Source: Candidatus Marinacidobacterales bacterium
Lineage (GTDB): Bacteria > Acidobacteriota > Vicinamibacteria > Marinacidobacterales > DATDRI01
Direction of reading: 5' to 3'
Assembly (NCBI GenBank): GCA_965226495.1
Contig: OZ245365.1
Coordinates: 1,216,001 to 1,280,000, forward strand
Length of the DNA: 64,000 bases
Shown here: in pieces, positions 1 through 64,000 of the stretch
How the letters are laid out: every line of letters begins with the position of its first letter
How positions within the stretch are numbered: position 1 is the stretch's first letter
Notes under the pieces: generated by a model
What the model was told of the DNA's origin: nothing
Database searches by the model: none
Seen by the model: the letters and a program-made list of their open reading frames with translations, nothing else
Translations under genes and position numbers: made by a program

Positions 1-172
1 GACGGAGCCCGCCTAGTCGTGCCTCATATCACGTCGTGGTCGCCCAGTTCCGCACATTCGTCGAGGCGACAGAATTCCCAGATGCAGAGGCTCTCGGAAG
101 GTCACCCCGACCTCCCGGTCGGCGGCGTGTCATGGCCGGCCGCACTTGCGTACTGCCGATGGCCCGAGCGCA

Positions 173-1960
173 TCAGGGATCGAAACGCGTGACCGCCCAC
201 CCGGCCTTGTTTTCGGGCAGAAATTCTCCGTCATCGCTGCTAACCTCCGCGTCGATGGCGTCGGTCAGCTTTTGATTCATCGCAAGCAACAGTTCGCCGT
301 TTGCCCTTCTATCGACTGCCAGGTTTCGCATCTCGTCCGGATCCGCCTCGAGATCGTACAACTCGACGTCGTTGTAATCGAATATCTGCTCGATCGTTCC
401 CGGAAGGTTGTGTTGTTGCGGCGAGAAATAGCGGCTGTAGCGATAACGGCCGTCCGTGATGCTGCGTATCGCTCCCCGTTTGGTCAGGTCCAGTTTCAGG
501 CCGAGGCTTGCGACATCCTGCCCGCGCGACTTGGCGTCATATACCTGCTGCATGAAGTCGGCGTCCTGGTACAACCACATATTGAAGTTATAGAGCGCGC
601 CGCCCCTGACCGCATTCGCGCCGGCGGATTCAGGCGATGCCAACAGGCCACTCAGGTCGTGCCCTCGCAGTTTTGGCGCCATCGCCTGGCGCTGGTCCTC
701 GCCGACGCCCGCAAGCGCTAGGATGGTCGGTGTGATATCGAGATGTGACGTGAGGGCCGGGCATTCTTTTCCAGCGCTTCCGGCATGGCCAGGGTGCCGC
801 ACCACCAGCGGCACGTGAAGCTGCTCCTTGTATGCCGTAGCGCCCTTTCCATGCATTTGGTGGGCTCCCGCCAACTCGCCGTGGTCCGATGTCATGACGA
901 CGATGGTGTTGTCCGCCAGCCCAAGCTCGTCCAGCTCCTGGAGGATTCGTTCCACATGCCGATCGCAGTCGGCGATGCAGTTCAAGTAGTAGTCCTGCAA
1001 TCGCTTCCAGCGTGCGTCCTCATTTGGAAACTGGCCGACCAGCGTACTGCGCGCAAACTGGTACTCATAGTGCGCTCGCGGTCGGCCATCATAATCCCAA
1101 GCCTCATTGCGGCTTTCGGGCAGAGCCATGTTCCAGCTTCGCTGGTAGATGGAATGCTCCGGTGCGCGATTGAGGGGCATCAGGTGGCGGGAATCCTGCA
1201 CGGGTCGCGCGCCCGGCGCGTCGGTGTTGTAAAACATCACGTCGTGCGGATTGACGAGGTTCAGCGCCAGGAACCAAGGTTTTCCCTGTTGCTCGAGCTG
1301 GGGTGCCTCCGCCCTCAGCCAGCGCACCGCGGTGGACGTGGTGAACTCATCCGTCCTGTAGCCGCCCATTGTCATACCGATGATGTCGCCTACGCCGACA
1401 TAGTCCTCGAATCCGTACTCCTGCATCACGGCGTTCAGCGTCGCCATGTTGACGTCGGGCGCCTGCTCAACCTCGATATCTTCGAGCGCTTTGACGAAAT
1501 GGCACTTGCCGAGGTATGCAGGCCAAAAGCCTGCGTCCCGCAGGTAATTGCCGACGGTCGGGATGTCTGACGACAGCTCACTCGACCAAGGTAAGCCCAA
1601 GTTGTCGAACACCTTCGTGTGCTGGATATGCTGGCCCGTATAGATCACCGAGCGCGAGGAACTGCAGACCGAAGTGGCGATCTGGTGGTTCGTGAAGATC
1701 ACGCCTTCGCGCTGCAGGCGTTCGCGGCCTGGCAGTGAATAGTCGTCCGGCAAAGTTGCCGGATCGAAATACCGTTCCTGATCCGTCAGTATGAAAAGAA
1801 TGTTGTAAGGTTGGCTGGCCTCCGCGCCCGCTTGTGGAGCGAAGCTGGTACCGCCCTCGACCATATGAGGGCCCAGTGCCAGTGCGCCACCGGCAGCGCC
1901 TGTTTTGATGAATTCTCGCCGACTGATTCCGAAGCCAGGTTTTTTGTTGCCTTTCGCCAT
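173..1960 (-). CDS. Tat-exported sulfatase-like hydrolase
   Basis: Tat motif SRREFIK; NILFILTDQ; sulfatase signature variant CSSSR..YTG; GKCH, NPHD and SDHG motifs. Confidence 0.88.
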   Translation of the reverse strand: MAKGNKKPGFGISRREFIKTGAAGGALALGPHMVEGGTSFAPQAGAEASQPYNILFILTDQERYFDPATLPDDYSLPGRERLQREGVIFTNHQIATSVCSSSRSVIYTGQHIQHTKVFDNLGLPWSSELSSDIPTVGNYLRDAGFWPAYLGKCHFVKALEDIEVEQAPDVNMATLNAVMQEYGFEDYVGVGDIIGMTMGGYRTDEFTTSTAVRWLRAEAPQLEQQGKPWFLALNLVNPHDVMFYNTDAPGARPVQDSRHLMPLNRAPEHSIYQRSWNMALPESRNEAWDYDGRPRAHYEYQFARSTLVGQFPNEDARWKRLQDYYLNCIADCDRHVERILQELDELGLADNTIVVMTSDHGELAGAHQMHGKGATAYKEQLHVPLVVRHPGHAGSAGKECPALTSHLDITPTILALAGVGEDQRQAMAPKLRGHDLSGLLASPESAGANAVRGGALYNFNMWLYQDADFMQQVYDAKSRGQDVASLGLKLDLTKRGAIRSITDGRYRYSRYFSPQQHNLPGTIEQIFDYNDVELYDLEADPDEMRNLAVDRRANGELLLAMNQKLTDAIDAEVSSDDGEFLPENKAGWAVTRFDP

Positions 1961-2124
1961 TCTCGCCTCCTCCTCGTTCAGGAGTAAACCATGCCTCAGG
2001 ACGCGAGCGGATTCAAGTCGGTTGATTCACGGCAGGTCGGTGGAAACAAAAAATCAATTTGGAGACGTTTTGGAGACGGCAACCGGTGCGAAAGTGAATG
2101 CTAAGGACTAGAAGGACTTAGTTA

Positions 2125-2148
2125 CTGTTGGTGCCGAAGGGGGGATTC
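2125..2148. repeat. att-like duplication of tRNA-Leu 3' end (24 bp)
   Basis: ctgttggtgccgaaggggggattc is identical to 4883-4906, which overlaps the tRNA 3' end. Confidence 0.9.
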
Positions 2149-2889
2149 TGCCAGGAGTTTATCGCCTCGTGCCGCCTTTCACGCCTGGCGTTGTTTCTCA
2201 GTGCCTTACGCGGAGCCTGCGCTCGTGTGGCATTGCCTCATATCGTCTCGTGGTGCCAAGTTCGTGAACATGGTGTGAACAAGGAGAATTCTGGAAGCGG
2301 TCTAACCGTCTCCTGTTGGGGAGTTCGTTAGCTATTTGTTAGCTGTTTGGCCCTCTATCATCGCCAGCCGGTGTATATCGGCATCCCGCGTGATCTGCCG
2401 CCGTAGCAAACACTGGCAGTCCCGAGAACGGGCAGCAGCAGAACCAGGGCTGCATTGATTGGTGACTGCATACAGAGAGGCATCGCCGAATCGCTGACCT
2501 ACTGATACGCTATCAGTCGTTCGAGGCCCTGGCCGCGCCACCGCTGGCGCATATCGGGCTCTACTTGACGCCAAACTGATTGGCGCGACGAGTGGCCTGC
2601 CTCGCTCGTCACCAAGAGGTGACCGGAGCTCTTTTTCTTCTTTGCGTCTTGGAAACAATTGTCAAGAGTTGTGGATCAGAAGGGGCGTCTCTTGCCCCGG
2701 AAGGTGTCATGATGTCGCCTTCCTCCCGGTGAGGGAGGCCGTGGGATCAGGATCTCAGGCCGCTCGAGGATCTCGGCGTGTCACGTTTTCCGGTGGAACT
2801 TGTCAGGCCGCCACGGACACGTATAATCACCGCCCTACCCACAGGAAGTCTGCTGAGCAGATTTCCCATAGCTAAGGAGGAAGCTTGCT

Positions 2890-4617
2890 ATGCCGAAGCG
2901 CACGTTCCTTGCCACTATGCTGGCCCTGATTATCGCCTTCGGCTGTGCGGCCCCACAGCCTGGCGGCGAAGTCGCTGACACCGTCTACACCAACGGCAAG
3001 ATCTACACCGTCAACGAAGCCCAGCCCTGGGCTGAGGCCCTGGCGGTGAAGGACGGCAGGCTCCTTGTCGTCGGCTCCAGCGCCGACGTCGAGGCCGTGA
3101 CCGGCGACGGTACGGAGGTTGTCGATCTGGGCGGCAGGTTCGTGATGCCCGGTATCAACGACCTGCATAATCACGGGATCGACATCTCGACCACAGCCAT
3201 GGATCCCGACGCGTTGGCGATTGCCGAGGAGGCGAAAGCGAGTCCGGAAGCCATCGTCGCTGCCGTCAAGGAATTCGCGGATGCCCATCCCGATCTGCCG
3301 TTGATCTACGCGGAGGACTTTCCAGACGGCATGTTCCCCGGCAACAACGGACCCAAGGAACTGCTGGACGAAGCGAGCCGAGATCGCCCGATCATGATCC
3401 TGAGCTCCGGCGGTCACGCATTCTGGGGGAACTCCAAGGCGTTCGAGGCCGCCGGGATCACCGCCGATACGCCGGACCCCGAGTACGGCGTCATCGGCCG
3501 AAAGCCCGGATCGCGTGAGCCCATCGGTGGCGTGCACGAGAGCGCCATGCAGCTCTTATGGGCCCTGAAGAACAGGCCGAGCAAGGACTCGATCGCAACC
3601 GGGATCAGGCATCACGTGGCGCGAATCAATGGACTCGGCGTGACCGCCGTGCGCATCGCCGGCATCACGCAGGACCACTTGGACATGACGCTGGCGGCGG
3701 ATGAGGCTGGGGAGCTCAATGCGTACCACAGCTTGGCCTTTCACTGGCGTACCTCCTACATTGCGCAGAGAGACCCGGACCTGGACCTGATTCGCCAACA
3801 GATCCTCGATTCAAAGAACATCGCCACCGAGAACGTATCCGCCGGCGCGCTGAAGTACTACGCCGACGGGGCGCCGGCGAGCAAGACCTCCTTCTTGCTC
3901 GAGGACTACGAGAATGATCCCGGGAATCGCAGCCAGCTACAGATGGAACCGGACCTGTTCCTTGAGGAGTTCGCGTTCTGGACCGAGAACGGCATCACGA
4001 CGATGACACACGTCACCGGCGATGCGGCCGCTCGGGCTGTTCTCGAGGCGGTCGAGGCCGCGCAGGAAAGGCACGGCAAGAATGGCGTGCGCCACCACAT
4101 GAGCCACACGGTGATGGTGGATCCTTCCGATCTGGGTCGCGTGAAGCCGTTGGACATGGTGGTCGACGTGTCGCCGACCGTCGCCGCGCCGATGGCGTTT
4201 CACGATGCCTACAAGCATCACTACGGTGACCGCCACGAGCAGTTCTTCCCGTCCCGTGGACTGATCGATGCCGGGGCGAAGTTCATGGTGGCCTCGGACT
4301 TCCCGGTCGGCCCGGACAATCCCTGGTCCAACATCGAGGTCTGGACCACTCGCATGAACCCCTGGGGAGAGGCGCCGGGCACGTTGGGGGCCCACTCCGC
4401 GATCAGCCTGGAAGAGGCGCTCGAGGCGGCGACCCTGACGGGCGCATACGGGCTCTACATGGAAGACGAGTTCGGCTCCCTGGAAGCCGGCAAGCGGGCG
4501 ACCTTCATCGTGCTGAACCACAACCTGTTCGAGATCCCACCGGCGGACCTCAGCGAAACCGAGGTCCTGCAGACATACTTCAACGGTCGCCTGGTCCACG
4601 ACGCGAACCGCAACTGA
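2890..4617 (+). CDS. Amidohydrolase_3 (YtcJ-like) family lipoprotein
   Basis: Lipobox IAFGC; NGKIYT..AEALAV; PG..D.HxH; KYYADG; SDFP; GSLEAGK; RBS aaggagg. Confidence 0.88.
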
Positions 4618-4650
4618 GCCACGTCGGCGAGACGAGCCTTCGACCCGCAG

Positions 4651-4767
4651 CGTCTTCACTCGTTGGGGAGTGCAAGGGCGACGCGCGTGACATCTTTCCT
4701 GGCGAAAGGTGCCACCGAGAGCGTTTGTCTCGGCCACCTGTGCAAACTAATGGTAGGCGGTTTTCAC
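4651..4767 (+). pseudogene. Probable tyrosine integrase C-terminal remnant
   Basis: Frame reads RLHSLG...[17 protein letters not shown]....M....H, resembling box II HxLRH...LGH...Y; points toward the tRNA att site. Confidence 0.35.
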
Positions 4768-4886
4768 TGCCCGCGGGAGAGACGATCTCCACCAGCGTCG
4801 ACACGCAGCACACCTCACCGAAAGCGGCCAGTAGAAACCTTGAACGGGTTGCCGGTTCGTTGCTGAGCTGGATGTCCGGAGTCTGT

Positions 4887-4971
4887 TGGTGCCGAAGGGG
4901 GGATTCGAACCCCCACGAGTTGCCCCATACGCCCCTCAAGCGCACGTGTCTGCCAGTTCCACCACTTCGGC
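4887..4971 (-). tRNA. tRNA-Leu(GAG)
   Basis: GCCGAAG acceptor stem, D-loop TGGCAGAC, anticodon arm TGCGC-TTGAGGG-GCGTA, long variable arm, GGTTCGAATCC, encoded CCA; canonical position after secG. Confidence 0.97.
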
Positions 4972-5016
4972 AACCTGGATCTTCGGTCGCCCCGAGCGGG
5001 ACGCCGAAAGATTTGA

Positions 5017-5025
5017 ATTATAGCA
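5017..5025 (-). promoter_or_regulatory. Extended -10 promoter for tRNA-Leu
   Basis: TGCTATAAT on the minus strand about 45 bp upstream of the tRNA. Confidence 0.5.
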
Positions 5026-5034
5026 GAAGCAGAA

Positions 5035-5102
5035 CCCCTCACCCTACCCTCTCCCCGAGGGGAGAGGGTAAAAGAAAGAAGAGCTTCCCCGAGGGGAGAG
5101 GG
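5035..5102. repeat. REP-like palindromic element
   Basis: ccctcaccc followed by hairpin taccctctcccc-ga-ggggagagggta and a partial second copy; related copy at 52761-52796. Confidence 0.6.
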
Positions 5103-5107
5103 AAACT

Positions 5108-5518
5108 TTACTCCGGGTTTGGGAATGGTTCAGTTGGCTCGTTACTCGATTCGGCCTCGCCCTCGGGTGACGCGGCCTCTTCTCCAGGCGCGCCAGTGCC
5201 CTGGGGAGGAGGCGTTTCTCCGGGACCGACATCGGTCGGGACGGTTTCGGCGGGAGGCGTGCCCAATGGAACGACGGACCCGCCGGAAACAGCCGGTCGG
5301 AGATACGATAGTCCCAGCGAGGTCATCATGAAGAGGACCGCACAGATGGTCGTGACCTTCGCAAGGAATGTGGCCGCGCCCCGTGCGCCGAAGGCCGCCG
5401 AGGATCCGCCGCCACCGAAAGCGCTTGCCAGATCCTGGCCCTTACCTTGTTGCGCGAGCACAACCAGGATCAGAAGCGAGCTGACGACAATGTGAAGGAT
5501 GGTGAGCAGGATGGTCAT
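5108..5518 (-). CDS. secG: Preprotein translocase subunit SecG
   Basis: Two TM segments, Q.GKG.DLASAFGGGGS..FGARG; follows tpiA. Confidence 0.95.
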   Translation of the reverse strand: MTILLTILHIVVSSLLILVVLAQQGKGQDLASAFGGGGSSAAFGARGAATFLAKVTTICAVLFMMTSLGLSYLRPAVSGGSVVPLGTPPAETVPTDVGPGETPPPQGTGAPGEEAASPEGEAESSNEPTEPFPNPE

Positions 5519-5529
5519 GTTCTTCCTTT

Positions 5530-6288
5530 CTAATTCCTCTCGAATCTGCAAATACGCACGTACGAAGCTGCCTTGAGGCTTGCCCCGCCTACCAAGGCGC
5601 CGTCGATGTCTGCCTCGGCCATGAGTGAATCAACATTATCGGGCTTGACGCTGCCGCCGTAGAGGATGCGTACCCCGGCGGCCGCCTCGTTTCCAAAAAG
5701 CTCTGCCAACTTGGCACGAATGGTTTGGTGTACCTCTTGCGCTTGTGCGGGGGTCGCGGTTCGTCCGGTCCCAATAGCCCAGATGGGTTCATACGCCACG
5801 ACCACTTTTGCCATCTGGCTCGCGGCTACGTCTTTCAGGGCGCCGGTCACCTGGCGGTCGACGACAACGAAGGTTACTCCCCGGTCTCTTTCTTCTTCCG
5901 ATTCTCCCACGCACACAATGGGAACCAGGTTGTGCTTGAACGCGGCGAGGACCTTGCGGTTGACGCCCTCGTCGGTCTCTCCGAACAACTGTCGACGCTC
6001 GGAGTGGCCGAGGATGACATAGCGGCAACCAACGTCCGTTAGCATCGCCGGCGCAATCTCGCCCGTGAAGGCTCCTTTATCCTCCCAGTGCATATTTTGG
6101 GCACCGAGTCCGATCGAGCTTCCGGCAAGTACTTTTCCGACCGCGGCGAGCGCAGTGAACGTTGGAGCCACGGCGATATCGACCCCATCGACCTCGCGAC
6201 AAGATGCGACGAGCTCCGAGGCCAACCGGGATGCCTCGGACGTCGTCATGTGCATCTTCCAGTTACCCGCGATGAACGGCTTACGCAT
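5530..6288 (-). CDS. tpiA: Triosephosphate isomerase
   Basis: [35 protein letters not shown]. Confidence 0.98.
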
Positions 6289-7453
6289 CGGTCAAGACCT
6301 CAACACCGGGTAACTTTTCTCCAGCCAAGAAATCCAACGACGCCCCGCCTCCCGTAGAGATGTGTGTGATTTGGTCCGCAACACCAGCGCGGTGTACAGC
6401 CAGAATGGAGTCGCCGCCGCCAACGAGGCTCGTGGCTTCACTCGACGCGACCGCATGGGCTATTTTGAGGGTTCCGTTCGCAAAGGGCTTTTTCTCAAAC
6501 ACTCCCATCGGACCGTTCCAGACTATCATTCTCGCGTCGCCGAGGATTCGCTCGTAATCGCGAACCGTTTCGGGACCGATGTCGAGTCCCATCCATCCGT
6601 CGGGAATCTCCCCGCTTGGGACGGTCCTCACCGACGCGACCGCAGCGAAGGACTCGGCTACCACGTGATCGCGCGGAAGCTCCAGTTTGTCGCCCGCCTG
6701 CCGCAATAACTCCTCAGCCAGTCCGATCTTGTCTTCTTCGACGAGAGAGTTACCCGTGGCGAGGCCCTTGGCTCTCAGGAACGTGTAGGCCATACCTCCG
6801 CCAATAAGAAGTCGGTCGACCTTAGTGAGCAAGTTCTTCACCACTTCGATCTTGTCGGATACCTTTGCGCCCCCCAAGAGTGCGATGAAGGGACGCGGTG
6901 CCGATGTCAGACACATATCGAGATAGCGAAGCTCGTTCTCCATCAGGAACCCGGCCGCCGCCTTAGGAAAGTGCTTTACCATCCCGACCGTTGAAGCGTG
7001 CGCACGATGCGCGGTTCCGAAGGCATCGTTAACATAGAACTCTCCCAGCGTCGCCAACTCGCTCGCGAAGGTCGCATCGTTTTTCTCCTCGCCCGGCGAG
7101 AAACGCAAGTTCTCGAGAAGTACGACGCTTTCCGAAAGATCGTCGGCCTGCTCTTTCGTTCCGAAACCGGGAGTCTGTGACGCAAAGCCAACCGGCATTT
7201 CTAGAAGCTGCGACAAGCGGGCGGCCACCGGTGCCAAGCTCAAGGCCTGGTTTGCCTTGCCTTTGGGGCGGCCCAGGTGTGAACCAAGAATCAGGCGCGC
7301 GCCGGCGCCGCAGGCATACCGCAGCGTGGGCAGCGTTGCGCGGATCCGCGTGTCGTCTGCGACTTTCCCGTCTTCGAGTGGAACATTGAAATCGACTCGC
7401 ATGAAAACGCGACGGCCCTTTAGGTCTAGCTCTTTTATAGAAAGCTTCCTCAT
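6281..7453 (-). CDS. pgk: Phosphoglycerate kinase
   Basis: [46 protein letters not shown]. Confidence 0.98.
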
Positions 7454-7545
7454 AAAAGCGAAAACACACCAGTATATAGGCGTATCTATTGTGGTGTCAA
7501 CGTTTGGGCCAGAGGGTCGGTGCCGGCCTTCCCCTGGCCAGTCCG

Positions 7546-8748
7546 CTATCGGAGGGTCGAGCCGAGCTCGACGTTGCGCTGGGCGATTTCGAAGACTTGC
7601 AGCGCTTCTGTGATCTGCTCCGCCGAGTGCGTCGCCATGGCCGTCACCCGCAACCGGCTGGTTCCCCGAGGCACTGTGGGTGGTCGGATGCCATTAATAA
7701 AGACGCCTTCCTCCAGGAGTCGTTGCGCGAAGGTCATCGTACGACCGCCGTCGCCGTCGCCGATGACGACGGGAACGATATGGGCCTCCGATTCAAGCGT
7801 GGAGAGCCCGAGGTCACGAAACCCCGCTCGCAGCGCCTCTGCATTTCTGCGGAGTGCCCTGCGCCGCTCCGGCTCGCTCTCTACGATATCCAGGGCGGCT
7901 AGAGAGGCGGCGGCCACGGCCGGAGGAAGGGCGGTCGTGAACATCAGCATGCGAGATTGGTTGACGAGATACTCGATGAGCGTGTCGGAGCCGGCGACGA
8001 ACGCACCAAAGCTTCCCAAGGCTTTTCCCATCGTGCCCATGGTGACGTCCACCTGTCCACCAAGACCGAAGTGCTCGATCGCGCCACCTCCTCCAGGACC
8101 GAGGCACCCGATGGCGTGCGCCTCGTCGACCATCGTCCAAGCTCGGTAGCGGCGAGCTAGGGCCACGATATCCGGAAGGGGAGCCAGATCGCCGGCCATC
8201 GAGAATAGGCTGTCCGTCACGATGAGCTTGTTGTGAGCGGTACTCGCCCGCAGGAGCTGGTCGAGATGTTTCAGGTCCCGGTGCCGGAAAACGTGAGTAT
8301 CGGCGCGGGAGAACCGGCAGGCATCGATGATCGAAGCGTGGTTCAGCTCGTCGGAGAAAACGGCGTCGGTCGGACCGACGAGCGAGACGATCGTGCCGAC
8401 GTTGGCTACATACCCGGTGTTGAAGATGACGGCGCGCTCACAGCCCGTTAGGCGTGCGAGACGTTGCTCGAGCTGTTCATGCAACGCCATCGTGCCGGAG
8501 ACGTGGCGTGATGCACTGGCGCTCGTTCCCAGCTCGAGGGACGCTTCAGCGGCGGCGCTGCGCAGACGTGGATCGTCGGCAAGGCCCAAGTAGTTGTTGG
8601 AGCAGAGAAGCAAGACGTTTCGGCGCTCCCCGGTGTCCGGATCTTCCAACTGAACCGACGGCCCCTGAGGCCCGTGCACGATGCGGAAGGTCCTGTAGAG
8701 GCCCGCCTTGCGCACCGCCTCTAGGCATTCCTTGAGAAATGTCTCCAT
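7546..8748 (-). CDS. bioF: 8-amino-7-oxononanoate synthase (class II PLP enzyme)
   Basis: [43 protein letters not shown]. Confidence 0.85.
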
Positions 8749-8825
8749 CAGCTTCTTGGAGTATAACGAGAAGTTTCTGACCCGACGGAAGGCTTGCCGT
8801 CAGACTTCACGAGTGGGGCGCAACT

Positions 8826-9386
8826 CTATTTCCGCAGCGGCGGAAGCTCTTCGCCCTCGGGGACGAACTTCAGCGCCACGCCGTTATTGCACCACCTTTG
8901 GCCGGTCGGTTGGGGACCGTCATTAAATATGTGACCCTGATGGCCACCACAGCGAATGCAGTGATATTCCGTCCGTGGCAGGACGAGTTTGAAATCTTTC
9001 TTCGTACCGGTGCGGCCGTCGATCGGACGGAAGAAGCTGGGCCAGCCGGTGCCACTATCGAACTTCGTTTTCCACGCAAACAGAGGGAGGTAGCAGGCGG
9101 CGCAAATGAAGGTTCCCTTGCGTTTCTCTTTGTCCAAGGGGCTTGTGAAGGCCCGCTCCGTGCCGTCTTTGAAGAGCACTCGATAGGCATCTTCGTCGAG
9201 GAGCTCGCGCCACTCGTCCTTCGATTTCTCGAGCTTCTTGATTTCCTCTTGAGAGGATCCCATGGGTATGCCTTCTTTCGTTTGTACCAACCATGCGGGG
9301 AGCACAAGCCCAACACCCGCGGCCTTGAAGAAGTCTCGCCTGTTCAATGAGCACCTCCTGACATGAGTCATTTGCTCGCCGCCCAA
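8826..9386 (-). CDS. msrB: Methionine-R-sulfoxide reductase MsrB with Tat signal
   Basis: NRRDFFK Tat motif; GTERAF, two CxxC motifs, GTGWPSF, HQGHIF.DGP, RWCNNG. Confidence 0.93.
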   Translation of the reverse strand: MGGEQMTHVRRCSLNRRDFFKAAGVGLVLPAWLVQTKEGIPMGSSQEEIKKLEKSKDEWRELLDEDAYRVLFKDGTERAFTSPLDKEKRKGTFICAACYLPLFAWKTKFDSGTGWPSFFRPIDGRTGTKKDFKLVLPRTEYHCIRCGGHQGHIFNDGPQPTGQRWCNNGVALKFVPEGEELPPLRK

Positions 9387-9534
9387 TTATAGCGCGAGGG
9401 GAAGCGTCCACCGTATCTGCCAATTTCGCGGCGTCTTAGCGGTGGGAGGGAAAGTGATGCGAGCGTCGGCGATTTTCTTCTTGTCGTGAATGGTGCCATC
9501 ACCTATACTCCGGGGCGACAACTGAATACGGACA

Positions 9535-9722
9535 GTCTCAGGTGCCCGAATCGCGGGGTAAAAGGGAATGGGGTGAGATGCCCCAACGGCCCACGCCACT
9601 GTGAGTAGGAAAGCCGGCCGCCTTGGTCCAAACCTTATTAGTAAGGAGCGGACAGCCACTTCCGGAAGGGAGGGAAGGCAGGCGGCGGCGATCGATCCTC
9701 AAGTCAGGAAACCTGCCTGAGC
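9535..9722 (+). ncRNA. Cobalamin riboswitch
   Basis: caggtgc..aaaagggaa.ggggtgagatgcccc..cccacgccactgt..agccact..gggaagg..aagtcaggaaacctgcc (B12 box), upstream of btuB. Confidence 0.92.
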
Positions 9723-9915
9723 CTAGAAGTCGGGGCACTCTTCGATGGGAAGAGTCCGGTTTTGAGGGCAGGTTTCATCAAGCTCCTTGTTCTTCCCTGG
9801 AAGAGTGAGGAGCTTTTTCTATTTGCCTCCTCGCTCTCCCAGCCTGCCGCGAGACCCCACTCCGCTCGTCCGGATCTTCAACGGCGCCTCGGGCGCCAGA
9901 TTGGGAGGTCTACTG

Positions 9916-12342
9916 ATGAGGGCGAAACTCTTACTTGCGGTCGTTTTTTGGACTTTCGGTGTCGCAACACCGTTCGCAGCACAACAAACGGTTGGCACCA
10001 TCACCGTGCGCATCCAGGATCCGCAGGGCGCGATGATCGCCCGTGCCAAGGTATCTCTTTTTACGCGCGACAACCGCGTGCGGCTTTCCGTGCTCACCGA
10101 TGAGTCGGGTGAGTATCGGTTCGAGCGTCTTCTCGCCGGTGAGTACTTGATCACTGCGGAGGCGCCCGGGTTTTCTGGAGCCGAAGTGCGAACTCTTACT
10201 TTACCCAGTGGCGACTCGGTGATCGCCGACTTCAAGCTGAAACTGGCCGCTCTTCAGGAGAACGTCGTGGTCACCGCGTCCGGCAGCGCACAGACCGTCG
10301 ACCAGGTTTCTAAGGCCATCACGGTCGTGGAAGATAAAGAGATCGAGGCTCGTAATGAGTACTCGATCCCGGAGGTTCTCCGCACTGTTCCCGGTTTACG
10401 TGTTCAGCAGCTGGGCGGCCCGGGGGCTTTCGTTTCCATCAAGATGCGAGGGTTGCGCAGCGAGGATACCGCGGTCTTATTGGACGGCTTCCGGCTTCGA
10501 GACGCCGCGTCGACGCAGGGAGATGCTTCCGCGTTGATGGAGAGCTTGGTGGTCACCGATCTGGATCGGATCGAAGTGTTGCGCGGCTCCGGTTCGTCGC
10601 TCTATGGGACGAACGCAGTAGGCGGAGTCATCAATATAGTGACCGCCGAGGGGGGTGGACCCGCCCGGGGAAGCTTGCTTCTCGAGGGCGGCTCGCTCGA
10701 TCTTTTTCGCGGGCGAGCGCGGATCGCGGGAGGGTTCAAAGAAGACCGCGTGACCTATAGCATCGGCCTTACGCACCTGAACGTCGGTGAAGGGTTGGAC
10801 GGTGACGACGACGTGAAGAACACCAGTGTGCAAGGACAGATTCGCTGGCGCCCCTCCGCTACGGCGACGCTTTCCGCGAGGCTCTACACCGCAGACTCCT
10901 TCTCCAAGATCAACGAAACGCCACAATCAATTGGATCGATTCCGGCCACAGGAATCATAGAGGCGGTACCGCTCTCGCCATCGGAGGTCAACCGCTTCGA
11001 GGGTGGCGTACCGTCCTCGGAGCTCGTTCTCGGAGACGCGAATGTCATTCCTTCCGCGAACGATCCGGACAACACTCGACACGCGCGGTTCGTCTCGGCG
11101 GCGGTGAGCTTTGAGCAGAGGCCTTCTGAGACCTTTAGCTACTCTCTGGCCTATCATGGCTTGATGACCGACCGCGCGTTCAGAGACGGACCGCAAGGTG
11201 TATCGTTTGAGCCGAGCCGCGACACGCTCTCGGAATTCGACGGCCGCGTCCACACGTTTTACGCACTGGCTAATCTCGACCTCGGTTCCTGGAATTTCCT
11301 CACCGCCGGGTACGAGCTCGAGAGCGAAACCTTTATTAACTCCTCGTTCCCTGAGAATCCCGCAGAGAACTCTTCAGTCGATGTGACGCAAAGCAGCAAT
11401 ACGTTTTTCGTACAAGATCAGATGAATTTCCTTGAAGGCTCGCTACAGATCTCCGGTGCATTTCGCGCCCAGTTTTTCTCCCTGGATGACCCCATCTTCG
11501 CCCCGGTAGAGAACGCGCCCTATGCCGGAGTGCAAGTAGAAGATCCACCGCGTGCCCTGACCGGAGACGGTTCCCTCGCGTATTTCTTTCGGAGCTCGGG
11601 CACCAAGCTGCGAGCACACGTTGGGAATGCGTACCGCGCACCTTCGTTGTTCGAGCGGTTCGGCACCTTTTTCAGCACATTCGGATACTCAGTTTTCGGG
11701 GATCCGCGGCTCGAGCCGGAGCGCTCGCTTGGTTACGATATCGGAGTGGACCAGGCGATGTTTCGCCAACGGTTGAACCTTTCGGCGACCTTCTTCGACA
11801 CCCGACTCCAGCAAGTCATCGTTTTCGACTTCACCGGCGCCATTGATCCTGTCACCGATCCGTTCGGGCGCTTCGGCGGTTACCGCAGAGTCGACGGCGG
11901 AAACGCCAGAGGGCTGGAGCTGAGCTCTGCGGCGACTCCCACCGAGTCCCTACACCTTGCTGTCGCCTACACTTACACCGACACCGAGCCGCCCGCCGCA
12001 GGTGACGAGGCGCTAACGCAGGCGTTCGTCATTCCGAAGCATCAGTTTTCGCTGGTAGCGACGCAGTATCTCGCTCGCGATCTTTACGTGAACTTCGAGC
12101 TCAACGCGTCCGATAGCTACTTCGCGCCGGTTTTCGACCCCGTCACGTTCGTGAGCCGGACTTACCGCTTCGGAGGCATCCTGAAGGCCGACTTGGGTGC
12201 TAGCTACACGTGGCCGCTCGCGGGAGCCAAGGGCGTCCGGCTCTTCGGCAAAGTAGAGAATCTCTTCGACCGAGAGAACTTCGAAAGCGGTTTTCGCACG
12301 CCAGGCCGAACGGTTGTGGCCGGGGCGGCCTTCCAGTTCTAG
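9916..12342 (+). CDS. btuB: TonB-dependent corrinoid receptor with N-terminal carboxypeptidase-like domain
   Basis: Signal peptide, VVVTAS box, plug RIEVLRG..S.LYG..A.GGVINIVT, C-terminal ENLFD...PGR...F; under a B12 riboswitch; RBS ggagg. Confidence 0.85.
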   Translation: MRAKLLLAVVFWTFGVATPFAAQQTVGTITVRIQDPQGAMIARAKVSLFTRDNRVRLSVLTDESGEYRFERLLAGEYLITAEAPGFSGAEVRTLTLPSGDSVIADFKLKLAALQENVVVTASGSAQTVDQVSKAITVVEDKEIEARNEYSIPEVLRTVPGLRVQQLGGPGAFVSIKMRGLRSEDTAVLLDGFRLRDAASTQGDASALMESLVVTDLDRIEVLRGSGSSLYGTNAVGGVINIVTAEGGGPARGSLLLEGGSLDLFRGRARIAGGFKEDRVTYSIGLTHLNVGEGLDGDDDVKNTSVQGQIRWRPSATATLSARLYTADSFSKINETPQSIGSIPATGIIEAVPLSPSEVNRFEGGVPSSELVLGDANVIPSANDPDNTRHARFVSAAVSFEQRPSETFSYSLAYHGLMTDRAFRDGPQGVSFEPSRDTLSEFDGRVHTFYALANLDLGSWNFLTAGYELESETFINSSFPENPAENSSVDVTQSSNTFFVQDQMNFLEGSLQISGAFRAQFFSLDDPIFAPVENAPYAGVQVEDPPRALTGDGSLAYFFRSSGTKLRAHVGNAYRAPSLFERFGTFFSTFGYSVFGDPRLEPERSLGYDIGVDQAMFRQRLNLSATFFDTRLQQVIVFDFTGAIDPVTDPFGRFGGYRRVDGGNARGLELSSAATPTESLHLAVAYTYTDTEPPAAGDEALTQAFVIPKHQFSLVATQYLARDLYVNFELNASDSYFAPVFDPVTFVSRTYRFGGILKADLGASYTWPLAGAKGVRLFGKVENLFDRENFESGFRTPGRTVVAGAAFQF

Positions 12343-12360
12343 CCGGGACCGGAGAAGAAA

Positions 12361-13269
12361 ATGTCCCGCCTTCGAATATGTCGGACCGCAACCTCGGTCG
12401 GGTTGATCGTGCTCATGGCCGGGGTGATTGGGGCTAGGGGTGAGCCGAAGATCCCCCGAGCCATCATTTCGCTCTCGCCCAGCGTCACGGAGATTCTCCA
12501 TGGCGTCGGCGCGTTCGACCGGGTGGTAGCGGTTTCCAGCTTTTGCGAGTATCCGCCACAGGCAAAAGAGCTGCCGAGGGTTGGGGGTTGGCAAAACACG
12601 AGTTTGGAGCGGGTCGCATCGCTCGAGCCGGATTTGGTGATTATGACCGATGCCCAGGCGCCGTTCGTCCACGACCACCTCCAGGCGCTTGGCATCCGGA
12701 GCTTGGTCGTTGGCAGTCAGTCTCTCGAGGACGTTTTTTCTTCCATAACGGAGATCGGCCGTGCAGTGGGGCGGCGCGCGGAAGGTGAGCGACTCGCTGA
12801 GCGGGTTCGAGCTGAGCTTGAAGACGTTCGCCGACGGACCGCTGATCTACCTCGACCGCGGGTTCTTTGTGTCGTCGATCGCCTACCGGGGACGCTCCGG
12901 GACTTATACGTGGCGACCAAAGGAAGCTATTTTGCCGATCTCATCGTGATTGCAGGCGGTCAGCCGCTGTTGCCAACCGCGAGCCACAACTACGTCAAGA
13001 TAACCGCCGAAGCCGTGGTATCGCTGAACCCCGATGTGATTCTCGACATGGTGCAAGCCGTGGCCGCTCCGTTGACCCTCATCGCGGGAAATACGAGCCT
13101 CGCAGAAGATCCGAGCGGCGTGTGGCGAGCGCTCGGCGGTGTCCGCGCCGTGGAGGAGGGGCGAGTCTATCCGTTGCGGGATGCGCAACTGATCCATCCC
13201 TCCCAGTTTGTCGGAAAAACAGCGCGCCGGATTGCCGAGTTTCTGCACCCCGAAGCGTTCGAAGACTGA
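12361..13269 (+). CDS. btuF: Cobalamin ABC transporter substrate-binding protein
   Basis: IISLSPSVTEIL, CEYP, E....L.PDLV helical-backbone fold; operon context. Confidence 0.85.
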   Translation: MSRLRICRTATSVGLIVLMAGVIGARGEPKIPRAIISLSPSVTEILHGVGAFDRVVAVSSFCEYPPQAKELPRVGGWQNTSLERVASLEPDLVIMTDAQAPFVHDHLQALGIRSLVVGSQSLEDVFSSITEIGRAVGRRAEGERLAERVRAELEDVRRRTADLPRPRVLCVVDRLPGTLRDLYVATKGSYFADLIVIAGGQPLLPTASHNYVKITAEAVVSLNPDVILDMVQAVAAPLTLIAGNTSLAEDPSGVWRALGGVRAVEEGRVYPLRDAQLIHPSQFVGKTARRIAEFLHPEAFED

Positions 13270-13277
13270 GCCTAAAC

Positions 13278-14069
13278 GTGGACCTGCCATTGTTGCCATT
13301 GTTAGAAGCCTGCAACGTTCGTTTCGGCTACTCGCGAAGCGTCGAAGCGGTGCGTGGCGTTTCGCTGTCAATCCGGCAGGGAAGCTTTTGTGCGCTCATC
13401 GGACCCAACGGGTCGGGAAAATCAACCCTGTTACGTCTGCTGGCCGGCATCCTGGCGCCTCGCGAGGGCGAGATCCGCTTCGAAGGAAGGTCACTTGCGG
13501 CGGTCGATCGTCGTCGCTTGGCGACCCGCGTCGGGTACGTCTCCCAATCGCACAGCACGGTCTTTCCCTTTACGGCTCTCGAAGTCGTGCTGACCGGGCG
13601 CAGCCCTTACACTCCTTGGTTCCGTTTCGAGAACGAGGCCGACCGAGAAGTGGCCCGTCGAGCCCTGGCCACGGTGGATGCTCTGGACCTGGAGTCGCGT
13701 CCAGTCACAGAGCTCTCGGCCGGAGAGCGGCAACTGGTGGCGGTAGCGCGGGTCCTCGCACAGGACGCCGATTGCATGCTGCTCGATGAGCCCTCCGCGT
13801 CGCTGGATCTGAAACACCGCGCACGTCTCATCGCCACGCTGCGGCGTCTCCGCGACGAACGAGGCCTGACGACGGTGATGGTTACTCACGACCTCCAACT
13901 GTTAGATCCGGGACTCGACCATGCATTCGCCATGCGTGCCGGCGAGATCGTGGCGGAGGGCAGCCCTTCCGCGGTGTTGCACCAGAGTAAGTTGGTGGAG
14001 ATCTACGGGGACCCACGTGTCCGTTCGCGGCAGATGGACGGACGCACATTCGTATGGTCGGAGTGGTGA
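13278..14069 (+). CDS. btuD: Cobalamin ABC transporter ATPase
   Basis: GPNGSGKST, LSAGERQ, LLDEP, VTHDL; start inferred at GTG 13278. Confidence 0.85.
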   Translation: MDLPLLPLLEACNVRFGYSRSVEAVRGVSLSIRQGSFCALIGPNGSGKSTLLRLLAGILAPREGEIRFEGRSLAAVDRRRLATRVGYVSQSHSTVFPFTALEVVLTGRSPYTPWFRFENEADREVARRALATVDALDLESRPVTELSAGERQLVAVARVLAQDADCMLLDEPSASLDLKHRARLIATLRRLRDERGLTTVMVTHDLQLLDPGLDHAFAMRAGEIVAEGSPSAVLHQSKLVEIYGDPRVRSRQMDGRTFVWSEW

Positions 14070-15109
14070 GGCTTCAGCAAGCGGCGGGTCTTGTATCGAC
14101 GCCGGTCGTGACCCGACCCGCCTCGCGGAGCTTGAAGGGGCCGCTTGTCCTCTTGCTTGGAGTTCTCGGTGTCGCGATATGGATCGCCCTGTTGTCGGGT
14201 CATCAGCGAGTCGATTGGACGGCACTTCGCTTAGATGAAACGACACGGATGATCTTCTTCCAAATACGGCTTCCTCGTGTCGCACTCGGCGTCCTGGTCG
14301 GAGCGTCTCTAGCCGTGGTTGGCGCCGCTTTACAGGCGCTGTTTCGCAACCCATTGGCCGATCCGTTCACACTCGGGGTCTCGGGCGGCGGGGCGTTCGG
14401 CGCCAGCGTAGCGATCGCGCTGGGTCTTGGTGCGCAAGTTGGCGGCATCCCGCTGGTCTTCGTCGCCGCCTTCATTGGAGCGGGAGCGGCGGTCTTCGTT
14501 GTGTATCGGTTGGCTTCGACGGGAGCCATCGTGTTACCTGGTGCATTACTCCTCGCCGGGATCGTCCTGAACCTAATCGCCGCCTCAGGTGTACTGGTGA
14601 TCCAGTTCCTTGCGGACTATACCCGAGCCTTGCAGATCCTTCGGTGGATGATCGGCAGTCTGGACGTGGTCGGATTCAGCTTGGTGTGGCGAATGGCCCT
14701 CTTCGTTCTGCCGGGCCTGGTCATGTTGGTGGTCTCTGCGCGCGACCTGCATCTGTTGGCGGTGGACGAGGAAACCGCGATCAGTCTGGGGGTCGACGTT
14801 CGCCGCGTGGAGAAAATGGTATACGCCGCCTCTTGCTTGGTAGTGGGAGCCACGGTTGCCGTGGCGGGGCCCATCGGATTCGTTGGGCTCATTGTTCCCC
14901 ATGCGGTGCGTGTCCTGTTTGGAGAAGATGTACGCATCGTTTTGCCTTGTTCTTTACTTCTTGGGGCGTCCTTTCTCGTGTTGGCCGATGCTGTGGCGCG
15001 CACGGTGCTCGGCGGGAGTGAGCTACCGGTGGGTGCGGTGACGGCGCTCGCCGGAGGACCAACCTTTCTATGGCTGCTGAGACGACGGCAACGATATTCG
15101 GCCCTTTAA
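14066..15109 (+). CDS. btuC: Cobalamin ABC transporter permease (FecCD family)
   Basis: IRLPR, QALFRNPLADPFTLGVSGG, GPIGFVGLIVPH, ELPVG; GTGA overlap with btuD. Confidence 0.88.
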   Translation: MRLQQAAGLVSTPVVTRPASRSLKGPLVLLLGVLGVAIWIALLSGHQRVDWTALRLDETTRMIFFQIRLPRVALGVLVGASLAVVGAALQALFRNPLADPFTLGVSGGGAFGASVAIALGLGAQVGGIPLVFVAAFIGAGAAVFVVYRLASTGAIVLPGALLLAGIVLNLIAASGVLVIQFLADYTRALQILRWMIGSLDVVGFSLVWRMALFVLPGLVMLVVSARDLHLLAVDEETAISLGVDVRRVEKMVYAASCLVVGATVAVAGPIGFVGLIVPHAVRVLFGEDVRIVLPCSLLLGASFLVLADAVARTVLGGSELPVGAVTALAGGPTFLWLLRRRQRYSAL

Positions 15110-15160
15110 CGACGTAACGACGTAACGACGTAACGATGTGAGGATGTGAGGATGTGAGGA
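15107..15160 (+). repeat. Two abutting 8-bp tandem repeats (TAACGACG)x3.75 and (TGTGAGGA)x3
   Basis: Read directly; fills almost the whole spacer between btuC and the adenosyltransferase gene. Confidence 0.9.
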
Positions 15161-15164
15161 TGCC

Positions 15165-15743
15165 ATGAGTATCTCGACGAAGCGCGGTGACGACGGGCAG
15201 ACGAGTTTGATCGGCGGTCGGCGTGTGTCCAAAGGTGCAGATCGGGTGGCAGCGTACGGCGCCATCGATGAGTTGATTTCGGTCATGGGATTCGCGCGTT
15301 CGATTTGCGACAACGCCGAAGTGCGAGAGCGGACGAAGGGGATCCAGCGCGAGTTGTTCGTGGTGAGCTCCTCCGTTGCGACGAGTCCGGATGCCAAGAA
15401 GAAAGAGACACCTGCGGTAACAAAAGAGAGTGTCGTGGCATTGACGCAGGATGTTAACCGCATCGAGAAGCTGGAGGGCCTCCTCGACGATTGGGTGCTC
15501 CCGGGAGAGCATCCGGGCGCCGCGGCTTTCGATGTGGCCCGCACGACGTGTCGCCGTGCAGAGCGAGACGTGGTTCGGTTAATGGAGTCCGGCGAGGAGG
15601 TCGATCCGAAAGTCGTCTCCTACCTCAATCGACTCTCCGATCTCCTTTGGTTGTTTGGGAGACGGTTGGAGAAGGATGCAGGGGTCGATGGGCGGCTGCG
15701 TGACGAGAAGCATTCCGGGGCTCGATGGTCGAGAGCTTGGTGA
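15165..15743 (+). CDS. PduO-type ATP:cob(I)alamin adenosyltransferase
   Basis: TKRGDDGQT, AYGAIDEL, ART.CRRAER, YLNRLSDLL. Confidence 0.92.
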   Translation: MSISTKRGDDGQTSLIGGRRVSKGADRVAAYGAIDELISVMGFARSICDNAEVRERTKGIQRELFVVSSSVATSPDAKKKETPAVTKESVVALTQDVNRIEKLEGLLDDWVLPGEHPGAAAFDVARTTCRRAERDVVRLMESGEEVDPKVVSYLNRLSDLLWLFGRRLEKDAGVDGRLRDEKHSGARWSRAW

Positions 15744-15761
15744 TTCAGAGAAGAAGCGCAA

Positions 15762-17306
15762 ATGGCGAAGGCATTGATGGTACTGGGGACGGGATCCCAC
15801 GCGGGCAAATCTTTAATGACCGCGGCGCTGTGTCGGATCTTGGCGCAGGAGGGCTACCGGGTAGCCCCGTTCAAGGCCCAGAACATGGCACTCAATTCGG
15901 CGGCCACGCCAGACGGATTCGAGATCGGACGTGCGCAGGCCATGCAGGCCGATGCCGCAGGCGTGCCGTCTAGTGTGGACATGAATCCGGTTCTCATCAA
16001 ACCGTCCTCCGATACATCGGCGCAGGTGATCGTCCGCGGCCGGGTGTGGGGCCAGTTCTCCGCGGCGGACTATCATCAGGGGCGCGTGGAGACGCTATTT
16101 CCGACGGTGGCCGAGTGCTACCAGCGTCTCTCCAACGACTATGATGTCATCGTGCTCGAGGGCGCGGGCTCTCCCGCCGAGATCAACCTCAAGCAGCACG
16201 ACATCGTGAATCTTCGGATGGCGGAGCTGGCGGACGCCGCGTGTCTACTTGTGGGTGATATCGATCGCGGAGGGGTTTTCGCGGCGCTTGTCGGAACGAT
16301 CGAGCTACTCGACGCGGACGAGCGATCCCGCGTGTGGGGTTTCTTGATCAATAAGTTCCGCGGTGACCGGGAGCTCCTGCAGCCTGGCATCGATTTCATC
16401 GAGAAGCGTATCGGAAAGCCATGCATGGGCGTCGTGCCTTTCCTTGAAGATGTCGGCCTGGAAGAAGAAGACAGTGTTGCGATCGAGGGTCGAAACGGCG
16501 TGCCCTCTGGCTGGCTAGAGGCCGTCGGTTCGGAGCGCCGACTCAAGATCGGCGTCGTCTCCTATCCCTATATGGCCAACTTCACCGACTTCGACGCGCT
16601 CGCCGCCGAGCCGGCAGTCGCTCTGACCTACTTGACCCGACCCGGTGATATCGAACCCGCCGACGTTCTGATCCTGCCCGGGTCCAAACAAACGAGCGGC
16701 GATTTGGCTTGGCTGAGATGCAATGGTTGGGACGCTGCGGTTCGCGCCCACGCGAGCCACGGCGGGATCACGGTTGGGATCTGTGGCGGCATGCAGATGT
16801 TGGGAAAGGAGCTTCGCGATCCGGATGGAATCGAGGGGGGCGGCACCGTGGAGGGGCTTGGGCTTCTGCCGGTCGAAACTTTCCTGGTGCCCGAAAAGAT
16901 CACGGTGAGGTCACATGCCCGGCTCATGAAGCCGGACCTCTTTGGAAAGGCCATGGATGGCTATGAGCTCGAAGGCTACGAGATCCACCTCGGACGGACG
17001 GAGTTCCGCGAGGGGGCCGCTCCTCTCTTCGCACTCCGTCGTGAGGGCCAATCGGAGGAAAGACGCGACGGGGCGGCGAGCCTCGATGGACTGACAATCG
17101 GCACCTACCTCCATGGTCTATTTGATTCTGATCGTTTTCGGCATGCGTTCATAAGCGCGGCCCGCGCCGCCTCGGGGCTCAATTCTCCGTCTGAGGTCGT
17201 CTTTTTCTCCGCTGAGCGAGAATCTCGCTTCGATCGTCTCGCCGCCTGTGTCCGTGACGCGATGGACGTGGAAGCAGTTCTAGGTTGGCTCGAGTTGGGA
17301 CGGTGA
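15762..17306 (+). CDS. cobQ: Cobyric acid synthase CobQ/CbiP
   Basis: GTGSHAGKS, PFKAQNMALNS, EGAGSPAEINL, DIDRGG, NFTDFD, GICGG.QMLG, GTYLHG. Confidence 0.96.
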   Translation: MAKALMVLGTGSHAGKSLMTAALCRILAQEGYRVAPFKAQNMALNSAATPDGFEIGRAQAMQADAAGVPSSVDMNPVLIKPSSDTSAQVIVRGRVWGQFSAADYHQGRVETLFPTVAECYQRLSNDYDVIVLEGAGSPAEINLKQHDIVNLRMAELADAACLLVGDIDRGGVFAALVGTIELLDADERSRVWGFLINKFRGDRELLQPGIDFIEKRIGKPCMGVVPFLEDVGLEEEDSVAIEGRNGVPSGWLEAVGSERRLKIGVVSYPYMANFTDFDALAAEPAVALTYLTRPGDIEPADVLILPGSKQTSGDLAWLRCNGWDAAVRAHASHGGITVGICGGMQMLGKELRDPDGIEGGGTVEGLGLLPVETFLVPEKITVRSHARLMKPDLFGKAMDGYELEGYEIHLGRTEFREGAAPLFALRREGQSEERRDGAASLDGLTIGTYLHGLFDSDRFRHAFISAARAASGLNSPSEVVFFSAERESRFDRLAACVRDAMDVEAVLGWLELGR

Positions 17307-17310
17307 GGCA

Positions 17311-18093
17311 ATGAGGAGGGTCGCGGCCGCGGTCTCTTTCCTGACCCGAGTTCCGGTGCCCGGAGCCGGGGAGTTCCATTCGGTCGACGTGGGCCGGGCC
17401 ACACTCTTTTTTCCACTTGTCGGTGCGGCGATCGGTACTGCCGCGGTTGCGGTGTTGAAGTTATTTTCCATCCACGTCGGAGGGGGAAGTCTGCACTTCG
17501 GCGCGCCCTGGTTGCCGGCGCCGCTGGTGGCGCTTCTCGTCGTAGCGTTTTCCGCATGGCTAACGGGTGCCATTCATCTCGATGGACTGGCGGACACCGC
17601 CGACGGACTCGGCGGCGGACGAACCCGCGAGGATCGGTTGCGGATTATGCGAGACCCAAAGGTGGGCTCTTACGGGGTGGTGACCCTCATTCTCTTGCTC
17701 GCTATCAAAGTAACGGCGTCGAGTACCCTGATCGCACGGGGGGCTGCCGTGCCGTTTCTCATCCTTGCACCGACCCTCGGGCGCTGGGCCACCGTGGCGC
17801 TAGGGCGATTTCTTCCCTATGCGCACGAACAGCGTGGCGGGCTGGGGAGGGCGGTGACCGAGCATGTGGGATGGCACGAGCTAATCGGTGCGACCGTCAT
17901 CGCGGCAGTTGTTACTTCTCTTGTCAGCGGCATGGTTGGCGCGTCGAGTTGGATAGCGGTTGTCGTCGTTACGTTGGTGATGGGTCGATGGTTCCGCGGA
18001 CGGATCGGTGGTGTTACCGGCGACACCATGGGGGCGAATACGGAGCTCGCCGAAACGGCGGTGCTGGTCGTTGCGGTGGGGATGACGACTTAA
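17311..18093 (+). CDS. cobS: Adenosylcobinamide-GDP ribazoletransferase
   Basis: FLTR.P, TGAIHLDGLADTADG, IMRDP.VG.YG, GGVTGDT.GA. Confidence 0.95.
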   Translation: MRRVAAAVSFLTRVPVPGAGEFHSVDVGRATLFFPLVGAAIGTAAVAVLKLFSIHVGGGSLHFGAPWLPAPLVALLVVAFSAWLTGAIHLDGLADTADGLGGGRTREDRLRIMRDPKVGSYGVVTLILLLAIKVTASSTLIARGAAVPFLILAPTLGRWATVALGRFLPYAHEQRGGLGRAVTEHVGWHELIGATVIAAVVTSLVSGMVGASSWIAVVVVTLVMGRWFRGRIGGVTGDTMGANTELAETAVLVVAVGMTT

Positions 18094-18100
18094 ATGCGAG

Positions 18101-18772
18101 TTGCTGGTGTCGTTGGCTCGTAGAGCCTGGGAAACACCCTCTGGGGTGAGCACGCGCTTCTTCTTGGTGCGGCACGGGGAACCCGAGGCCTCCGCGCGCG
18201 GGCGATGTTACGGCAGGCTCGACGTGGGGCTGTCCGCTTCAGGCAGGGAGCAGATCGATTTGGTTGCTCATTGTCTTCGGCAAGCACCGCTCGCCGAAGT
18301 GTACACGAGCCCGCGCCGCCGAGCGCGCGAGAGCGCCGAAATCGTTGCCCGGTTGCACGAGCTTTCACCGTCAGTGGACGAAAGACTTGGAGAGATCGAT
18401 TTCGGTCAACTGGAGGGAATGTCCTATGACGATGCGGCCAAGACGTATCCAGAGCTCTATCGTGCGTGGATGGAGCGACCGACCGAGGTCGAGTTTCCCG
18501 GCGGCGAGAGTTTCGACATTATGGAGAGGCGGGTCCTTTCCGCAGCCGCGGATCTGCGGTTACGCCACCGAGGGCAAGTGGTGGCCATCGTGACTCATGG
18601 TGGGGTGAATCGCGTTCTACTCCGTGAAGCGCTGGGGATGCCGAAGACGAGTATCTTCCGCCTAGACCAGTCCTACGCTGCGATAAGTCTGGTCGACTAC
18701 TATGAGGACGCGCCGGTCGTTCGATTCGTCAATGTCGAGCTCGATAAGTTCGACCGCCGACCGGAATGCTGA
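18101..18772 (+). CDS. cobC: Alpha-ribazole phosphatase (histidine phosphatase)
   Basis: LVRHGE, EIDFG..EG, PGGES, VTHGG; lies between cobS and cobU; true start may be GTG 18146. Confidence 0.85.
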   Translation: MLVSLARRAWETPSGVSTRFFLVRHGEPEASARGRCYGRLDVGLSASGREQIDLVAHCLRQAPLAEVYTSPRRRARESAEIVARLHELSPSVDERLGEIDFGQLEGMSYDDAAKTYPELYRAWMERPTEVEFPGGESFDIMERRVLSAAADLRLRHRGQVVAIVTHGGVNRVLLREALGMPKTSIFRLDQSYAAISLVDYYEDAPVVRFVNVELDKFDRRPEC

Positions 18773-19323
18773 CGCTTGTTCTAGGGGGTGCGAGGAGCGG
18801 CAAGAGCCGTTATGCCCAGTCGCTCTGTGCCGATTCCCAGAGCGTCGTCTTCCTCGCCACCGCGTGCGAGCAAGACGATCCCGAGATGCGCGCTCGCATT
18901 GACCGGCACCGTGCCGAACGGTCTGGACGATTTGATCGGTGGAAAACGATTGAAGAGCCGCAGGCGGTCGTCCGGGTGGTTCGCGAGTCGGAGCCATTGG
19001 CCACGGTACTTCTGGACTGCGTGACCACGTGGGTTGCGAATCTCGCGTGGGAGCACCGATCGCTTTCGGCAACGGAGCTCCAAAACCTCGTGATTGAAGA
19101 GGTGGCGTCATTGGCGGAGGTGGCCAAGGGGCGCGAGGTCGTTGCGGTCAGTAATGAAGTGGGAAGCGGGATCGTGCCGGAGCATCCTTCCGGACGTCAC
19201 TTCCGGGACTTACAGGGCGCCGCCAACCAGCATCTTGCCCGTGAGGCGGCGTACGTCGTCCTGATGGTGTCCGGTCTACCCCTTGTTCTCAAGGACGAGC
19301 GCACGGGTTCCTTCCTGCGCTAG
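18766..19323 (+). CDS. cobU: Adenosylcobinamide kinase/phosphate guanylyltransferase
   Basis: GGARSGKS, EM..RI..H, LLDC, SNEVG.GIVP, FRD..G.ANQ. Confidence 0.95.
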   Translation: MLTLVLGGARSGKSRYAQSLCADSQSVVFLATACEQDDPEMRARIDRHRAERSGRFDRWKTIEEPQAVVRVVRESEPLATVLLDCVTTWVANLAWEHRSLSATELQNLVIEEVASLAEVAKGREVVAVSNEVGSGIVPEHPSGRHFRDLQGAANQHLAREAAYVVLMVSGLPLVLKDERTGSFLR

Positions 19324-19420
19324 AATAGGGCTTCCGCCAAAGTGGTTCTGCTGCCAGTCGCGTCGATTCGGCGACTGGATACCATTCCGTGGGAAAGGTG
19401 AGTTCGAGCGGGATAAATCT

Positions 19421-20626
19421 ATGAAAGGGAACGTCAAGCGCCCAGTCACGTCGCTTCTGCTATTGGCGATGTTCTCGAGTCCTGTTCTCGCGCAGAGCTT
19501 CCGGACGGAGGAGTATCAGGCGGCCAGTGAGCAGGGCGTCGACCACCTCTTTCAGCTGGAGCACGATAAGGCCATTCAGTTCTTCTCTGACATAGCCAAG
19601 GAGCGGCCCGATCATCCCGGTCCGCGGCTGGCGGGCGCTGTCGCCGTCTGGCTCCGTGAGCTCTTCGCGCGCCAAGAGCTCGACTTGGACGAGTTCATCT
19701 CTCCCGGATATTTCACGCGCCCCTCAGAGAGAAAAATGCCGGAGGCCGATCGCCAAGCCTTCTTGGACGGCATCGCCAAGAGCCAGGAATTAGCAGCGAA
19801 ATATCTAGCCGAGCATCCCGGAGATCAAGACTCCCGTTACTACCTGGGCGCTTGTGAAGGTGCCCTAGGAGGTTTCGCCCTTACGATTGAGCGCAGCTAC
19901 TTGAGCGCGCTGCGTCACGGCAAGAAGGCGTATCAGATTCAGCGTGAACTGGTGAACGAGGATCCAGAGTTCTGGGATTCTTACATGACGGTCGGCACCT
20001 ATGAGTACGTTTTGGGAAACATTCCGTGGTATCTGAAATGGATCACGACCATCGCCGGATATCAAGGTAGCGCCGAGCGTGGTTTCGAGTATTTGATCAT
20101 GGCTGCCGACAAAGGGATGTTCGTTCACAACGAGGCGCGCGTATTGCTCACCGTCCTCTACGTGAGGGAAAAATCCTACGCCTATGCACTCGAAGTGGTC
20201 GGGCACCTTCGAAAGAAGTATCCGGAGAACTTCTTGCTCCACTTGAACGAGGCGCAACTTCTGGAACGGATGAACGAAAGAGAGCGCGCGATACAAACTT
20301 ACCTCGATGTCGTGCGGCTCGCAGAAGAAGGCAGGAAGAACTATCAGAAGGTGCCGCTGGGAACGTTTCGCTATACCGTGGGAAGCAGGCTGGCCGAGCT
20401 CGGCGCCAAGGAACGGGCGCTCCAGCTCTTCATCGGTGCCACTCGAGACGCCGCGACGCCGGAGCGCGAAAGAGCCTTGTCCCACCTCAGGGCGGGCGAG
20501 CTCCTAGATCTCTTGGGCAAACGCGATGAAGCGATCACGCAGTATGAGGAAGTTCAAGAACTTCCCCAGTACGAGGACTCACACCAGGCTGCGACGAGGC
20601 ACTTGAGAAGCCCTTACGAGCCATAA
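19421..20626 (+). CDS. Secreted TPR-repeat protein
   Basis: Signal peptide and all-helical repeats; function unknown. Confidence 0.7.
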   Translation: MKGNVKRPVTSLLLLAMFSSPVLAQSFRTEEYQAASEQGVDHLFQLEHDKAIQFFSDIAKERPDHPGPRLAGAVAVWLRELFARQELDLDEFISPGYFTRPSERKMPEADRQAFLDGIAKSQELAAKYLAEHPGDQDSRYYLGACEGALGGFALTIERSYLSALRHGKKAYQIQRELVNEDPEFWDSYMTVGTYEYVLGNIPWYLKWITTIAGYQGSAERGFEYLIMAADKGMFVHNEARVLLTVLYVREKSYAYALEVVGHLRKKYPENFLLHLNEAQLLERMNERERAIQTYLDVVRLAEEGRKNYQKVPLGTFRYTVGSRLAELGAKERALQLFIGATRDAATPERERALSHLRAGELLDLLGKRDEAITQYEEVQELPQYEDSHQAATRHLRSPYEP

Positions 20627-20642
20627 TCGAGGAAGCGTCTCG

Positions 20643-21053
20643 CTACAGTAGCAGCGGTATCCCACTTCTCTTGGCCGCTTTCGTAAGGCTGCGATCGAGT
20701 GTCGCCAGCGGCAGACCTTGTCTTTGCGCCAGCTCGAGATAGCACGCGTCGTAAGCACTCACGCCGTGTTCGCGAGCGACGGGCCCGAGTCGTTTCAGAA
20801 TGGCTCGACCGTCGGATTCGATGACGATGGGTAGCGCTAGGATGAGCTCGACTGCCCTTTGGGAGTCGGCGAGGCTGATCCGCCCTCTCCGCTCGGCCAC
20901 GGCCAGCACATTTGCCATCTCTACGGGCCACAACGTTGGTACTAAAGCTTCGTCCGATCTCAATCTCTTGAAGATATTCGTTGCTCGAGCGCTCGTTTTG
21001 TCCTCAAGAAACCAGGCAGCGGACACCGAGCAGTCCAGCACGAAACGGTTCAA
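20643..21053 (-). CDS. vapC: PIN-domain toxin VapC
   Basis: FVLDCS, E.ANVL, SAYDA.YLELA, LATLD. Confidence 0.9.
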   Translation of the reverse strand: MNRFVLDCSVSAAWFLEDKTSARATNIFKRLRSDEALVPTLWPVEMANVLAVAERRGRISLADSQRAVELILALPIVIESDGRAILKRLGPVAREHGVSAYDACYLELAQRQGLPLATLDRSLTKAAKRSGIPLLL

Positions 21054-21295
21054 AACCGCCGTCCTTCTTCGCGCAGCTTGCGCAGGCTCTCCCGACCTTT
21101 CTTGGTGCGGCGCCGGAGTTCTTCCACTTCTTGGATGATGTCTTCCACTCGCTCTCTGTGGGTTTCTTGAACGGGGACGAGCACGGCGACCGGAACACCG
21201 TGTTTCGTGATGGTCACTCGTTCTCCCTGACGCACCAGCTCTAGCAGTTGAGAAAGCTTCGTTTTCGCTTCAAAAGCGCCGATCTCAAGGGCCAT
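21050..21295 (-). CDS. Phd/YefM-family antitoxin
   Basis: IGAFEAKTKLSQLL..V..GE.VTITKHG.PVAVLVP; 4-bp overlap with the toxin. Confidence 0.9.
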   Translation of the reverse strand: MALEIGAFEAKTKLSQLLELVRQGERVTITKHGVPVAVLVPVQETHRERVEDIIQEVEELRRRTKKGRESLRKLREEGRRF

Positions 21296-21320
21296 GGCAA
21301 GTCTCTCAAACCAGTCTAAA

Positions 21321-21330
21321 CAACTAGTTG
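21321..21330. promoter_or_regulatory. Candidate TA autoregulatory operator
   Basis: Perfect palindrome CAACTAGTTG 25 bp upstream of the antitoxin start. Confidence 0.35.
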
Positions 21331-21446
21331 ATTTTAGCAACGTCCAAGGTCGCACGCAACCCCTCGTTCTTGGGAAGAGACGAATTTCCCGCCCCGAATC
21401 CTCCCTCCCAACCAGGTGCCACCCACTTGGTGAACCTTCGGTCGTG

Positions 21447-21488
21447 GAGGATCTCGGTGGCCGAGGGCCGGAGAGAGCAGATCCTCAT
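21447..21488 (-). pseudogene. 5' stub of a BtuF-like cobalamin-binding protein
   Basis: MRICSLRPSATEIL resembles the conserved MRI.SLLPSATEI N-terminus; similarity ends after 14 codons. Confidence 0.45.
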
Positions 21489-21513
21489 TGCGGCTATTCT
21501 ATGTGATTTCAAT

Positions 21514-21543
21514 TTGACAATTGCGCACGCGTCGCCCTAGGAT
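21514..21543 (+). promoter_or_regulatory. Sigma70-like promoter
   Basis: TTGACA-18 bp-TAGGAT upstream of RBS aggagg and the 21582 start. Confidence 0.45.
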
Positions 21544-21581
21544 GCCGGCACTCGTTCTTCAATAAACAAAAGGAGGACCTC

Positions 21582-22373
21582 ATGAAAGGCTTTAAGTTCC
21601 TGGCTTTAGCAGTTGTGTGTCTAGTTGTCACCGCACCCTCTGCGTCATCGCAGCCTCTCAAGTATCTCGAAGTCGTCACGATTAGCGTCAGACCCGGGGC
21701 GGTGCCGCAATTCGAGGACTACGTCAAGAAGATCGTCGAGGCGGCCAACAAGGTTGGGGTAGCGGACACTTGGACTACCTATCAAGTCGAGCTCGGTCTC
21801 CATGGGAATACCTACAGCGTCACGCTCCAATTCGACAAGTGGGCGGAGAGGGACGCTTGGACTCCCTATCCCGAGTACCTTGCAGAGGCATTCGGTGATT
21901 CGGAAGCGGCGAAGATCATGAGAGCCGGAGAAGCTACGATCCAGAGTCTGGACACGATCGTGTTGCAAACCCTCCCCGAGCTTAGCGTCAACCTCGACCG
22001 TGCAGCCGATAAGGCCTTTTACTCGGTTCGGCGAGACCATGTGAAGCCATCAGGGGTAGAGGATTTTCGATTCTTCATCTCGAAATTAAAGGAGGCTGAA
22101 GAACAGGTGGGCGACGGTCTGACTCGGATTCGGCGGAGCACGGCCGTAGGGCCGGTTTGGACGTATTCGACCGCCATAGGGTTCGACAAGTGGTCGGAAC
22201 GTGATTCAACCGGTCCCACTTTCATGGAGATGATGAACAAGACTCACGGTGAGGCCGAGACTGCGAAGCTTCTAGACACAGTGAGGTCCAGCGTCACGGG
22301 CAGTGATATTTTCATCCTAAGGACGCGCCCCGATCTCAGCCGAACGAAGAGCGCTGGGTCGACGACCGACTAG
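21582..22373 (+). CDS. Secreted protein with two internal repeats (NIPSNAP-like barrel, tentative)
   Basis: Signal peptide; duplicated motif V.P..V..F...FDKW.ERD...G.AEAAK. Confidence 0.7.
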   Translation: MKGFKFLALAVVCLVVTAPSASSQPLKYLEVVTISVRPGAVPQFEDYVKKIVEAANKVGVADTWTTYQVELGLHGNTYSVTLQFDKWAERDAWTPYPEYLAEAFGDSEAAKIMRAGEATIQSLDTIVLQTLPELSVNLDRAADKAFYSVRRDHVKPSGVEDFRFFISKLKEAEEQVGDGLTRIRRSTAVGPVWTYSTAIGFDKWSERDSTGPTFMEMMNKTHGEAETAKLLDTVRSSVTGSDIFILRTRPDLSRTKSAGSTTD

Positions 22374-22383
22374 AAGTTCGGGG

Positions 22384-22408
22384 GAGGGAGGAGCCGGTCT
22401 CCTCCCTC
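22384..22408. terminator. Hairpin between convergent genes
   Basis: gagggaggag-ccggt-ctcctccctc. Confidence 0.6.
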
Positions 22409-23835
22409 TACCGCCTAATTGCGCAGCCCGGAGTGACTCCATCCACGAGCTCGGAATCGCGGACCACGAACACTCCCCCCACCAACACGTGCACGAACCC
22501 CTCGGAGTACTGAGCGGGTTCTTCGAACGTCGCTCGATCGATGACGCTTTCGGGGTCGAAGATGGCTAAGTCCGCGTCGGCTCCCACGCGGATCCGCCCC
22601 TTGTTCTTGAACACGGGCACCGAATCTTCCAGGCGCCGCGCCGGCATGAGGCTCATCTTCCGCAGAGCCTCCATAAGCGTCAATATTTTTCTAGTCCTAA
22701 CGTAGCGCCCGAGTATTCGCGCAAACGTGCCGGCACCCCGCGGGTGAGCCCGGCCGTTGACGAAGGGCACACCGTCGCTGGCGATCATGACCAAAGGATG
22801 ACCCACCGCCAAGTCGACCATCTCCTCGGGAATGATATGGCCGATGATCATTCCGCCCCTCTCCCGATAGAGCGCAAAACTCTCCTCGTCCAGCCGTTCG
22901 CCGGTTGCGACCCACTCGATGTCTCCATAATCGGCTTCGACTCTCTTCCGCCAACCGTCATTGAAGATGGCCGATTCGATGGCCGTCGAAACCGCGGTAT
23001 AAGGGTAAACCTCAGTGGTGACATCGACGCCGCGACCTCGAGCTCCCTCGATCATATCGAGCGCGGTCGGCACTTGGCGAAGACCACTGCTCCCAATATG
23101 AACGATATGAACCGAAGCGCCCAGTGAGGCAGCGTTCGCGATCATCTCTTGGACGGCTTCGACACTGCTTCCCGGCTCGACGGCGCCGGCGTGCCGGATG
23201 TGAACGAAGTTGGTCACCCCATGGTTTTGAGCCACCTGGAACATGCGAATGATCTCTCCTCGACTTGCCGCCGGGGTGTACTGGATTCCGTAGCCCACAC
23301 CGAGAGCGCCTTCGTCCAGGCCCCTTTGGATAAGCCTTCCGATCTCGCCGATCTCGTCCGAGGTTGCGGTTCGGTACGAGACGTCCTGACCTTTTTCAGA
23401 GCGGCCAGGTAAGACGTTCGCTCGCGCCTCGCTGTGACTGACGGTCGCGCCGTAATGTAGCAAGGCCTGGCCTGCCCGCGTCTGGTACCATTCCAACACC
23501 GGAAAGGCTCCACCTTCCATCTCTAGAGCGGTAGTGACGCCATCCATTGCTTGGAACCGGTTGCTTTCGATATTTTGCCCGTGGGCGTGCAGGTCGATGA
23601 AGCCGGGCGCCACCACCAATCCCCGAACGTCTACGAACTCTTCGCCTTCGAGTGGTTGAGCGGAAATTGCAGAGATCTTTCCATCACGAAGACCCACGTA
23701 ACGAATCGCGTCGAGCCCTGATTCGGGATCCATCACCCGGCCTCCTGCCAGCACGAGATCGAGTGCGGGGGGTTCCTGAATGGCTTCGGAGACGAAAGCG
23801 AAGGCGAGGAACAGGAGGAAGCAGTATTTCGACAT
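22408..23835 (-). CDS. D-aminoacylase-like amidohydrolase, secreted
   Basis: Signal peptide; PGFIDLHAH, E.YPY.A, ASDG, HPRGAGTF.R, KGRI.VGADAD. Confidence 0.85.
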   Translation of the reverse strand: MSKYCFLLFLAFAFVSEAIQEPPALDLVLAGGRVMDPESGLDAIRYVGLRDGKISAISAQPLEGEEFVDVRGLVVAPGFIDLHAHGQNIESNRFQAMDGVTTALEMEGGAFPVLEWYQTRAGQALLHYGATVSHSEARANVLPGRSEKGQDVSYRTATSDEIGEIGRLIQRGLDEGALGVGYGIQYTPAASRGEIIRMFQVAQNHGVTNFVHIRHAGAVEPGSSVEAVQEMIANAASLGASVHIVHIGSSGLRQVPTALDMIEGARGRGVDVTTEVYPYTAVSTAIESAIFNDGWRKRVEADYGDIEWVATGERLDEESFALYRERGGMIIGHIIPEEMVDLAVGHPLVMIASDGVPFVNGRAHPRGAGTFARILGRYVRTRKILTLMEALRKMSLMPARRLEDSVPVFKNKGRIRVGADADLAIFDPESVIDRATFEEPAQYSEGFVHVLVGGVFVVRDSELVDGVTPGCAIRR

Positions 23836-23840
23836 CACGG

Positions 23841-24944
23841 TTATCCCCAAAAACTCGTCGCGGTATCGACGAGGAGTTTTAGTTTCGATTTCTGGTCTTC
23901 CACCGAGATGCGGTTCCCCACGACAGACGTGGAGAATCCGCATTGAGGTGAGATGGCGAGGCGCCCAGCGGGCACGAATTTGCTGGCCTCGCGAATGCGG
24001 GCTTCGAGATCTTCCTGTTTTTCCAGTGCCGGAAGCTTGGTATTGACGAGACCGAGCACCACCGTCTTGTCGTCGGGTACGTGCCTCAAAGCTGCGAAGG
24101 AACCGGAGCGCTCATCGTCATACTCGAGAAGAAGCCGCTGTGCTTGGATAGAGCCGAAAAGTTGCTTCGCAATGGGCTCATAGTCACCTTCCGACAGCCA
24201 CCGGCTGTTCTGGTTGCCTCTTCAGAGGTGAAACCCGAACGTGACGTCGGCAAAATCCCCTATCACCGCGTTCTCGAGCTCGACGCCTCGAGCGATCCAG
24301 TACTCTAGACCCCCGCCACGCTCCTCATAGAAAGGCCGGGTTCTCGGGTCGAGGAGCTGCGTGTAGTGCGGGGCGTCGAGCTGAATGTAAGTAGCTCCCA
24401 GCCGAACGAGCTCGGCCACCTCTTCCTGCAAGATCTCGACGACATCTCCCAAGAACGCATCGACGTTCGAGTAAACCTTGGCAGAGTGCTCGGACCAAAA
24501 GTTGGTAAAGAGCGTCGGGCTGGGAAGGGTAACCTTCGGGATGCGCGTAGTCCGGCTGCGGAGGTAAGTGAATTCGTCCGCGGAAAGATGGCGGTGGCGT
24601 TTGAGCTTCGACACGACACCGATAGAAGGCGGGCGCTCGACGGACCAATCACCGAGCTTCTGGCTGTGCCATTTACCCCAGAGGAAGACGTCGATATCGT
24701 GCGCGGCGAAACCCTCGACCGCGTCGGTCATCTGGCTTTGAAAGGAAAGTCTTCGCATCTCGCCGTCGGTGACGACGTCCAGTCCTGCCTCTTCTTGCAG
24801 GTCGATTGCGGCGTCCACCGCGTGGTCTTCTATATCTTTGAAGCTCGACGGGCCGATGCGGCCCGCGGCGAGATCCTCACGAGCGCGAAGAAGCTCTGGT
24901 GGGCGAAGGAGACTTCCGATGACGTCGGTGTGTGAAGTGATCAT
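23841..24944 (-). CDS. Single-barrel cobalamin-independent methionine synthase-like (MetE C-terminal family) protein with in-frame TGA, candidate selenoprotein (367 aa, U241)
   Basis: GSLLRP, GLDVVTDGE.RR, YIQLDAP, HL[TGA]RGN, LEYDD.RSG, LGLV.TK, SPQCGF; both ORF halves in one frame; hairpin just 3' of the TGA. Confidence 0.8.
24191..24213 (-). promoter_or_regulatory. Putative bacterial SECIS hairpin
   Basis: mRNA CC(A)G(A)ACAGCC-GGU-GGCUGU-C-GG; G-led loop starts 19 nt after the UGA at 24222-24224. Confidence 0.6.
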
Positions 24945-24963
24945 GCGCCCGCCGGCTGCGGCT

Positions 24964-25713
24964 TCACTTTTTCTGTTTCAATTGACCGGCCACCGCCTCG
25001 GTGGCCCGCTTCACGGCTTCCGGGTCTCCGAGGTAGAAACTTCGGATCGCCGTCAAATCATCTTCTAGCTCGTAAACGAGAGGGATGCCAGTGGGGATGT
25101 TGAGCCCGGCGATTTCCTCATCCGAGACATGGTCTAGATACTTCACCAGCGCGCGAAGGCTGTTGCCGTGCGCGGAAATAATGACTCGCTGACCGGCTCG
25201 CACGCTCGGAGCGATCGTATCGTGCCAGTAGGGGAGAAATCGCTCGACCGTGTCCTTGAGGCACTCCGTCAAGGGAAGCTCATCAGCCGAGAGATCGGCG
25301 TACCGAGGATCTTTGCCCGGGAAGCGCTCGTCGTCAGGAGTTAGCGCCGGCGGCGGCACGTCGTAGCTGCGGCGCCACACATTGGTCTGTTCGATCCCGT
25401 GCTTTTCTGCAGTCTCCGTCTTGTTGAGACCCTGAAGCGCGCCATAGTGACGCTCGTTGAGCCGCCAGCTGCGGTGCACCGGGATCCACATGAGGTCCAT
25501 CTCTTCCAGGGCAAGCCACAACGTTTTGATGGCTCGCTTCTGCAGAGATGTAAAGGCGACATCGAAAACGTAGCCTTCGTTCCGCAAGAGCCGTCCGGCT
25601 TCGATCGCCTCCTGAGTGCCCTTCTCCGTCAATCCGACATCCGTCCAGCCGGTGAAGCGGTTTTCCAAGTTCCATGTGCTTTGACCGTGTCGAATGAGGA
25701 CGAGCTCTTTCAT
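24964..25713 (-). CDS. gpmA: 2,3-BPG-dependent phosphoglycerate mutase
   Basis: [41 protein letters not shown]. Confidence 0.97.
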
Positions 25714-25758
25714 AGATGCCTAACTTACAATACTCCCGGCGAGGGTGAAAAGGCGACT

Positions 25759-25860
25759 TTTCATAGAGACTACATCGTGATACTACAGGACGGCGCGCGC
25801 CTGAGTTTGAGCCGCAGTTACCGGGAGAAGCTCCAGGCGCTCCTCGGTCAAACTTTCTAA
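25759..25860 (+). pseudogene. C-terminal remnant of a LytTR response regulator
   Basis: FHRDYIVILQDGARLSLSRSYREKLQALLG is a typical LytTR end; no room for the rest of the gene before the gpmA start. Confidence 0.65.
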
Positions 25861-25872
25861 GGAGTAGACGCA

Positions 25873-26322
25873 ATGAAAATTCTAGTCATAACCATAATCC
25901 TAGCGATGGCGTGTATCTTGATGGCGGCCGTCCCGTCGTTTTCGGGTGAAGCTCCGCCGGTTTCTGGGCAAGTCACCTTTCTTTACTACGAGGACCTCGA
26001 GCGCGCGGGAAAGTTCTATGGCGAGACCCTGGGTTTGAAAGTCACGCTCGACCTCGATTGGGTCAAGATGTACGAAACCTCACCCGGCTCTATCGTAGGG
26101 CTGGTCAGTGCTACCGGAGGCGCGCACCGCCCGTCAGAGGATAAGCCGGTGATGGTGAGTCTCGTCGTCGAGGACGCCGACGCTTGGCACGCCTACTTGA
26201 AAAAGCAGGGCGTCGATGTGCCGAATGCGCCCAAGGACAGCACCAAGGTCAACGTGCGCTCCTTTGGATTCAAGGACCCCGAGGGGTACACCCTCGAAGT
26301 CTTCCAGTGGCTCAAGGAGTAG
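25873..26322 (+). CDS. VOC/glyoxalase family protein with signal peptide
   Basis: Y.DL..A.KFY...LGL, F.FKDPEGY.LEV. Confidence 0.85.
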   Translation: MKILVITIILAMACILMAAVPSFSGEAPPVSGQVTFLYYEDLERAGKFYGETLGLKVTLDLDWVKMYETSPGSIVGLVSATGGAHRPSEDKPVMVSLVVEDADAWHAYLKKQGVDVPNAPKDSTKVNVRSFGFKDPEGYTLEVFQWLKE

Positions 26323-26331
26323 ATGCGTTCG

Positions 26332-28764
26332 CTAATACGCTGGCTCGAGATCGCCGTCCTCGGTTCGCTCCCAAGGGGTCCAAGCCAGAGCCAGTCGGCT
26401 GACGGCAATATCGGACTTCCGAGGTCGAATCAGAATCTCTTCCAACTCTAGCGCCGCGGGGTCGGGGAGCTCTCGAAGCGCTTCGACCTCTTCCTCGAAG
26501 GCCTCCTCCAGCTCCTGCAGTTTCATCTGTTGACGCTCGACTTCTTTTTCCGCCCGCGAGATGTCTCCTTTTTCTCGCGCCGCCCGGCCCGCGGAGCGAG
26601 CCGTAGTCGTGGCGCGGCCCACGTTGCCAGTGCTCGTCACCTTGCGGCCGAGGAGAGCTCCAAGAAGCGTCGCGCCGAAAGAGACTGCGGCCTGGTATTT
26701 CCGTTCGGTGTATTGCCCCTTCTCTCTGTCCACGCGTTCTTCGGCCTTCCGGATCCTTTCTTGGAGGCGAGCCAGCTTGGGGGCGTAGCGCTTTCGGAGT
26801 TTCTCGATTTCCTTATCTCTTTTCTCGCGGAGGGCCTGCGATAGTCGCGTTCTAAACGCAGCCTGATCCTCGCCGACCCGCGACATCGTTCGCAGCTCTG
26901 CGCTCTTCCACAAGGTGAGCGTTCGGTTCTGGTAGAAGTAATTGCGAAGGGACGTGCTCCAGCGGATGTAGTTCTTGGTTTGCATGGCGGTGGCAGGTAG
27001 CTTCGCGAAGCGCACACCCTCGACGCCCGTTTTCTGAAGAGAAGGTTGCTGGCCTTTTTGCAGTGCCCCCTGGTCCCAATCCAAATCGGACTTGCTGCTT
27101 GAAAGCGGGAGGAGCGCCGAGAGTGTCTCCCAGTGGTCGATTTTGCTCCGAGCGCTGACGTAATGGAGGCGCGTGGTTGCCCGCAAGGCCGGCCGATAGA
27201 TGAGACGGCTCGCTTCTGCGGTGCCCTCGCGGAGAGGGAGGAACCCCTGGGGGATTTCGCGCGGGACAATGGGACTCTCGGCCCGAACGGTCCCCGGGCG
27301 TTGTTTTCGCGGTTTTGGTTCGCCGGCCAGCTCGGCTTTCTTGCGCCGCGCCATCAGCGCTTCGATCTGAGTCCTGGTTAGAGGTCCCCTCAAGTACGAC
27401 AGTGCCCAGCGCGTCTGAAAAAGAGTGGGCTCGTCTTCGTGCACGTTGTGCATCAGGAACACCCTCTTTCCTAAACCAGCCAAAAGCTGTTCCGTCTTCC
27501 TCCGATCGAATCGTTTGCCACCCGATGCCCCTTCGAGCCCATTGATGACGCGTTCTTTGTCACGCTCCGTCTGAAGCCTTCCGAGGAACCAGGTTCCGAT
27601 GTTCGATAGTCCCTTGTAGTCCAGATCGACGGGGTTCTGGGTCGCAAGAAGCACGCCGAGACCGTACGCTCGCGCCTGCTTGAGAAGGGTGAGCATGGGG
27701 AGCTTGGAGGGTGGAACGGCGGTCGGCGGGAAGTAGCCGAAGATCTCGTCCATATAAAGAATGGCTCGGAGGCTACCCGTCCCAGGGAGGGTCCTCATCC
27801 ATGCGATCACTTCGTTCAGCAGCATGCTTACGAAAAACATACGTTCCGCGTCCGACAAGTGGGCGATCGAAAAGATCGAATGCCGTGGGTGTCCCTCCGA
27901 CGTGTAGAGCAGACGATGTATGTCGAGCGGCTCGCCTTTTCTCCAGACCTCGAAGGCCGGTGAAGCCAGAAGGTTGTTGAGCTGCATCGCGAGCTCGCGC
28001 CGATCTTTCGAGGGGAAGAATGACTCCAGATCCATCACCCCCATTTTTTCGAACGGCGGCTCCTGGATGCTGCGGATGAGGCTCGCGACATCCATGTCAC
28101 GGCCTTGGCGCCACGCTTCTTCGAGGAGCTTCGACAAGAGAATATGCTCGCGGCTGCGGATCGGGTCGGCTTTCGCGCCGGTCAGCCCGAGCAAGCCGAG
28201 CAGGCCCGAGACGGCGGTGAGGATGCGTTCCCGAAGCGCATCGGAATCCTTCACTTGGTCCGCGGGTGGGGCGGTGAAGGAACGGAGCATCGAAAGGGGC
28301 AGGCCCGCCTCGCTGCCGGGAGTGTAGATGGCGAGGTCGACGGAGCCGCGGAATTTCTTGATGCGATTTCGATTTTGCCCCCAGTCCGCTAGGCCGCTCT
28401 GCCATTTCTCGGCCGTCTGCGCGGCGTAGGTATCTGGGTCGACTCCCTTGCGGCTGGCCTCGCTCTCGTCGATCCAGGGCCTGAAGTCGGCAGGTCGAAG
28501 CTTGGGGAAACTGAGTAACAGATTACCCATGTCGCCCTTGGGGTCGATGATGAGGGCGGGGATACCGTCGATCGCGGCTTCTTCGAGGAGCACCACCGAT
28601 AACCCGGTCTTGCCGCTGCCGGTCATGCCCACGATAAGGCCATGGGTCGTTAGGTCCTTGGTGTCATAAAGTAGTGGGAGGAGCGGTTCGTCGCTCGACG
28701 CCTTTTCCTCCACGTCGTAACGGCGACCCAGGTAGAACGCACCCAACTTTTCTAAATCGTTCAC
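26332..28764 (-). CDS. HerA/FtsK-like P-loop ATPase (DUF87-type) with C-terminal coiled coil
   Basis: GMTGSGKT, IIDPKGD, YMDEIFG, LKQARA.G, ATQNP.DLDYK; GTG start with RBS ggagg. Confidence 0.85.
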   Translation of the reverse strand: MNDLEKLGAFYLGRRYDVEEKASSDEPLLPLLYDTKDLTTHGLIVGMTGSGKTGLSVVLLEEAAIDGIPALIIDPKGDMGNLLLSFPKLRPADFRPWIDESEASRKGVDPDTYAAQTAEKWQSGLADWGQNRNRIKKFRGSVDLAIYTPGSEAGLPLSMLRSFTAPPADQVKDSDALRERILTAVSGLLGLLGLTGAKADPIRSREHILLSKLLEEAWRQGRDMDVASLIRSIQEPPFEKMGVMDLESFFPSKDRRELAMQLNNLLASPAFEVWRKGEPLDIHRLLYTSEGHPRHSIFSIAHLSDAERMFFVSMLLNEVIAWMRTLPGTGSLRAILYMDEIFGYFPPTAVPPSKLPMLTLLKQARAYGLGVLLATQNPVDLDYKGLSNIGTWFLGRLQTERDKERVINGLEGASGGKRFDRRKTEQLLAGLGKRVFLMHNVHEDEPTLFQTRWALSYLRGPLTRTQIEALMARRKKAELAGEPKPRKQRPGTVRAESPIVPREIPQGFLPLREGTAEASRLIYRPALRATTRLHYVSARSKIDHWETLSALLPLSSSKSDLDWDQGALQKGQQPSLQKTGVEGVRFAKLPATAMQTKNYIRWSTSLRNYFYQNRTLTLWKSAELRTMSRVGEDQAAFRTRLSQALREKRDKEIEKLRKRYAPKLARLQERIRKAEERVDREKGQYTERKYQAAVSFGATLLGALLGRKVTSTGNVGRATTTARSAGRAAREKGDISRAEKEVERQQMKLQELEEAFEEEVEALRELPDPAALELEEILIRPRKSDIAVSRLALAWTPWERTEDGDLEPAY

Positions 28765-28871
28765 CGATACCTCCGGACGACAGGCAGGTACCATACTCCG
28801 ATCTGCGGCTCGATTTGTAGTGCCTGGTGATGTAGTCTTCCTCTGCAACGGGGGAGGTCCAAACTCCAGTC

Positions 28872-29687
28872 ATGCGTGTCGCTGCTGTCCAAATGTGCTC
28901 CACCAACAATCGAGAGGCGAATCTCGAGAAGGCGCGCGGCTTGATGGAAGAAGCCGTTCTTGCCGGCGCCCAGGTGGTTGCGCTTCCTGAGAATTTCTCC
29001 TTTATCGGTGACGAGGGCGAACAGGTTCGCGTCGCCGAAGACGATTCGGGCCCGAGCGTCCAGTTCTTGAGAGTCTTCGCCGCCGAACATCGTGTGCACG
29101 TGGTCGGGGGTAGCGTGTCACTCAGGACGGAAAACCCATCCAAAGTTACCAACACCTGTCTGGTTTATAACCCGGAAGGGGACTTGGTAGCCCGCTACGA
29201 CAAGATGCACTTGTTCGATGTGAGCGTCGACAAGCAGCACAACTTCAGGGAGTCTAGCTACGTCGAAGCGGGGAAATCCATCGTGACCGTCGAAGTGTTC
29301 AACCACGTCGTGGGGTTAACGATCTGTTACGATCTTCGATTCCCCGAGCTCTATCGAGCACTGGCGCTCCGCGGGGCGGAGATTCTTTTCGTCCCCGCTG
29401 CGTTCACCGTTCCCACGGGTAAGGACCACTGGGAAACGCTGCTTCGCGCGCGAGCCATCGAGAACCAGTGTTACGTCGTGGCTCCCGCTCAGTTCGGTCA
29501 GCACAGTGAACGCCGTGCCAGCTTCGGGCGGACGATGGTCGTCGATCCCTGGGGACAGATTCTAGGCCAATGTCAAGACAAAGAGACTGCGCTCGTCTGT
29601 GATATCGATTTCGAGCTCCTGAAGGACATTCGTTACCGGCTCCCATCTTTAGAGCACGCTCGCCGCGGCAAGATTGGAGTATCGTGA
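28872..29687 (+). CDS. Carbon-nitrogen hydrolase (Nit1-like)
   Basis: LPE, YDK.HLFD, ICYDLRFPELYR, HW..LLRARAIENQ. Confidence 0.92.
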   Translation: MRVAAVQMCSTNNREANLEKARGLMEEAVLAGAQVVALPENFSFIGDEGEQVRVAEDDSGPSVQFLRVFAAEHRVHVVGGSVSLRTENPSKVTNTCLVYNPEGDLVARYDKMHLFDVSVDKQHNFRESSYVEAGKSIVTVEVFNHVVGLTICYDLRFPELYRALALRGAEILFVPAAFTVPTGKDHWETLLRARAIENQCYVVAPAQFGQHSERRASFGRTMVVDPWGQILGQCQDKETALVCDIDFELLKDIRYRLPSLEHARRGKIGVS

Positions 29688-29708
29688 AACGGTTGATGGG
29701 TCGTGTCT

Positions 29709-30833
29709 ATGGCACTGAGTCTCACTGATCGACAAGCCAAGACCGTCGCCGCCGCCATCACCATCCTCTCGGTGGTTGTCATCCTCGTTGCGGTCGGCGC
29801 TTTCTTCTGGCTGGTCTCCTGGTTTCTTCGCTCATTCTCGGTCGTTTTCCTTCCCTTAGCGGTGGGAGGCATTGCGGCGCTGGTGTGCCGACCCTACTAC
29901 GACTGGCTTCGCCAGCGTCTGCGTCTTCCCGGTGCCGTCGCCTTGGTAGCCATCCTCCTGTCATGGCTGGTTCCGGTGGGTGCATTTCTGTGGTTCTTCG
30001 GGGCCATCGCGGTCGAGCAGTTGGTCGGATTGGTGGAGCAGCTGCCAGATTGGTGGGCGCAGTTTCAGGTTTTTGTGAAAGAGCGTTGGCCCCGCGTGGT
30101 GGGATTCATGGAGAACAATCCCTGGGGACAGCGGATCCGAGAAGCTCTAGAAGGACAAGAGGAGAACGTTTTGGAGGGGCTTCAAATCTTCGGCCAGGGT
30201 GCGATCACCGCCGGCCGTGGCTTGGTTCGTGGGGTGGGAGCTCTCTTCGGCTGGGCTGTGTTGCCTGTCTACTTCGCTTTCTTTCTGATGACGCCGACTC
30301 GTTTCGACGCGGCGCAGCTTCTGCCGTTTTTGAAAGAGGAGACCCGAAAAGACGTTGTCTATCTCATCAAGGAGTTCGTCGACATCGTCGTGGCATTCTT
30401 TCGAGGGCAGCTCCTTATCGCGTTCCTCCAGGGCTTGCTCTTCGCGCTCGGGTTCAGCATCGTCGGCCTGAAGTACGGCTTCGTTTTGGGATTGATGTTG
30501 GGCTTGCTGAACGTCATACCTTATCTGGGAAGTATCATCGGGCTGAGCATTACTCTTCCCCTCTCGCTTTTCCAGCCGGGAGGCGGCACGCAGACGCTGC
30601 TCGGAGTTGTCGTAGTTTATGTCGTCGTGCAGCTCATCGAGGGCTACGTCCTTACCCCAAGAATCATGGGCGACCGCACCGGGCTTCCCGCCATCGCCAT
30701 CATCATCGCCATTTTCTTTTGGGGCACGGCGCTCGGCGGAATACTGGGAATGATCCTCGCCATTCCTCTCACCGCATTTCTCGCCTCTTTGTGGCGGCTG
30801 GTCAAGGATAAGTACATCACCGAGCTCGTTTGA
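29709..30833 (+). CDS. AI-2E family transporter
   Basis: F.RGQ, IPYLG, Q..EG..L.P.I.G...GL, GMILAIP. Confidence 0.88.
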   Translation: MALSLTDRQAKTVAAAITILSVVVILVAVGAFFWLVSWFLRSFSVVFLPLAVGGIAALVCRPYYDWLRQRLRLPGAVALVAILLSWLVPVGAFLWFFGAIAVEQLVGLVEQLPDWWAQFQVFVKERWPRVVGFMENNPWGQRIREALEGQEENVLEGLQIFGQGAITAGRGLVRGVGALFGWAVLPVYFAFFLMTPTRFDAAQLLPFLKEETRKDVVYLIKEFVDIVVAFFRGQLLIAFLQGLLFALGFSIVGLKYGFVLGLMLGLLNVIPYLGSIIGLSITLPLSLFQPGGGTQTLLGVVVVYVVVQLIEGYVLTPRIMGDRTGLPAIAIIIAIFFWGTALGGILGMILAIPLTAFLASLWRLVKDKYITELV

Positions 30834-31169
30834 GTCGTGCCTTTGGATATGGGCCCGATGAACCGCGACAGGGATTCGGAACCGACCAGGGTGAAGGACC
30901 CAGAGTCGAGTTCAAGGTGTCACTTCGCTTTGACTCGGGGGTCCAGAGGGCGCGAGCACGGGAGGAAGACCCTTGGCAGCGATTCCTATAACGACCTTCT
31001 CCGTGGTTTTCTTCGTGCTGACGTTTGTGGCGTGGCGGCGTTATCTCTGCGCTGCGGAAAAGGGGCCGCGCGGGCAGGTGGATGAACCTGGCCCTGAGCT
31101 ACGCCGATTACTTCGACCTCATTCCGGCGCCTCTCCGTCTCTCTACGTCAGGTACGTCACGGATCCGAG

Positions 31170-31631
31170 TCAGTCCAACACTTTCTCGTCACCTACGAAA
31201 CTGACGAACCGCCAGCCGTCTTCGGTCCGGGTCAGGACGTCGGTGGAGCGACCGACCGCGGTCTCCCGCTCGCCGTCGCTGTATTCGGTGATGGTCGTGT
31301 GGAAGTAGTGGATGACCGCGGTGTCCCCCGTAACGACGATCCCGACCGGCGCGAGGTCCTGCGCCACAATTTTGAAACGGCCGGCCTCGGCAGCGATGAA
31401 GCGCGCGGCGTCCGTCTTGTCAAGCGGCATCGGCGATTCGTTCGGCCAGGCCTGGAACGAAGGATGGAGCAACTCCATCCACGCCTCGTCCCCGGCCTTC
31501 TCCAGGTCCCACTGCTTGGAGATGATCTGCCAGACTTCAAGCTGCTCTGCTGACCACTCCTGCCCCTGCACCGGCAGCGCCGGCAGGGCGAGGACACACG
31601 TCACGCACACGAGTAAGAAAACCTGTTTCAT
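31170..31631 (-). CDS. Secreted NTF2-like (DUF4440-type) protein
   Basis: Signal peptide; GDTAVIHY, GR.TDVL.R..DGWR; RBS aggag. Confidence 0.8.
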   Translation of the reverse strand: MKQVFLLVCVTCVLALPALPVQGQEWSAEQLEVWQIISKQWDLEKAGDEAWMELLHPSFQAWPNESPMPLDKTDAARFIAAEAGRFKIVAQDLAPVGIVVTGDTAVIHYFHTTITEYSDGERETAVGRSTDVLTRTEDGWRFVSFVGDEKVLD

Positions 31632-31709
31632 CGTTTCTCCTCCTTCTTGATCGAACCGGCGAATGTTACTGCAGAGAGCGTGGTGCCCGCAATGATGAGA
31701 GCTGAGCGC

Positions 31710-32039
31710 TTACCGGTCGGTTGTCTTTTCCTTCTTATGCTTCTCGTGGAGTTCGATGTTGGTCAGGCGAACCGGGTCCTGGCCGTACCGCTCAACGGTG
31801 AGCTGGTTCTTAGCCTTGTCGTAACTTAGCTTGACTCCCACGAGCAACTGACCCTTCCCCTTCTCTTTCTTCTTCCCCTCTTCGGCTTGCACGGGCATTT
31901 CGTAGGAGATGGCGGAGATATCGTAGTCCGTCGACCATCCCTGATTGAGGGCTTCGGCGAACCCGATAGGCCGATCGGTGACGATGACGATCTTTTCCTT
32001 TTCGCCTGACACATCCTTGTGGGCATAGTAGAGAGCGAC
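31710..32039 (-). pseudogene. 5'-truncated conserved hypothetical gene
   Basis: LYYA..., IVIVTDRPIGFAEA, GKG, E.YG.DPVRL resemble the C-terminal half of a secreted hypothetical family; frame is closed upstream by TAA and AT-rich DNA. Confidence 0.5.
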
Positions 32040-32405
32040 TTAATTTCATATTCGAGAGTACTATAGAAGCTATTCCGGCACGACAAGACCAAAAAGTCTT
32101 GACAGGAACAATGGGAAACAAATAGATACATTAGTGTGACTTACATCTAATCTGCAGTGGATACTCGATGAGCCGCTCCAAGCCAACTCAGGCCAAGCGC
32201 CAGCTCCTGCGCAAGCGGGGGTGCCTGCACCCTCCCCAGCCTTCGGCGGAGCCGTGGAGCGGTCCGCGTCCCTTAGGATTCGGCGCGTTATCGTTCGAAG
32301 CGGCCTGCGCGCTTGGATCGAGACCTGCTCTGGTTGGACGCCGCTCATCGACCCCAATCAAAACGCTCTGGCTACCTCCCGGCAGCCCTTCGAACAGGAG
32401 TCGTC

Positions 32406-33461
32406 ATGAATATTCGCGCCGTTATCCTCTGCTCCGCACTTCTTCTTACCGCGCCTCTCTTCGCACGAGAAAAGACCGACGTGATCGTCATGAAGAATGG
32501 GGACCGTCTGACGTGCCAGGTCAAGGAGCTCGACGCCGGTGTGCTCTACGTCAGCCTCGATTACGTGCTCGGCACGATTTCGGTTCAGTGGTCGGAAGTG
32601 GCGCACTTGGAAAGCAATCAGTTGTTCATCGTCCAAACGGAGGACGGCTCGGTCTATGAGGGGACACTCTCCACCGTTGAAACGCCTGACGGCCGGCCGG
32701 TCAAGATTCAGGTGGCGGAGAGTCCGGAGGAAAAAGTAGTCATCGACGGACCCCAGATCGTCCGGATGGACGAGACGTCCAAGAAATTCTGGCAACGATT
32801 CAACGGCAGCCTGAACTCCGGGACCACTTACTCCAAAGGAAATCAGTCGACCCAGTACAATCTTAGCGCGCAGGTCGAGTATAAGCGAGAAGGCTGGGGC
32901 GGTCAGGCTAGCTTCAACTCCACATTGTCCGCCAGCACCGGCGCGACTACCTCCACCCGAAACCAGATCGCTCTCGGCTCTCAGCGCCGCTTGCGCTGGA
33001 AAAACTACTTCTACTTTGGCCGCGGTGGTTTCCTGCAAAGCGTTGAGCAGGGAATCGACCTTCTAGCCAGCCTCAGTGGTGGCATCGGACATTACCTGAA
33101 GGATAACAACGCTGCGCGCATCGCGCTGCTAGGTGGCCTCACCGTTCAGAGGACGTATTATGAACGATCCGTCGTCCCCCTGGATCCGCAAAACATTCTG
33201 GCGGCTCTGATCGGTGCCGACCTCTACCTCTTCAAGTTCGACAAAACCAATCTGAGCGTCAGCGCCACCCTTTTGCCGGCCCTTTCCGAACCCGGTCGAG
33301 TCTTCTTCGGCACGAACGCCGCCTATTACATCAAGCTCTTCGGCAACCTGTCCTGGAATATCTCGTTCTATGGCAACTGGGATAACCGGCCGCCCGCGGG
33401 CTTGTCCGGAAGCGACTACGGCGCCAGCTCCGGGGTCGGCTACACTTTTGGTAATAATTGA
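32406..33461 (+). CDS. DUF481-type outer-membrane beta-barrel protein
   Basis: Signal peptide; D.I.MKNGDRLT N-domain, amphipathic strands, C-terminal GVGYTF. Confidence 0.8.
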   Translation: MNIRAVILCSALLLTAPLFAREKTDVIVMKNGDRLTCQVKELDAGVLYVSLDYVLGTISVQWSEVAHLESNQLFIVQTEDGSVYEGTLSTVETPDGRPVKIQVAESPEEKVVIDGPQIVRMDETSKKFWQRFNGSLNSGTTYSKGNQSTQYNLSAQVEYKREGWGGQASFNSTLSASTGATTSTRNQIALGSQRRLRWKNYFYFGRGGFLQSVEQGIDLLASLSGGIGHYLKDNNAARIALLGGLTVQRTYYERSVVPLDPQNILAALIGADLYLFKFDKTNLSVSATLLPALSEPGRVFFGTNAAYYIKLFGNLSWNISFYGNWDNRPPAGLSGSDYGASSGVGYTFGNN

Positions 33462-33561
33462 CCGGAGTATGGGGAGGCGCCGAGAGCGAGCCGAATGTGT
33501 TGGTGACTCGCTCGGGCCCTATTCCACGAGCTCGAAGTCGCCGGGCTTAACAGTCCGCCTT

Positions 33562-35222
33562 CTACGGCGTGTACCAGATCGGCGACGTGTAGGCGCGCTC
33601 TTGCGTTGAAACCGGAGCACCCTCGGGAATCGGAATACCGAACCGGAACGCGTCGTAGGTCGACCAGCGCGGGGTTGGAATCTCGATGACGCGGGCGTAG
33701 TAGACGGCCTTTTGAGACGCATCGAAGTCGGGATCGGTCCAGATGGCACTGAGGTCGGACGCTCCGATCGTATTGGTGAAATTTGCCGTGGCGGCGTCGA
33801 CGGTATTCCCGACCGCCGGCAGCTTCCCGTTCTTGCCCGGCTTGCGGTCGCCGGACCAGGCGACGTCGTAGACTTTTTCGTGGGTGTTCCCACCTCTGTC
33901 CATCCAACCCTTCACGATCTGGATGCGGTCCAGGTTGCCACCGATCGGGTCCTTGATGGCGTAGACCATGAAGCTCGGCGCTCCGCTACCCGCGCGCGCC
34001 AGCAGATCGCCGCCCATGGGTACTCTTCCTGGGCGGTAGCGAGAGAAGTGTGGCTGTCGGTCGAGCCGATCTGGCCGAATTTGTACGGGTTCGTGCCGAG
34101 GCGCGATTCGATCACCAGGCCACGCTTCAGTGCCTCGCGGGCGTACTCCCCGGCGAGCATGGCGTCGGTCTTGATCTCGGAGAGGTCGAGATTACCGACA
34201 TCCCACGTCTCGTAGTCCGCGAACTCGTCGTCGGGCGATAGGAAGGAGTGTGTCTCGCCGTCACCCTTGATCTGGGTCGTCTCGTAGAGCGGCTCCCAAC
34301 GGCGACGCTCGGTGACGTAATCCTCGTCGAACGCCCTCCCGTTCCACTGAGCGTCCATCGGGAACATGATGCCGTTGGAGAGATTGCCGTTGTGGGCGAT
34401 AGCGAGGACGTCGCCGCCGGTCTTATCTTCGAAGTTCGCCAGCCACTTCCACAGGTCGCGCGGATCGGGACTGCCTAACGGCGGATAGGTCGTGTAAGCA
34501 ACCATCTGCGAAGCCTTCGCGGCATCGTCACGATAGATGACGACCCGGTGCATGTTGCCGCCGTTGATCAGCGAGGTCCATTCGAAGCCGATGAAGGCGG
34601 TGAATTTTCCGGGATCGTTAAACTCCTCAGCCGCTGCGATGGTGTCGTCCCACGCCGACTTGTACATCAGGGTATCGGGTCCATACATCAGTGCTTCCGG
34701 GAAATCGCCCTGTGAGAACATGCCGATAAGCTCGAGCGCGACGCCGACCCCCTCGCCGGCCTGAATCCGGTTATACCAGTCCTGACCTAAAGGATCGGCC
34801 AGGATGTTCGGCTTGCCCGCGTACAGATCTGGAAAGAATCCCATGTTGTCGGAATGATCGGCGATGACCAGCCAGTCCAATGGGCGGGACAGCCTCACCG
34901 GCAGGCCGGCTGAAGCGACCACCTCGTCGCCGCGTGCGAATCGATACGCATCACGAAGGCCGAGCCGGTTCCCGAATGCCCCGGCGTCCATCGAGAGGGA
35001 AGTGTGAAGATGCGAGTCGCCCCAATACGGGCGGCTCGCGAACCTGCGCTTGGCGTAGGGGGAATAGGTCTTGCCCGAATAGGCGTTCGACAGTACCTTC
35101 TCTGCGTCGGGCGGCGCGGGCAATTGAGCCGACGTCGGGGTCGCGACCGCGGTAAGAGCAACTACGGTAAGAGCAACTACAACGAAGAGCCTGCTTAGCC
35201 TCTTCCTTACTTCAACCTCCAT
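33562..35222 (-). pseudogene. DUF3604 (PHP-like) protein with internal deletion and frameshift
   Basis: WGDSHLHT, DHSD, FEWTS, HNGNLSNG, STDSH; QEE is fused out of frame to VPMGGDL; C-terminus [11 protein letters not shown] lies in another frame. Confidence 0.8.
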
Positions 35223-35253
35223 GGAGGAAGAACTGCTTCATCTATGCAGCCAA

Positions 35254-36204
35254 TTAGAAAGTGACCGAGCCAAAAATCTGGAGGTTCTGGCCTTCCACCG
35301 TCGCCTCCGCGCCAAATTCCTTAAAGTACTTCATGCCTACACTAACTCCCTTGGGAGGAAGAATAAAATTTACAGCAAATCCAAGCGCATGCACTTTATA
35401 ACGAACCTGACTCAGGATCGGATGTTCGCTGGAACCGCCATCGTCAGAGACTTGCCATTGGTTGTAGCCAACGAGACCGACCTGCATGAGCGTCTCTTCC
35501 TTCTGCAACGGAAGAAACATCATCAGGGAATAGTCGAGATTAAAGGCCGTTCCGGGAGTAATGCCGGTATCTTTGTTTTCAGTGTGGAATTCCAGGAGCT
35601 GGTAGGAGGAAAAGGTAAGAGCCTTATTCTTAGTTAAATAGAACGTATCGCCGAGCGTGAGAGCATGTCCCCAGTAACCGGCGCCTGAGTTCCCCGTGTT
35701 AGCCATGAAACCGTAACCAGTGTTGACAGCCCAGCGCTCTTTCTGCCAGCCCAATAGGAAAGGTTGAACCCAGGTCTCCGAATAACCGGCGAGCCCCAGG
35801 ACGGGTTGATCGGCTAAGGTGATCGAGGTGTTAGCAAACGGAAACGCTGCATTGAATGCCAGGGTTGCACCCAGAAGCTTCGTTTTGGTTACATAAAGAA
35901 AAACATTCATGTCAATGAAAACTGCCGAATCAAGCTCACTGTTGATGGTATCGCCTCCAGGACCCTTCAGCTTGTCAAAAGAGAAGTAATCAAAATAGTT
36001 CATGTACGTCAATCCTGGAGCCGGCAACATTCCAGAGTTTGTCGCGGCGAATCCCGGGACGTACAACGGCCTTGACTGCGCCAAGGCCGGCGTTGCCAGC
36101 AGTAAAAACGCAAGCAGTCCGAATAGCGCCTGGTTGACACTCGGAGATCGTCCAAGGTCGGCGTTGCTCAGCAGTGCATGCAGTCGAATATGCGCCGTTG
36201 ACAC
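35254..36204 (-). CDS. SphA/MetA-pathway-like outer-membrane channel
   Basis: Signal peptide LLLATPALAQ, beta-strand pattern, terminal F; start region scrambled by duplications. Confidence 0.7.
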   Translation of the reverse strand: MSTAHIRLHALLSNADLGRSPSVNQALFGLLAFLLLATPALAQSRPLYVPGFAATNSGMLPAPGLTYMNYFDYFSFDKLKGPGGDTINSELDSAVFIDMNVFLYVTKTKLLGATLAFNAAFPFANTSITLADQPVLGLAGYSETWVQPFLLGWQKERWAVNTGYGFMANTGNSGAGYWGHALTLGDTFYLTKNKALTFSSYQLLEFHTENKDTGITPGTAFNLDYSLMMFLPLQKEETLMQVGLVGYNQWQVSDDGGSSEHPILSQVRYKVHALGFAVNFILPPKGVSVGMKYFKEFGAEATVEGQNLQIFGSVTF

Positions 36205-36206
36205 GA

Positions 36207-36297
36207 TTACCTAATTTAATGCTGAACATATGACACTTTCCTCCTGAGATCGCTTACCTAATTTAATGCTGAACATATGACACTTTCCTCCTGAGAT
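36207..36297. repeat. Exact 44-bp tandem duplication containing RBS and ATG
   Basis: 36207-36250 equals 36254-36297. Confidence 0.92.
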
Positions 36298-36616
36298 ATA
36301 CATTCAACGACTACTGTTACCGAGCAATTGATTATACTACTGAAGAAAGACGAGTGAAGACTGGTTTTTTTTCGGGCTTCACGATTGGAAAAGTCTGTCA
36401 GAAGCTCGGCGTTCCAAGGCCGCCACGCCGCCACGTCTCGGTCTGGCCGCCTTTGAAAACTGTTTTGCTCGACGCGCGCGGTTTGCTATGCTTCGACTCC
36501 AGTGACCTCGGCCGCCGGAGCTCCCGTAAAGAAAGGGGGGTGACTTCACAGTCCAGAATCGAGCTGCGCCATCACTAGCAGGGTGGTTGACAAGGAACGA
36601 GACGAGGATGACCGCG

Positions 36617-37269
36617 ATGAATCTCAGAATGACTGCAATGTTATGCGCGCTCGGGACGATCGCGCTGTCCGTAACCGCCCCCACGGGTTTCCGGGCACAG
36701 GCGTCGGGTGTGGATCCGGCTGCAGTGGGAAACGCTGCGGCGGATGACCGAACTAGATCAGCAAGCTGCAACAGTTCAGCGTGCACACGGAGATGCACTC
36801 TTGAGGATTTGCTCGACACCGGCCAGCGGGTCGGTCTCGACGTCGCGGCGAGCGTGATTGTACGCCGGCCCAACAAGACTCATGCCGAACCCGTGGGCGA
36901 ACTGATTGATCAGGTGTTTTATTACGACGGCAAAACCCTGACGTTCTACCTTTGCGGTTCTGATCGAGGAGGTACGCTCTGCGTTTGTCGTCGGGAAGGC
37001 GGTGATCGGGGCGTCAGGTGCGATCACCTGGCTTTCAGCCGTCCGAACGTGGATTTTCAGGTCTGGGTGGCCGAAGGCGACCAGCCCTGCCATGCAAATA
37101 CGTCGTCACCGACGCGAGCACCGCGGAGTTGGTGAGCACGGTGACTGTCATGAGCGACTGGAACGTCGCTCCGGCGGTCACCGATGCTTTGTTCAGGTTC
37201 GTGCCGCCGGAGGGCGCTCAGCCCATTACGTTCATGCCACTCGATGAAACCAGCGCTTTCGGCCGCTGA
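36617..37269 (+). pseudogene. DUF2092 periplasmic protein, frameshifted
   Basis: V.RPNK, YDGKTLT, CDHLAF....VDFQVW...G..PLPCKYVVT, SDWN.AP, F.FVPPEGA spread over several frames with a central deletion. Confidence 0.75.
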
Positions 37270-37432
37270 CACCCGTTGGAGGAAGAATGATGAAGACCAT
37301 CCTCACGGAGCAAGCGACAATGTATACGTCCTCAAGGTCACCGCCACATTCATCAGGCCGATTCGTCTGAAACAAACACTAGTGGAGGAACCCTTAATCG
37401 AAGTGCAGCATCGAGGAGCTTGGAGAACAGTC

Positions 37433-39325
37433 ATGACAAAAGCGGCAATCCTGCTGAAAAAACTGCGGCAGATTGTTATCGGCACGACGATCGCCGGTCT
37501 GAATTTATTGCCGGCAGCCGCAGCGAACCCGGAGCGCAATGTCTTTTTCGGCGACACCCACGCCCATTCGATGCTGTCGGGAGATGCGTTCGGATTCGGC
37601 AATCGCCTGATGCCGGAGAATGCCTACAAACTGGCGCGCGGTGATGAGGCAGACCATGTCGGCGGTTACAAGGTCAAACTCAAGGCGCCGCTCGATTTCT
37701 TCATGATCACCGATCATGCGGAGATGCTCGGCATTGCGCTGATCGCGTCGGACCCGAAAAGTGTCATGTACAACACGGACCTGGGGAAGGATCTCCGCGA
37801 TAAGGATCAGAAGGCTGGCAGCGCGCGGTTCGTTACCGCAATGGTGGCAGCATCTGAAAGCGGCGTCTTTCCAGAGGGCTATGCAGCTGATTCCACCAAG
37901 ACAGTTTGGAAAATGCTCGTCGACGTCGCGGACAAGTATTACAACCCGGGTAAATTCACGACCTTCGCTGCCTTCGAGTGGAGTTCGATGCCCGACGGCG
38001 CCAACCTGCACCGCAACGTGATCTTCCGCGACTCGAAAAAGGTACCGGACATTCCGTTTTCGGCGATGGATTCGGCGAAGCCGGAAGACCTGTGGACCTA
38101 CCTCGAAGCGGAACGCGAAAAAGGTAACGACAATCTGGCAATTCCGCATAACGGCAACCTTAGCAACGGGCGGATGTTCCGGCTCGTGGATTCCTGGGGC
38201 GCACCGATCACCGCGGAATATGCGGAACGAAGGATGAAGAACGAACCGCTGTTCGAGATCATGCAACTGAAGGGCGTGTCGGAAACTCACCCGAGTTTCG
38301 CACCCGAGGACGAGTTCGCCAGTTTTGAACTCCTGCCGGTCAACATGGACACCTGGCAGCGCGTCGAGCAGCAGCAGACTTCGTATATTCGCGAGGCCTA
38401 CAAATTCGGCCTGCGATTCCAGCAGACCATCGGCGCCAACCCGTTCAAGTATGGCCTGGAAGGTGGTGGTGATGATCATGGCTCGGCCCACACATGGGAG
38501 GAGTTTAACTATCACGGTGGCCACGCAGCGCTGGATACCACGCCTAGGAACCGGATGACCGGCACAATACCAATGCCCGGTGCCGCCAACAATCTCAATG
38601 CACAACTTAGCGCCGGTGGCATCACTGGGGTCTGGGCCGAAGAAAACACGCGCGACTCCATCTTCGATGCCATGCGCCGCAAGGAAACATTCGGCTCGTC
38701 CGGGGTTCGCATCCAACCGCGCTTTTTTGCAGGCTGGGACTATCCGGCCGACTTGGTGACGCACAAGGACTGGGTAAAGACGGCCTATGCGGGCGGGGTG
38801 CCGATGGGCGGTGATTTGAGTCTCAATCCGTCTGGCACGCCGAAGGCCAAGGGGCCGGTTTTCGCCGTGTCGGCGATCCGCGATCCGAACAGCGCGCCAT
38901 TGCAGCGCATTCAGATCATCAAGGGCTGGACCAAGGGCGGCGAGATGATGGAACAGGTCTACGATGTTGCCTGCTCGGACGGCGGCGAAGTCGATCCGAA
39001 AACCCACCGGTGCCCGGACAACGGCGCCACTGTCAATATCAAGACCTGCGAAATCTCTACCGACAAGGGCGATGCGCAGCTGGCCGCGACGTGGACCGAC
39101 CCGGATTTCGATATGACAGTGCCAGCGTTCTACTACGTTCGGGTTCTCGAAAATCCCGTGTGCCGCTGGAGCACCCGCGACGCGATTGCGGTCGGCATGA
39201 AACCGCTGGATGTGGTGCCGGCGACGATCCAGGAGCGCGTCTGGACCAGTCCGATCTGGTACACGCCGACGGGACCGGACGTGGCCCGCCGATCGCGGAA
39301 GTTTGAAGCTATCATTGAGCCCTAG
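37433..39325 (+). CDS. DUF3604 (PHP-like metal-dependent hydrolase), exported
   Basis: FGDTHAH, TDHAE, FEWSS, HNGNLSNG, WAEENTR.SIFDAM.RKE, QERVWTSPIWY. Confidence 0.88.
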   Translation: MTKAAILLKKLRQIVIGTTIAGLNLLPAAAANPERNVFFGDTHAHSMLSGDAFGFGNRLMPENAYKLARGDEADHVGGYKVKLKAPLDFFMITDHAEMLGIALIASDPKSVMYNTDLGKDLRDKDQKAGSARFVTAMVAASESGVFPEGYAADSTKTVWKMLVDVADKYYNPGKFTTFAAFEWSSMPDGANLHRNVIFRDSKKVPDIPFSAMDSAKPEDLWTYLEAEREKGNDNLAIPHNGNLSNGRMFRLVDSWGAPITAEYAERRMKNEPLFEIMQLKGVSETHPSFAPEDEFASFELLPVNMDTWQRVEQQQTSYIREAYKFGLRFQQTIGANPFKYGLEGGGDDHGSAHTWEEFNYHGGHAALDTTPRNRMTGTIPMPGAANNLNAQLSAGGITGVWAEENTRDSIFDAMRRKETFGSSGVRIQPRFFAGWDYPADLVTHKDWVKTAYAGGVPMGGDLSLNPSGTPKAKGPVFAVSAIRDPNSAPLQRIQIIKGWTKGGEMMEQVYDVACSDGGEVDPKTHRCPDNGATVNIKTCEISTDKGDAQLAATWTDPDFDMTVPAFYYVRVLENPVCRWSTRDAIAVGMKPLDVVPATIQERVWTSPIWYTPTGPDVARRSRKFEAIIEP

Positions 39326-39634
39326 CGGCAGATGGGGAGTGAGTAAGGCCCTGGCTCCTGGCGGATTCTGTAGCGCTTGATCCCGCTTCCCATTTCATAC
39401 CAGTCAACGGTGGTGGCACCCACTTCCGCCGCATGTGCAGACCACTCACTGAATGGTCGAAAACCGTGTCTCTGGATATAAGTATTCTCATCTTAGATGT
39501 CTATTGGCTCGGGTCTTGAGAGGCATCCTGTTCTTTGGATCCTTCTTGCTAACGACGACGCCGCGGCCTCGAATGTTGCCTTGGCGAGGCTCTGCGCCCC
39601 GTTCAGGTTTCTGGCAATGATCCGCCCTATTCCG

Positions 39635-41266
39635 CTACTTGCTCGATGGCGCCGGGGTCTTGGGCATGACCTGCATCGTGATGAATCCCTTACCCGTCGA
39701 GAAGTACACACGGCCGCCGTAGCCGGGCGTGATGAGCGAGCCGAAGGTCATCGGCTCGAAGAAGTCGGACTCGGCCAAGATCCGACCGGTGGCGGCGTCG
39801 CGCCAGACGACCTGCTCCTTGTAGTTGCCGGTGAACATGGCGTCCTGAATGGGTTCCAATTCCACATTGCGCTTCATGTTAGACACCACCAGGACCCGCT
39901 TGTCCTTCGGGCCGAACAGCGGCATGAAGGCGGTGGTCATGTCGTCCACCACGAAGACGGTTTCCATGTCCCCGGTGTCCGGGTCGAGCTTGATGCCCGC
40001 CAGCTTGCCGATGCCCATGTCCGCCGAGTAGATCATGTTGTTCTCGTGATCGGTCGTGGGCTTGGGCGGAGCGAAGCTCCACTCGCCGGGCTCTAGCGGC
40101 CCGAACGGGAAGATCACCTTCGTTCTCGTCGCGTCCTTCAGGTGCGCGGCGACGATGCTTGAGGCGACGGTCTCGCTGCCGAGGCCGTTGGTTTGCAGGA
40201 TCATCCACTCCCCCATCACCGCCGGCGCGTCGGCAGTGGACTGGCCCTTCTGCATCGGCTTGACGGCCCATGACGTGTCCTGGGAGAGCTTCTTCGCCGT
40301 CGGGTCCCAAAAGTAGCGCAGTGCCCCACTGTCCACGCCGACGTAGATCGCGATCCTGCCCTCGAACATCGTGATCGAGTGCGGCACGGTGGCCGGCTCC
40401 GGCAGCGAAAGGTGATCGAGGACTTCGAGCGTGTCGGGGTCGACGGCGACCAGATGCGACGGGGGCTGTTTGTGGCCCTCGAGCACGCCTTTGATGATGC
40501 CCATCGTGCCCTGGTAGCTGACGTCGTTGGGGAGGGTCTGGTTCTTCAGGATGAGCGTCCCGTCCGGCGCGATCGTCAGGTGCTTGAAGCCAGACTGAGA
40601 ACGCGGCGTGTCCCCGGACGGAAGGGAGTTCCGCTTGAGGATGAGGCCGGTGTCCGGATCGATCAGCGCGACGTTGTTCTCCCACGCGAAGGCGATCTTG
40701 CTGTTCGCCATGATGTTCAGGTTGATGGCGGAAAGCCAATTGCGCGAGGCGTTCGCGTTATCGAAGTAGGTGCGCCAGATCTCCTTGCCGGTGGTCGCGT
40801 CGGCCTTGGCGATAAACGGGCCCGGGGGCACCAGCCCCTTGAGCGGGGGATTGGCGCCGCCCCCGACGTAGAGCTCGCCGGGCTTGCGGTTGTTGATGTA
40901 GGCCGTGGCCTGGTAGTCGTCGGCGCTCCGCCAGGCGTATACCTGATTGGGACCGTCGAAGGAGCCGGTGAACGTCGCGCACGGGAAGACGCCGCTGCGC
41001 TCGCTGTCGGCGATTTCCGCACCGTTGAGCGACGAGTAGTAGCCGGGCGTCGGCAGCGCCTGGCTGCAGGCCAACTCCTGCTCGTAGAGACTGAGGTCGC
41101 CGGGCAGCGGGCCGTTCGCCGCGACCTCGTTCGGGGTCAGGCCGATCCGGTCGATGCGCTGCTCGATCTTCGGCTCAACGACCGTCCACAGCAGGCGGTA
41201 GGCGGCAACCGCAAGCAGAGCAACTAAAGCCAAGCCAGCCAGTTTCCAGTTCTTGGATCGACTCAC
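39635..41266 (-). CDS. Uncharacterised N-anchored protein, putative beta-propeller (paralog A)
   Basis: N-terminal hydrophobic segment; repeated D..TG....W strand motifs; colinear with 44194-45828. Confidence 0.75.
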   Translation of the reverse strand: MSRSKNWKLAGLALVALLAVAAYRLLWTVVEPKIEQRIDRIGLTPNEVAANGPLPGDLSLYEQELACSQALPTPGYYSSLNGAEIADSERSGVFPCATFTGSFDGPNQVYAWRSADDYQATAYINNRKPGELYVGGGANPPLKGLVPPGPFIAKADATTGKEIWRTYFDNANASRNWLSAINLNIMANSKIAFAWENNVALIDPDTGLILKRNSLPSGDTPRSQSGFKHLTIAPDGTLILKNQTLPNDVSYQGTMGIIKGVLEGHKQPPSHLVAVDPDTLEVLDHLSLPEPATVPHSITMFEGRIAIYVGVDSGALRYFWDPTAKKLSQDTSWAVKPMQKGQSTADAPAVMGEWMILQTNGLGSETVASSIVAAHLKDATRTKVIFPFGPLEPGEWSFAPPKPTTDHENNMIYSADMGIGKLAGIKLDPDTGDMETVFVVDDMTTAFMPLFGPKDKRVLVVSNMKRNVELEPIQDAMFTGNYKEQVVWRDAATGRILAESDFFEPMTFGSLITPGYGGRVYFSTGKGFITMQVMPKTPAPSSK

Positions 41267-41289
41267 GCTCCCCTTCTTTTTTCCAAAAG

Positions 41290-44181
41290 CTACTTGTTCA
41301 GCCCACTCGCCTCGAACTCAGCCTTGGTTGTGTACTCGCCGCGCGGGTAGTAGGCCCCCATCACGGCTTCTTCCGTTCCGGGCTTGGTTACGTTGTCGGG
41401 TCTCTCTGCCCAGCTCGGGTTGGTGGCCATGATGCGGAGCATCAACATGCCGAAGTCGGCGCGGTTCTTCGGGCCCCCAATTCCCTCGCCGCGGGGGCTC
41501 CATTCGATCCATGCCACGCCGTTTTCGAGCGTCGCGTTCTTCGGCCGGTCTTCACGGTGGCTGGACACGATCGTGTAGTTGCCGTCCTTGTCCAGTGGCA
41601 CCTGCATGTCGGTCAGGCTGTCCACGATGTGCCCGGACGGCGCGGCCTCGCAGCTGACGAGCGACCAGTACCGGGTCTGCGCCTCCGGCATCACCTCGAG
41701 ACCCCTGCCGCCCGCGCCGGCGTAGGTATTGGGGAAAGTCGGCATCTTGCCGCGCATCACGTAGACCGGGCCGAACTTGCGCGACAAGTTGATAAACAGG
41801 TACTGGGTCGTCGGATCCCCACCGCCGTCCATGGCAGCGTGATAGGGAATCGTGGCGCGCTCTTCCGCGGTCTTGAACGCGCCGACGATCGAGTACCGGA
41901 AGTTCCAGTACTTCTCCCACTTGGGAACTTTACGCGCGGGCGCGGTCGCCGGATCGAGCGCAGGATCGTTGTTCGGCGCGTGCACCAGCTTACTCCACTG
42001 CTCGGCGTTGACGGGCTGCTTGGTGGCCGCCATGGGTCGCCCGAACCGCTCGACCACTTCCGCCGCCGAGAGCTTTGTCCCGTCGGCCAGCGTTCCTTCA
42101 TAAGTCGGAAAACCGGTTTCGGCGGATGGCGATGACGCCGGGGCCCATCCCGCCCCGTCCCATCCCTGATCGGCGAGGTAGATGCGATTCACGAACTGAA
42201 GCTTTTCGCCTTTATCGCCTCCGTAAAGCGTGTTTCGCGCTCTCTGACTCGGATCGGCCGGGGGTTTCGCGGCTAGGATCCGCAGAGTGAATTCGCGCCG
42301 CTCGGCGAGCCGATTGGCGCCGACCCGGAACGGATTGGTGGAACCCGGATCCGGATCGATGTCCTTCCCGGCAACCGCTTCGCCGGTGGAAACGAACGTC
42401 TGACCGTTCCACGTGTAGAGCGCGAACTGGAAGTAGCGCGAGTGGGGATAAGTGTAGTGCAGCGTCAGGCTGGCGCCCGCCGGCATCGCCAGTTGGCCAA
42501 GAAAGTAGGTCGACTGTCCATCCGGCCAGAGATTCGGGTTCTGAATCGGCCTGGGGTACTCGAGGTGATTCCAGTAGACCCAGCCGCGCGGTCCGAAGAA
42601 CAGACCGTCGTGGCCGTATCGCGTGTCGGTGCGGACGATGTTTTCCACCGACTTGTCGCCGAAGCGTTTCACCCCGAGCGCGTTGAAGAACCGTACCGGC
42701 ACGATGGGCGGCGGGCTCCAACTTCCTTTGCCCAGTGGATACACAGACGGCGCGTCGGTCTTCGGCCAGTAGAGACGCATCACCACGAACATCGGACCAT
42801 CCGGCGCCGGCAGCCAGTTGGACTCCTTGTCCTTGCCCGGCGAGTCCTTCTGGATGTAGATGGAGAGCGAGCCGTCGGCGTTCTTCTTCAGCTCCGGAAG
42901 CATCGGCGAGTTGACGAGATAGCGGTTGATCGGGTTGTCAACCAGGAACTTGGTGTCATCGTGGTACATCGTGATGGACCAAAACGCGTTGACCGGAGGG
43001 AGATGTCCCGCGGGGAAGGTCATCTGGTAAGCATCCTTGCTGCCGTCGAGCGGGATGCCATTCGGGTCCTGCGTCGTGAAGGGATAGACGGCCTCGGCCT
43101 TGCTGTTGCCGTAGATGCCGAGCTTTGCAGCGGTAGCGCGGAGCGCCCAATTGCCGTTGTAGAACTCGCGGCTTCCTGCCGCCGAGCCGATCTGCCACCC
43201 GTTGACACGCGTGCCGATCGTCCCCGCGGTCTGCTCGATCTTCGCCAGGGCGGCTTTTGTTCCTGCCCCGAACGCCGCTTTCACTTCCGGCGAAGGCTCT
43301 TGGCCCCCGGCTGTCTTACCGTCGCCGATCCCGATCTTGGCGAATCGCTCGCGCAACGGCTTCTCCACCGCGGCGGTCCCCACTGGCGGGCAGAACTGCA
43401 GCAGAAAATCGAGATACTCGACCCAGCGCGTCGAGAACGCTTCCTTGGTGAACTTCGGCCAGTCGATCGCCGGCGCGGCGGGCGGCGCGGACTGGCCGAG
43501 AAACGCTGACAGCGGCTGCACCTTGTAGCCGGCCTGGATCTTCTTCACGTTGTCCATGTCGGCGGCGTTGAAGAGCTGCGTCCGATAGACGACAAGGGTG
43601 AGCTCAGTCTCGCTCCGGAAGACGTGGGCGATGCGGGCCGGCGTTGCCCCTTTCCAGTCCGGCCCCGCCACGAGGTAGCAACCGGCTCCGCTGCCGGTGG
43701 TGCGGCTGCCCATGTACCCGTAGTTGTTGGTGTACAGGTCCACGAGCTGTACATCGTAATAGCGCGCCTTGTCGATCTCAGGCATGCACAGCACGATTGG
43801 CTCGGCGCGCAGATCCAGTAGTAGCATGGAGTAAGGCGTGTCGCTGTTGGGTGTGCTGACGCCGGTGTCTTTGGGTGTGAACACGCGCGCCGCGTTCGAG
43901 ATCTGGTTGATCGGCGCCTTGAACTGTTTCGACGTAGGGTCGAGGAAGAAGCTGTGCATGACGCTGTAGCCGACGATCATGGGGAAACCGTAGAGGTAGG
44001 CTTCCTCCGCAATCGCCTGAAGCTCCTGCGTATCAGGTTTCTCCTGAGCCGCAGACGGTAGGGCTCCCACCGAGGCGACCAGCGCGATCGCGGTCGCTGC
44101 CCGTCTCAGCATCGTCCACTGTATGGGTCGTTCCTGTTTCATGGTCCTTCCTCCCAGCTCCCTCGTTTTGTTGGTCGACAT
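41290..44181 (-). CDS. DUF1254/DUF1214 protein fused to an extra uncharacterised C-terminal domain
   Basis: YLYGFP, TPNSDTPYS, DLRAEP, EAVYP, PPVNAFWSITMY, NWLPAP, MRLYWP; then about 465 further aa. Confidence 0.85.
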   Translation of the reverse strand: MSTNKTRELGGRTMKQERPIQWTMLRRAATAIALVASVGALPSAAQEKPDTQELQAIAEEAYLYGFPMIVGYSVMHSFFLDPTSKQFKAPINQISNAARVFTPKDTGVSTPNSDTPYSMLLLDLRAEPIVLCMPEIDKARYYDVQLVDLYTNNYGYMGSRTTGSGAGCYLVAGPDWKGATPARIAHVFRSETELTLVVYRTQLFNAADMDNVKKIQAGYKVQPLSAFLGQSAPPAAPAIDWPKFTKEAFSTRWVEYLDFLLQFCPPVGTAAVEKPLRERFAKIGIGDGKTAGGQEPSPEVKAAFGAGTKAALAKIEQTAGTIGTRVNGWQIGSAAGSREFYNGNWALRATAAKLGIYGNSKAEAVYPFTTQDPNGIPLDGSKDAYQMTFPAGHLPPVNAFWSITMYHDDTKFLVDNPINRYLVNSPMLPELKKNADGSLSIYIQKDSPGKDKESNWLPAPDGPMFVVMRLYWPKTDAPSVYPLGKGSWSPPPIVPVRFFNALGVKRFGDKSVENIVRTDTRYGHDGLFFGPRGWVYWNHLEYPRPIQNPNLWPDGQSTYFLGQLAMPAGASLTLHYTYPHSRYFQFALYTWNGQTFVSTGEAVAGKDIDPDPGSTNPFRVGANRLAERREFTLRILAAKPPADPSQRARNTLYGGDKGEKLQFVNRIYLADQGWDGAGWAPASSPSAETGFPTYEGTLADGTKLSAAEVVERFGRPMAATKQPVNAEQWSKLVHAPNNDPALDPATAPARKVPKWEKYWNFRYSIVGAFKTAEERATIPYHAAMDGGGDPTTQYLFINLSRKFGPVYVMRGKMPTFPNTYAGAGGRGLEVMPEAQTRYWSLVSCEAAPSGHIVDSLTDMQVPLDKDGNYTIVSSHREDRPKNATLENGVAWIEWSPRGEGIGGPKNRADFGMLMLRIMATNPSWAERPDNVTKPGTEEAVMGAYYPRGEYTTKAEFEASGLNK

Positions 44182-44193
44182 GAGGTTCTCCCG

Positions 44194-45828
44194 CTACTTG
44201 CCGGATGGCGATGCCTTGGGCATGACCTGCAACACATAAAACCGCTGTCCTACCGCCGTCGGGAAGTAGACCCGGCCGCCGAAGCCTGGAGGAGTAAGCG
44301 AGTTGAGGGTCAGCGGCTCGAAGAAATCCGACTCGGCGAGGATCCGCCCGGTGGCGGCGTCACGCCAGGTGAGCTGCTCCTTGTAGTTTTCGGTGAAGAT
44401 GGCGGCCATCAACGGCTCCCTGGCTACGTTGAACTTCACCTTGGTAAGCAGTAGCACCCGCCGATCTTTTGGACCGATCAAGGGCTGGAAGGTGCTGGTC
44501 ACGGCATCGACGACGAACTCCACGTTCATCTCGCCCGTGGCCTGATCGAGCTTGATGCCCGCCACCTTGCCCAGGCCCATGTCGGCCGAGTAGACCATGT
44601 CGTTCTCGGGATCGGCACCCGCCTTGGGCGGAGCAAAGCTGAACTCGCCGGGCTTCAGCTCGCCGAACGGGAAGATGGTCTTCACTTTCTTTGCGTCGTT
44701 CCGGTGGACGGCTGTGATGCTAGAAGCGACCGTCTTACTGCCGGCGCCATTCAGCTGAAACGCGATCCACTCGCCGATCACACTCGGCGCCGTAGCGGTT
44801 GTCTGGCCCTTCTCAATGGGGTAAACCACCCACGACTCGTCCGCCGAAAGCTTCTTGGTCGCCGGATCCCAAAAGTAGCGCCGCGCGCTGGTGTTCATGC
44901 CGATGTAGATAGCAATCCTGTCCCCGAAAGTCGTGACGATGTGCGGCGAAGAGGCCGGCTCCGGCAACTGAAGCTCGTCGAGGACTTCCAGCGAGTCAGG
45001 ATGAACCGCCACCAGTACCGAGTTGGGCTGCTTCATTCCCTCCTGCACGCACTTGATGAGCCCGAGGGTCCCCTGGACCTTGCACTCGGGCGGCCGCGTC
45101 TGATCCTTGAGGATGAGTGTGCGATCGGGCGCAATGGTCAAGTGCTTGAAGTTCGCAGCCACCACGGGCGCCTCTCCAGTGGGCAGCGTGTTGTGCCTCA
45201 GGATCTCGCCGGTCTCGGCATCGAGGAGCACGATTTGGTTCGACCAGGCGAAAGGGATCCTGCCGTTGTCGAGGATGTTGAGGTTGTTGTTTCCCATCAT
45301 CCAGCCGGAGGCGTTGGCGTTGTCGAGGTAGGTGCGCCAGATTTGCTCGCCAGTGGTCGCATTGGCCTTGGCGACGAACGGCCCCGCGGGCAGGGGAGCT
45401 TCCTGGGTCGGAAACTCACCGCCGACGATGTACAGCTCGCCAGGCTTGCGGTTGTTGATGTAGGAGATGCCGGGGTAGGTGTCGGCACTGCCCCACGCGA
45501 ACACCTGGTTTGGGCCGTCGTAGGAGCCGGTGTACGTGGCACAAGGGAACAGGCCGCTGCGCTCGCTGTCGGAAATCTCCGCACCGTTGAGCGAAGAGTA
45601 GTAGCCCGGCGTAGGGATCTTCTGCTGGCAGGCCAGCTCTCTCGCATAAAGGCTAACGTCCCCCGGTAGCGGGCCTTGGGCGGCCTTTTCGTTTGATGTC
45701 AGTCCTATCTCGGCGATGCGTCGCTCGACCCTCGGTTCGATGGCCGTCCGCAACAGTTCGTAAGCGGCGATCGCGACAAGAGCTACGAGCACTGCGCCTA
45801 TCAGTTTGAAAGCCGTCGATTTCGTCAT
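44194..45828 (-). CDS. Uncharacterised N-anchored protein, putative beta-propeller (paralog B)
   Basis: Shares PTPGYYSSLNGAEI.DSERSG.FPCAT and WRDAATGRILAESDFFEP with paralog A. Confidence 0.75.
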   Translation of the reverse strand: MTKSTAFKLIGAVLVALVAIAAYELLRTAIEPRVERRIAEIGLTSNEKAAQGPLPGDVSLYARELACQQKIPTPGYYSSLNGAEISDSERSGLFPCATYTGSYDGPNQVFAWGSADTYPGISYINNRKPGELYIVGGEFPTQEAPLPAGPFVAKANATTGEQIWRTYLDNANASGWMMGNNNLNILDNGRIPFAWSNQIVLLDAETGEILRHNTLPTGEAPVVAANFKHLTIAPDRTLILKDQTRPPECKVQGTLGLIKCVQEGMKQPNSVLVAVHPDSLEVLDELQLPEPASSPHIVTTFGDRIAIYIGMNTSARRYFWDPATKKLSADESWVVYPIEKGQTTATAPSVIGEWIAFQLNGAGSKTVASSITAVHRNDAKKVKTIFPFGELKPGEFSFAPPKAGADPENDMVYSADMGLGKVAGIKLDQATGEMNVEFVVDAVTSTFQPLIGPKDRRVLLLTKVKFNVAREPLMAAIFTENYKEQLTWRDAATGRILAESDFFEPLTLNSLTPPGFGGRVYFPTAVGQRFYVLQVMPKASPSGK

Positions 45829-45895
45829 TTCTCACATCCTATTGTCGTTATCGAGACACGGAAAGTAGACGAGTTTGATCTCTCACGTGGATATG

Positions 45896-46576
45896 CTAGC
45901 GAGTCGGCTCGCGAAAGCCCGAGTATTCGACCGCGACCTGCAAGTGCTTGGACGGCGCGGTGAGCGTGACATTGGCTGGGTAGGTCGTGCCATCGAGCAG
46001 CGATCCGAAATCGAACTGCAGCGTCATCGAGTTCTTTGGCTCGTCCAGATACGTGGCGACCGAGGCATTCGTGACAGTGTTTTTGGTCAGGTCCACGGTG
46101 AGGGTTAGGCTGTCTCCGGTGAGGATGTAGTCGTTGAACACGAGACCTACGGTGCGCCCGGGGTCGAGCAATTTGATCGAGATGGTTCCACGATCCACAC
46201 AACGCTGGATCAGTGTCGGGTCGGGCGGAACGTATTTGTGAAGCAACGCTACCGCGTCTTCGACGTAGTTCTGGAGCTTCTCGTTCTTGTCCTCGCCGGG
46301 AGGAAGAACCGGCACTTTTTGGACCTTGCCATCCAATCCGTAGTAGCACTTGTTCATGATCCGTGCTTTTTGCTTTCCTTTTTCGGTAACGGTGGTGGTT
46401 TCGACCCATTCCAACTTTTTGAGGGCCTCCGCGCTCGTCTGAAGCGTTTGCTTGACTGCCGCAACTCGCTCCTGTACGGCCGCGGGAACTTGTTGTGCTG
46501 AAATGGTTGAGGCAACCGAGAAGCCGAGATACACCGGCAGGAGATACAGTAGGAACTTACTTCGCTTGGAATTCAC
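45896..46576 (-). CDS. Secreted hypothetical protein (paralog 1)
   Basis: Signal peptide; C.YG.DGKVQK, KYVPP, GDSLTL, DGT.Y.A. Confidence 0.75.
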   Translation of the reverse strand: MNSKRSKFLLYLLPVYLGFSVASTISAQQVPAAVQERVAAVKQTLQTSAEALKKLEWVETTTVTEKGKQKARIMNKCYYGLDGKVQKVPVLPPGEDKNEKLQNYVEDAVALLHKYVPPDPTLIQRCVDRGTISIKLLDPGRTVGLVFNDYILTGDSLTLTVDLTKNTVTNASVATYLDEPKNSMTLQFDFGSLLDGTTYPANVTLTAPSKHLQVAVEYSGFREPTR

Positions 46577-46612
46577 TTTTTTTGTCCTTCCGTTTCGCGC
46601 GTGGCCCCGTCC

Positions 46613-47326
46613 CTACGGAGCCACCTTCTGGTAGTTGCTGTTCTCGATAGTAACCTCGAGTTTGCTTTCGGGAATCGTCATCACCGTCGATGCGGCGTAA
46701 TTCGTACCATCCGGTAGCGACTGGAAGCTCACCTGAAGCGTGACCTTGTTGTCGGCTTCGTCGAGCCAGGTGTCAACGCTGATCTGGCGCATCGACTTCG
46801 ACTCGACGTCAAGGGTGAGCGTCAGGGCGTCGCCGGTCTTCTCGTAGTCTGCGAATCGAAGGGCGGCGGCGCCGCCTCCGGGAGAGATCGTCACGTTGCC
46901 GGCGGCAATGACTGCCTGGAGCTTTTCCGGAGTGGGCGGGACATATTTCTGGACGAGGGCGGCGGAGGCCTCGAGCTCCTCCTTCATCTCGGCCGTCTTC
47001 TTTGCGATGATTTTCCCTCTGAGGCCGCGTTTCTTCTTCTGCTTCGGCGGATCGCTGAGCTCGGTCTTTTGCACCTTGCCATCCGGACCGTACCTGCAGG
47101 ATTCGATCTTGCTGTTTTTCACGTCACCCTTGACGCTGAGATCGGTCTTCTGAATCCACGAGTAGGCCTTGAGGGCCTGCTGGTTTCGCGCCGCCGCCTC
47201 TTTGGCTTCGGCCGCTTTCTGCTTGAGCTGATCGCTCATCGTTTGCATTGCGGCCGCCAGGCCGCCGAAAGCGATCAGGGATATCGACATAAGTGCCACA
47301 TACTTCAAGGGTCCCAAACGTTTCAT
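46613..47326 (-). CDS. Secreted hypothetical protein (paralog 2)
   Basis: Signal peptide; same motifs as paralog 1; RBS aaggag. Confidence 0.78.
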   Translation of the reverse strand: MKRLGPLKYVALMSISLIAFGGLAAAMQTMSDQLKQKAAEAKEAAARNQQALKAYSWIQKTDLSVKGDVKNSKIESCRYGPDGKVQKTELSDPPKQKKKRGLRGKIIAKKTAEMKEELEASAALVQKYVPPTPEKLQAVIAAGNVTISPGGGAAALRFADYEKTGDALTLTLDVESKSMRQISVDTWLDEADNKVTLQVSFQSLPDGTNYAASTVMTIPESKLEVTIENSNYQKVAP

Positions 47327-47458
47327 CTTCTTTCCTTTCTCCTTCAAATTGGAAGTGCTATTCCTCTCGCGTGATATTCGTGAGACGGACCATCGGCAGC
47401 CTAGCACTTCTCCAACACCTTCTTCACCATCTTCTCGACCTTCTTGAGCTCATTTCCT

Positions 47459-47785
47459 TCACTCCGGTCGCCGCGCCGCCCGAAGAATGGCTTCGCGCAA
47501 CACGACTCCGGGCTCTGCCTTGGGAATGTAGGCGACACCGGTGTCGAGCGCGCGCTCGCGGGTCTCCGCGGCGTCATGAGCGGTAATGAAGACAACCGGC
47601 ACTGGGGAGTCGGTTTTTCGAAGTTGTTCCTGGATATCGAAGCCGGACATGCCGCCGAGCTGAATATCCAAGATCAGACAGTCGAACGGCGGGCGGTGAA
47701 CGTCCCCGATAAAGGCTTCCGCAGAGGGGTAGGTGACGGCTCGCATATCCCACGCGCTCAGCAGGCGGCGGCTGTCATCGACCAT
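47459..47785 (-). pseudogene. FixJ-like stand-alone receiver domain with damaged N-terminus
   Basis: SAEAF, CLILDIQL.GMSG, PVVFITAHD; VDD is joined directly to RRLLS, so part of helix 1 is missing. Confidence 0.65.
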
Positions 47786-47964
47786 ATAACTGTCGTGAAG
47801 CTCATCGATCCCATCCAAGAAACGGTTCATAGGATACGCCGTTTTTCGGCACGGTACCTTCCTCAATACCGGGTTTTGGCGACGACTAACATATCAATTC
47901 TGCGCGCTCGATCCTTTTCGGATCGCGAGGTGGACGAAATCGGTTTCTGGACGTCTGGAGACCA

Positions 47965-48087
47965 CCGCATCTCGTGCTCGTGGACCTCACCGTGCGCGCC
48001 TATGACGAGGAAGAGAAGACGGGTGATTTTCTTGGCCGTCTCGTCCCCGGCAAGCAGGTGTAGGATCCCGTCGTGCCGCGGCGTAAG
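47965..48087 (-). pseudogene. Decayed LuxR/NarL HTH fragment
   Basis: LTPRHDGILHLLAGDETAKKIT.LLFL...EVHEHEM resembles LTPRQ.EIL.LLA.G.TAKEIA..L..S.RTVE.H. Confidence 0.5.
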
Positions 48088-48142
48088 AGGCGCGACCGGT
48101 CCTTCGATCACTTCATCGACCGTGTTACTTTTGGTTACTTGG

Positions 48143-49973
48143 GACGTGAGAAAAATTCGGATTGCGGGGAGATGGGGATGGTTGGTCCACAGTTCTGACG
48201 ATCACGGCGATCGGGCCGGCATCCCGCGGATTCACGCCGTTATCGGCGCTGGAGTTTCGATGATGCCTTCTGACACGCTGAAACTCGCCCGGCTGCGTGT
48301 GCACAATCGCCGGTCGGGTGGCGCTCACGCCGGCACGGGCTCCGATACCAAGTTCGGCCTCCATCGGAGGCGAATCCACTGCTGGATATCGTAGGTGAGG
48401 GCGGCCCAGAGAGATTCGGTGCGCACTTTGGCGATTCCGCGCACGCTAAACTGCCGCAGGCCGAACTTGGCTTTGATCCAAAGATTCGGAAACTCGGCCA
48501 CCTGCGAGCGTGTCTTATAGATGGCCTTGGCTTCGTCGGTCTGCATCTTCTGCCGGAATGCGGCTATCTCCGGCAAGGGTTCGAGCCTTTCGATCGACCG
48601 ACCGCTCGACGCGCGAGGACAGCAGAACTCCTTGACCGAGCACGTGTCGCAATCTTTCGCCGAGGCCTTGTATCGATAGCGCATCATGCCATCGCGTTCG
48701 AACTTTGCGTCGTAGCGTAAACGCTTGCCCTGCGGGCATACGTACGTGTTGCTCGCCTCATCGTGCACAAAGCTCGATGCTTCGAAAGCCGAAATAATGC
48801 CGTAGCGCTGATAGGACTTGCGCCGATTGGCCTCTGCCGACTTGCCCCGGGGCTCAGGGCCGACGAGGTCGATGCCGCGCTTCGCCATCTCCACGATGTT
48901 GTGGCTACTGATGTAGCCCCCATCTACGACCACCTGATCGGGCGTGCGCTGCAGCGTCTGTTCGATCCGTTCCATCGCCGGCGTCAGCTGCTGATAATCG
49001 CTGCCGGCCTGCGTGGCATCGATGTCGACAATCAAGCCGTGCGCGGCATCCGTTAAGATCTGGACGTTGTAGCTGGGCGCGGAACCGCCCTCGGCTTGCT
49101 TCATCACCCGCGCGTCGGGGTCGGTCGTGCTCACGCGCTCCATGCGGCTTTTCGCCGCTTTCAGCTTGTCGAATTCCTTCAACGCTGATTCTAGCCGCTG
49201 GCGTCTCTCACGCTTGGCGCGTTGCTGCGCTGCCTGCATCTGCCGGCTCGATTCCTCCTCCGTCTGTGCCTCGAGGGCCTCGACCGCCTCACGCGCCTGC
49301 TCCAGATACGCCTCGACTCGAGGCTTACGGCGAAATCTATTCGACGATGCGTTCGCGCGCACCTTCGTCCCATCCTGCATGACCCGCTCGAGTGGGATCA
49401 ATCCTTCCGCACTCAGCAGCCCTAACGTTTGCACAAACAACTCGTGCAAGGCGTCCGCATGCGCGACCCGAAAGTCCGACAGCGTGTGCGCACTGATGCC
49501 TTCCATCCCCGTCAGCCATTGATACCCCGGCTCATGCTCGCACAGTCGCTCAATCGCGCGGGCCGAACTCTCTCCCCGGCTGTAGCTGTAGACCCAAAGG
49601 CTCACCAGAAGCTGCGGGTCAAACGCAGGCCGGCCTGCGGCACCGGCGACCGAGCGGACCTGCTCCCTATAGCGACTAAGATCCAGCTGCCCCACGAACT
49701 CCCAGATCGCACGCGCTGGGTGATCCCTGGGGATCAACCGCTCCACGTCGACCGTGCAGCATCTGCGCGCGATCGACCACCTTCAACCGAGCCTCTCCCG
49801 CCCGCTCGCACTCATCGCCGTCACCACCATCGCCAGGCACGGGCAAGCCCGGCAACGACGCTTGCTTATCGCCCACGCTTACCCCACTTCCTCCTACGAT
49901 TCGTCACGTATCCCATGACCGCAATCTTGCAACATAGCTGCAACGTGAGTAAAGCCCAATTTTTTCTCACGTC
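48143..49973 (-). mobile_element. IS1182-family insertion sequence (about 1.83 kb)
   Basis: Terminal IR gacgtgagaaaaa / tttttctcacgtc; flanking 5-bp direct repeat CTTGG at 48138-48142 and 49974-49978. Confidence 0.85.
48325..49876 (-). CDS. IS1182-family DDE transposase with apparent frameshift near the N-terminus
   Basis: H.AR.IW..V, GRPA.DP, S.R.IE, DGTKVRANAS, S.TDPDAR.M, YNVQ, DGGY, CP.G, Y..R...AE; first about 40 codons lie in another frame (shift near 49757). Confidence 0.85.
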
Positions 49974-50051
49974 CTTGGTCTGGACCGAGTAACCGAAAGT
50001 AACACTTCCCCTTCGATTCCCTCTGCCGGAGGATTGGCGATGAGCCCTCAT

Positions 50052-52733
50052 TCATTCCGTTGGGACGAGCCGCTTCAGCTCTTCGAACCAATTCTGCACC
50101 AGCGTGATTTCAGTCGGCCGAAAGGGATCGACCGGCTCGACTATCAAGAAACGCCGTCCGTCGAGGGAAACGTCGTAGTTGGCGTTCAAGTCGCTAAAGT
50201 ATCTTCCCGCACTCGCTTTCTGGAAGAGCAACGAGGTGGCCCCCGGCCGGAACGTCGGCTGCGTTTCAACGGCAACAGCCATCATCCGGTTGCCGTTGCG
50301 ATAGAAAAGTTCTTTTCCATTCCTCGACCACACCGGCTCCGTCCCTCCTTCGGACGAAATCTGATGTTTCTCGGTGCCGTTCAAGGCCCGGACGTAAACC
50401 TCAGAGCGTCCCGTCTCGTCGGAAACGTAGGCCAACCATTCTCCATCGGGTGAGAACATGGCGTGTGTCTCCTCGAAGGGCGTCGCCTGAAAAGGAATCG
50501 GCTGCTTGTCGTCTTCGAGCTGCAGTATCCAGATGTCTCGCCCGGTTTCGAGACTTCGCTCGATATACGCTAACCGATTCCCGTCAAGAGACCAGGACGT
50601 GGGGAACTGAGTAAACCAGGACGTGAGGGACTGGGTCAGCTCGCTCTCGAGAAGTCGTTCCCTCCTGCCGCTCCCATCCATGAACAGGAGGTGGAGAGTA
50701 GGGGGGCGGCCGACGGCGTGAAAACCTATCGCGACGGCTCGGCCATCTGGACGCCACACCGGTATGAGGTTCTCGTTGTCGAAGCTCTGGCGCGTCAACG
50801 TGCCTCGCGCCAGGTCTAGAAGCCAAACGTGGTCGTTCGCCCCCTGAATTGCGACCGCAACCCGGCTGCCGTCCGGCGAAAGGCTTGGCTGGGTGTAACG
50901 TCTTGCCGGCGCGGGAAGCACTTCCGAAACACCTTTACGGTCGACCCAGGCCAGGTTCGAGTCCACGGACGTTTCGCCGCCACGAACGTAGACGAGCGAG
51001 CCATTTCTAGAAAAATCGAACTTCACGCCGTCTTCCCGCGTCCAGGTGATGTCGTCCACTACCCGTACGGCCGGTCCGGTCAGCTCCAGGGAGGAGAGAT
51101 CAAAAGGCGCTGCTAATATCGTCCCCTCACGTCCATAAACCAGATGACCGGACGGCGCGTAGCGAGCAAAAGGGGCGCCGTCGACGAGGACTTTGAAGCT
51201 TCCGGCGTCGAGTGACAAGACCGCTATCTTGGCCTCGGCGTTCGATTTTCCGGGGAGCTCGATCGAGAACAGCACATCGCGCTCGCCGGGGAGGAACGAG
51301 GGCAGCAAATGACCGGCTTCGTCGCGATCGGCGTCGGGCGTCGTCAAGACCTCGATCGGCCCACCGTTCGCTGCGACCCGTGCAAGGCCCCCGCCGGGTA
51401 TCGGTGCATAGATGATCGTGCCGTCCTGACTCCAGGCCCCGCCCTGACCATGCTCGGCGTCGGCGAGCACCTGCGGGTTTCCCCCCGCGACGGAAATCTT
51501 CTTCAACTTTTGTCCGCTGAAGAAGCCGACCCATTGCCCATCCGGTGAGAAGAATGGGCGGTGTGCCCCCTGAGTGCCGGCGAGCGCAACGGCCTCGGGC
51601 CGTTCCAGAGCCCGGACGTGAAGGAGAATCTCCCCATTCGTTTCCGCGGTGTACGCAACGTGAGTCCCGTCCGGCGAGATGGCGAGAATGGCAGCTCCGA
51701 CCTTGCCCGATTCGAGATACTCCGCGGGGGCGACCGGGATGGACGACCTCACGACGGGTCGGGAGTCCTCGTTCGCGGAACGAAATAAAAACCAGAACAA
51801 AGCTGCCGTCACCGAAGCACCCAGGAGCGCACCGAGGCCCAGAGTCGACATGCTCGAACGTGCCGGCGTTTTGTGGCGGCTCGTCTCGTCCTCGGGCAGC
51901 TCTATGAGCTCGATGCGAGCATCTCCAATATCACGGAGCCTCTGCCTTCGGTCCTTCGTGAGACATCTACGGATCATCCTTTGAACGGCCGCCGGTGTAT
52001 CGGAGGGAAGTTTCTCGAGCTCCGGCTCGGCCCGAACCACCGCGGCGAGAATGTCCGTTATGTTCTCGCCATCGAATGGCCGCTTTGCGTTCAGCGTTTC
52101 ATAGAGACAGCATCCGAACGCCCAGACATCGGTTCGTTTGTCGACGGGCTTGCCGCGTGCTTGCTCGGGCGACATGTAAGACGCCGTCCCCATGATGGCA
52201 CCGAGCGCGGTACCTCTGGTCAGTGTTGGAGACTGCGACGTTTCCGCGGAAACGTCGTCCTCGGGAAGGAAAGCCTTCGCGAGGCCGAAGTCGAGAATCT
52301 TGACATTGTTGTCCGGCGTGATCTTGATGTTCGCGGGCTTGAGATCGCGGTGGATGATGCCCTTCTCATGAGCTGCCTCGAGACCCTCGGCGATCTGTAT
52401 AAATAAAGGTAGCGCTTCGTCGACCGAAATCGGGCCGCGTGCGATCTGCTCCGCAAGCGTCTCACCTTCGACGAGCTCCATCACTAAGAATGGCTTGCCG
52501 GCGTCTTCTTCCAATCCATAAAGCGTCGCGATACCGGGATGATTCAGTGACGCGAGGAGCTTTGCTTCACGTTCAAAACGAGCGAGACGTTCTTTGTCTT
52601 GGGAGAGTGCTTCCGGAAGGACCTTGATCGCGACTTCACGACCGAGCTTGGTGTCGCGGGCGCGATACACCTCGCCCATCCCGCCGGCCCCGATAAGTTC
52701 GAGGACTTCGTAAGCGCCGAGTTTCTTGTTCAT
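50052..52733 (-). CDS. Hanks-type Ser/Thr kinase with TM and TolB-like (PD40) propeller
   Basis: GAGGMGEVY, VAIK, HRDLKPAN, DFGLAK, YMSPEQ; SPDG repeats. Confidence 0.92.
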   Translation of the reverse strand: MNKKLGAYEVLELIGAGGMGEVYRARDTKLGREVAIKVLPEALSQDKERLARFEREAKLLASLNHPGIATLYGLEEDAGKPFLVMELVEGETLAEQIARGPISVDEALPLFIQIAEGLEAAHEKGIIHRDLKPANIKITPDNNVKILDFGLAKAFLPEDDVSAETSQSPTLTRGTALGAIMGTASYMSPEQARGKPVDKRTDVWAFGCCLYETLNAKRPFDGENITDILAAVVRAEPELEKLPSDTPAAVQRMIRRCLTKDRRQRLRDIGDARIELIELPEDETSRHKTPARSSMSTLGLGALLGASVTAALFWFLFRSANEDSRPVVRSSIPVAPAEYLESGKVGAAILAISPDGTHVAYTAETNGEILLHVRALERPEAVALAGTQGAHRPFFSPDGQWVGFFSGQKLKKISVAGGNPQVLADAEHGQGGAWSQDGTIIYAPIPGGGLARVAANGGPIEVLTTPDADRDEAGHLLPSFLPGERDVLFSIELPGKSNAEAKIAVLSLDAGSFKVLVDGAPFARYAPSGHLVYGREGTILAAPFDLSSLELTGPAVRVVDDITWTREDGVKFDFSRNGSLVYVRGGETSVDSNLAWVDRKGVSEVLPAPARRYTQPSLSPDGSRVAVAIQGANDHVWLLDLARGTLTRQSFDNENLIPVWRPDGRAVAIGFHAVGRPPTLHLLFMDGSGRRERLLESELTQSLTSWFTQFPTSWSLDGNRLAYIERSLETGRDIWILQLEDDKQPIPFQATPFEETHAMFSPDGEWLAYVSDETGRSEVYVRALNGTEKHQISSEGGTEPVWSRNGKELFYRNGNRMMAVAVETQPTFRPGATSLLFQKASAGRYFSDLNANYDVSLDGRRFLIVEPVDPFRPTEITLVQNWFEELKRLVPTE

Positions 52734-52760
52734 GGGCTCAGGCGGTTTCGGAGTATTGGA

Positions 52761-52796
52761 CCCCTCACCCCATCCCCGGAAACGGGGAGAGGGTGA
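52761..52796. repeat. REP-like palindrome related to 5035-5102
   Basis: cccctcaccc...tccccg-gaaa-cggggagagggtga. Confidence 0.5.
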
Positions 52797-52874
52797 CTTT
52801 CCCAGGCGCAAGTTCCACGATTATATAGCAACTTGGTCTAGACCGAGTTGGAGGGTCTGCGAACATTTCCACAT

Positions 52875-54290
52875 TCAAGAGTCAAGCGCTTCCTTATTAA
52901 AGAAAGGCTCCACTTTCTCGGGTGGGGTTGGTTCGGTGAGAAGCGAGACAATGACGAGGGCGGTCACCGAAAGAGTGATGGCCGGGATGACGGCTTTCAC
53001 CGAGCCCGTGTAGAGGAGATTCCACAGCAGTGTCGTCGTCGTACCGGTGGCGATCGATGCGACCGCACCGGCACCTGTGGCTCGCCTCCAAAAAAACGTC
53101 GCGATCAGGGCTGGAGCGATCGATGTCCCCCATATCGTATACGCCAAGAGCGCAACGGATAAGAACCTATCCGATAGCGTCGACAAGAAATACGCCACTA
53201 GCCCCAGAAGGATTGTCGCCATTCTCAAGCGAACGACCAACATCTGGCCGGTCGCCTGCGGATTGAAAAATCTTTGGTAGATATCCCGCACCAAGGTCGT
53301 AGCCGGTACTAGCAAGCAGCTCGTTGCGGTCGACAAGACGATGGCCATCACGGTGGTGAGCATGAGAGCGCCGAGGCCCACCGGCAAGAAATCGCGGGCT
53401 GCGTAGGGGATGACCCGGCCGGGAATATCCATTTCGGGAATCAGCGAGGAGCCGACCCACGCGTTCAAGATGATCATCGCCTCCAAGAAGGTCACACCCA
53501 AGGCGGTCCAAAGCGCCGCCTTCTTCGCGACGAGCGCCGTTCGAGCCGAGAAAAATCTCTGGTAGAGATTCGCCTCGGCCAAGATGAGAAGGCCGGTGGG
53601 GAGCGACAAGCCGATGGCTTCTACGAATCCGATGGGACCGATGAGTTGGAAGTGCGACGGCTCCAGGACTTCGCGCATCCCTTCGATGCCGCCAGCTCGC
53701 ATGAACAACATGACGAATGTGATCGACATGCCGGCGATCATCGTGATGCCGGAGACGACACCGATGTGGGCAACGGAGACCATGCCTCCAAACGTCGTGT
53801 AGAGCACGATGAAGATCGCGGTCAAGACGACCGCCGGTTGGTAGGGAAGCTCAGGAAGGGCGAGGTTCAAGACGGCTCCCGCCGCCCGGAACTGATAAGA
53901 AAGGATCGTGCTGTAGGCCATGAGGAGCGCGAGAGTTCCGAAGAGTCGGGCAGTCAAGTTGTACCGGCGTTCTAGCAAGTCGGGAATCGTAATCTGCCGG
54001 AGCGCCCGTGCCCGGCCGGCTACCAGGCTCAGAAAAAAGATAGACATGATGGACGCGACCGGAAGAATCCAAGCCGCGAGGCCGACTTCGTACGTCTTTT
54101 CGGAGTTCCCGAAGAAGCTCCCGCTCCCGATCCAGGTCGCGATCATGGTGAAGGAGAGAACGAAGGTTCCCAGGCTTCGGCCGGCGACCGAGAAATCTTC
54201 TTGAGTGGAGACACCGCGGCTTCCACGCACGGCGACGAGGACGAGCAGAAGGAAGTAGCTGGCGATGGCCCAGAGGTAAACGTTGCTCAC
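52875..54290 (-). CDS. Sodium:solute symporter family protein
   Basis: DF.VAGR.L, ATW.GSG, TIPD.L..RY, YT..GG..SV, YQRF.SA; about 13 TM segments. Confidence 0.9.
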   Translation of the reverse strand: MSNVYLWAIASYFLLLVLVAVRGSRGVSTQEDFSVAGRSLGTFVLSFTMIATWIGSGSFFGNSEKTYEVGLAAWILPVASIMSIFFLSLVAGRARALRQITIPDLLERRYNLTARLFGTLALLMAYSTILSYQFRAAGAVLNLALPELPYQPAVVLTAIFIVLYTTFGGMVSVAHIGVVSGITMIAGMSITFVMLFMRAGGIEGMREVLEPSHFQLIGPIGFVEAIGLSLPTGLLILAEANLYQRFFSARTALVAKKAALWTALGVTFLEAMIILNAWVGSSLIPEMDIPGRVIPYAARDFLPVGLGALMLTTVMAIVLSTATSCLLVPATTLVRDIYQRFFNPQATGQMLVVRLRMATILLGLVAYFLSTLSDRFLSVALLAYTIWGTSIAPALIATFFWRRATGAGAVASIATGTTTTLLWNLLYTGSVKAVIPAITLSVTALVIVSLLTEPTPPEKVEPFFNKEALDS

Positions 54291-54340
54291 GCGGTTGTTC
54301 CTAGCACAGCTCTTGAAGGAGTTTCCACTGACGTATCGGG

Positions 54341-56536
54341 CTAGCGAAAACTCCGGCCCAGAGAAAACACCAACCTAGCCGAGCCGTCGTCGCCCACCGC
54401 TATCACCGCCGCCACGAGCCCAACGCCGGTCTCCATCAGCAGGCCACCGCTATAGCTGCTCCGCATATCGGCGTCATCGAAATCGTCGAACGCGCTCCCG
54501 AACTCCGCCAGTCCCGTCACATAAACCGCTGCGCCGACGAAATCAGGAAGCCGAGAGATTTGCTTCAAGTAAGCCACGCTTCCGAGAAGGAATTTATCTC
54601 CGCGAAACTCATCGTTGTCATACGCGGTCAGCTGGAGCGGCCCGCCCAGCGTGAAGTCATAGAGGGTCGGGATCGGTCGATTGAATGAAGTCCCGCCGGC
54701 TGCGACGAAAGCGATGCGATGCGTCTTGGCAATCGGCCAGAAGACTGACCCCCTCGCTTCCGACGAGCCGAAATCGGTCGTTGCTGTAGGCGCGTCCCGG
54801 AACCACCGGGTGTTTGAAAGAATGCGAAGACCTCGCGTGGGGATGAGCGCGCGATCCTGCCCTTCATAGAGCCAGCGGAGCCGCACCCGCTCTTCCTTTC
54901 CCTGAACTTCCTGAAAGATGGGAGCTCCGACGCGGCGGTTGAAATTCACTTCTCCGATGTCGTAGCCGAGACGAATCTCATTGTCCAAGCCGAGGGCGAG
55001 CCCAATATCCGCGCCCGCGGAGGTCCGCACCGTCGTATAGGTCGCGACGAGCTCTTCCTCTTGAAAGAAGTTGTCGGAGGTTCGGAACAGCATTCCACGC
55101 GGGGCAACGAACACGCGAGTGTTCCCGAGCGGTCGATAGTACTCAGCCGCTAGGCCGAGTGTGGTACCTAGCGCTCCATCTATCCTTACTTCCGCGCCAT
55201 AGCGGCCGACGTCGTAGGCGGTGAACCTGGCCCCGAAATCGAAAAGAATCTCTTCGGCTTGATTCGAAAGCCCTAGCGAGAAGTTGAGGAAAGGTGGTCC
55301 ATGATCTTTCTCCTTGATCCGAACGAGGAGTCCTTTTTCTTCATCTTGTTGCGTCGTCTCGTAGCTCAGGCTCTCGTAACGGTTGGTCCCGGTCAGTGCG
55401 GTGAGGGCGAAATCAAGGTCGTCGGTCGCGAGTGGCGTTCCGATGAAATCCTGAAGCCGCCGGCTGATCGCCTCTCTGTCTTCGGGGCCGGCGCCGACCA
55501 CCTCGACGAACTCGGGTGTGAGATTGCGTGAACGTTCGCGCGCGCGTATCTCTTCGAGGTGCGCTTGCCAGTCTTCCTCGCTCAGTGCTAGCGTCATCAG
55601 CTCGGAGGCATGTTCGGCTGCGGCTGCGGCACCACGGTCGGCAATCGCGTCACTCTTTCGCCAGTCGGTGGAGCCGACACTTTGAAGATCCGGCCGGATG
55701 ATGATGTCCGCGTCGTTCAACCCGTGAGTGGCACCATGCTGGATCATCACCGTGAGGGATTGGGACGCTTGATCCAAAGCGGAGCGGAGCTGGTCGCGAT
55801 TCTTCAAGGCCTCGCCGACATCCACCGCGATCACGACATCGGCACCCATCGCTCGCACGATATCGCCCGGGACATTATTTAATAGCCCACCGTCGACCAA
55901 GAGCCGTCCTTGCCAGTCGACTGGCGCGAAGACGCCTGGAATCGCCATGGTGGCCCGCATCGCGAGGCCGAGAGAGCCATGGTCGAGCGTGACCAGCTCG
56001 CCCTCCTCCAAATCGGTCGCCATGCAACGAAAGGGAATGGGAAGCGCATCGAAGCTCGGAAGCGTCGAATAGGGTAAGGCGATCCGGCTTAGCATCAATC
56101 CGACGAAGTGCCCGGAGTCCAGGCTGCTCGGCAAGCTGAACCCATGGCGCAAGCCGAGCTCGAGCTTGACCTGATATTGCCGGCTGTCTTGCTTACGGCG
56201 AAACTCCTTGAGTGAATAGGGTGCCCCCCCGGAGAAGATGAGATCCCAATCGGCGTTGTGCAAGAGTTCTCGAATGTCCGCCGCGGTCATACCGCTGGCG
56301 TAGCTGCCTCCGATGAGCCCACCCATGCTCGTGCCCGCGATGTAGTCGACCGGGATGCGGTTCTCCTCGAGCCATTCTAGGACCCCGACGTGGGCGATGC
56401 CGCGAGCGCTGCCTCCTCCGAGAGCGAGCCCGACGCGCTTTCGTTCTGGGGGATCAGTCTGGGCGGTCGCGATCCCGCAGACAAATAGCAGTAGGGCTGA
56501 GACCGAGGCACGTTTCGTTGCGGTGAGAGCGGTCAT
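54341..56536 (-). CDS. Patatin-like phospholipase with POTRA and C-terminal beta-barrel (PlpD-like)
   Basis: GGG.ARG.AH.G, GTSMG, DGG..NN.P; C-terminal strands ending FSLGRSF. Confidence 0.88.
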   Translation of the reverse strand: MTALTATKRASVSALLLFVCGIATAQTDPPERKRVGLALGGGSARGIAHVGVLEWLEENRIPVDYIAGTSMGGLIGGSYASGMTAADIRELLHNADWDLIFSGGAPYSLKEFRRKQDSRQYQVKLELGLRHGFSLPSSLDSGHFVGLMLSRIALPYSTLPSFDALPIPFRCMATDLEEGELVTLDHGSLGLAMRATMAIPGVFAPVDWQGRLLVDGGLLNNVPGDIVRAMGADVVIAVDVGEALKNRDQLRSALDQASQSLTVMIQHGATHGLNDADIIIRPDLQSVGSTDWRKSDAIADRGAAAAAEHASELMTLALSEEDWQAHLEEIRARERSRNLTPEFVEVVGAGPEDREAISRRLQDFIGTPLATDDLDFALTALTGTNRYESLSYETTQQDEEKGLLVRIKEKDHGPPFLNFSLGLSNQAEEILFDFGARFTAYDVGRYGAEVRIDGALGTTLGLAAEYYRPLGNTRVFVAPRGMLFRTSDNFFQEEELVATYTTVRTSAGADIGLALGLDNEIRLGYDIGEVNFNRRVGAPIFQEVQGKEERVRLRWLYEGQDRALIPTRGLRILSNTRWFRDAPTATTDFGSSEARGSVFWPIAKTHRIAFVAAGGTSFNRPIPTLYDFTLGGPLQLTAYDNDEFRGDKFLLGSVAYLKQISRLPDFVGAAVYVTGLAEFGSAFDDFDDADMRSSYSGGLLMETGVGLVAAVIAVGDDGSARLVFSLGRSFR

Positions 56537-56703
56537 GAGAGTGCGCCATACTACCTGGAACGTCTGAAAAAAACTAGGTGGCGTCCCAAAATGGTCCGAG
56601 CATTCCCTTTGTTTGCAGCAAGATAGGACCCCTAACAGGAGAGCGGCCCGCCGAAAATTTCCCTTAACCTATTGATAGATAGGGTCTTACGGGTGCGCGA
56701 AAC

Positions 56704-56732
56704 TTGACAAACAGGCTACTTTCACTTAACTT
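56704..56732 (+). promoter_or_regulatory. Sigma70-like promoter for the HNH gene
   Basis: TTGACA-17 bp-TAACTT in an AT-rich spacer. Confidence 0.5.
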
Positions 56733-56790
56733 ATACATATAGGCCGAGTTAAGAAATCCTGAAAAAAACTGGGTGCTGGAGGTGTCCGCT

Positions 56791-58017
56791 ATGACGGAAA
56801 CGTTGACTTCGACTCTAACGCAAGACATAAGGGAGGTCGGATCGCCCGACGTCGAACTTTCCATCGAAGAGCTCGATCTCAAACTCGAGCGGATCGTGCG
56901 AGTGCACGAGGGCTCGGAGAGGCTTATTTGCGAATACCTGATCGCCATGCGCGAGCGACGCGGGTACGAGAAATTCGGGTTCGTCGACATTTATTACTAT
57001 GCGGAAGAGCGCTTCGGCTTCTCTCCGCGCAAGACTCGTTATCTTCTTCAGCTGGGTCAGAACCTCGAGAGACTTCCGCAGCTCAAGAAGGCACTAGAGG
57101 AAGGGAGGCTCGGTTGGACCAAGGCGAGCCGTGTCGCACGGGTCGCCACGAGCGAGGACGAAGCGATGTGGCTCGACTCGGCGCTTTCCCTATCGGTCCG
57201 CGAACTCGATCGGAAGATCGAGGGGGAAAGGGACGCGGCAGGGGTCAAGGTCCGAGCGTGGCTGACGCAAGATCAAGCGGTGGTGTTTGACCACGCCGTC
57301 GAGGTCTGCCGCCGCGTAGCGGGAGCCGATATTGATATCGCCCGCTGCATCGAGTTCATGGCCGCAGAGTTGATTGGGACATACGCACACCTAGGGCCGC
57401 AGCAAGAAGAAGACCGCGTCTCCGACTGCGTCGACGAGCAGCCCCCCATCTCGGACGAAGAGAGTGCGGCGGCGGAGGCGCGGATCTGCCCCGACAGCGA
57501 CGCGCTTCCCTCGCCGATCGCCGGGGGCTACGGCAAGACCTGGAGCGGCGTGTTGGAGAGGGACGACTATCGGTGCCAGTACCCTGACTGCAGTGCCCGC
57601 GCGCTTCTACAGGTGCACCACATCCGGTTCCGGAGCCGCAGCGGGCGAAAGGGTCGTGCCGAAAGCAACTCGCCCCCGAATCTGATCTCGGTCTGCGTTT
57701 TTCATCATCGCAGTATTCATGCCGCGACGATCGGCCTGAAGGGTCGGGCTCCCTCCGAGCTCGAGTGGCGTCGGCCGGCGCTGATGGAGAAGGCGCTGCA
57801 GCGCGGCTACGGCATGTGTGCCGAGGGCGGTTGTGGACTAGCTCGGGAGCCGGGTCCGGTGTACGTGGTCAAGGGGCGTGGACGGCGACCGGCTGCCGGC
57901 GTCAAAGTGCGGCGTCTCACGATTCAACTTCGCCGGACGCCGGTTTGGAAAACGTTTTCCAAAACCGAATCTGGGTTGAATGGTAACAGATGGCTTGCTA
58001 GCGGTGTTTTTGGATGA
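56791..58017 (+). CDS. HNH endonuclease with DUF222-like N-terminal region
   Basis: RD.YRC..PDC....L.VHH......G....NL...C..HH..IH; N-terminal LP.L..AL..G.L.W.KA; RBS ggagg. Confidence 0.8.
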   Translation: MTETLTSTLTQDIREVGSPDVELSIEELDLKLERIVRVHEGSERLICEYLIAMRERRGYEKFGFVDIYYYAEERFGFSPRKTRYLLQLGQNLERLPQLKKALEEGRLGWTKASRVARVATSEDEAMWLDSALSLSVRELDRKIEGERDAAGVKVRAWLTQDQAVVFDHAVEVCRRVAGADIDIARCIEFMAAELIGTYAHLGPQQEEDRVSDCVDEQPPISDEESAAAEARICPDSDALPSPIAGGYGKTWSGVLERDDYRCQYPDCSARALLQVHHIRFRSRSGRKGRAESNSPPNLISVCVFHHRSIHAATIGLKGRAPSELEWRRPALMEKALQRGYGMCAEGGCGLAREPGPVYVVKGRGRRPAAGVKVRRLTIQLRRTPVWKTFSKTESGLNGNRWLASGVFG

Positions 58018-60667
58018 TCTCTTGATAGCGCGGGTGGTCGCGGAGCGGATCCCACGCAGGGTCGAGCTTGATCGAGCGGGCTGACCAGAAAGAGGGAACG
58101 GAGAGGAGTCGATCGATCTGCTCCAATGCCGCATCGCGTTCTCCCACCATCGTGCAGATACGCGCTAGATCATGGATCCGCGACGGCCCAAGGAATGCGT
58201 CCTTCGAAACCGGCATGAGCTCTACACCTCGTTTTCCGGCGGCGACCGCTTCTTCTTTGCGTCCAAGGCCGGCGTACGTGATGCCGAGAGAGGAGTGGAA
58301 ACGATGGTCTTCGGGACTTTGCCCTAGTCGCTCCTCGAGTATGACGCGAGCGTCTTCGAACGCGGCTCTTGCCTCTTCGGCACGGTCGAGCTCGCGCAGG
58401 CTGAGGGCCACGAGTAGCGCCTTCGGATAGGAATTGAGTTGGTCCTCGAACGCCGCGAGCGGTGTCGACCGCAGCCTGCTCAGCGCGTCGTCGAAGTTTC
58501 GCTCGAGAGTTTCCTGCAGAAACCACATAAAGACCGCGAATCGGTCATCTGCCTGGTACGGCATCTCCTCGAGTATCTGCCGCGCCTCGGCTGTTTCACC
58601 TCTCCAGCTCCAATAGTTACTCGCCCTCGCCCAGTACGAGACAGGCTGATCGGGGGCCAGGGTAAGAGCGACGCTCAAGATGCGATCCGCTTTTTCGTAC
58701 TCTCCTACCATCCAGTACGTCCCCCCGAGCAGTCCCGCTACGAGGCCGTTTCTCGGGTCGAGCTCGACCGCTTTTTCGAAATGGGTCACCGCGCCATCCC
58801 AGTCACCTCGTCGCCGGTAGACCGAAGCGACGAAAGCGGCCGCGAAGGCATCATTCGGGAGACCCTTGGCGGCGATAGAGAGCTCGCTAAGGGCGCGGTC
58901 CCAGGCTCTATCCACCATGTAGGCGTAGAGCCCGACACTTTGGTGTACCAATGGGAGATCCGGCTCGAGCTCACGAGCGCGGTCCAGAGCCGCTGTTGCG
59001 CGCTCCAGGCGCTCCTCGGAGCGGTCGAAGTCGCGCCAAATCCAAAGGTGTGTCGTAGCGAGACTGGCGTGGGCCTCAGCGAAGGTCGGGTCCAGCCTCA
59101 CCGCCCGCTCGAACATGCGCTCCGCGAGATCAAAGTCTTCCTTCGACGAAACAGCCCTACGAAACAAGTGGCTTCGGCCTCGCTGGTAAGCTTGAAGAGC
59201 CTCCATGTTCTCCGTGGGCTTCGACGTCAGCGCCTCCTGTTCCGGCGCCAACAGCGTGACGTTCATTTGTTGGATCACCTCTTGGGCGATTTCCGACTGA
59301 ACGTCAAAGAGATCATCGGTAACACGGTCGTAGACGCTGGACCATAGTTGCGTGTCATCGGAGACCTGGATCAGCTTGGGAGTCACTTTCACGCGTCCAG
59401 ACATGCTATCGGAGGAGCCTTTCTGCCAACGGACTGTCCCTTCCAATAAGTACTGAACGCCGAGCTCTTCTCCTATCTGACGAGTCGGTTTGTCCGTGTC
59501 CTTGTACTGGGAAGAGCTGTTACGCGAGATAACCCCGAGCCCGCTGACACCCGCTAGGCGACTCGTGATCTCTTCAGCCATGCCGTCGGCGAAGTACTCG
59601 TCTTCGGGTGGGCCCAGGTTTTCGAACGGCAGGACCGCGATCTTCTTCCTCTCCACGGCCGGCGCCTCCTCTTCTTGTGGAGGCGCGGGTGCCCGGTTGA
59701 GGAGAGCGTAGCCGACGATCAGGACCAACACAGCGGCAGCGGCAAGAGCGAACACTTTCTTCGTGGCCGCCGGCTTGGCCGCGGGTGCCACCGACGCCGA
59801 CTCGAGCCGACGGCGTATCGCCCTAAGATCCACGACCAGATCCTTCATTCCTTGGTAGCGGTTCGTCGGATCCTTCGCGAGACACTTTTCGATCAGACGC
59901 TGCAGATCCGTCGATGCTTCGGTCGAGACGTCTTGGCCCAGAGCCGGGAGAGGGGGAGCCGGCTTGCCCAAAATCGCGCTCATCGTGTCGGCCCCGGTGG
60001 CGCCGCGGAAGGGAGCCTGTCCGGCCGTCATCTCGTAGATGATGGTGCCTAGAGTAAAGATGTCGGTGCGGTGATCGACCTCGTGGCCTCGAGCTTGTTC
60101 GGGTGACATGTAGGAGATAGTCCCCATGACTTTACCTGGGTCGGTCCCGCCTTCGCGAAACGCGGTGGACGCTTGGCTGTCATCACCGCCCAGGGGCTCC
60201 ACCAACTTGGCCAGGCCAAAGTCGATGACCTTGGCGTGACCATCTTCGGTGAGCATGATGTTGGCGGGTTTGAGGTCGCGATGCACGATGCCTTTCGCAT
60301 GGGCGCGGGCAAGGCCTTCGGCGACCTCGGTGGCAAGCTCCAATGACCGAGCCAACGGTAGCCGCTCCCGAGCCAAGACGTCGCCGAGCTTGTCACCTTC
60401 GATGAGCTCCATCGCGATGAACGTCACGCCGTCTGCTTCGTCGATCTCATGGATCACCGCGATGTGAGGGTGGTGGAGCGACGCCGCGGCCTTAGCCTCC
60501 TGCACGAAGCGACGCCGGCGTTCGGCGTCAGAAACTAGCTCCGGCGGAAGTACTTTGATGGCGACTTCCCGATCGAGCTTGGTGTCCATCGCGCGGTACA
60601 CGATCCCCATGCCCCCGCGGCTGAGTTCCGCCAGGATCTTATAGTGCGAAAGCGTTGTGCCGATCAC
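57998..60667 (-). CDS. Hanks-type Ser/Thr kinase with TM, IAVLPFEN domain and TPRs
   Basis: GGMGIVY, HRDLKPAN, DFGLAK, YMSPEQ; IAVLPFENL..YFADG; DP.WDPLR..PR end. Confidence 0.92.
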   Translation of the reverse strand: MIGTTLSHYKILAELSRGGMGIVYRAMDTKLDREVAIKVLPPELVSDAERRRRFVQEAKAAASLHHPHIAVIHEIDEADGVTFIAMELIEGDKLGDVLARERLPLARSLELATEVAEGLARAHAKGIVHRDLKPANIMLTEDGHAKVIDFGLAKLVEPLGGDDSQASTAFREGGTDPGKVMGTISYMSPEQARGHEVDHRTDIFTLGTIIYEMTAGQAPFRGATGADTMSAILGKPAPPLPALGQDVSTEASTDLQRLIEKCLAKDPTNRYQGMKDLVVDLRAIRRRLESASVAPAAKPAATKKVFALAAAAVLVLIVGYALLNRAPAPPQEEEAPAVERKKIAVLPFENLGPPEDEYFADGMAEEITSRLAGVSGLGVISRNSSSQYKDTDKPTRQIGEELGVQYLLEGTVRWQKGSSDSMSGRVKVTPKLIQVSDDTQLWSSVYDRVTDDLFDVQSEIAQEVIQQMNVTLLAPEQEALTSKPTENMEALQAYQRGRSHLFRRAVSSKEDFDLAERMFERAVRLDPTFAEAHASLATTHLWIWRDFDRSEERLERATAALDRARELEPDLPLVHQSVGLYAYMVDRAWDRALSELSIAAKGLPNDAFAAAFVASVYRRRGDWDGAVTHFEKAVELDPRNGLVAGLLGGTYWMVGEYEKADRILSVALTLAPDQPVSYWARASNYWSWRGETAEARQILEEMPYQADDRFAVFMWFLQETLERNFDDALSRLRSTPLAAFEDQLNSYPKALLVALSLRELDRAEEARAAFEDARVILEERLGQSPEDHRFHSSLGITYAGLGRKEEAVAAGKRGVELMPVSKDAFLGPSRIHDLARICTMVGERDAALEQIDRLLSVPSFWSARSIKLDPAWDPLRDHPRYQEIIQKHR

Positions 60668-60794
60668 GTTTTTAGTTCGGGCGTCACCTAGCATGGTTGC
60701 CGCTTTGAAACGAGGTCAGACGCCAGTACGACGATTCTACGGTGAGACAATCAGGGATTCAATGACCAGTCCCCACGCAGGTACCGTCGGACGG

Positions 60795-61421
60795 CTATTT
60801 CTGTACGCTCACATGGGGATTGTCGCGTTCGTAGAAGCGCAAGGGTTTCTTCGCCCACTGTCGCGCGTAGTCGACGCCGATACGGGTAGCGGTCACGATG
60901 CGTCGTTCGGGGATGGATCTCCCTCGCTCGAGGTAGAGCTCCTTGCCATCGACGAGATCCAGCCGGTCGAGGTTGCCGTCGATCCGGAGCGCCTGGGTGA
61001 GCTTGGCGGGTCCCGAGCAAAGGTCGGTGTCCTTCAAGCGGCTGCGCGCCACCTGGCCACCTCGATGGCGTCGCATGATCTCGATCCCATCCATGGGCTC
61101 GAGCGCCCGGATTAAGCAAGCCGTGGGTTGACCTTCCCGCTCAGCGACGACGTTCAAGAGCCAATGGATGCCGTAAGTGAAATAAACGTACGCGTGGCCA
61201 GCGTCGAGCCACATGGTTTCGGTGCGCTTGGTGCGCCGACCTCCGAAGCTGTGAGCTGCCCGGTCCGGAATGCCAAGATAGGCTTCGGTCTCGACGATGC
61301 GGCCCGAGAGCACCACACCGTTCCCGAGCCGGCGCACCAGCTTTCGTCCGAGGAGCGCGCGAGCCAGTGTCACCGGGTCCCGCCGGAAAAATCGACGTTT
61401 GAGAGGAATAGGGCGTCCCAT
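60795..61421 (-). CDS. DNA-3-methyladenine glycosylase (MPG/AAG family)
   Basis: GRIVETEAY.G, YVY..YG.H...NVV, LIRALEP, GP.KL..AL, RIGV. Confidence 0.93.
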   Translation of the reverse strand: MGRPIPLKRRFFRRDPVTLARALLGRKLVRRLGNGVVLSGRIVETEAYLGIPDRAAHSFGGRRTKRTETMWLDAGHAYVYFTYGIHWLLNVVAEREGQPTACLIRALEPMDGIEIMRRHRGGQVARSRLKDTDLCSGPAKLTQALRIDGNLDRLDLVDGKELYLERGRSIPERRIVTATRIGVDYARQWAKKPLRFYERDNPHVSVQK

Positions 61422-61519
61422 TGGGTAGAGTGATTCTATGGTGCGGCGGCCTCCGTCTCAAGATGAGCTGCGACTGCGCGGTCAAATTTGCTATAGTCTC
61501 TACCCTCGATCGAATAAGC

Positions 61520-62680
61520 ATGAGCACGGAACAGACATCTTTGGAGGGCGACCTCAGTGAAATCCCCCGATTACTCGGCAGCATCGGCAGGCCCGAAGGA
61601 CCGACTCTCCTCTGCCTCGGCGGCATCCACGGCAACGAGCCGGCGGGCTTTCTAGCCCTCCGTCGGTTCTTCCAACGAGTCGCGGCGCGGGACGGGTTTG
61701 GGGGTCGTGTCATCGGATTATCGGGGAACCGCGGTGCCCTGGCCAAGAATCGCCGTTTCGTCGATCAGGATCTAAACCGCATCTGGATCCCGCAACAGAT
61801 CACGAGCGAGAGCCCTGGTGCGGAGCAGGCCGAGCTACACGAGATTGCGCAGGAGATCCGGGCCGTTTTGGCGACCTGCACCGGTCGCGCTTACTTTCTG
61901 GACCTCCACACCACGTCGGGGCCCGGGCCGGCCTTCGCATTTCTCGAAGATACGCTCCCGAATCGCCAGTTTGCGTTCCAGTTCCCGGTACCCATCGTGT
62001 TGGGAGCCGAAGAAGAGCTCCCCGGCACACTCGTCCAGTATTTGTGTGATCTCGGCGTGACCACGCTCGGATTCGAAGCCGGACAGCACCGGGATCCGGC
62101 CTCGGTCGACAGAGCGGAAGCCGCGATCTGGATCGCGATGGAAGCAGCGGGAATCGTAGAGCCGGGCACTCGCCCCGAGGTCGCCGAAGCTCGTCGAACC
62201 CTGACCGAGTCGAGCCGGTCGCTTCCCCGCATGGTCGAGATGCGTTATCGAAAACCGGTCGATCCCGACGACCAGTTTCAAATGGCTCCCGGATTTGAAA
62301 GCTTTCAAACGATAGAGGAGGGGCAGCTCATGGCCCACGATCGCGAAGGTCCGATCAAGGCCGCGACCGGCGGTTTTCTCCTCATGCCGCGCTATCAAGA
62401 CCAGGGTCAAGACGGTTTTTTCATCGTGCGTCCGGTCCGCGCGTTTTGGGTCGCATTATCCGCAAAGCTCAGACAGTTAGGGTTCGAGCGATTCCTGCAC
62501 TGGCTGCCAGGGGTTCGACGACACGCCGACATTCGCGGAGCATTCGTTGTGGACCAAGGGACGGCCCGATGGCATGCGATGGAGCTTTTTCATCTCCTTG
62601 GTTTTCGCAGGCGTGGCGAGAAGGGTCGCTTCCTAATAATGTCTCGCCGAGCTCACGATGTAGGCGGAGGAAAGCGCTGA
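61520..62680 (+). CDS. Succinylglutamate desuccinylase/aspartoacylase family protein
   Basis: GGIHGNE, R..D.DLNR.W, LDLHT, FEAGQH, MP.YQ. Confidence 0.85.
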   Translation: MSTEQTSLEGDLSEIPRLLGSIGRPEGPTLLCLGGIHGNEPAGFLALRRFFQRVAARDGFGGRVIGLSGNRGALAKNRRFVDQDLNRIWIPQQITSESPGAEQAELHEIAQEIRAVLATCTGRAYFLDLHTTSGPGPAFAFLEDTLPNRQFAFQFPVPIVLGAEEELPGTLVQYLCDLGVTTLGFEAGQHRDPASVDRAEAAIWIAMEAAGIVEPGTRPEVAEARRTLTESSRSLPRMVEMRYRKPVDPDDQFQMAPGFESFQTIEEGQLMAHDREGPIKAATGGFLLMPRYQDQGQDGFFIVRPVRAFWVALSAKLRQLGFERFLHWLPGVRRHADIRGAFVVDQGTARWHAMELFHLLGFRRRGEKGRFLIMSRRAHDVGGGKR

Positions 62681-62685
62681 CCGTG

Positions 62686-63531
62686 CTATCCGCGGAGTGA
62701 GGAAATCTTCCGCTTGGGGTCCAAGGCGTCCCGCAGCCAGTCACCGAAAACGTTCGTCCCCAGAACCACCAGCATGATGGCAAGTCCCGGAAAGACCGCG
62801 AGGTGCCAAGCCACGGTCACGTAGGCCCGTCCGTCCGCGAGCATTCCGCCCCAGGAAGGGGTGGGCGGCTGAACTCCGATCCCCAAGAAACTGAGGCCCC
62901 CTTCGAAAATGATCATCATGCCGAAGTTGAGGGTAGCCATGACAACGATTGTGTTGAGGATGTTGGGGAGGATGTGCCGCAGCATCAATCGCAGAGGTCG
63001 GCATCCCGCGACGCGCGCCGCGTCGATAAACTCGCTCTGCTTGACGCTCAGTACTTCGCCCCGGACCATCCGGGCGTAGCCAGGCCAAATGCCAAGAGCA
63101 AGGACGATGACAACGCTCATCATGCTCGGGCCGAAGGCTCCAATGGCAGCAATGGCCATCAACATGAACGGCATCGCGAGCTGCATATCGGCGAATCTCA
63201 TAATCAACGTCTCTAACCAACCGCCGACAAATCCTGCTAGCAATCCCAACAACGTTCCAAAGGCAAGCCCGAGGAACACAGAAAAGAAGCCGACCAAAAG
63301 AGAGACTCTCGAGCCGTAGACCAAGCGGCTAAGCACATCCCGGCCCAAACTGTCAGTTCCCAAGAGATGGTCCGACACGCCTCCGTCCTCCCAGGCAGGC
63401 GGCAGCAAAGTACTCGCGAGATCCTGTCGGATGGGGTCATGACTCGTAACGAAAGGCGCACCGATCGCGGTCAGCGAGAACAGCAACAAGATGCCGCCGC
63501 TCAAGATCGGAAGCTTCCGGAGTGCGCCCAT
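62686..63531 (-). CDS. Peptide/nickel ABC transporter permease DppC-like
   Basis: LGTD.LGRD..SR...G.R.SL, AR..RG, H.LPN, LSFLG.G..PP..SWG.M. Confidence 0.92.
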   Translation of the reverse strand: MGALRKLPILSGGILLLFSLTAIGAPFVTSHDPIRQDLASTLLPPAWEDGGVSDHLLGTDSLGRDVLSRLVYGSRVSLLVGFFSVFLGLAFGTLLGLLAGFVGGWLETLIMRFADMQLAMPFMLMAIAAIGAFGPSMMSVVIVLALGIWPGYARMVRGEVLSVKQSEFIDAARVAGCRPLRLMLRHILPNILNTIVVMATLNFGMMIIFEGGLSFLGIGVQPPTPSWGGMLADGRAYVTVAWHLAVFPGLAIMLVVLGTNVFGDWLRDALDPKRKISSLRG

Positions 63532-63540
63532 CGTATCGAT

Positions 63541-64000
63541 TCAGTTGTGACTTATTCTCGGGTCGAGCCAAGAGTAGAAAATCTCGACCAGCAGATTGAC
63601 CGCGATGAATATGACGGACGCGACGACGACCACCGCCTGCACGACACGGAAGTCATTGGATGAGATGGCCTGTACGGCAAGACGACCCACACCCGGCCAC
63701 GCGAATATGGTTTCTGTGATGACCGCGCCACCTAACAAAGTAGCGAACAGCTGGCCCACGTAGGTCACGACCGGGATGAGGGCGTTTCTGAGAGCGTGCT
63801 TCAAGACCACGATCTGTTCCGGAAATCCTCTCGTGCGGGCTGCGCTGACGTATTCCTTTCCCAAGACATCGAGCATCGCCGAGCGCGTGAGACGCATCAC
63901 CGCGGCCATCCCGAAGGTCCCTAAGGTCACCGCCGGCAGTACCAGGTGCTCCAGACCTCCTCGCCCAGAAATGGGCAGCATCTTGAGCTTGACCCCGAAG
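63541..64000 (-). CDS. Peptide/nickel ABC transporter permease DppB-like (5' end outside window)
   Basis: H.VLPA..L, R.TRS.ML, HALRNA..P, G.VITE.IF.WPG.G, DPRI. Confidence 0.9.
   Translation of the reverse strand, partial: FGVKLKMLPISGRGGLEHLVLPAVTLGTFGMAAVMRLTRSAMLDVLGKEYVSAARTRGFPEQIVVLKHALRNALIPVVTYVGQLFATLLGGAVITETIFAWPGVGRLAVQAISSNDFRVVQAVVVVASVIFIAVNLLVEIFYSWLDPRISHN

Follow-up and report, generated by a model that had tools for sequence, protein, structure and literature searches.

The window analyzed here, a stretch of 64,000 nucleotides from the genome of a Candidatus Marinacidobacterales bacterium (Acidobacteriota), contains on its minus strand a gene for a protein related to the cobalamin-independent methionine synthase MetE, whose frame runs from the ATG at 24944 to the TAA at 23843-23841, spans 367 codons and has a single interruption, the TGA at 24224-24222. 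The features considered below are as follows.

23841..24944, minus strand: candidate MetE-like selenoprotein gene, complete; 367 codons including one in-frame TGA, stop codon TAA at 23841-23843
24228..24230, minus strand: codon of His239, first predicted zinc ligand (HxC/U), invariant in aligned homologs; its counterpart in Candida Met6 (3pph) is the His in the motif HFC
24222..24224, minus strand: in-frame TGA, codon 241, proposed selenocysteine (Sec) codon in the place of the Cys of the HxC zinc-ligand motif
24194..24208, minus strand: proposed core of a bacterial SECIS element, with a 6-bp stem ACAGCC/GGCUGU, triloop GGU and 19 nt from UGA to loop, within codons N246-S251
24123..24125, minus strand: codon of Glu274 (LLLEYDDERSG), proposed third zinc ligand, invariant in aligned homologs; its counterpart in 3pph is the Glu in the motif IEF
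23940..23942, minus strand: codon of Cys335 (SPQCGF), proposed fourth zinc ligand, invariant in aligned homologs and aligned with NPDCG in 3pph

The initial annotation treated the open reading frames 24222-24944 and 23841-24089 as one frame split by a single TGA, and both indeed belong to the same 367-codon frame, with the residues FGFHL-TGA-RGNQNSRW around the interruption. The tight spacing to the neighboring genes that it described is also correct: gpmA (24964-25713, minus strand, Pfam His_Phos_1) lies 19 nt upstream, and an amidohydrolase gene starts with the ATG at 23835, 5 nt past the stop codon. The open frame is the sole point in favor of an altered genetic code, in which TGA is a sense codon throughout. 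TGA ends 891 of the 2123 open frames of at least 400 codons in this genome, as well as the neighboring gpmA, and selA, selB and the gene for MetH have no internal TGA. This usage of stop codons, which agrees with the earlier view of TGA as a normal stop here, refutes an altered code and leaves it a negligible probability.

The same TGA is found at the identical alignment column in 12 genomes of several families, namely in 10 of the 61 nearest genomes (62-100% identity) and in two more from a sample of 401 genomes of the phylum. A metagenome scan by a degenerate pattern reported at least 119 stretches, and TGA occupies this column in 78 of the 80 contigs that were fetched; since the pattern selected for TGA and its flanking residues, the scan gives no proportions of Sec and Cys forms. 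Contigs from independent sequencing runs also retain the TGA, including a strain variant with six nearby differences, which speaks to the request of the initial annotation for a check of the TGA in sequencing data. The frame stays open for 126 codons past the TGA in the window gene and for 125-128 codons in 69 of the 71 loci that reach a stop. Purifying selection downstream of the TGA, another proposed check, is reflected in the NG86 estimate of dN/dS, 0.154 downstream versus 0.119 upstream (146 of 600 sampled pairs were unsaturated). Judging from this comparison of homologs, translation evidently continues beyond UGA-241. A lone TGA in an otherwise intact gene does resemble a fresh nonsense mutation, and one orthologue (G018) carries an additional TAG, but a pseudogene or an error of sequencing or assembly is at odds with the presence of the same TGA in 12 genomes of several families and 78 metagenome contigs, with the low dN/dS of the downstream part and with the agreement between independent runs. 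This reading is hardly credible and, as far as sequence comparison allows, already refuted.

The protein matches the Pfam family PF01717 (Meth_synt_2) with 72.2 bits against a cut-off of 21, its residues 6-361 corresponding to profile positions 3-321 of 324, and it aligns with the structure PDB 1ypx (E 8e-51). An AF2 model of the 367-aa protein (pLDDT 85.5, pTM 0.88) was compared with known structures by Foldseek and matched the barrels of MetE with TMq 0.72-0.76 (0.76 for 1xpg) and 1ypx with TMt 0.86. The predicted structure is a single (beta-alpha)8 barrel, as in the MetE catalytic-domain family, of which the protein represents the 'methionine synthase II' YxjG/1YPX-like branch. The nearest named models are PRK06520 (subfamily; 243 vs 313 bits) and PRK06233 (equivalog; 220.1 vs 576 bits), although the scores are below both curated NCBIfam cut-offs. 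The single-domain 'cobalamin-independent methionine synthase II family' described by these models, with 1YPX of Listeria monocytogenes and, presumably, YxjG and YxjH of Bacillus subtilis as members, resembles the window protein in length (about 370 aa), in fold and in the motifs H-x-C-R-G-N, LEYDDERSG and SPQCGF, and differs from it in having Cys where the window protein has UGA.

The zinc ligands of E. coli MetE are H641, C643, E665 and C726 (PMC7857596). This His/Cys/Glu/Cys set aligns with H239, U241, E274 and C335 of the window protein, and the TGA stands in the column of the HxC ligand of MetE, as the initial annotation had proposed. In the AF2 model, Glu274 closes the strand 270-274 and Cys335 comes after the strand 329-333. 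S11, E62 and D190 are likewise invariant in the aligned homologs. Their partners in the alignment with Candida Met6 are the motifs GS, HGE and VDE, and they may correspond to the homocysteine-binding residues S433, E484 and D599 of E. coli MetE. The GS, DGE and QxD motifs, presumably the homocysteine contacts of MetE in E. coli numbering, are likewise invariant in homologs of the window protein.

MetE of E. coli and T. maritima and Met6 of Candida share with the window protein the catalytic barrel and the aligned zinc ligands, Sec probably replacing C643. In contrast to them, the window protein, with 367 aa instead of the about 750 aa of the two-domain MetE, has no N-terminal folate-binding barrel, and it falls outside the MetE equivalog, with only 51 bits against the cut-off of 929.95 for TIGR01371 (MetE proper) and a match confined to profile positions 428-733; the use of methyl-tetrahydrofolate therefore cannot be assumed. 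The core folate-independent methionine synthases MesA-MesD are single MetE-like barrels that have the same zinc ligands and take the methyl group from sources different from methyl-folate (Price et al. 2021, PMC7857596), and the passages of that paper available to us report no Sec in them. The MesD structure 3RPD (ACIAD3523) is matched weakly (E 2.6e-10) and over residues 42-338 only, which does not place the window protein in MesD.

Full-length homologs with Cys at the TGA column, 64-69% identical to the window protein, number in the thousands in the protein database. The codon of the Cys forms at this column is TGC, and C241 is invariant in all 40 sampled Cys homologs. The TGA/Cys pairing that the earlier note had suggested looking for is found at exactly the column of codon 241. 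A phylogenetic tree of 63 Sec and 46 Cys rows requires at least 10 changes between the two forms, which intermingle on it as is usual for Sec/Cys exchange.

Gene callers split or truncate the gene in all data sets examined, and the protein-database matches include no full-length Sec form and no full-length protein of more than 69% identity, whereas related genomes do contain genes that are 87% identical. Both observations would fit termination at UGA-241, with a 240-residue product alone or with a 126-residue C-terminal piece that is made separately and reassembled. Against such a split gene, the junction and its surroundings offer no start codon, codon 242 being AGA or CGN; the break falls directly after the zinc-ligand beta-strand, inside what the AF2 model predicts to be a single barrel; and the junction aligns with an invariant Cys. 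Moreover, the frame and the length are retained in 69 of 71 loci, though a split gene need not keep frame, and a SECIS-like hairpin is conserved just downstream. We consider termination at UGA-241 highly improbable, and continuous translation of the 367-codon frame remains the preferred reading.

The stem ACAGCC/GGCUGU with a G-led loop, described in the initial annotation, is present at 24208-24194, exactly 19 nt separating the UGA from the loop. Folded alone, it has an energy of -7.9 kcal/mol (z -1.9), which is equalled by 9 of 200 shuffled sequences, and when 66 nt of context are folded together, shuffled sequences do about as well (z -0.12). Judged from the window sequence alone, the hairpin thus exceeds chance expectation only weakly, and what argues for it is the comparison of about 90 homologous genes, not the folding of a single sequence. 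The published model of bacterial SECIS elements, in the portion of the article available to us, has an apical loop of 3-9 nt, an upper stem of 4-16 bp, G in the first two loop positions, a distance of 16-37 nt from UGA to loop and a minimum free energy of -7.5 kcal/mol or lower (PMC13188914). The window hairpin satisfies these constraints (3-nt loop, 6 bp, G at loop positions 1 and 2, 19 nt, -7.9 kcal/mol); the majority variant among the homologs has -13.0 kcal/mol, and in one Sec form (G002) the hairpin reaches only -5.7 kcal/mol, which fails the energy term.

Examination of synonymous sites revealed that codons 246-250 have the lowest diversity among the 362 five-codon windows of the gene, with H/Hexp of 0.28, or 0.34 when the two classes of Ser codons are split, against a median of 0.88-0.90. 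In particular, Arg248 is encoded by CGG in 64 of 75 sequences and by CGC in none, though these genes use CGC more than any other Arg codon; the CGG codon places G at position 2 of the loop. The stem pairing is retained in 91.2% of 532 cells (76 sequences), and the changes are mostly to wobble pairs. Covariation is modest, with double changes in two of the seven pairs (five cells), including pair 18-30, which has switched from C-G to A-U in three sequences. On the question of conservation and covariation raised with the initial annotation, the hairpin is therefore conserved at synonymous sites and shows some compensatory change. Part of the nucleotide conservation reflects protein constraint, since the peptide S-R-W-L is invariant in the Cys homologs as well; similarly, Ser247 is AGC in all seven Cys forms examined, and its codon thus says little about a SECIS element. 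As a very small control, the two nearest Cys orthologues with DNA sequence are still able to form a hairpin of 4-5 bp with a loop GCU.

The selD gene and two genes of the formate dehydrogenase type in the genome that contains the window, used as controls, have hairpins with loops AGU, GUC and GGUCU that start 18, 20 and 19 nt past their UGA codons, respectively. An Rfam scan of 24100-24300 found no SECIS family and produced only a chance snoRNA match (E 4.9), as expected for a hairpin of 15 nt. A strict genome-wide scan (TGA followed by a stem of at least 5 bp with an NGT triloop at +18 to +23, within an open frame) was rejected as a SECIS finder: its 41 candidates looked, apart from the MetE-like gene, mostly like out-of-frame noise, and it missed selD, whose stem has only four contiguous pairs.

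The genome contains the complete machinery for Sec, which the initial annotation had proposed to look for: selA (570 bits), selB (378 bits), selD (333 bits), itself interrupted by an in-frame TGA at the G-U-xxK site known for this gene, and a tRNA-Sec that has the anticodon UCA (70.9 bits). The selA gene is also present in all 11 other TGA-bearing genomes; its presence in 180 of the 201 genomes of the class means that this co-occurrence does not discriminate.

Since the inserted residue is indistinguishable from sequence data, UGA-241 might be read through as Cys, Trp or another residue, by a near-cognate tRNA, a suppressor or a tRNA-Sec charged with Ser or Cys, and no selenium would then be involved. 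The base after UGA is C in at least 90% of 76 sequences, and C in this position is a weak termination context in bacteria. In addition, ARAGORN calls a second tRNA-SeC 2.4 kb from selC. We rejected it as a Cys- or Ser-inserting suppressor: it duplicates the 3' half of selC, joined to an unrelated and poorly pairing 5' half, and scores 45.6 bits against a gathering score of 47, so it is a partial copy of selC and not a distinct tRNA. Read-through without Sec is also hard to reconcile with a hairpin whose SECIS features and spacing are as in selD and the formate dehydrogenase genes, with the frequent use of TGA as a true stop in the genome, and with the fact that Cys or Trp could be encoded by a one-base change without the cost of a stop. 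We regard such read-through as improbable.

The above analysis makes it likely, with good confidence, that the gene encodes a genuine selenoprotein, in which UGA-241 is read as Sec by means of SelB and the hairpin, Sec taking the place of Cys in the HxC motif. In terms of the enzyme, and as far as the comparison of sequences can indicate Sec insertion, a MetE-like protein very probably carries Sec instead of one of its zinc-holding cysteines. In the proposed mechanism, a short hairpin within the coding sequence, of 5-8 bp with the apical loop GGU and starting 13-14 nt past the UGA, would recruit SelB, and SelB would bring Sec-tRNA(Sec) to decode UGA-241. His239, Sec241, Glu274 and Cys335 would thus coordinate the catalytic zinc, the binding of Sec to zinc being predicted from the aligned ligands. 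By analogy with MetE, this zinc would be expected to activate homocysteine or a related amino-acid thiol, at its thiol (or selenol) group, so that a methyl group can be transferred to it from some donor; both the substrate and the methyl-transfer role are suggested by this analogy, and family membership suggests a thiol-alkylating, non-redox use of Sec. The zinc-site cysteines of MetE are reported targets of S-thiolation, and YxjG is listed as a target as well, with the site unspecified in the part of the source available to us (PMC4360819). One may speculate that the benefit of Sec lies in tuning the zinc site, or in shielding a residue there whose MetE counterpart is known to undergo oxidative S-thiolation.

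Known bacterial selenoproteins are overwhelmingly thiol/redox enzymes or enzymes with Sec on redox metals (Mo/W, Ni). In formate dehydrogenase, a redox enzyme, Sec is a ligand of Mo or W. In [NiFeSe] hydrogenase, it is a ligand of Ni, as stated in the accessible part of PMC13582414. Both resemble the proposed window enzyme in that Sec replaces a metal-ligand Cys and that a bacterial SECIS element lies just 3' of the UGA; they differ in using redox metals, whereas the predicted metal of the window enzyme is zinc, which would act as a Lewis acid in alkyl transfer. Selenoproteins related to methyl transfer have been listed previously, namely arsenite methyltransferase and methylated-DNA-protein-cysteine methyltransferase (PMC13188914, available portion). 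They are similar to the window enzyme in a non-classical use of Sec that is not obviously that of an oxidoreductase, and dissimilar in having unrelated folds. Sec in these two methyltransferases is a substrate-binding or methyl-accepting residue and not a ligand of catalytic zinc.

In agreement with the initial annotation, which placed the protein outside the classic selenoprotein families, no MetE-like or PF01717 selenoprotein was found in the accessible portions of PMC2398784, PMC13188914, PMC12013277, PMC13326102, PMC9402790, PMC9312934 and Haft and Gwadz (10.1101/2022.07.06.499078), whose supplementary tables, or BSepDB, could list one. In our assessment, the MetE-like Sec enzyme represents a new family of selenoproteins, remarkable in that Sec would serve as a ligand of zinc. 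It is somewhat more doubtful, though on balance we favor it, that this is the first natural enzyme family with Sec as a ligand of a catalytic non-redox zinc, a Zn-selenolate in a MetE-type alkyltransferase that is widespread and has been repeatedly exchanged with Cys forms. A form of BtuF with CxxU is given in the consulted part of a 2026 selenoprotein review; the btuF-like gene of the window (12361-13269) was rejected as a selenoprotein gene, as its frame is free of TGA and ends normally.

The canonical methionine synthase of the genome is MetH, which is present. The gpmA and amidohydrolase neighbors of the MetE-like gene are conserved within the genus only. Recurrent neighbors in the metagenome loci are a convergent gene for a TauE/SafE-family membrane protein (34 loci), a PEMT/ICMT-like methyltransferase (21), an isochorismatase-family protein (10), UbiD (10) and a PLP enzyme (8). 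No corrinoid protein, MesX (DUF1852) or selenium-metabolism gene was detected among the recurrent neighbor clusters, of which six representatives were scanned, and MesX is not found beside the MetE-like gene of the window either; we therefore assign no function from gene context. A metatranscriptome run (X19) was rejected as evidence of expression or read-through, its single 158-nt contig covering 24777-24934 and DNA being possible in such libraries.

If Sec does reside on a MetE-type catalytic zinc, it would widen the chemistry for which selenium is used, with selenium tuning or protecting a Lewis-acid zinc center, and part of the B12-independent methylation of sulfur and selenium amino acids in these bacteria would depend on the selenium supply. 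The natural pair of Sec and Cys forms, with many orthologues of each, lets enzymologists measure the effect of Zn-Se on thiol activation and on sensitivity to oxidants. The putative Sec family, frequent in metagenomes from soil and sea and apparently widespread in Acidobacteriota, has been missed by annotation pipelines and selenoprotein catalogues; the pipelines miss it because gene callers split or truncate the gene and the protein matches contain no full-length Sec form.

The gene encoding a MetE-like (methionine synthase) protein contains an in-frame TGA at codon 241, the proposed selenocysteine (Sec) position U241, followed by a candidate SECIS hairpin within the coding sequence. The coordinates and counts that the initial annotation gave for the frame, the TGA, the neighbor spacing and the hairpin are all correct. 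The features are:

24944-23841, minus strand: MetE-like gene, from ATG at 24944 to TAA at 23843-23841, a single frame of 367 codons
24224-24222, minus strand: TGA of codon 241, the sole interruption, in the context FGFHL-TGA-RGNQNSRW
24208-24194, minus strand: hairpin ACAGCC/GGCUGU with loop GGU, 19 nt between TGA and loop
24964-25713, minus strand: upstream neighbor gpmA (Pfam His_Phos_1), its own stop a TGA, 19 nt from the MetE-like ATG
22408-23835: downstream neighbor, amidohydrolase with signal peptide (Amidohydro_3), starting 5 nt past the MetE-like stop

The Sec reading of the initial annotation implies that TGA should alternate with Cys codons in homologs, and such pairing was found. 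Full-length orthologs with TGA (Sec forms) occur in 10 of the 61 nearest genomes (62-100% identity), with TGA present exactly once, in the codon-241 column, and the remaining full-length homologs among the matches listed have TGC there. A sample of 201 genomes of the class yielded no additional TGA forms; a phylum sample of 401 genomes yielded two more (in genomes G482 and G322) plus an additional Cys form. When a metagenome collection was searched with a degenerate DNA pattern encoding G-x-H-x-TGA-R-G-N-Q, at least 119 stretches matched, the chance expectation by our own rough arithmetic being a handful; among the matches listed, 78 of 80 loci are homologs with TGA in frame at the same column and two are chance matches. 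The frame continues after TGA for 126 codons in 58 of the 71 loci reaching a stop (125-128 codons in 69), and is under purifying selection, with dN/dS (Nei-Gojobori; 146 unsaturated of 600 sampled pairs) of 0.154 downstream of the TGA (codons 242-367) vs 0.119 upstream of it (codons 1-240). The TGA is also retained in contigs of other public sequencing runs, two of which are possibly the source of the assembly; one such contig, from a strain variant, has six differences close by, but its TGA is unchanged. Comparison of these sequences indicates that the TGA is a conserved codon and not a lesion.

Full-length Cys homologs number thousands in the protein database, but none exceeds 69% identity to the MetE-like protein, and Sec forms are therefore unrepresented there as whole proteins. 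In a quick FastTree phylogeny containing 63 Sec forms and 46 Cys forms, the two labels interchange at least 10 times, a count that is indicative only; the window's gene falls within a Sec clade of nine members (support 98), and another such clade comprises 37 forms (support 100). Two orthologs show individual peculiarities. That of genome G018 (locus L034) has, besides the conserved TGA, an in-frame TAG at codon 216 (IKG-stop-LDRG), where others have Trp, and is either a recent pseudogene or affected by an assembly error; that of G001 (L028) carries a 9-residue Pro/Ala/Arg-rich repeat-like insertion after residue ~305, absent from other Sec forms.

Judged by its gene content, the organism is able to insert Sec. 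Its genome (G000) encodes SelA (570 bits), SelB (378 bits), SelD (333 bits, itself with an in-frame TGA in TSAG-U-ASK) and one tRNA-Sec (70.9 bits, anticodon UCA), so that the machinery presupposed by the initial annotation is present. The selA gene was found in 11 of 11 other TGA-bearing genomes, but 180 of the 201 class genomes have it as well, and it is therefore necessary but non-discriminating. Since 891 of the 2123 long open frames in G000 terminate in TGA, the code is standard, and the earlier view of TGA as a normal stop, excluding codes 4 and 25, holds. ARAGORN made two tRNA-Sec calls in this genome:

C1:173953-174046: the real selC
C1:176359-176447 (outside the window; locus L019:1493-1589): second call, 2.4 kb downstream of selC

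The second was rejected as a distinct tRNA, because it repeats the selC 3' half almost exactly, from the anticodon loop onward to the 3' end, behind a 5' part unrelated to selC. The arrangement resembles that left by a small element that inserted at selC and duplicated its attachment site. Two formate dehydrogenase (FDH)-alpha-type genes also have TGA in frame at the canonical Sec site (C1:1800365-1803361 and C1:1767197-1767667), the former with a TAG within the matched range, possibly upstream of the true start.

With TGA read through, the protein matches the MetE catalytic domain (PF01717) over residues 6-361 with 72.2 bits (cut-off 21 bits). The closest curated models, both named 'methionine synthase II', are PRK06520 (243 bits vs a cut-off of 313) and PRK06233 (220 vs 576), whereas the two-domain MetE model is far from reached (51 vs 930 bits); the folate-binding domain is absent. 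In alignments to the top solved-structure relative, Listeria 1YPX (E 8e-51), and to Candida Met6, the H-x-C motif falls at H239-L-U241, the Glu ligand at E274 and the second Cys ligand at C335. E. coli MetE binds zinc through H641, C643, E665 and C726 (PMC7857596). In an alignment with 40 Cys homologs, H239, C241, E274 and C335 are invariant, as are S11, E62 and D190. The AlphaFold model (pLDDT 85.5, pTM 0.88) superposes on MetE barrels (TMq 0.72-0.76) and on 1YPX (TMt 0.86), with positions 241, 274 and 335 at or just past the C-terminal ends of strands 235-240, 270-274 and 329-333. The only segment with pLDDT below 50 is residues 246-252 (24191-24209), encoded by the hairpin, where nucleotides may be constrained more by RNA than residues by the fold; S247, W249 and L250 are nonetheless invariant in Cys forms. 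G000 also encodes a full-length MetH (1713.7 bits) and three further short paralogs, all Cys-type; a genome search found no two-domain MetE.

The bacterial SECIS consensus comprises a loop of 3-9 nt with G in its first two positions, a 4-16 bp stem, a UGA-to-loop distance of 16-37 nt, and an MFE of at most -7.5 kcal/mol (PMC13188914, Fig. 2 legend). The hairpin in the window has a 3-nt loop GGU, 6 bp, a distance of 19 nt and an MFE of -7.9 kcal/mol; the commonest variant, GGCAGCC-GGU-GGCUGUC, reaches -13.0 kcal/mol, and that of G002, with the loop opened to AGGUG, -5.7 kcal/mol. Among 75 non-redundant Sec genes, codons 246-250 have the minimum synonymous codon diversity of all 362 five-codon windows (H/Hexp 0.28 vs a median of 0.88-0.90; 0.34 once Ser is split into AGY and TCN). 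The prevailing codons are GGC for Gly246 (51 of 55 sequences), CTG for Leu250 (60 of 75) and CGG for Arg248 (64 of 75); CGC, although the most frequent Arg codon in these genes, never encodes Arg248. The SECIS proposal gains from synonymous-site conservation and from pairing, kept in 91.2% of 532 cells (76 distinct sequences) and in at least 96% of sequences for the four upper pairs; covariation is only modest, stem changes being mostly wobble (pair 18-30: C-G in 62 sequences, A-U in 3, unpaired in 9). Several caveats apply: the SRWL peptide is invariant in Cys forms as well, Ser247 is AGC in 7 of 7 Cys forms readable as DNA, and a 4-5 bp stem closed by the loop GCU is still possible at this site in the closest two Cys orthologs. 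As internal controls, the selD hairpin of G000 has loop AGU starting 18 nt past its UGA, and the FDH-type genes QARL-U-HGPTV and CNRT-U-HAPSV have, respectively, an 8-bp hairpin with loop GUC at 20 nt and a 7-bp hairpin with loop GGUCU at 19 nt. In the MetE-like gene GGU lies at 20 nt, and these controls support the interpretation of its hairpin as a SECIS element.

The best-supported interpretation is that UGA-241 would be recoded by the standard SelB/SECIS route, giving a full-length barrel in which Sec would be one of four zinc ligands; by family membership, a zinc-activated thiolate or selenolate would attack a methyl donor. More than 110 prokaryotic selenoprotein families are known (PMC13188914). 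The terms 'methionine synthase', 'MetE', 'homocysteine' and 'PF01717' are absent from the text and table of that May 2026 selenoproteome review, and from the main texts of the GOS survey, the deep-Sep and BSepDB papers, the Haft and Gwadz preprint and further reviews; full-text literature searches, covering article texts, found no MetE-like selenoprotein. We therefore regard it as a new family among selenoproteins, in other respects of a known kind; what would set it apart is Sec on a catalytic zinc. Under oxidants, a zinc-site cysteine of MetE is known to undergo S-bacillithiolation, S-glutathionylation and S-mycothiolation, and YxjG is also S-bacillithiolated, at an unnamed site (PMC4360819). 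Such S-thiolation is one possible reason for Sec, which might, speculatively, alter this behavior.

No conserved partner gene was found among the recurrent neighbors in metagenome loci or the window's own neighbors; gpmA and the amidohydrolase are conserved only within the genus. In 34 of the metagenome loci L062-L141 a gene for a TauE/SafE-family membrane protein is convergent and directly downstream of the Sec gene, and in 21 a PEMT/ICMT-like membrane methyltransferase follows.

Elsewhere in the window, a vitamin-B12-type uptake cluster spans 9787-14069:

9787-12342: TonB-dependent-receptor-like ORF, by eye only
12361-13269: BtuF-like periplasmic binding protein (PF01497, 107 bits)
within 9787-14069: ABC ATPase-like ORF, by eye only

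A selenoprotein form of BtuF is listed in the 2026 review (PMC13188914), whereas the BtuF-like gene here has no in-frame TGA. Two small overlapping ORFs (101 and 136 aa) at 20643-21355, minus strand, resemble by eye an antitoxin/PIN-domain toxin pair. Finally, an 838-aa ORF at 26332-28848, minus strand, whose Walker A motif reads GMTGSGKTG and whose C-terminal part is long, coiled and charged, may encode a putative HerA/FtsK-like ATPase.
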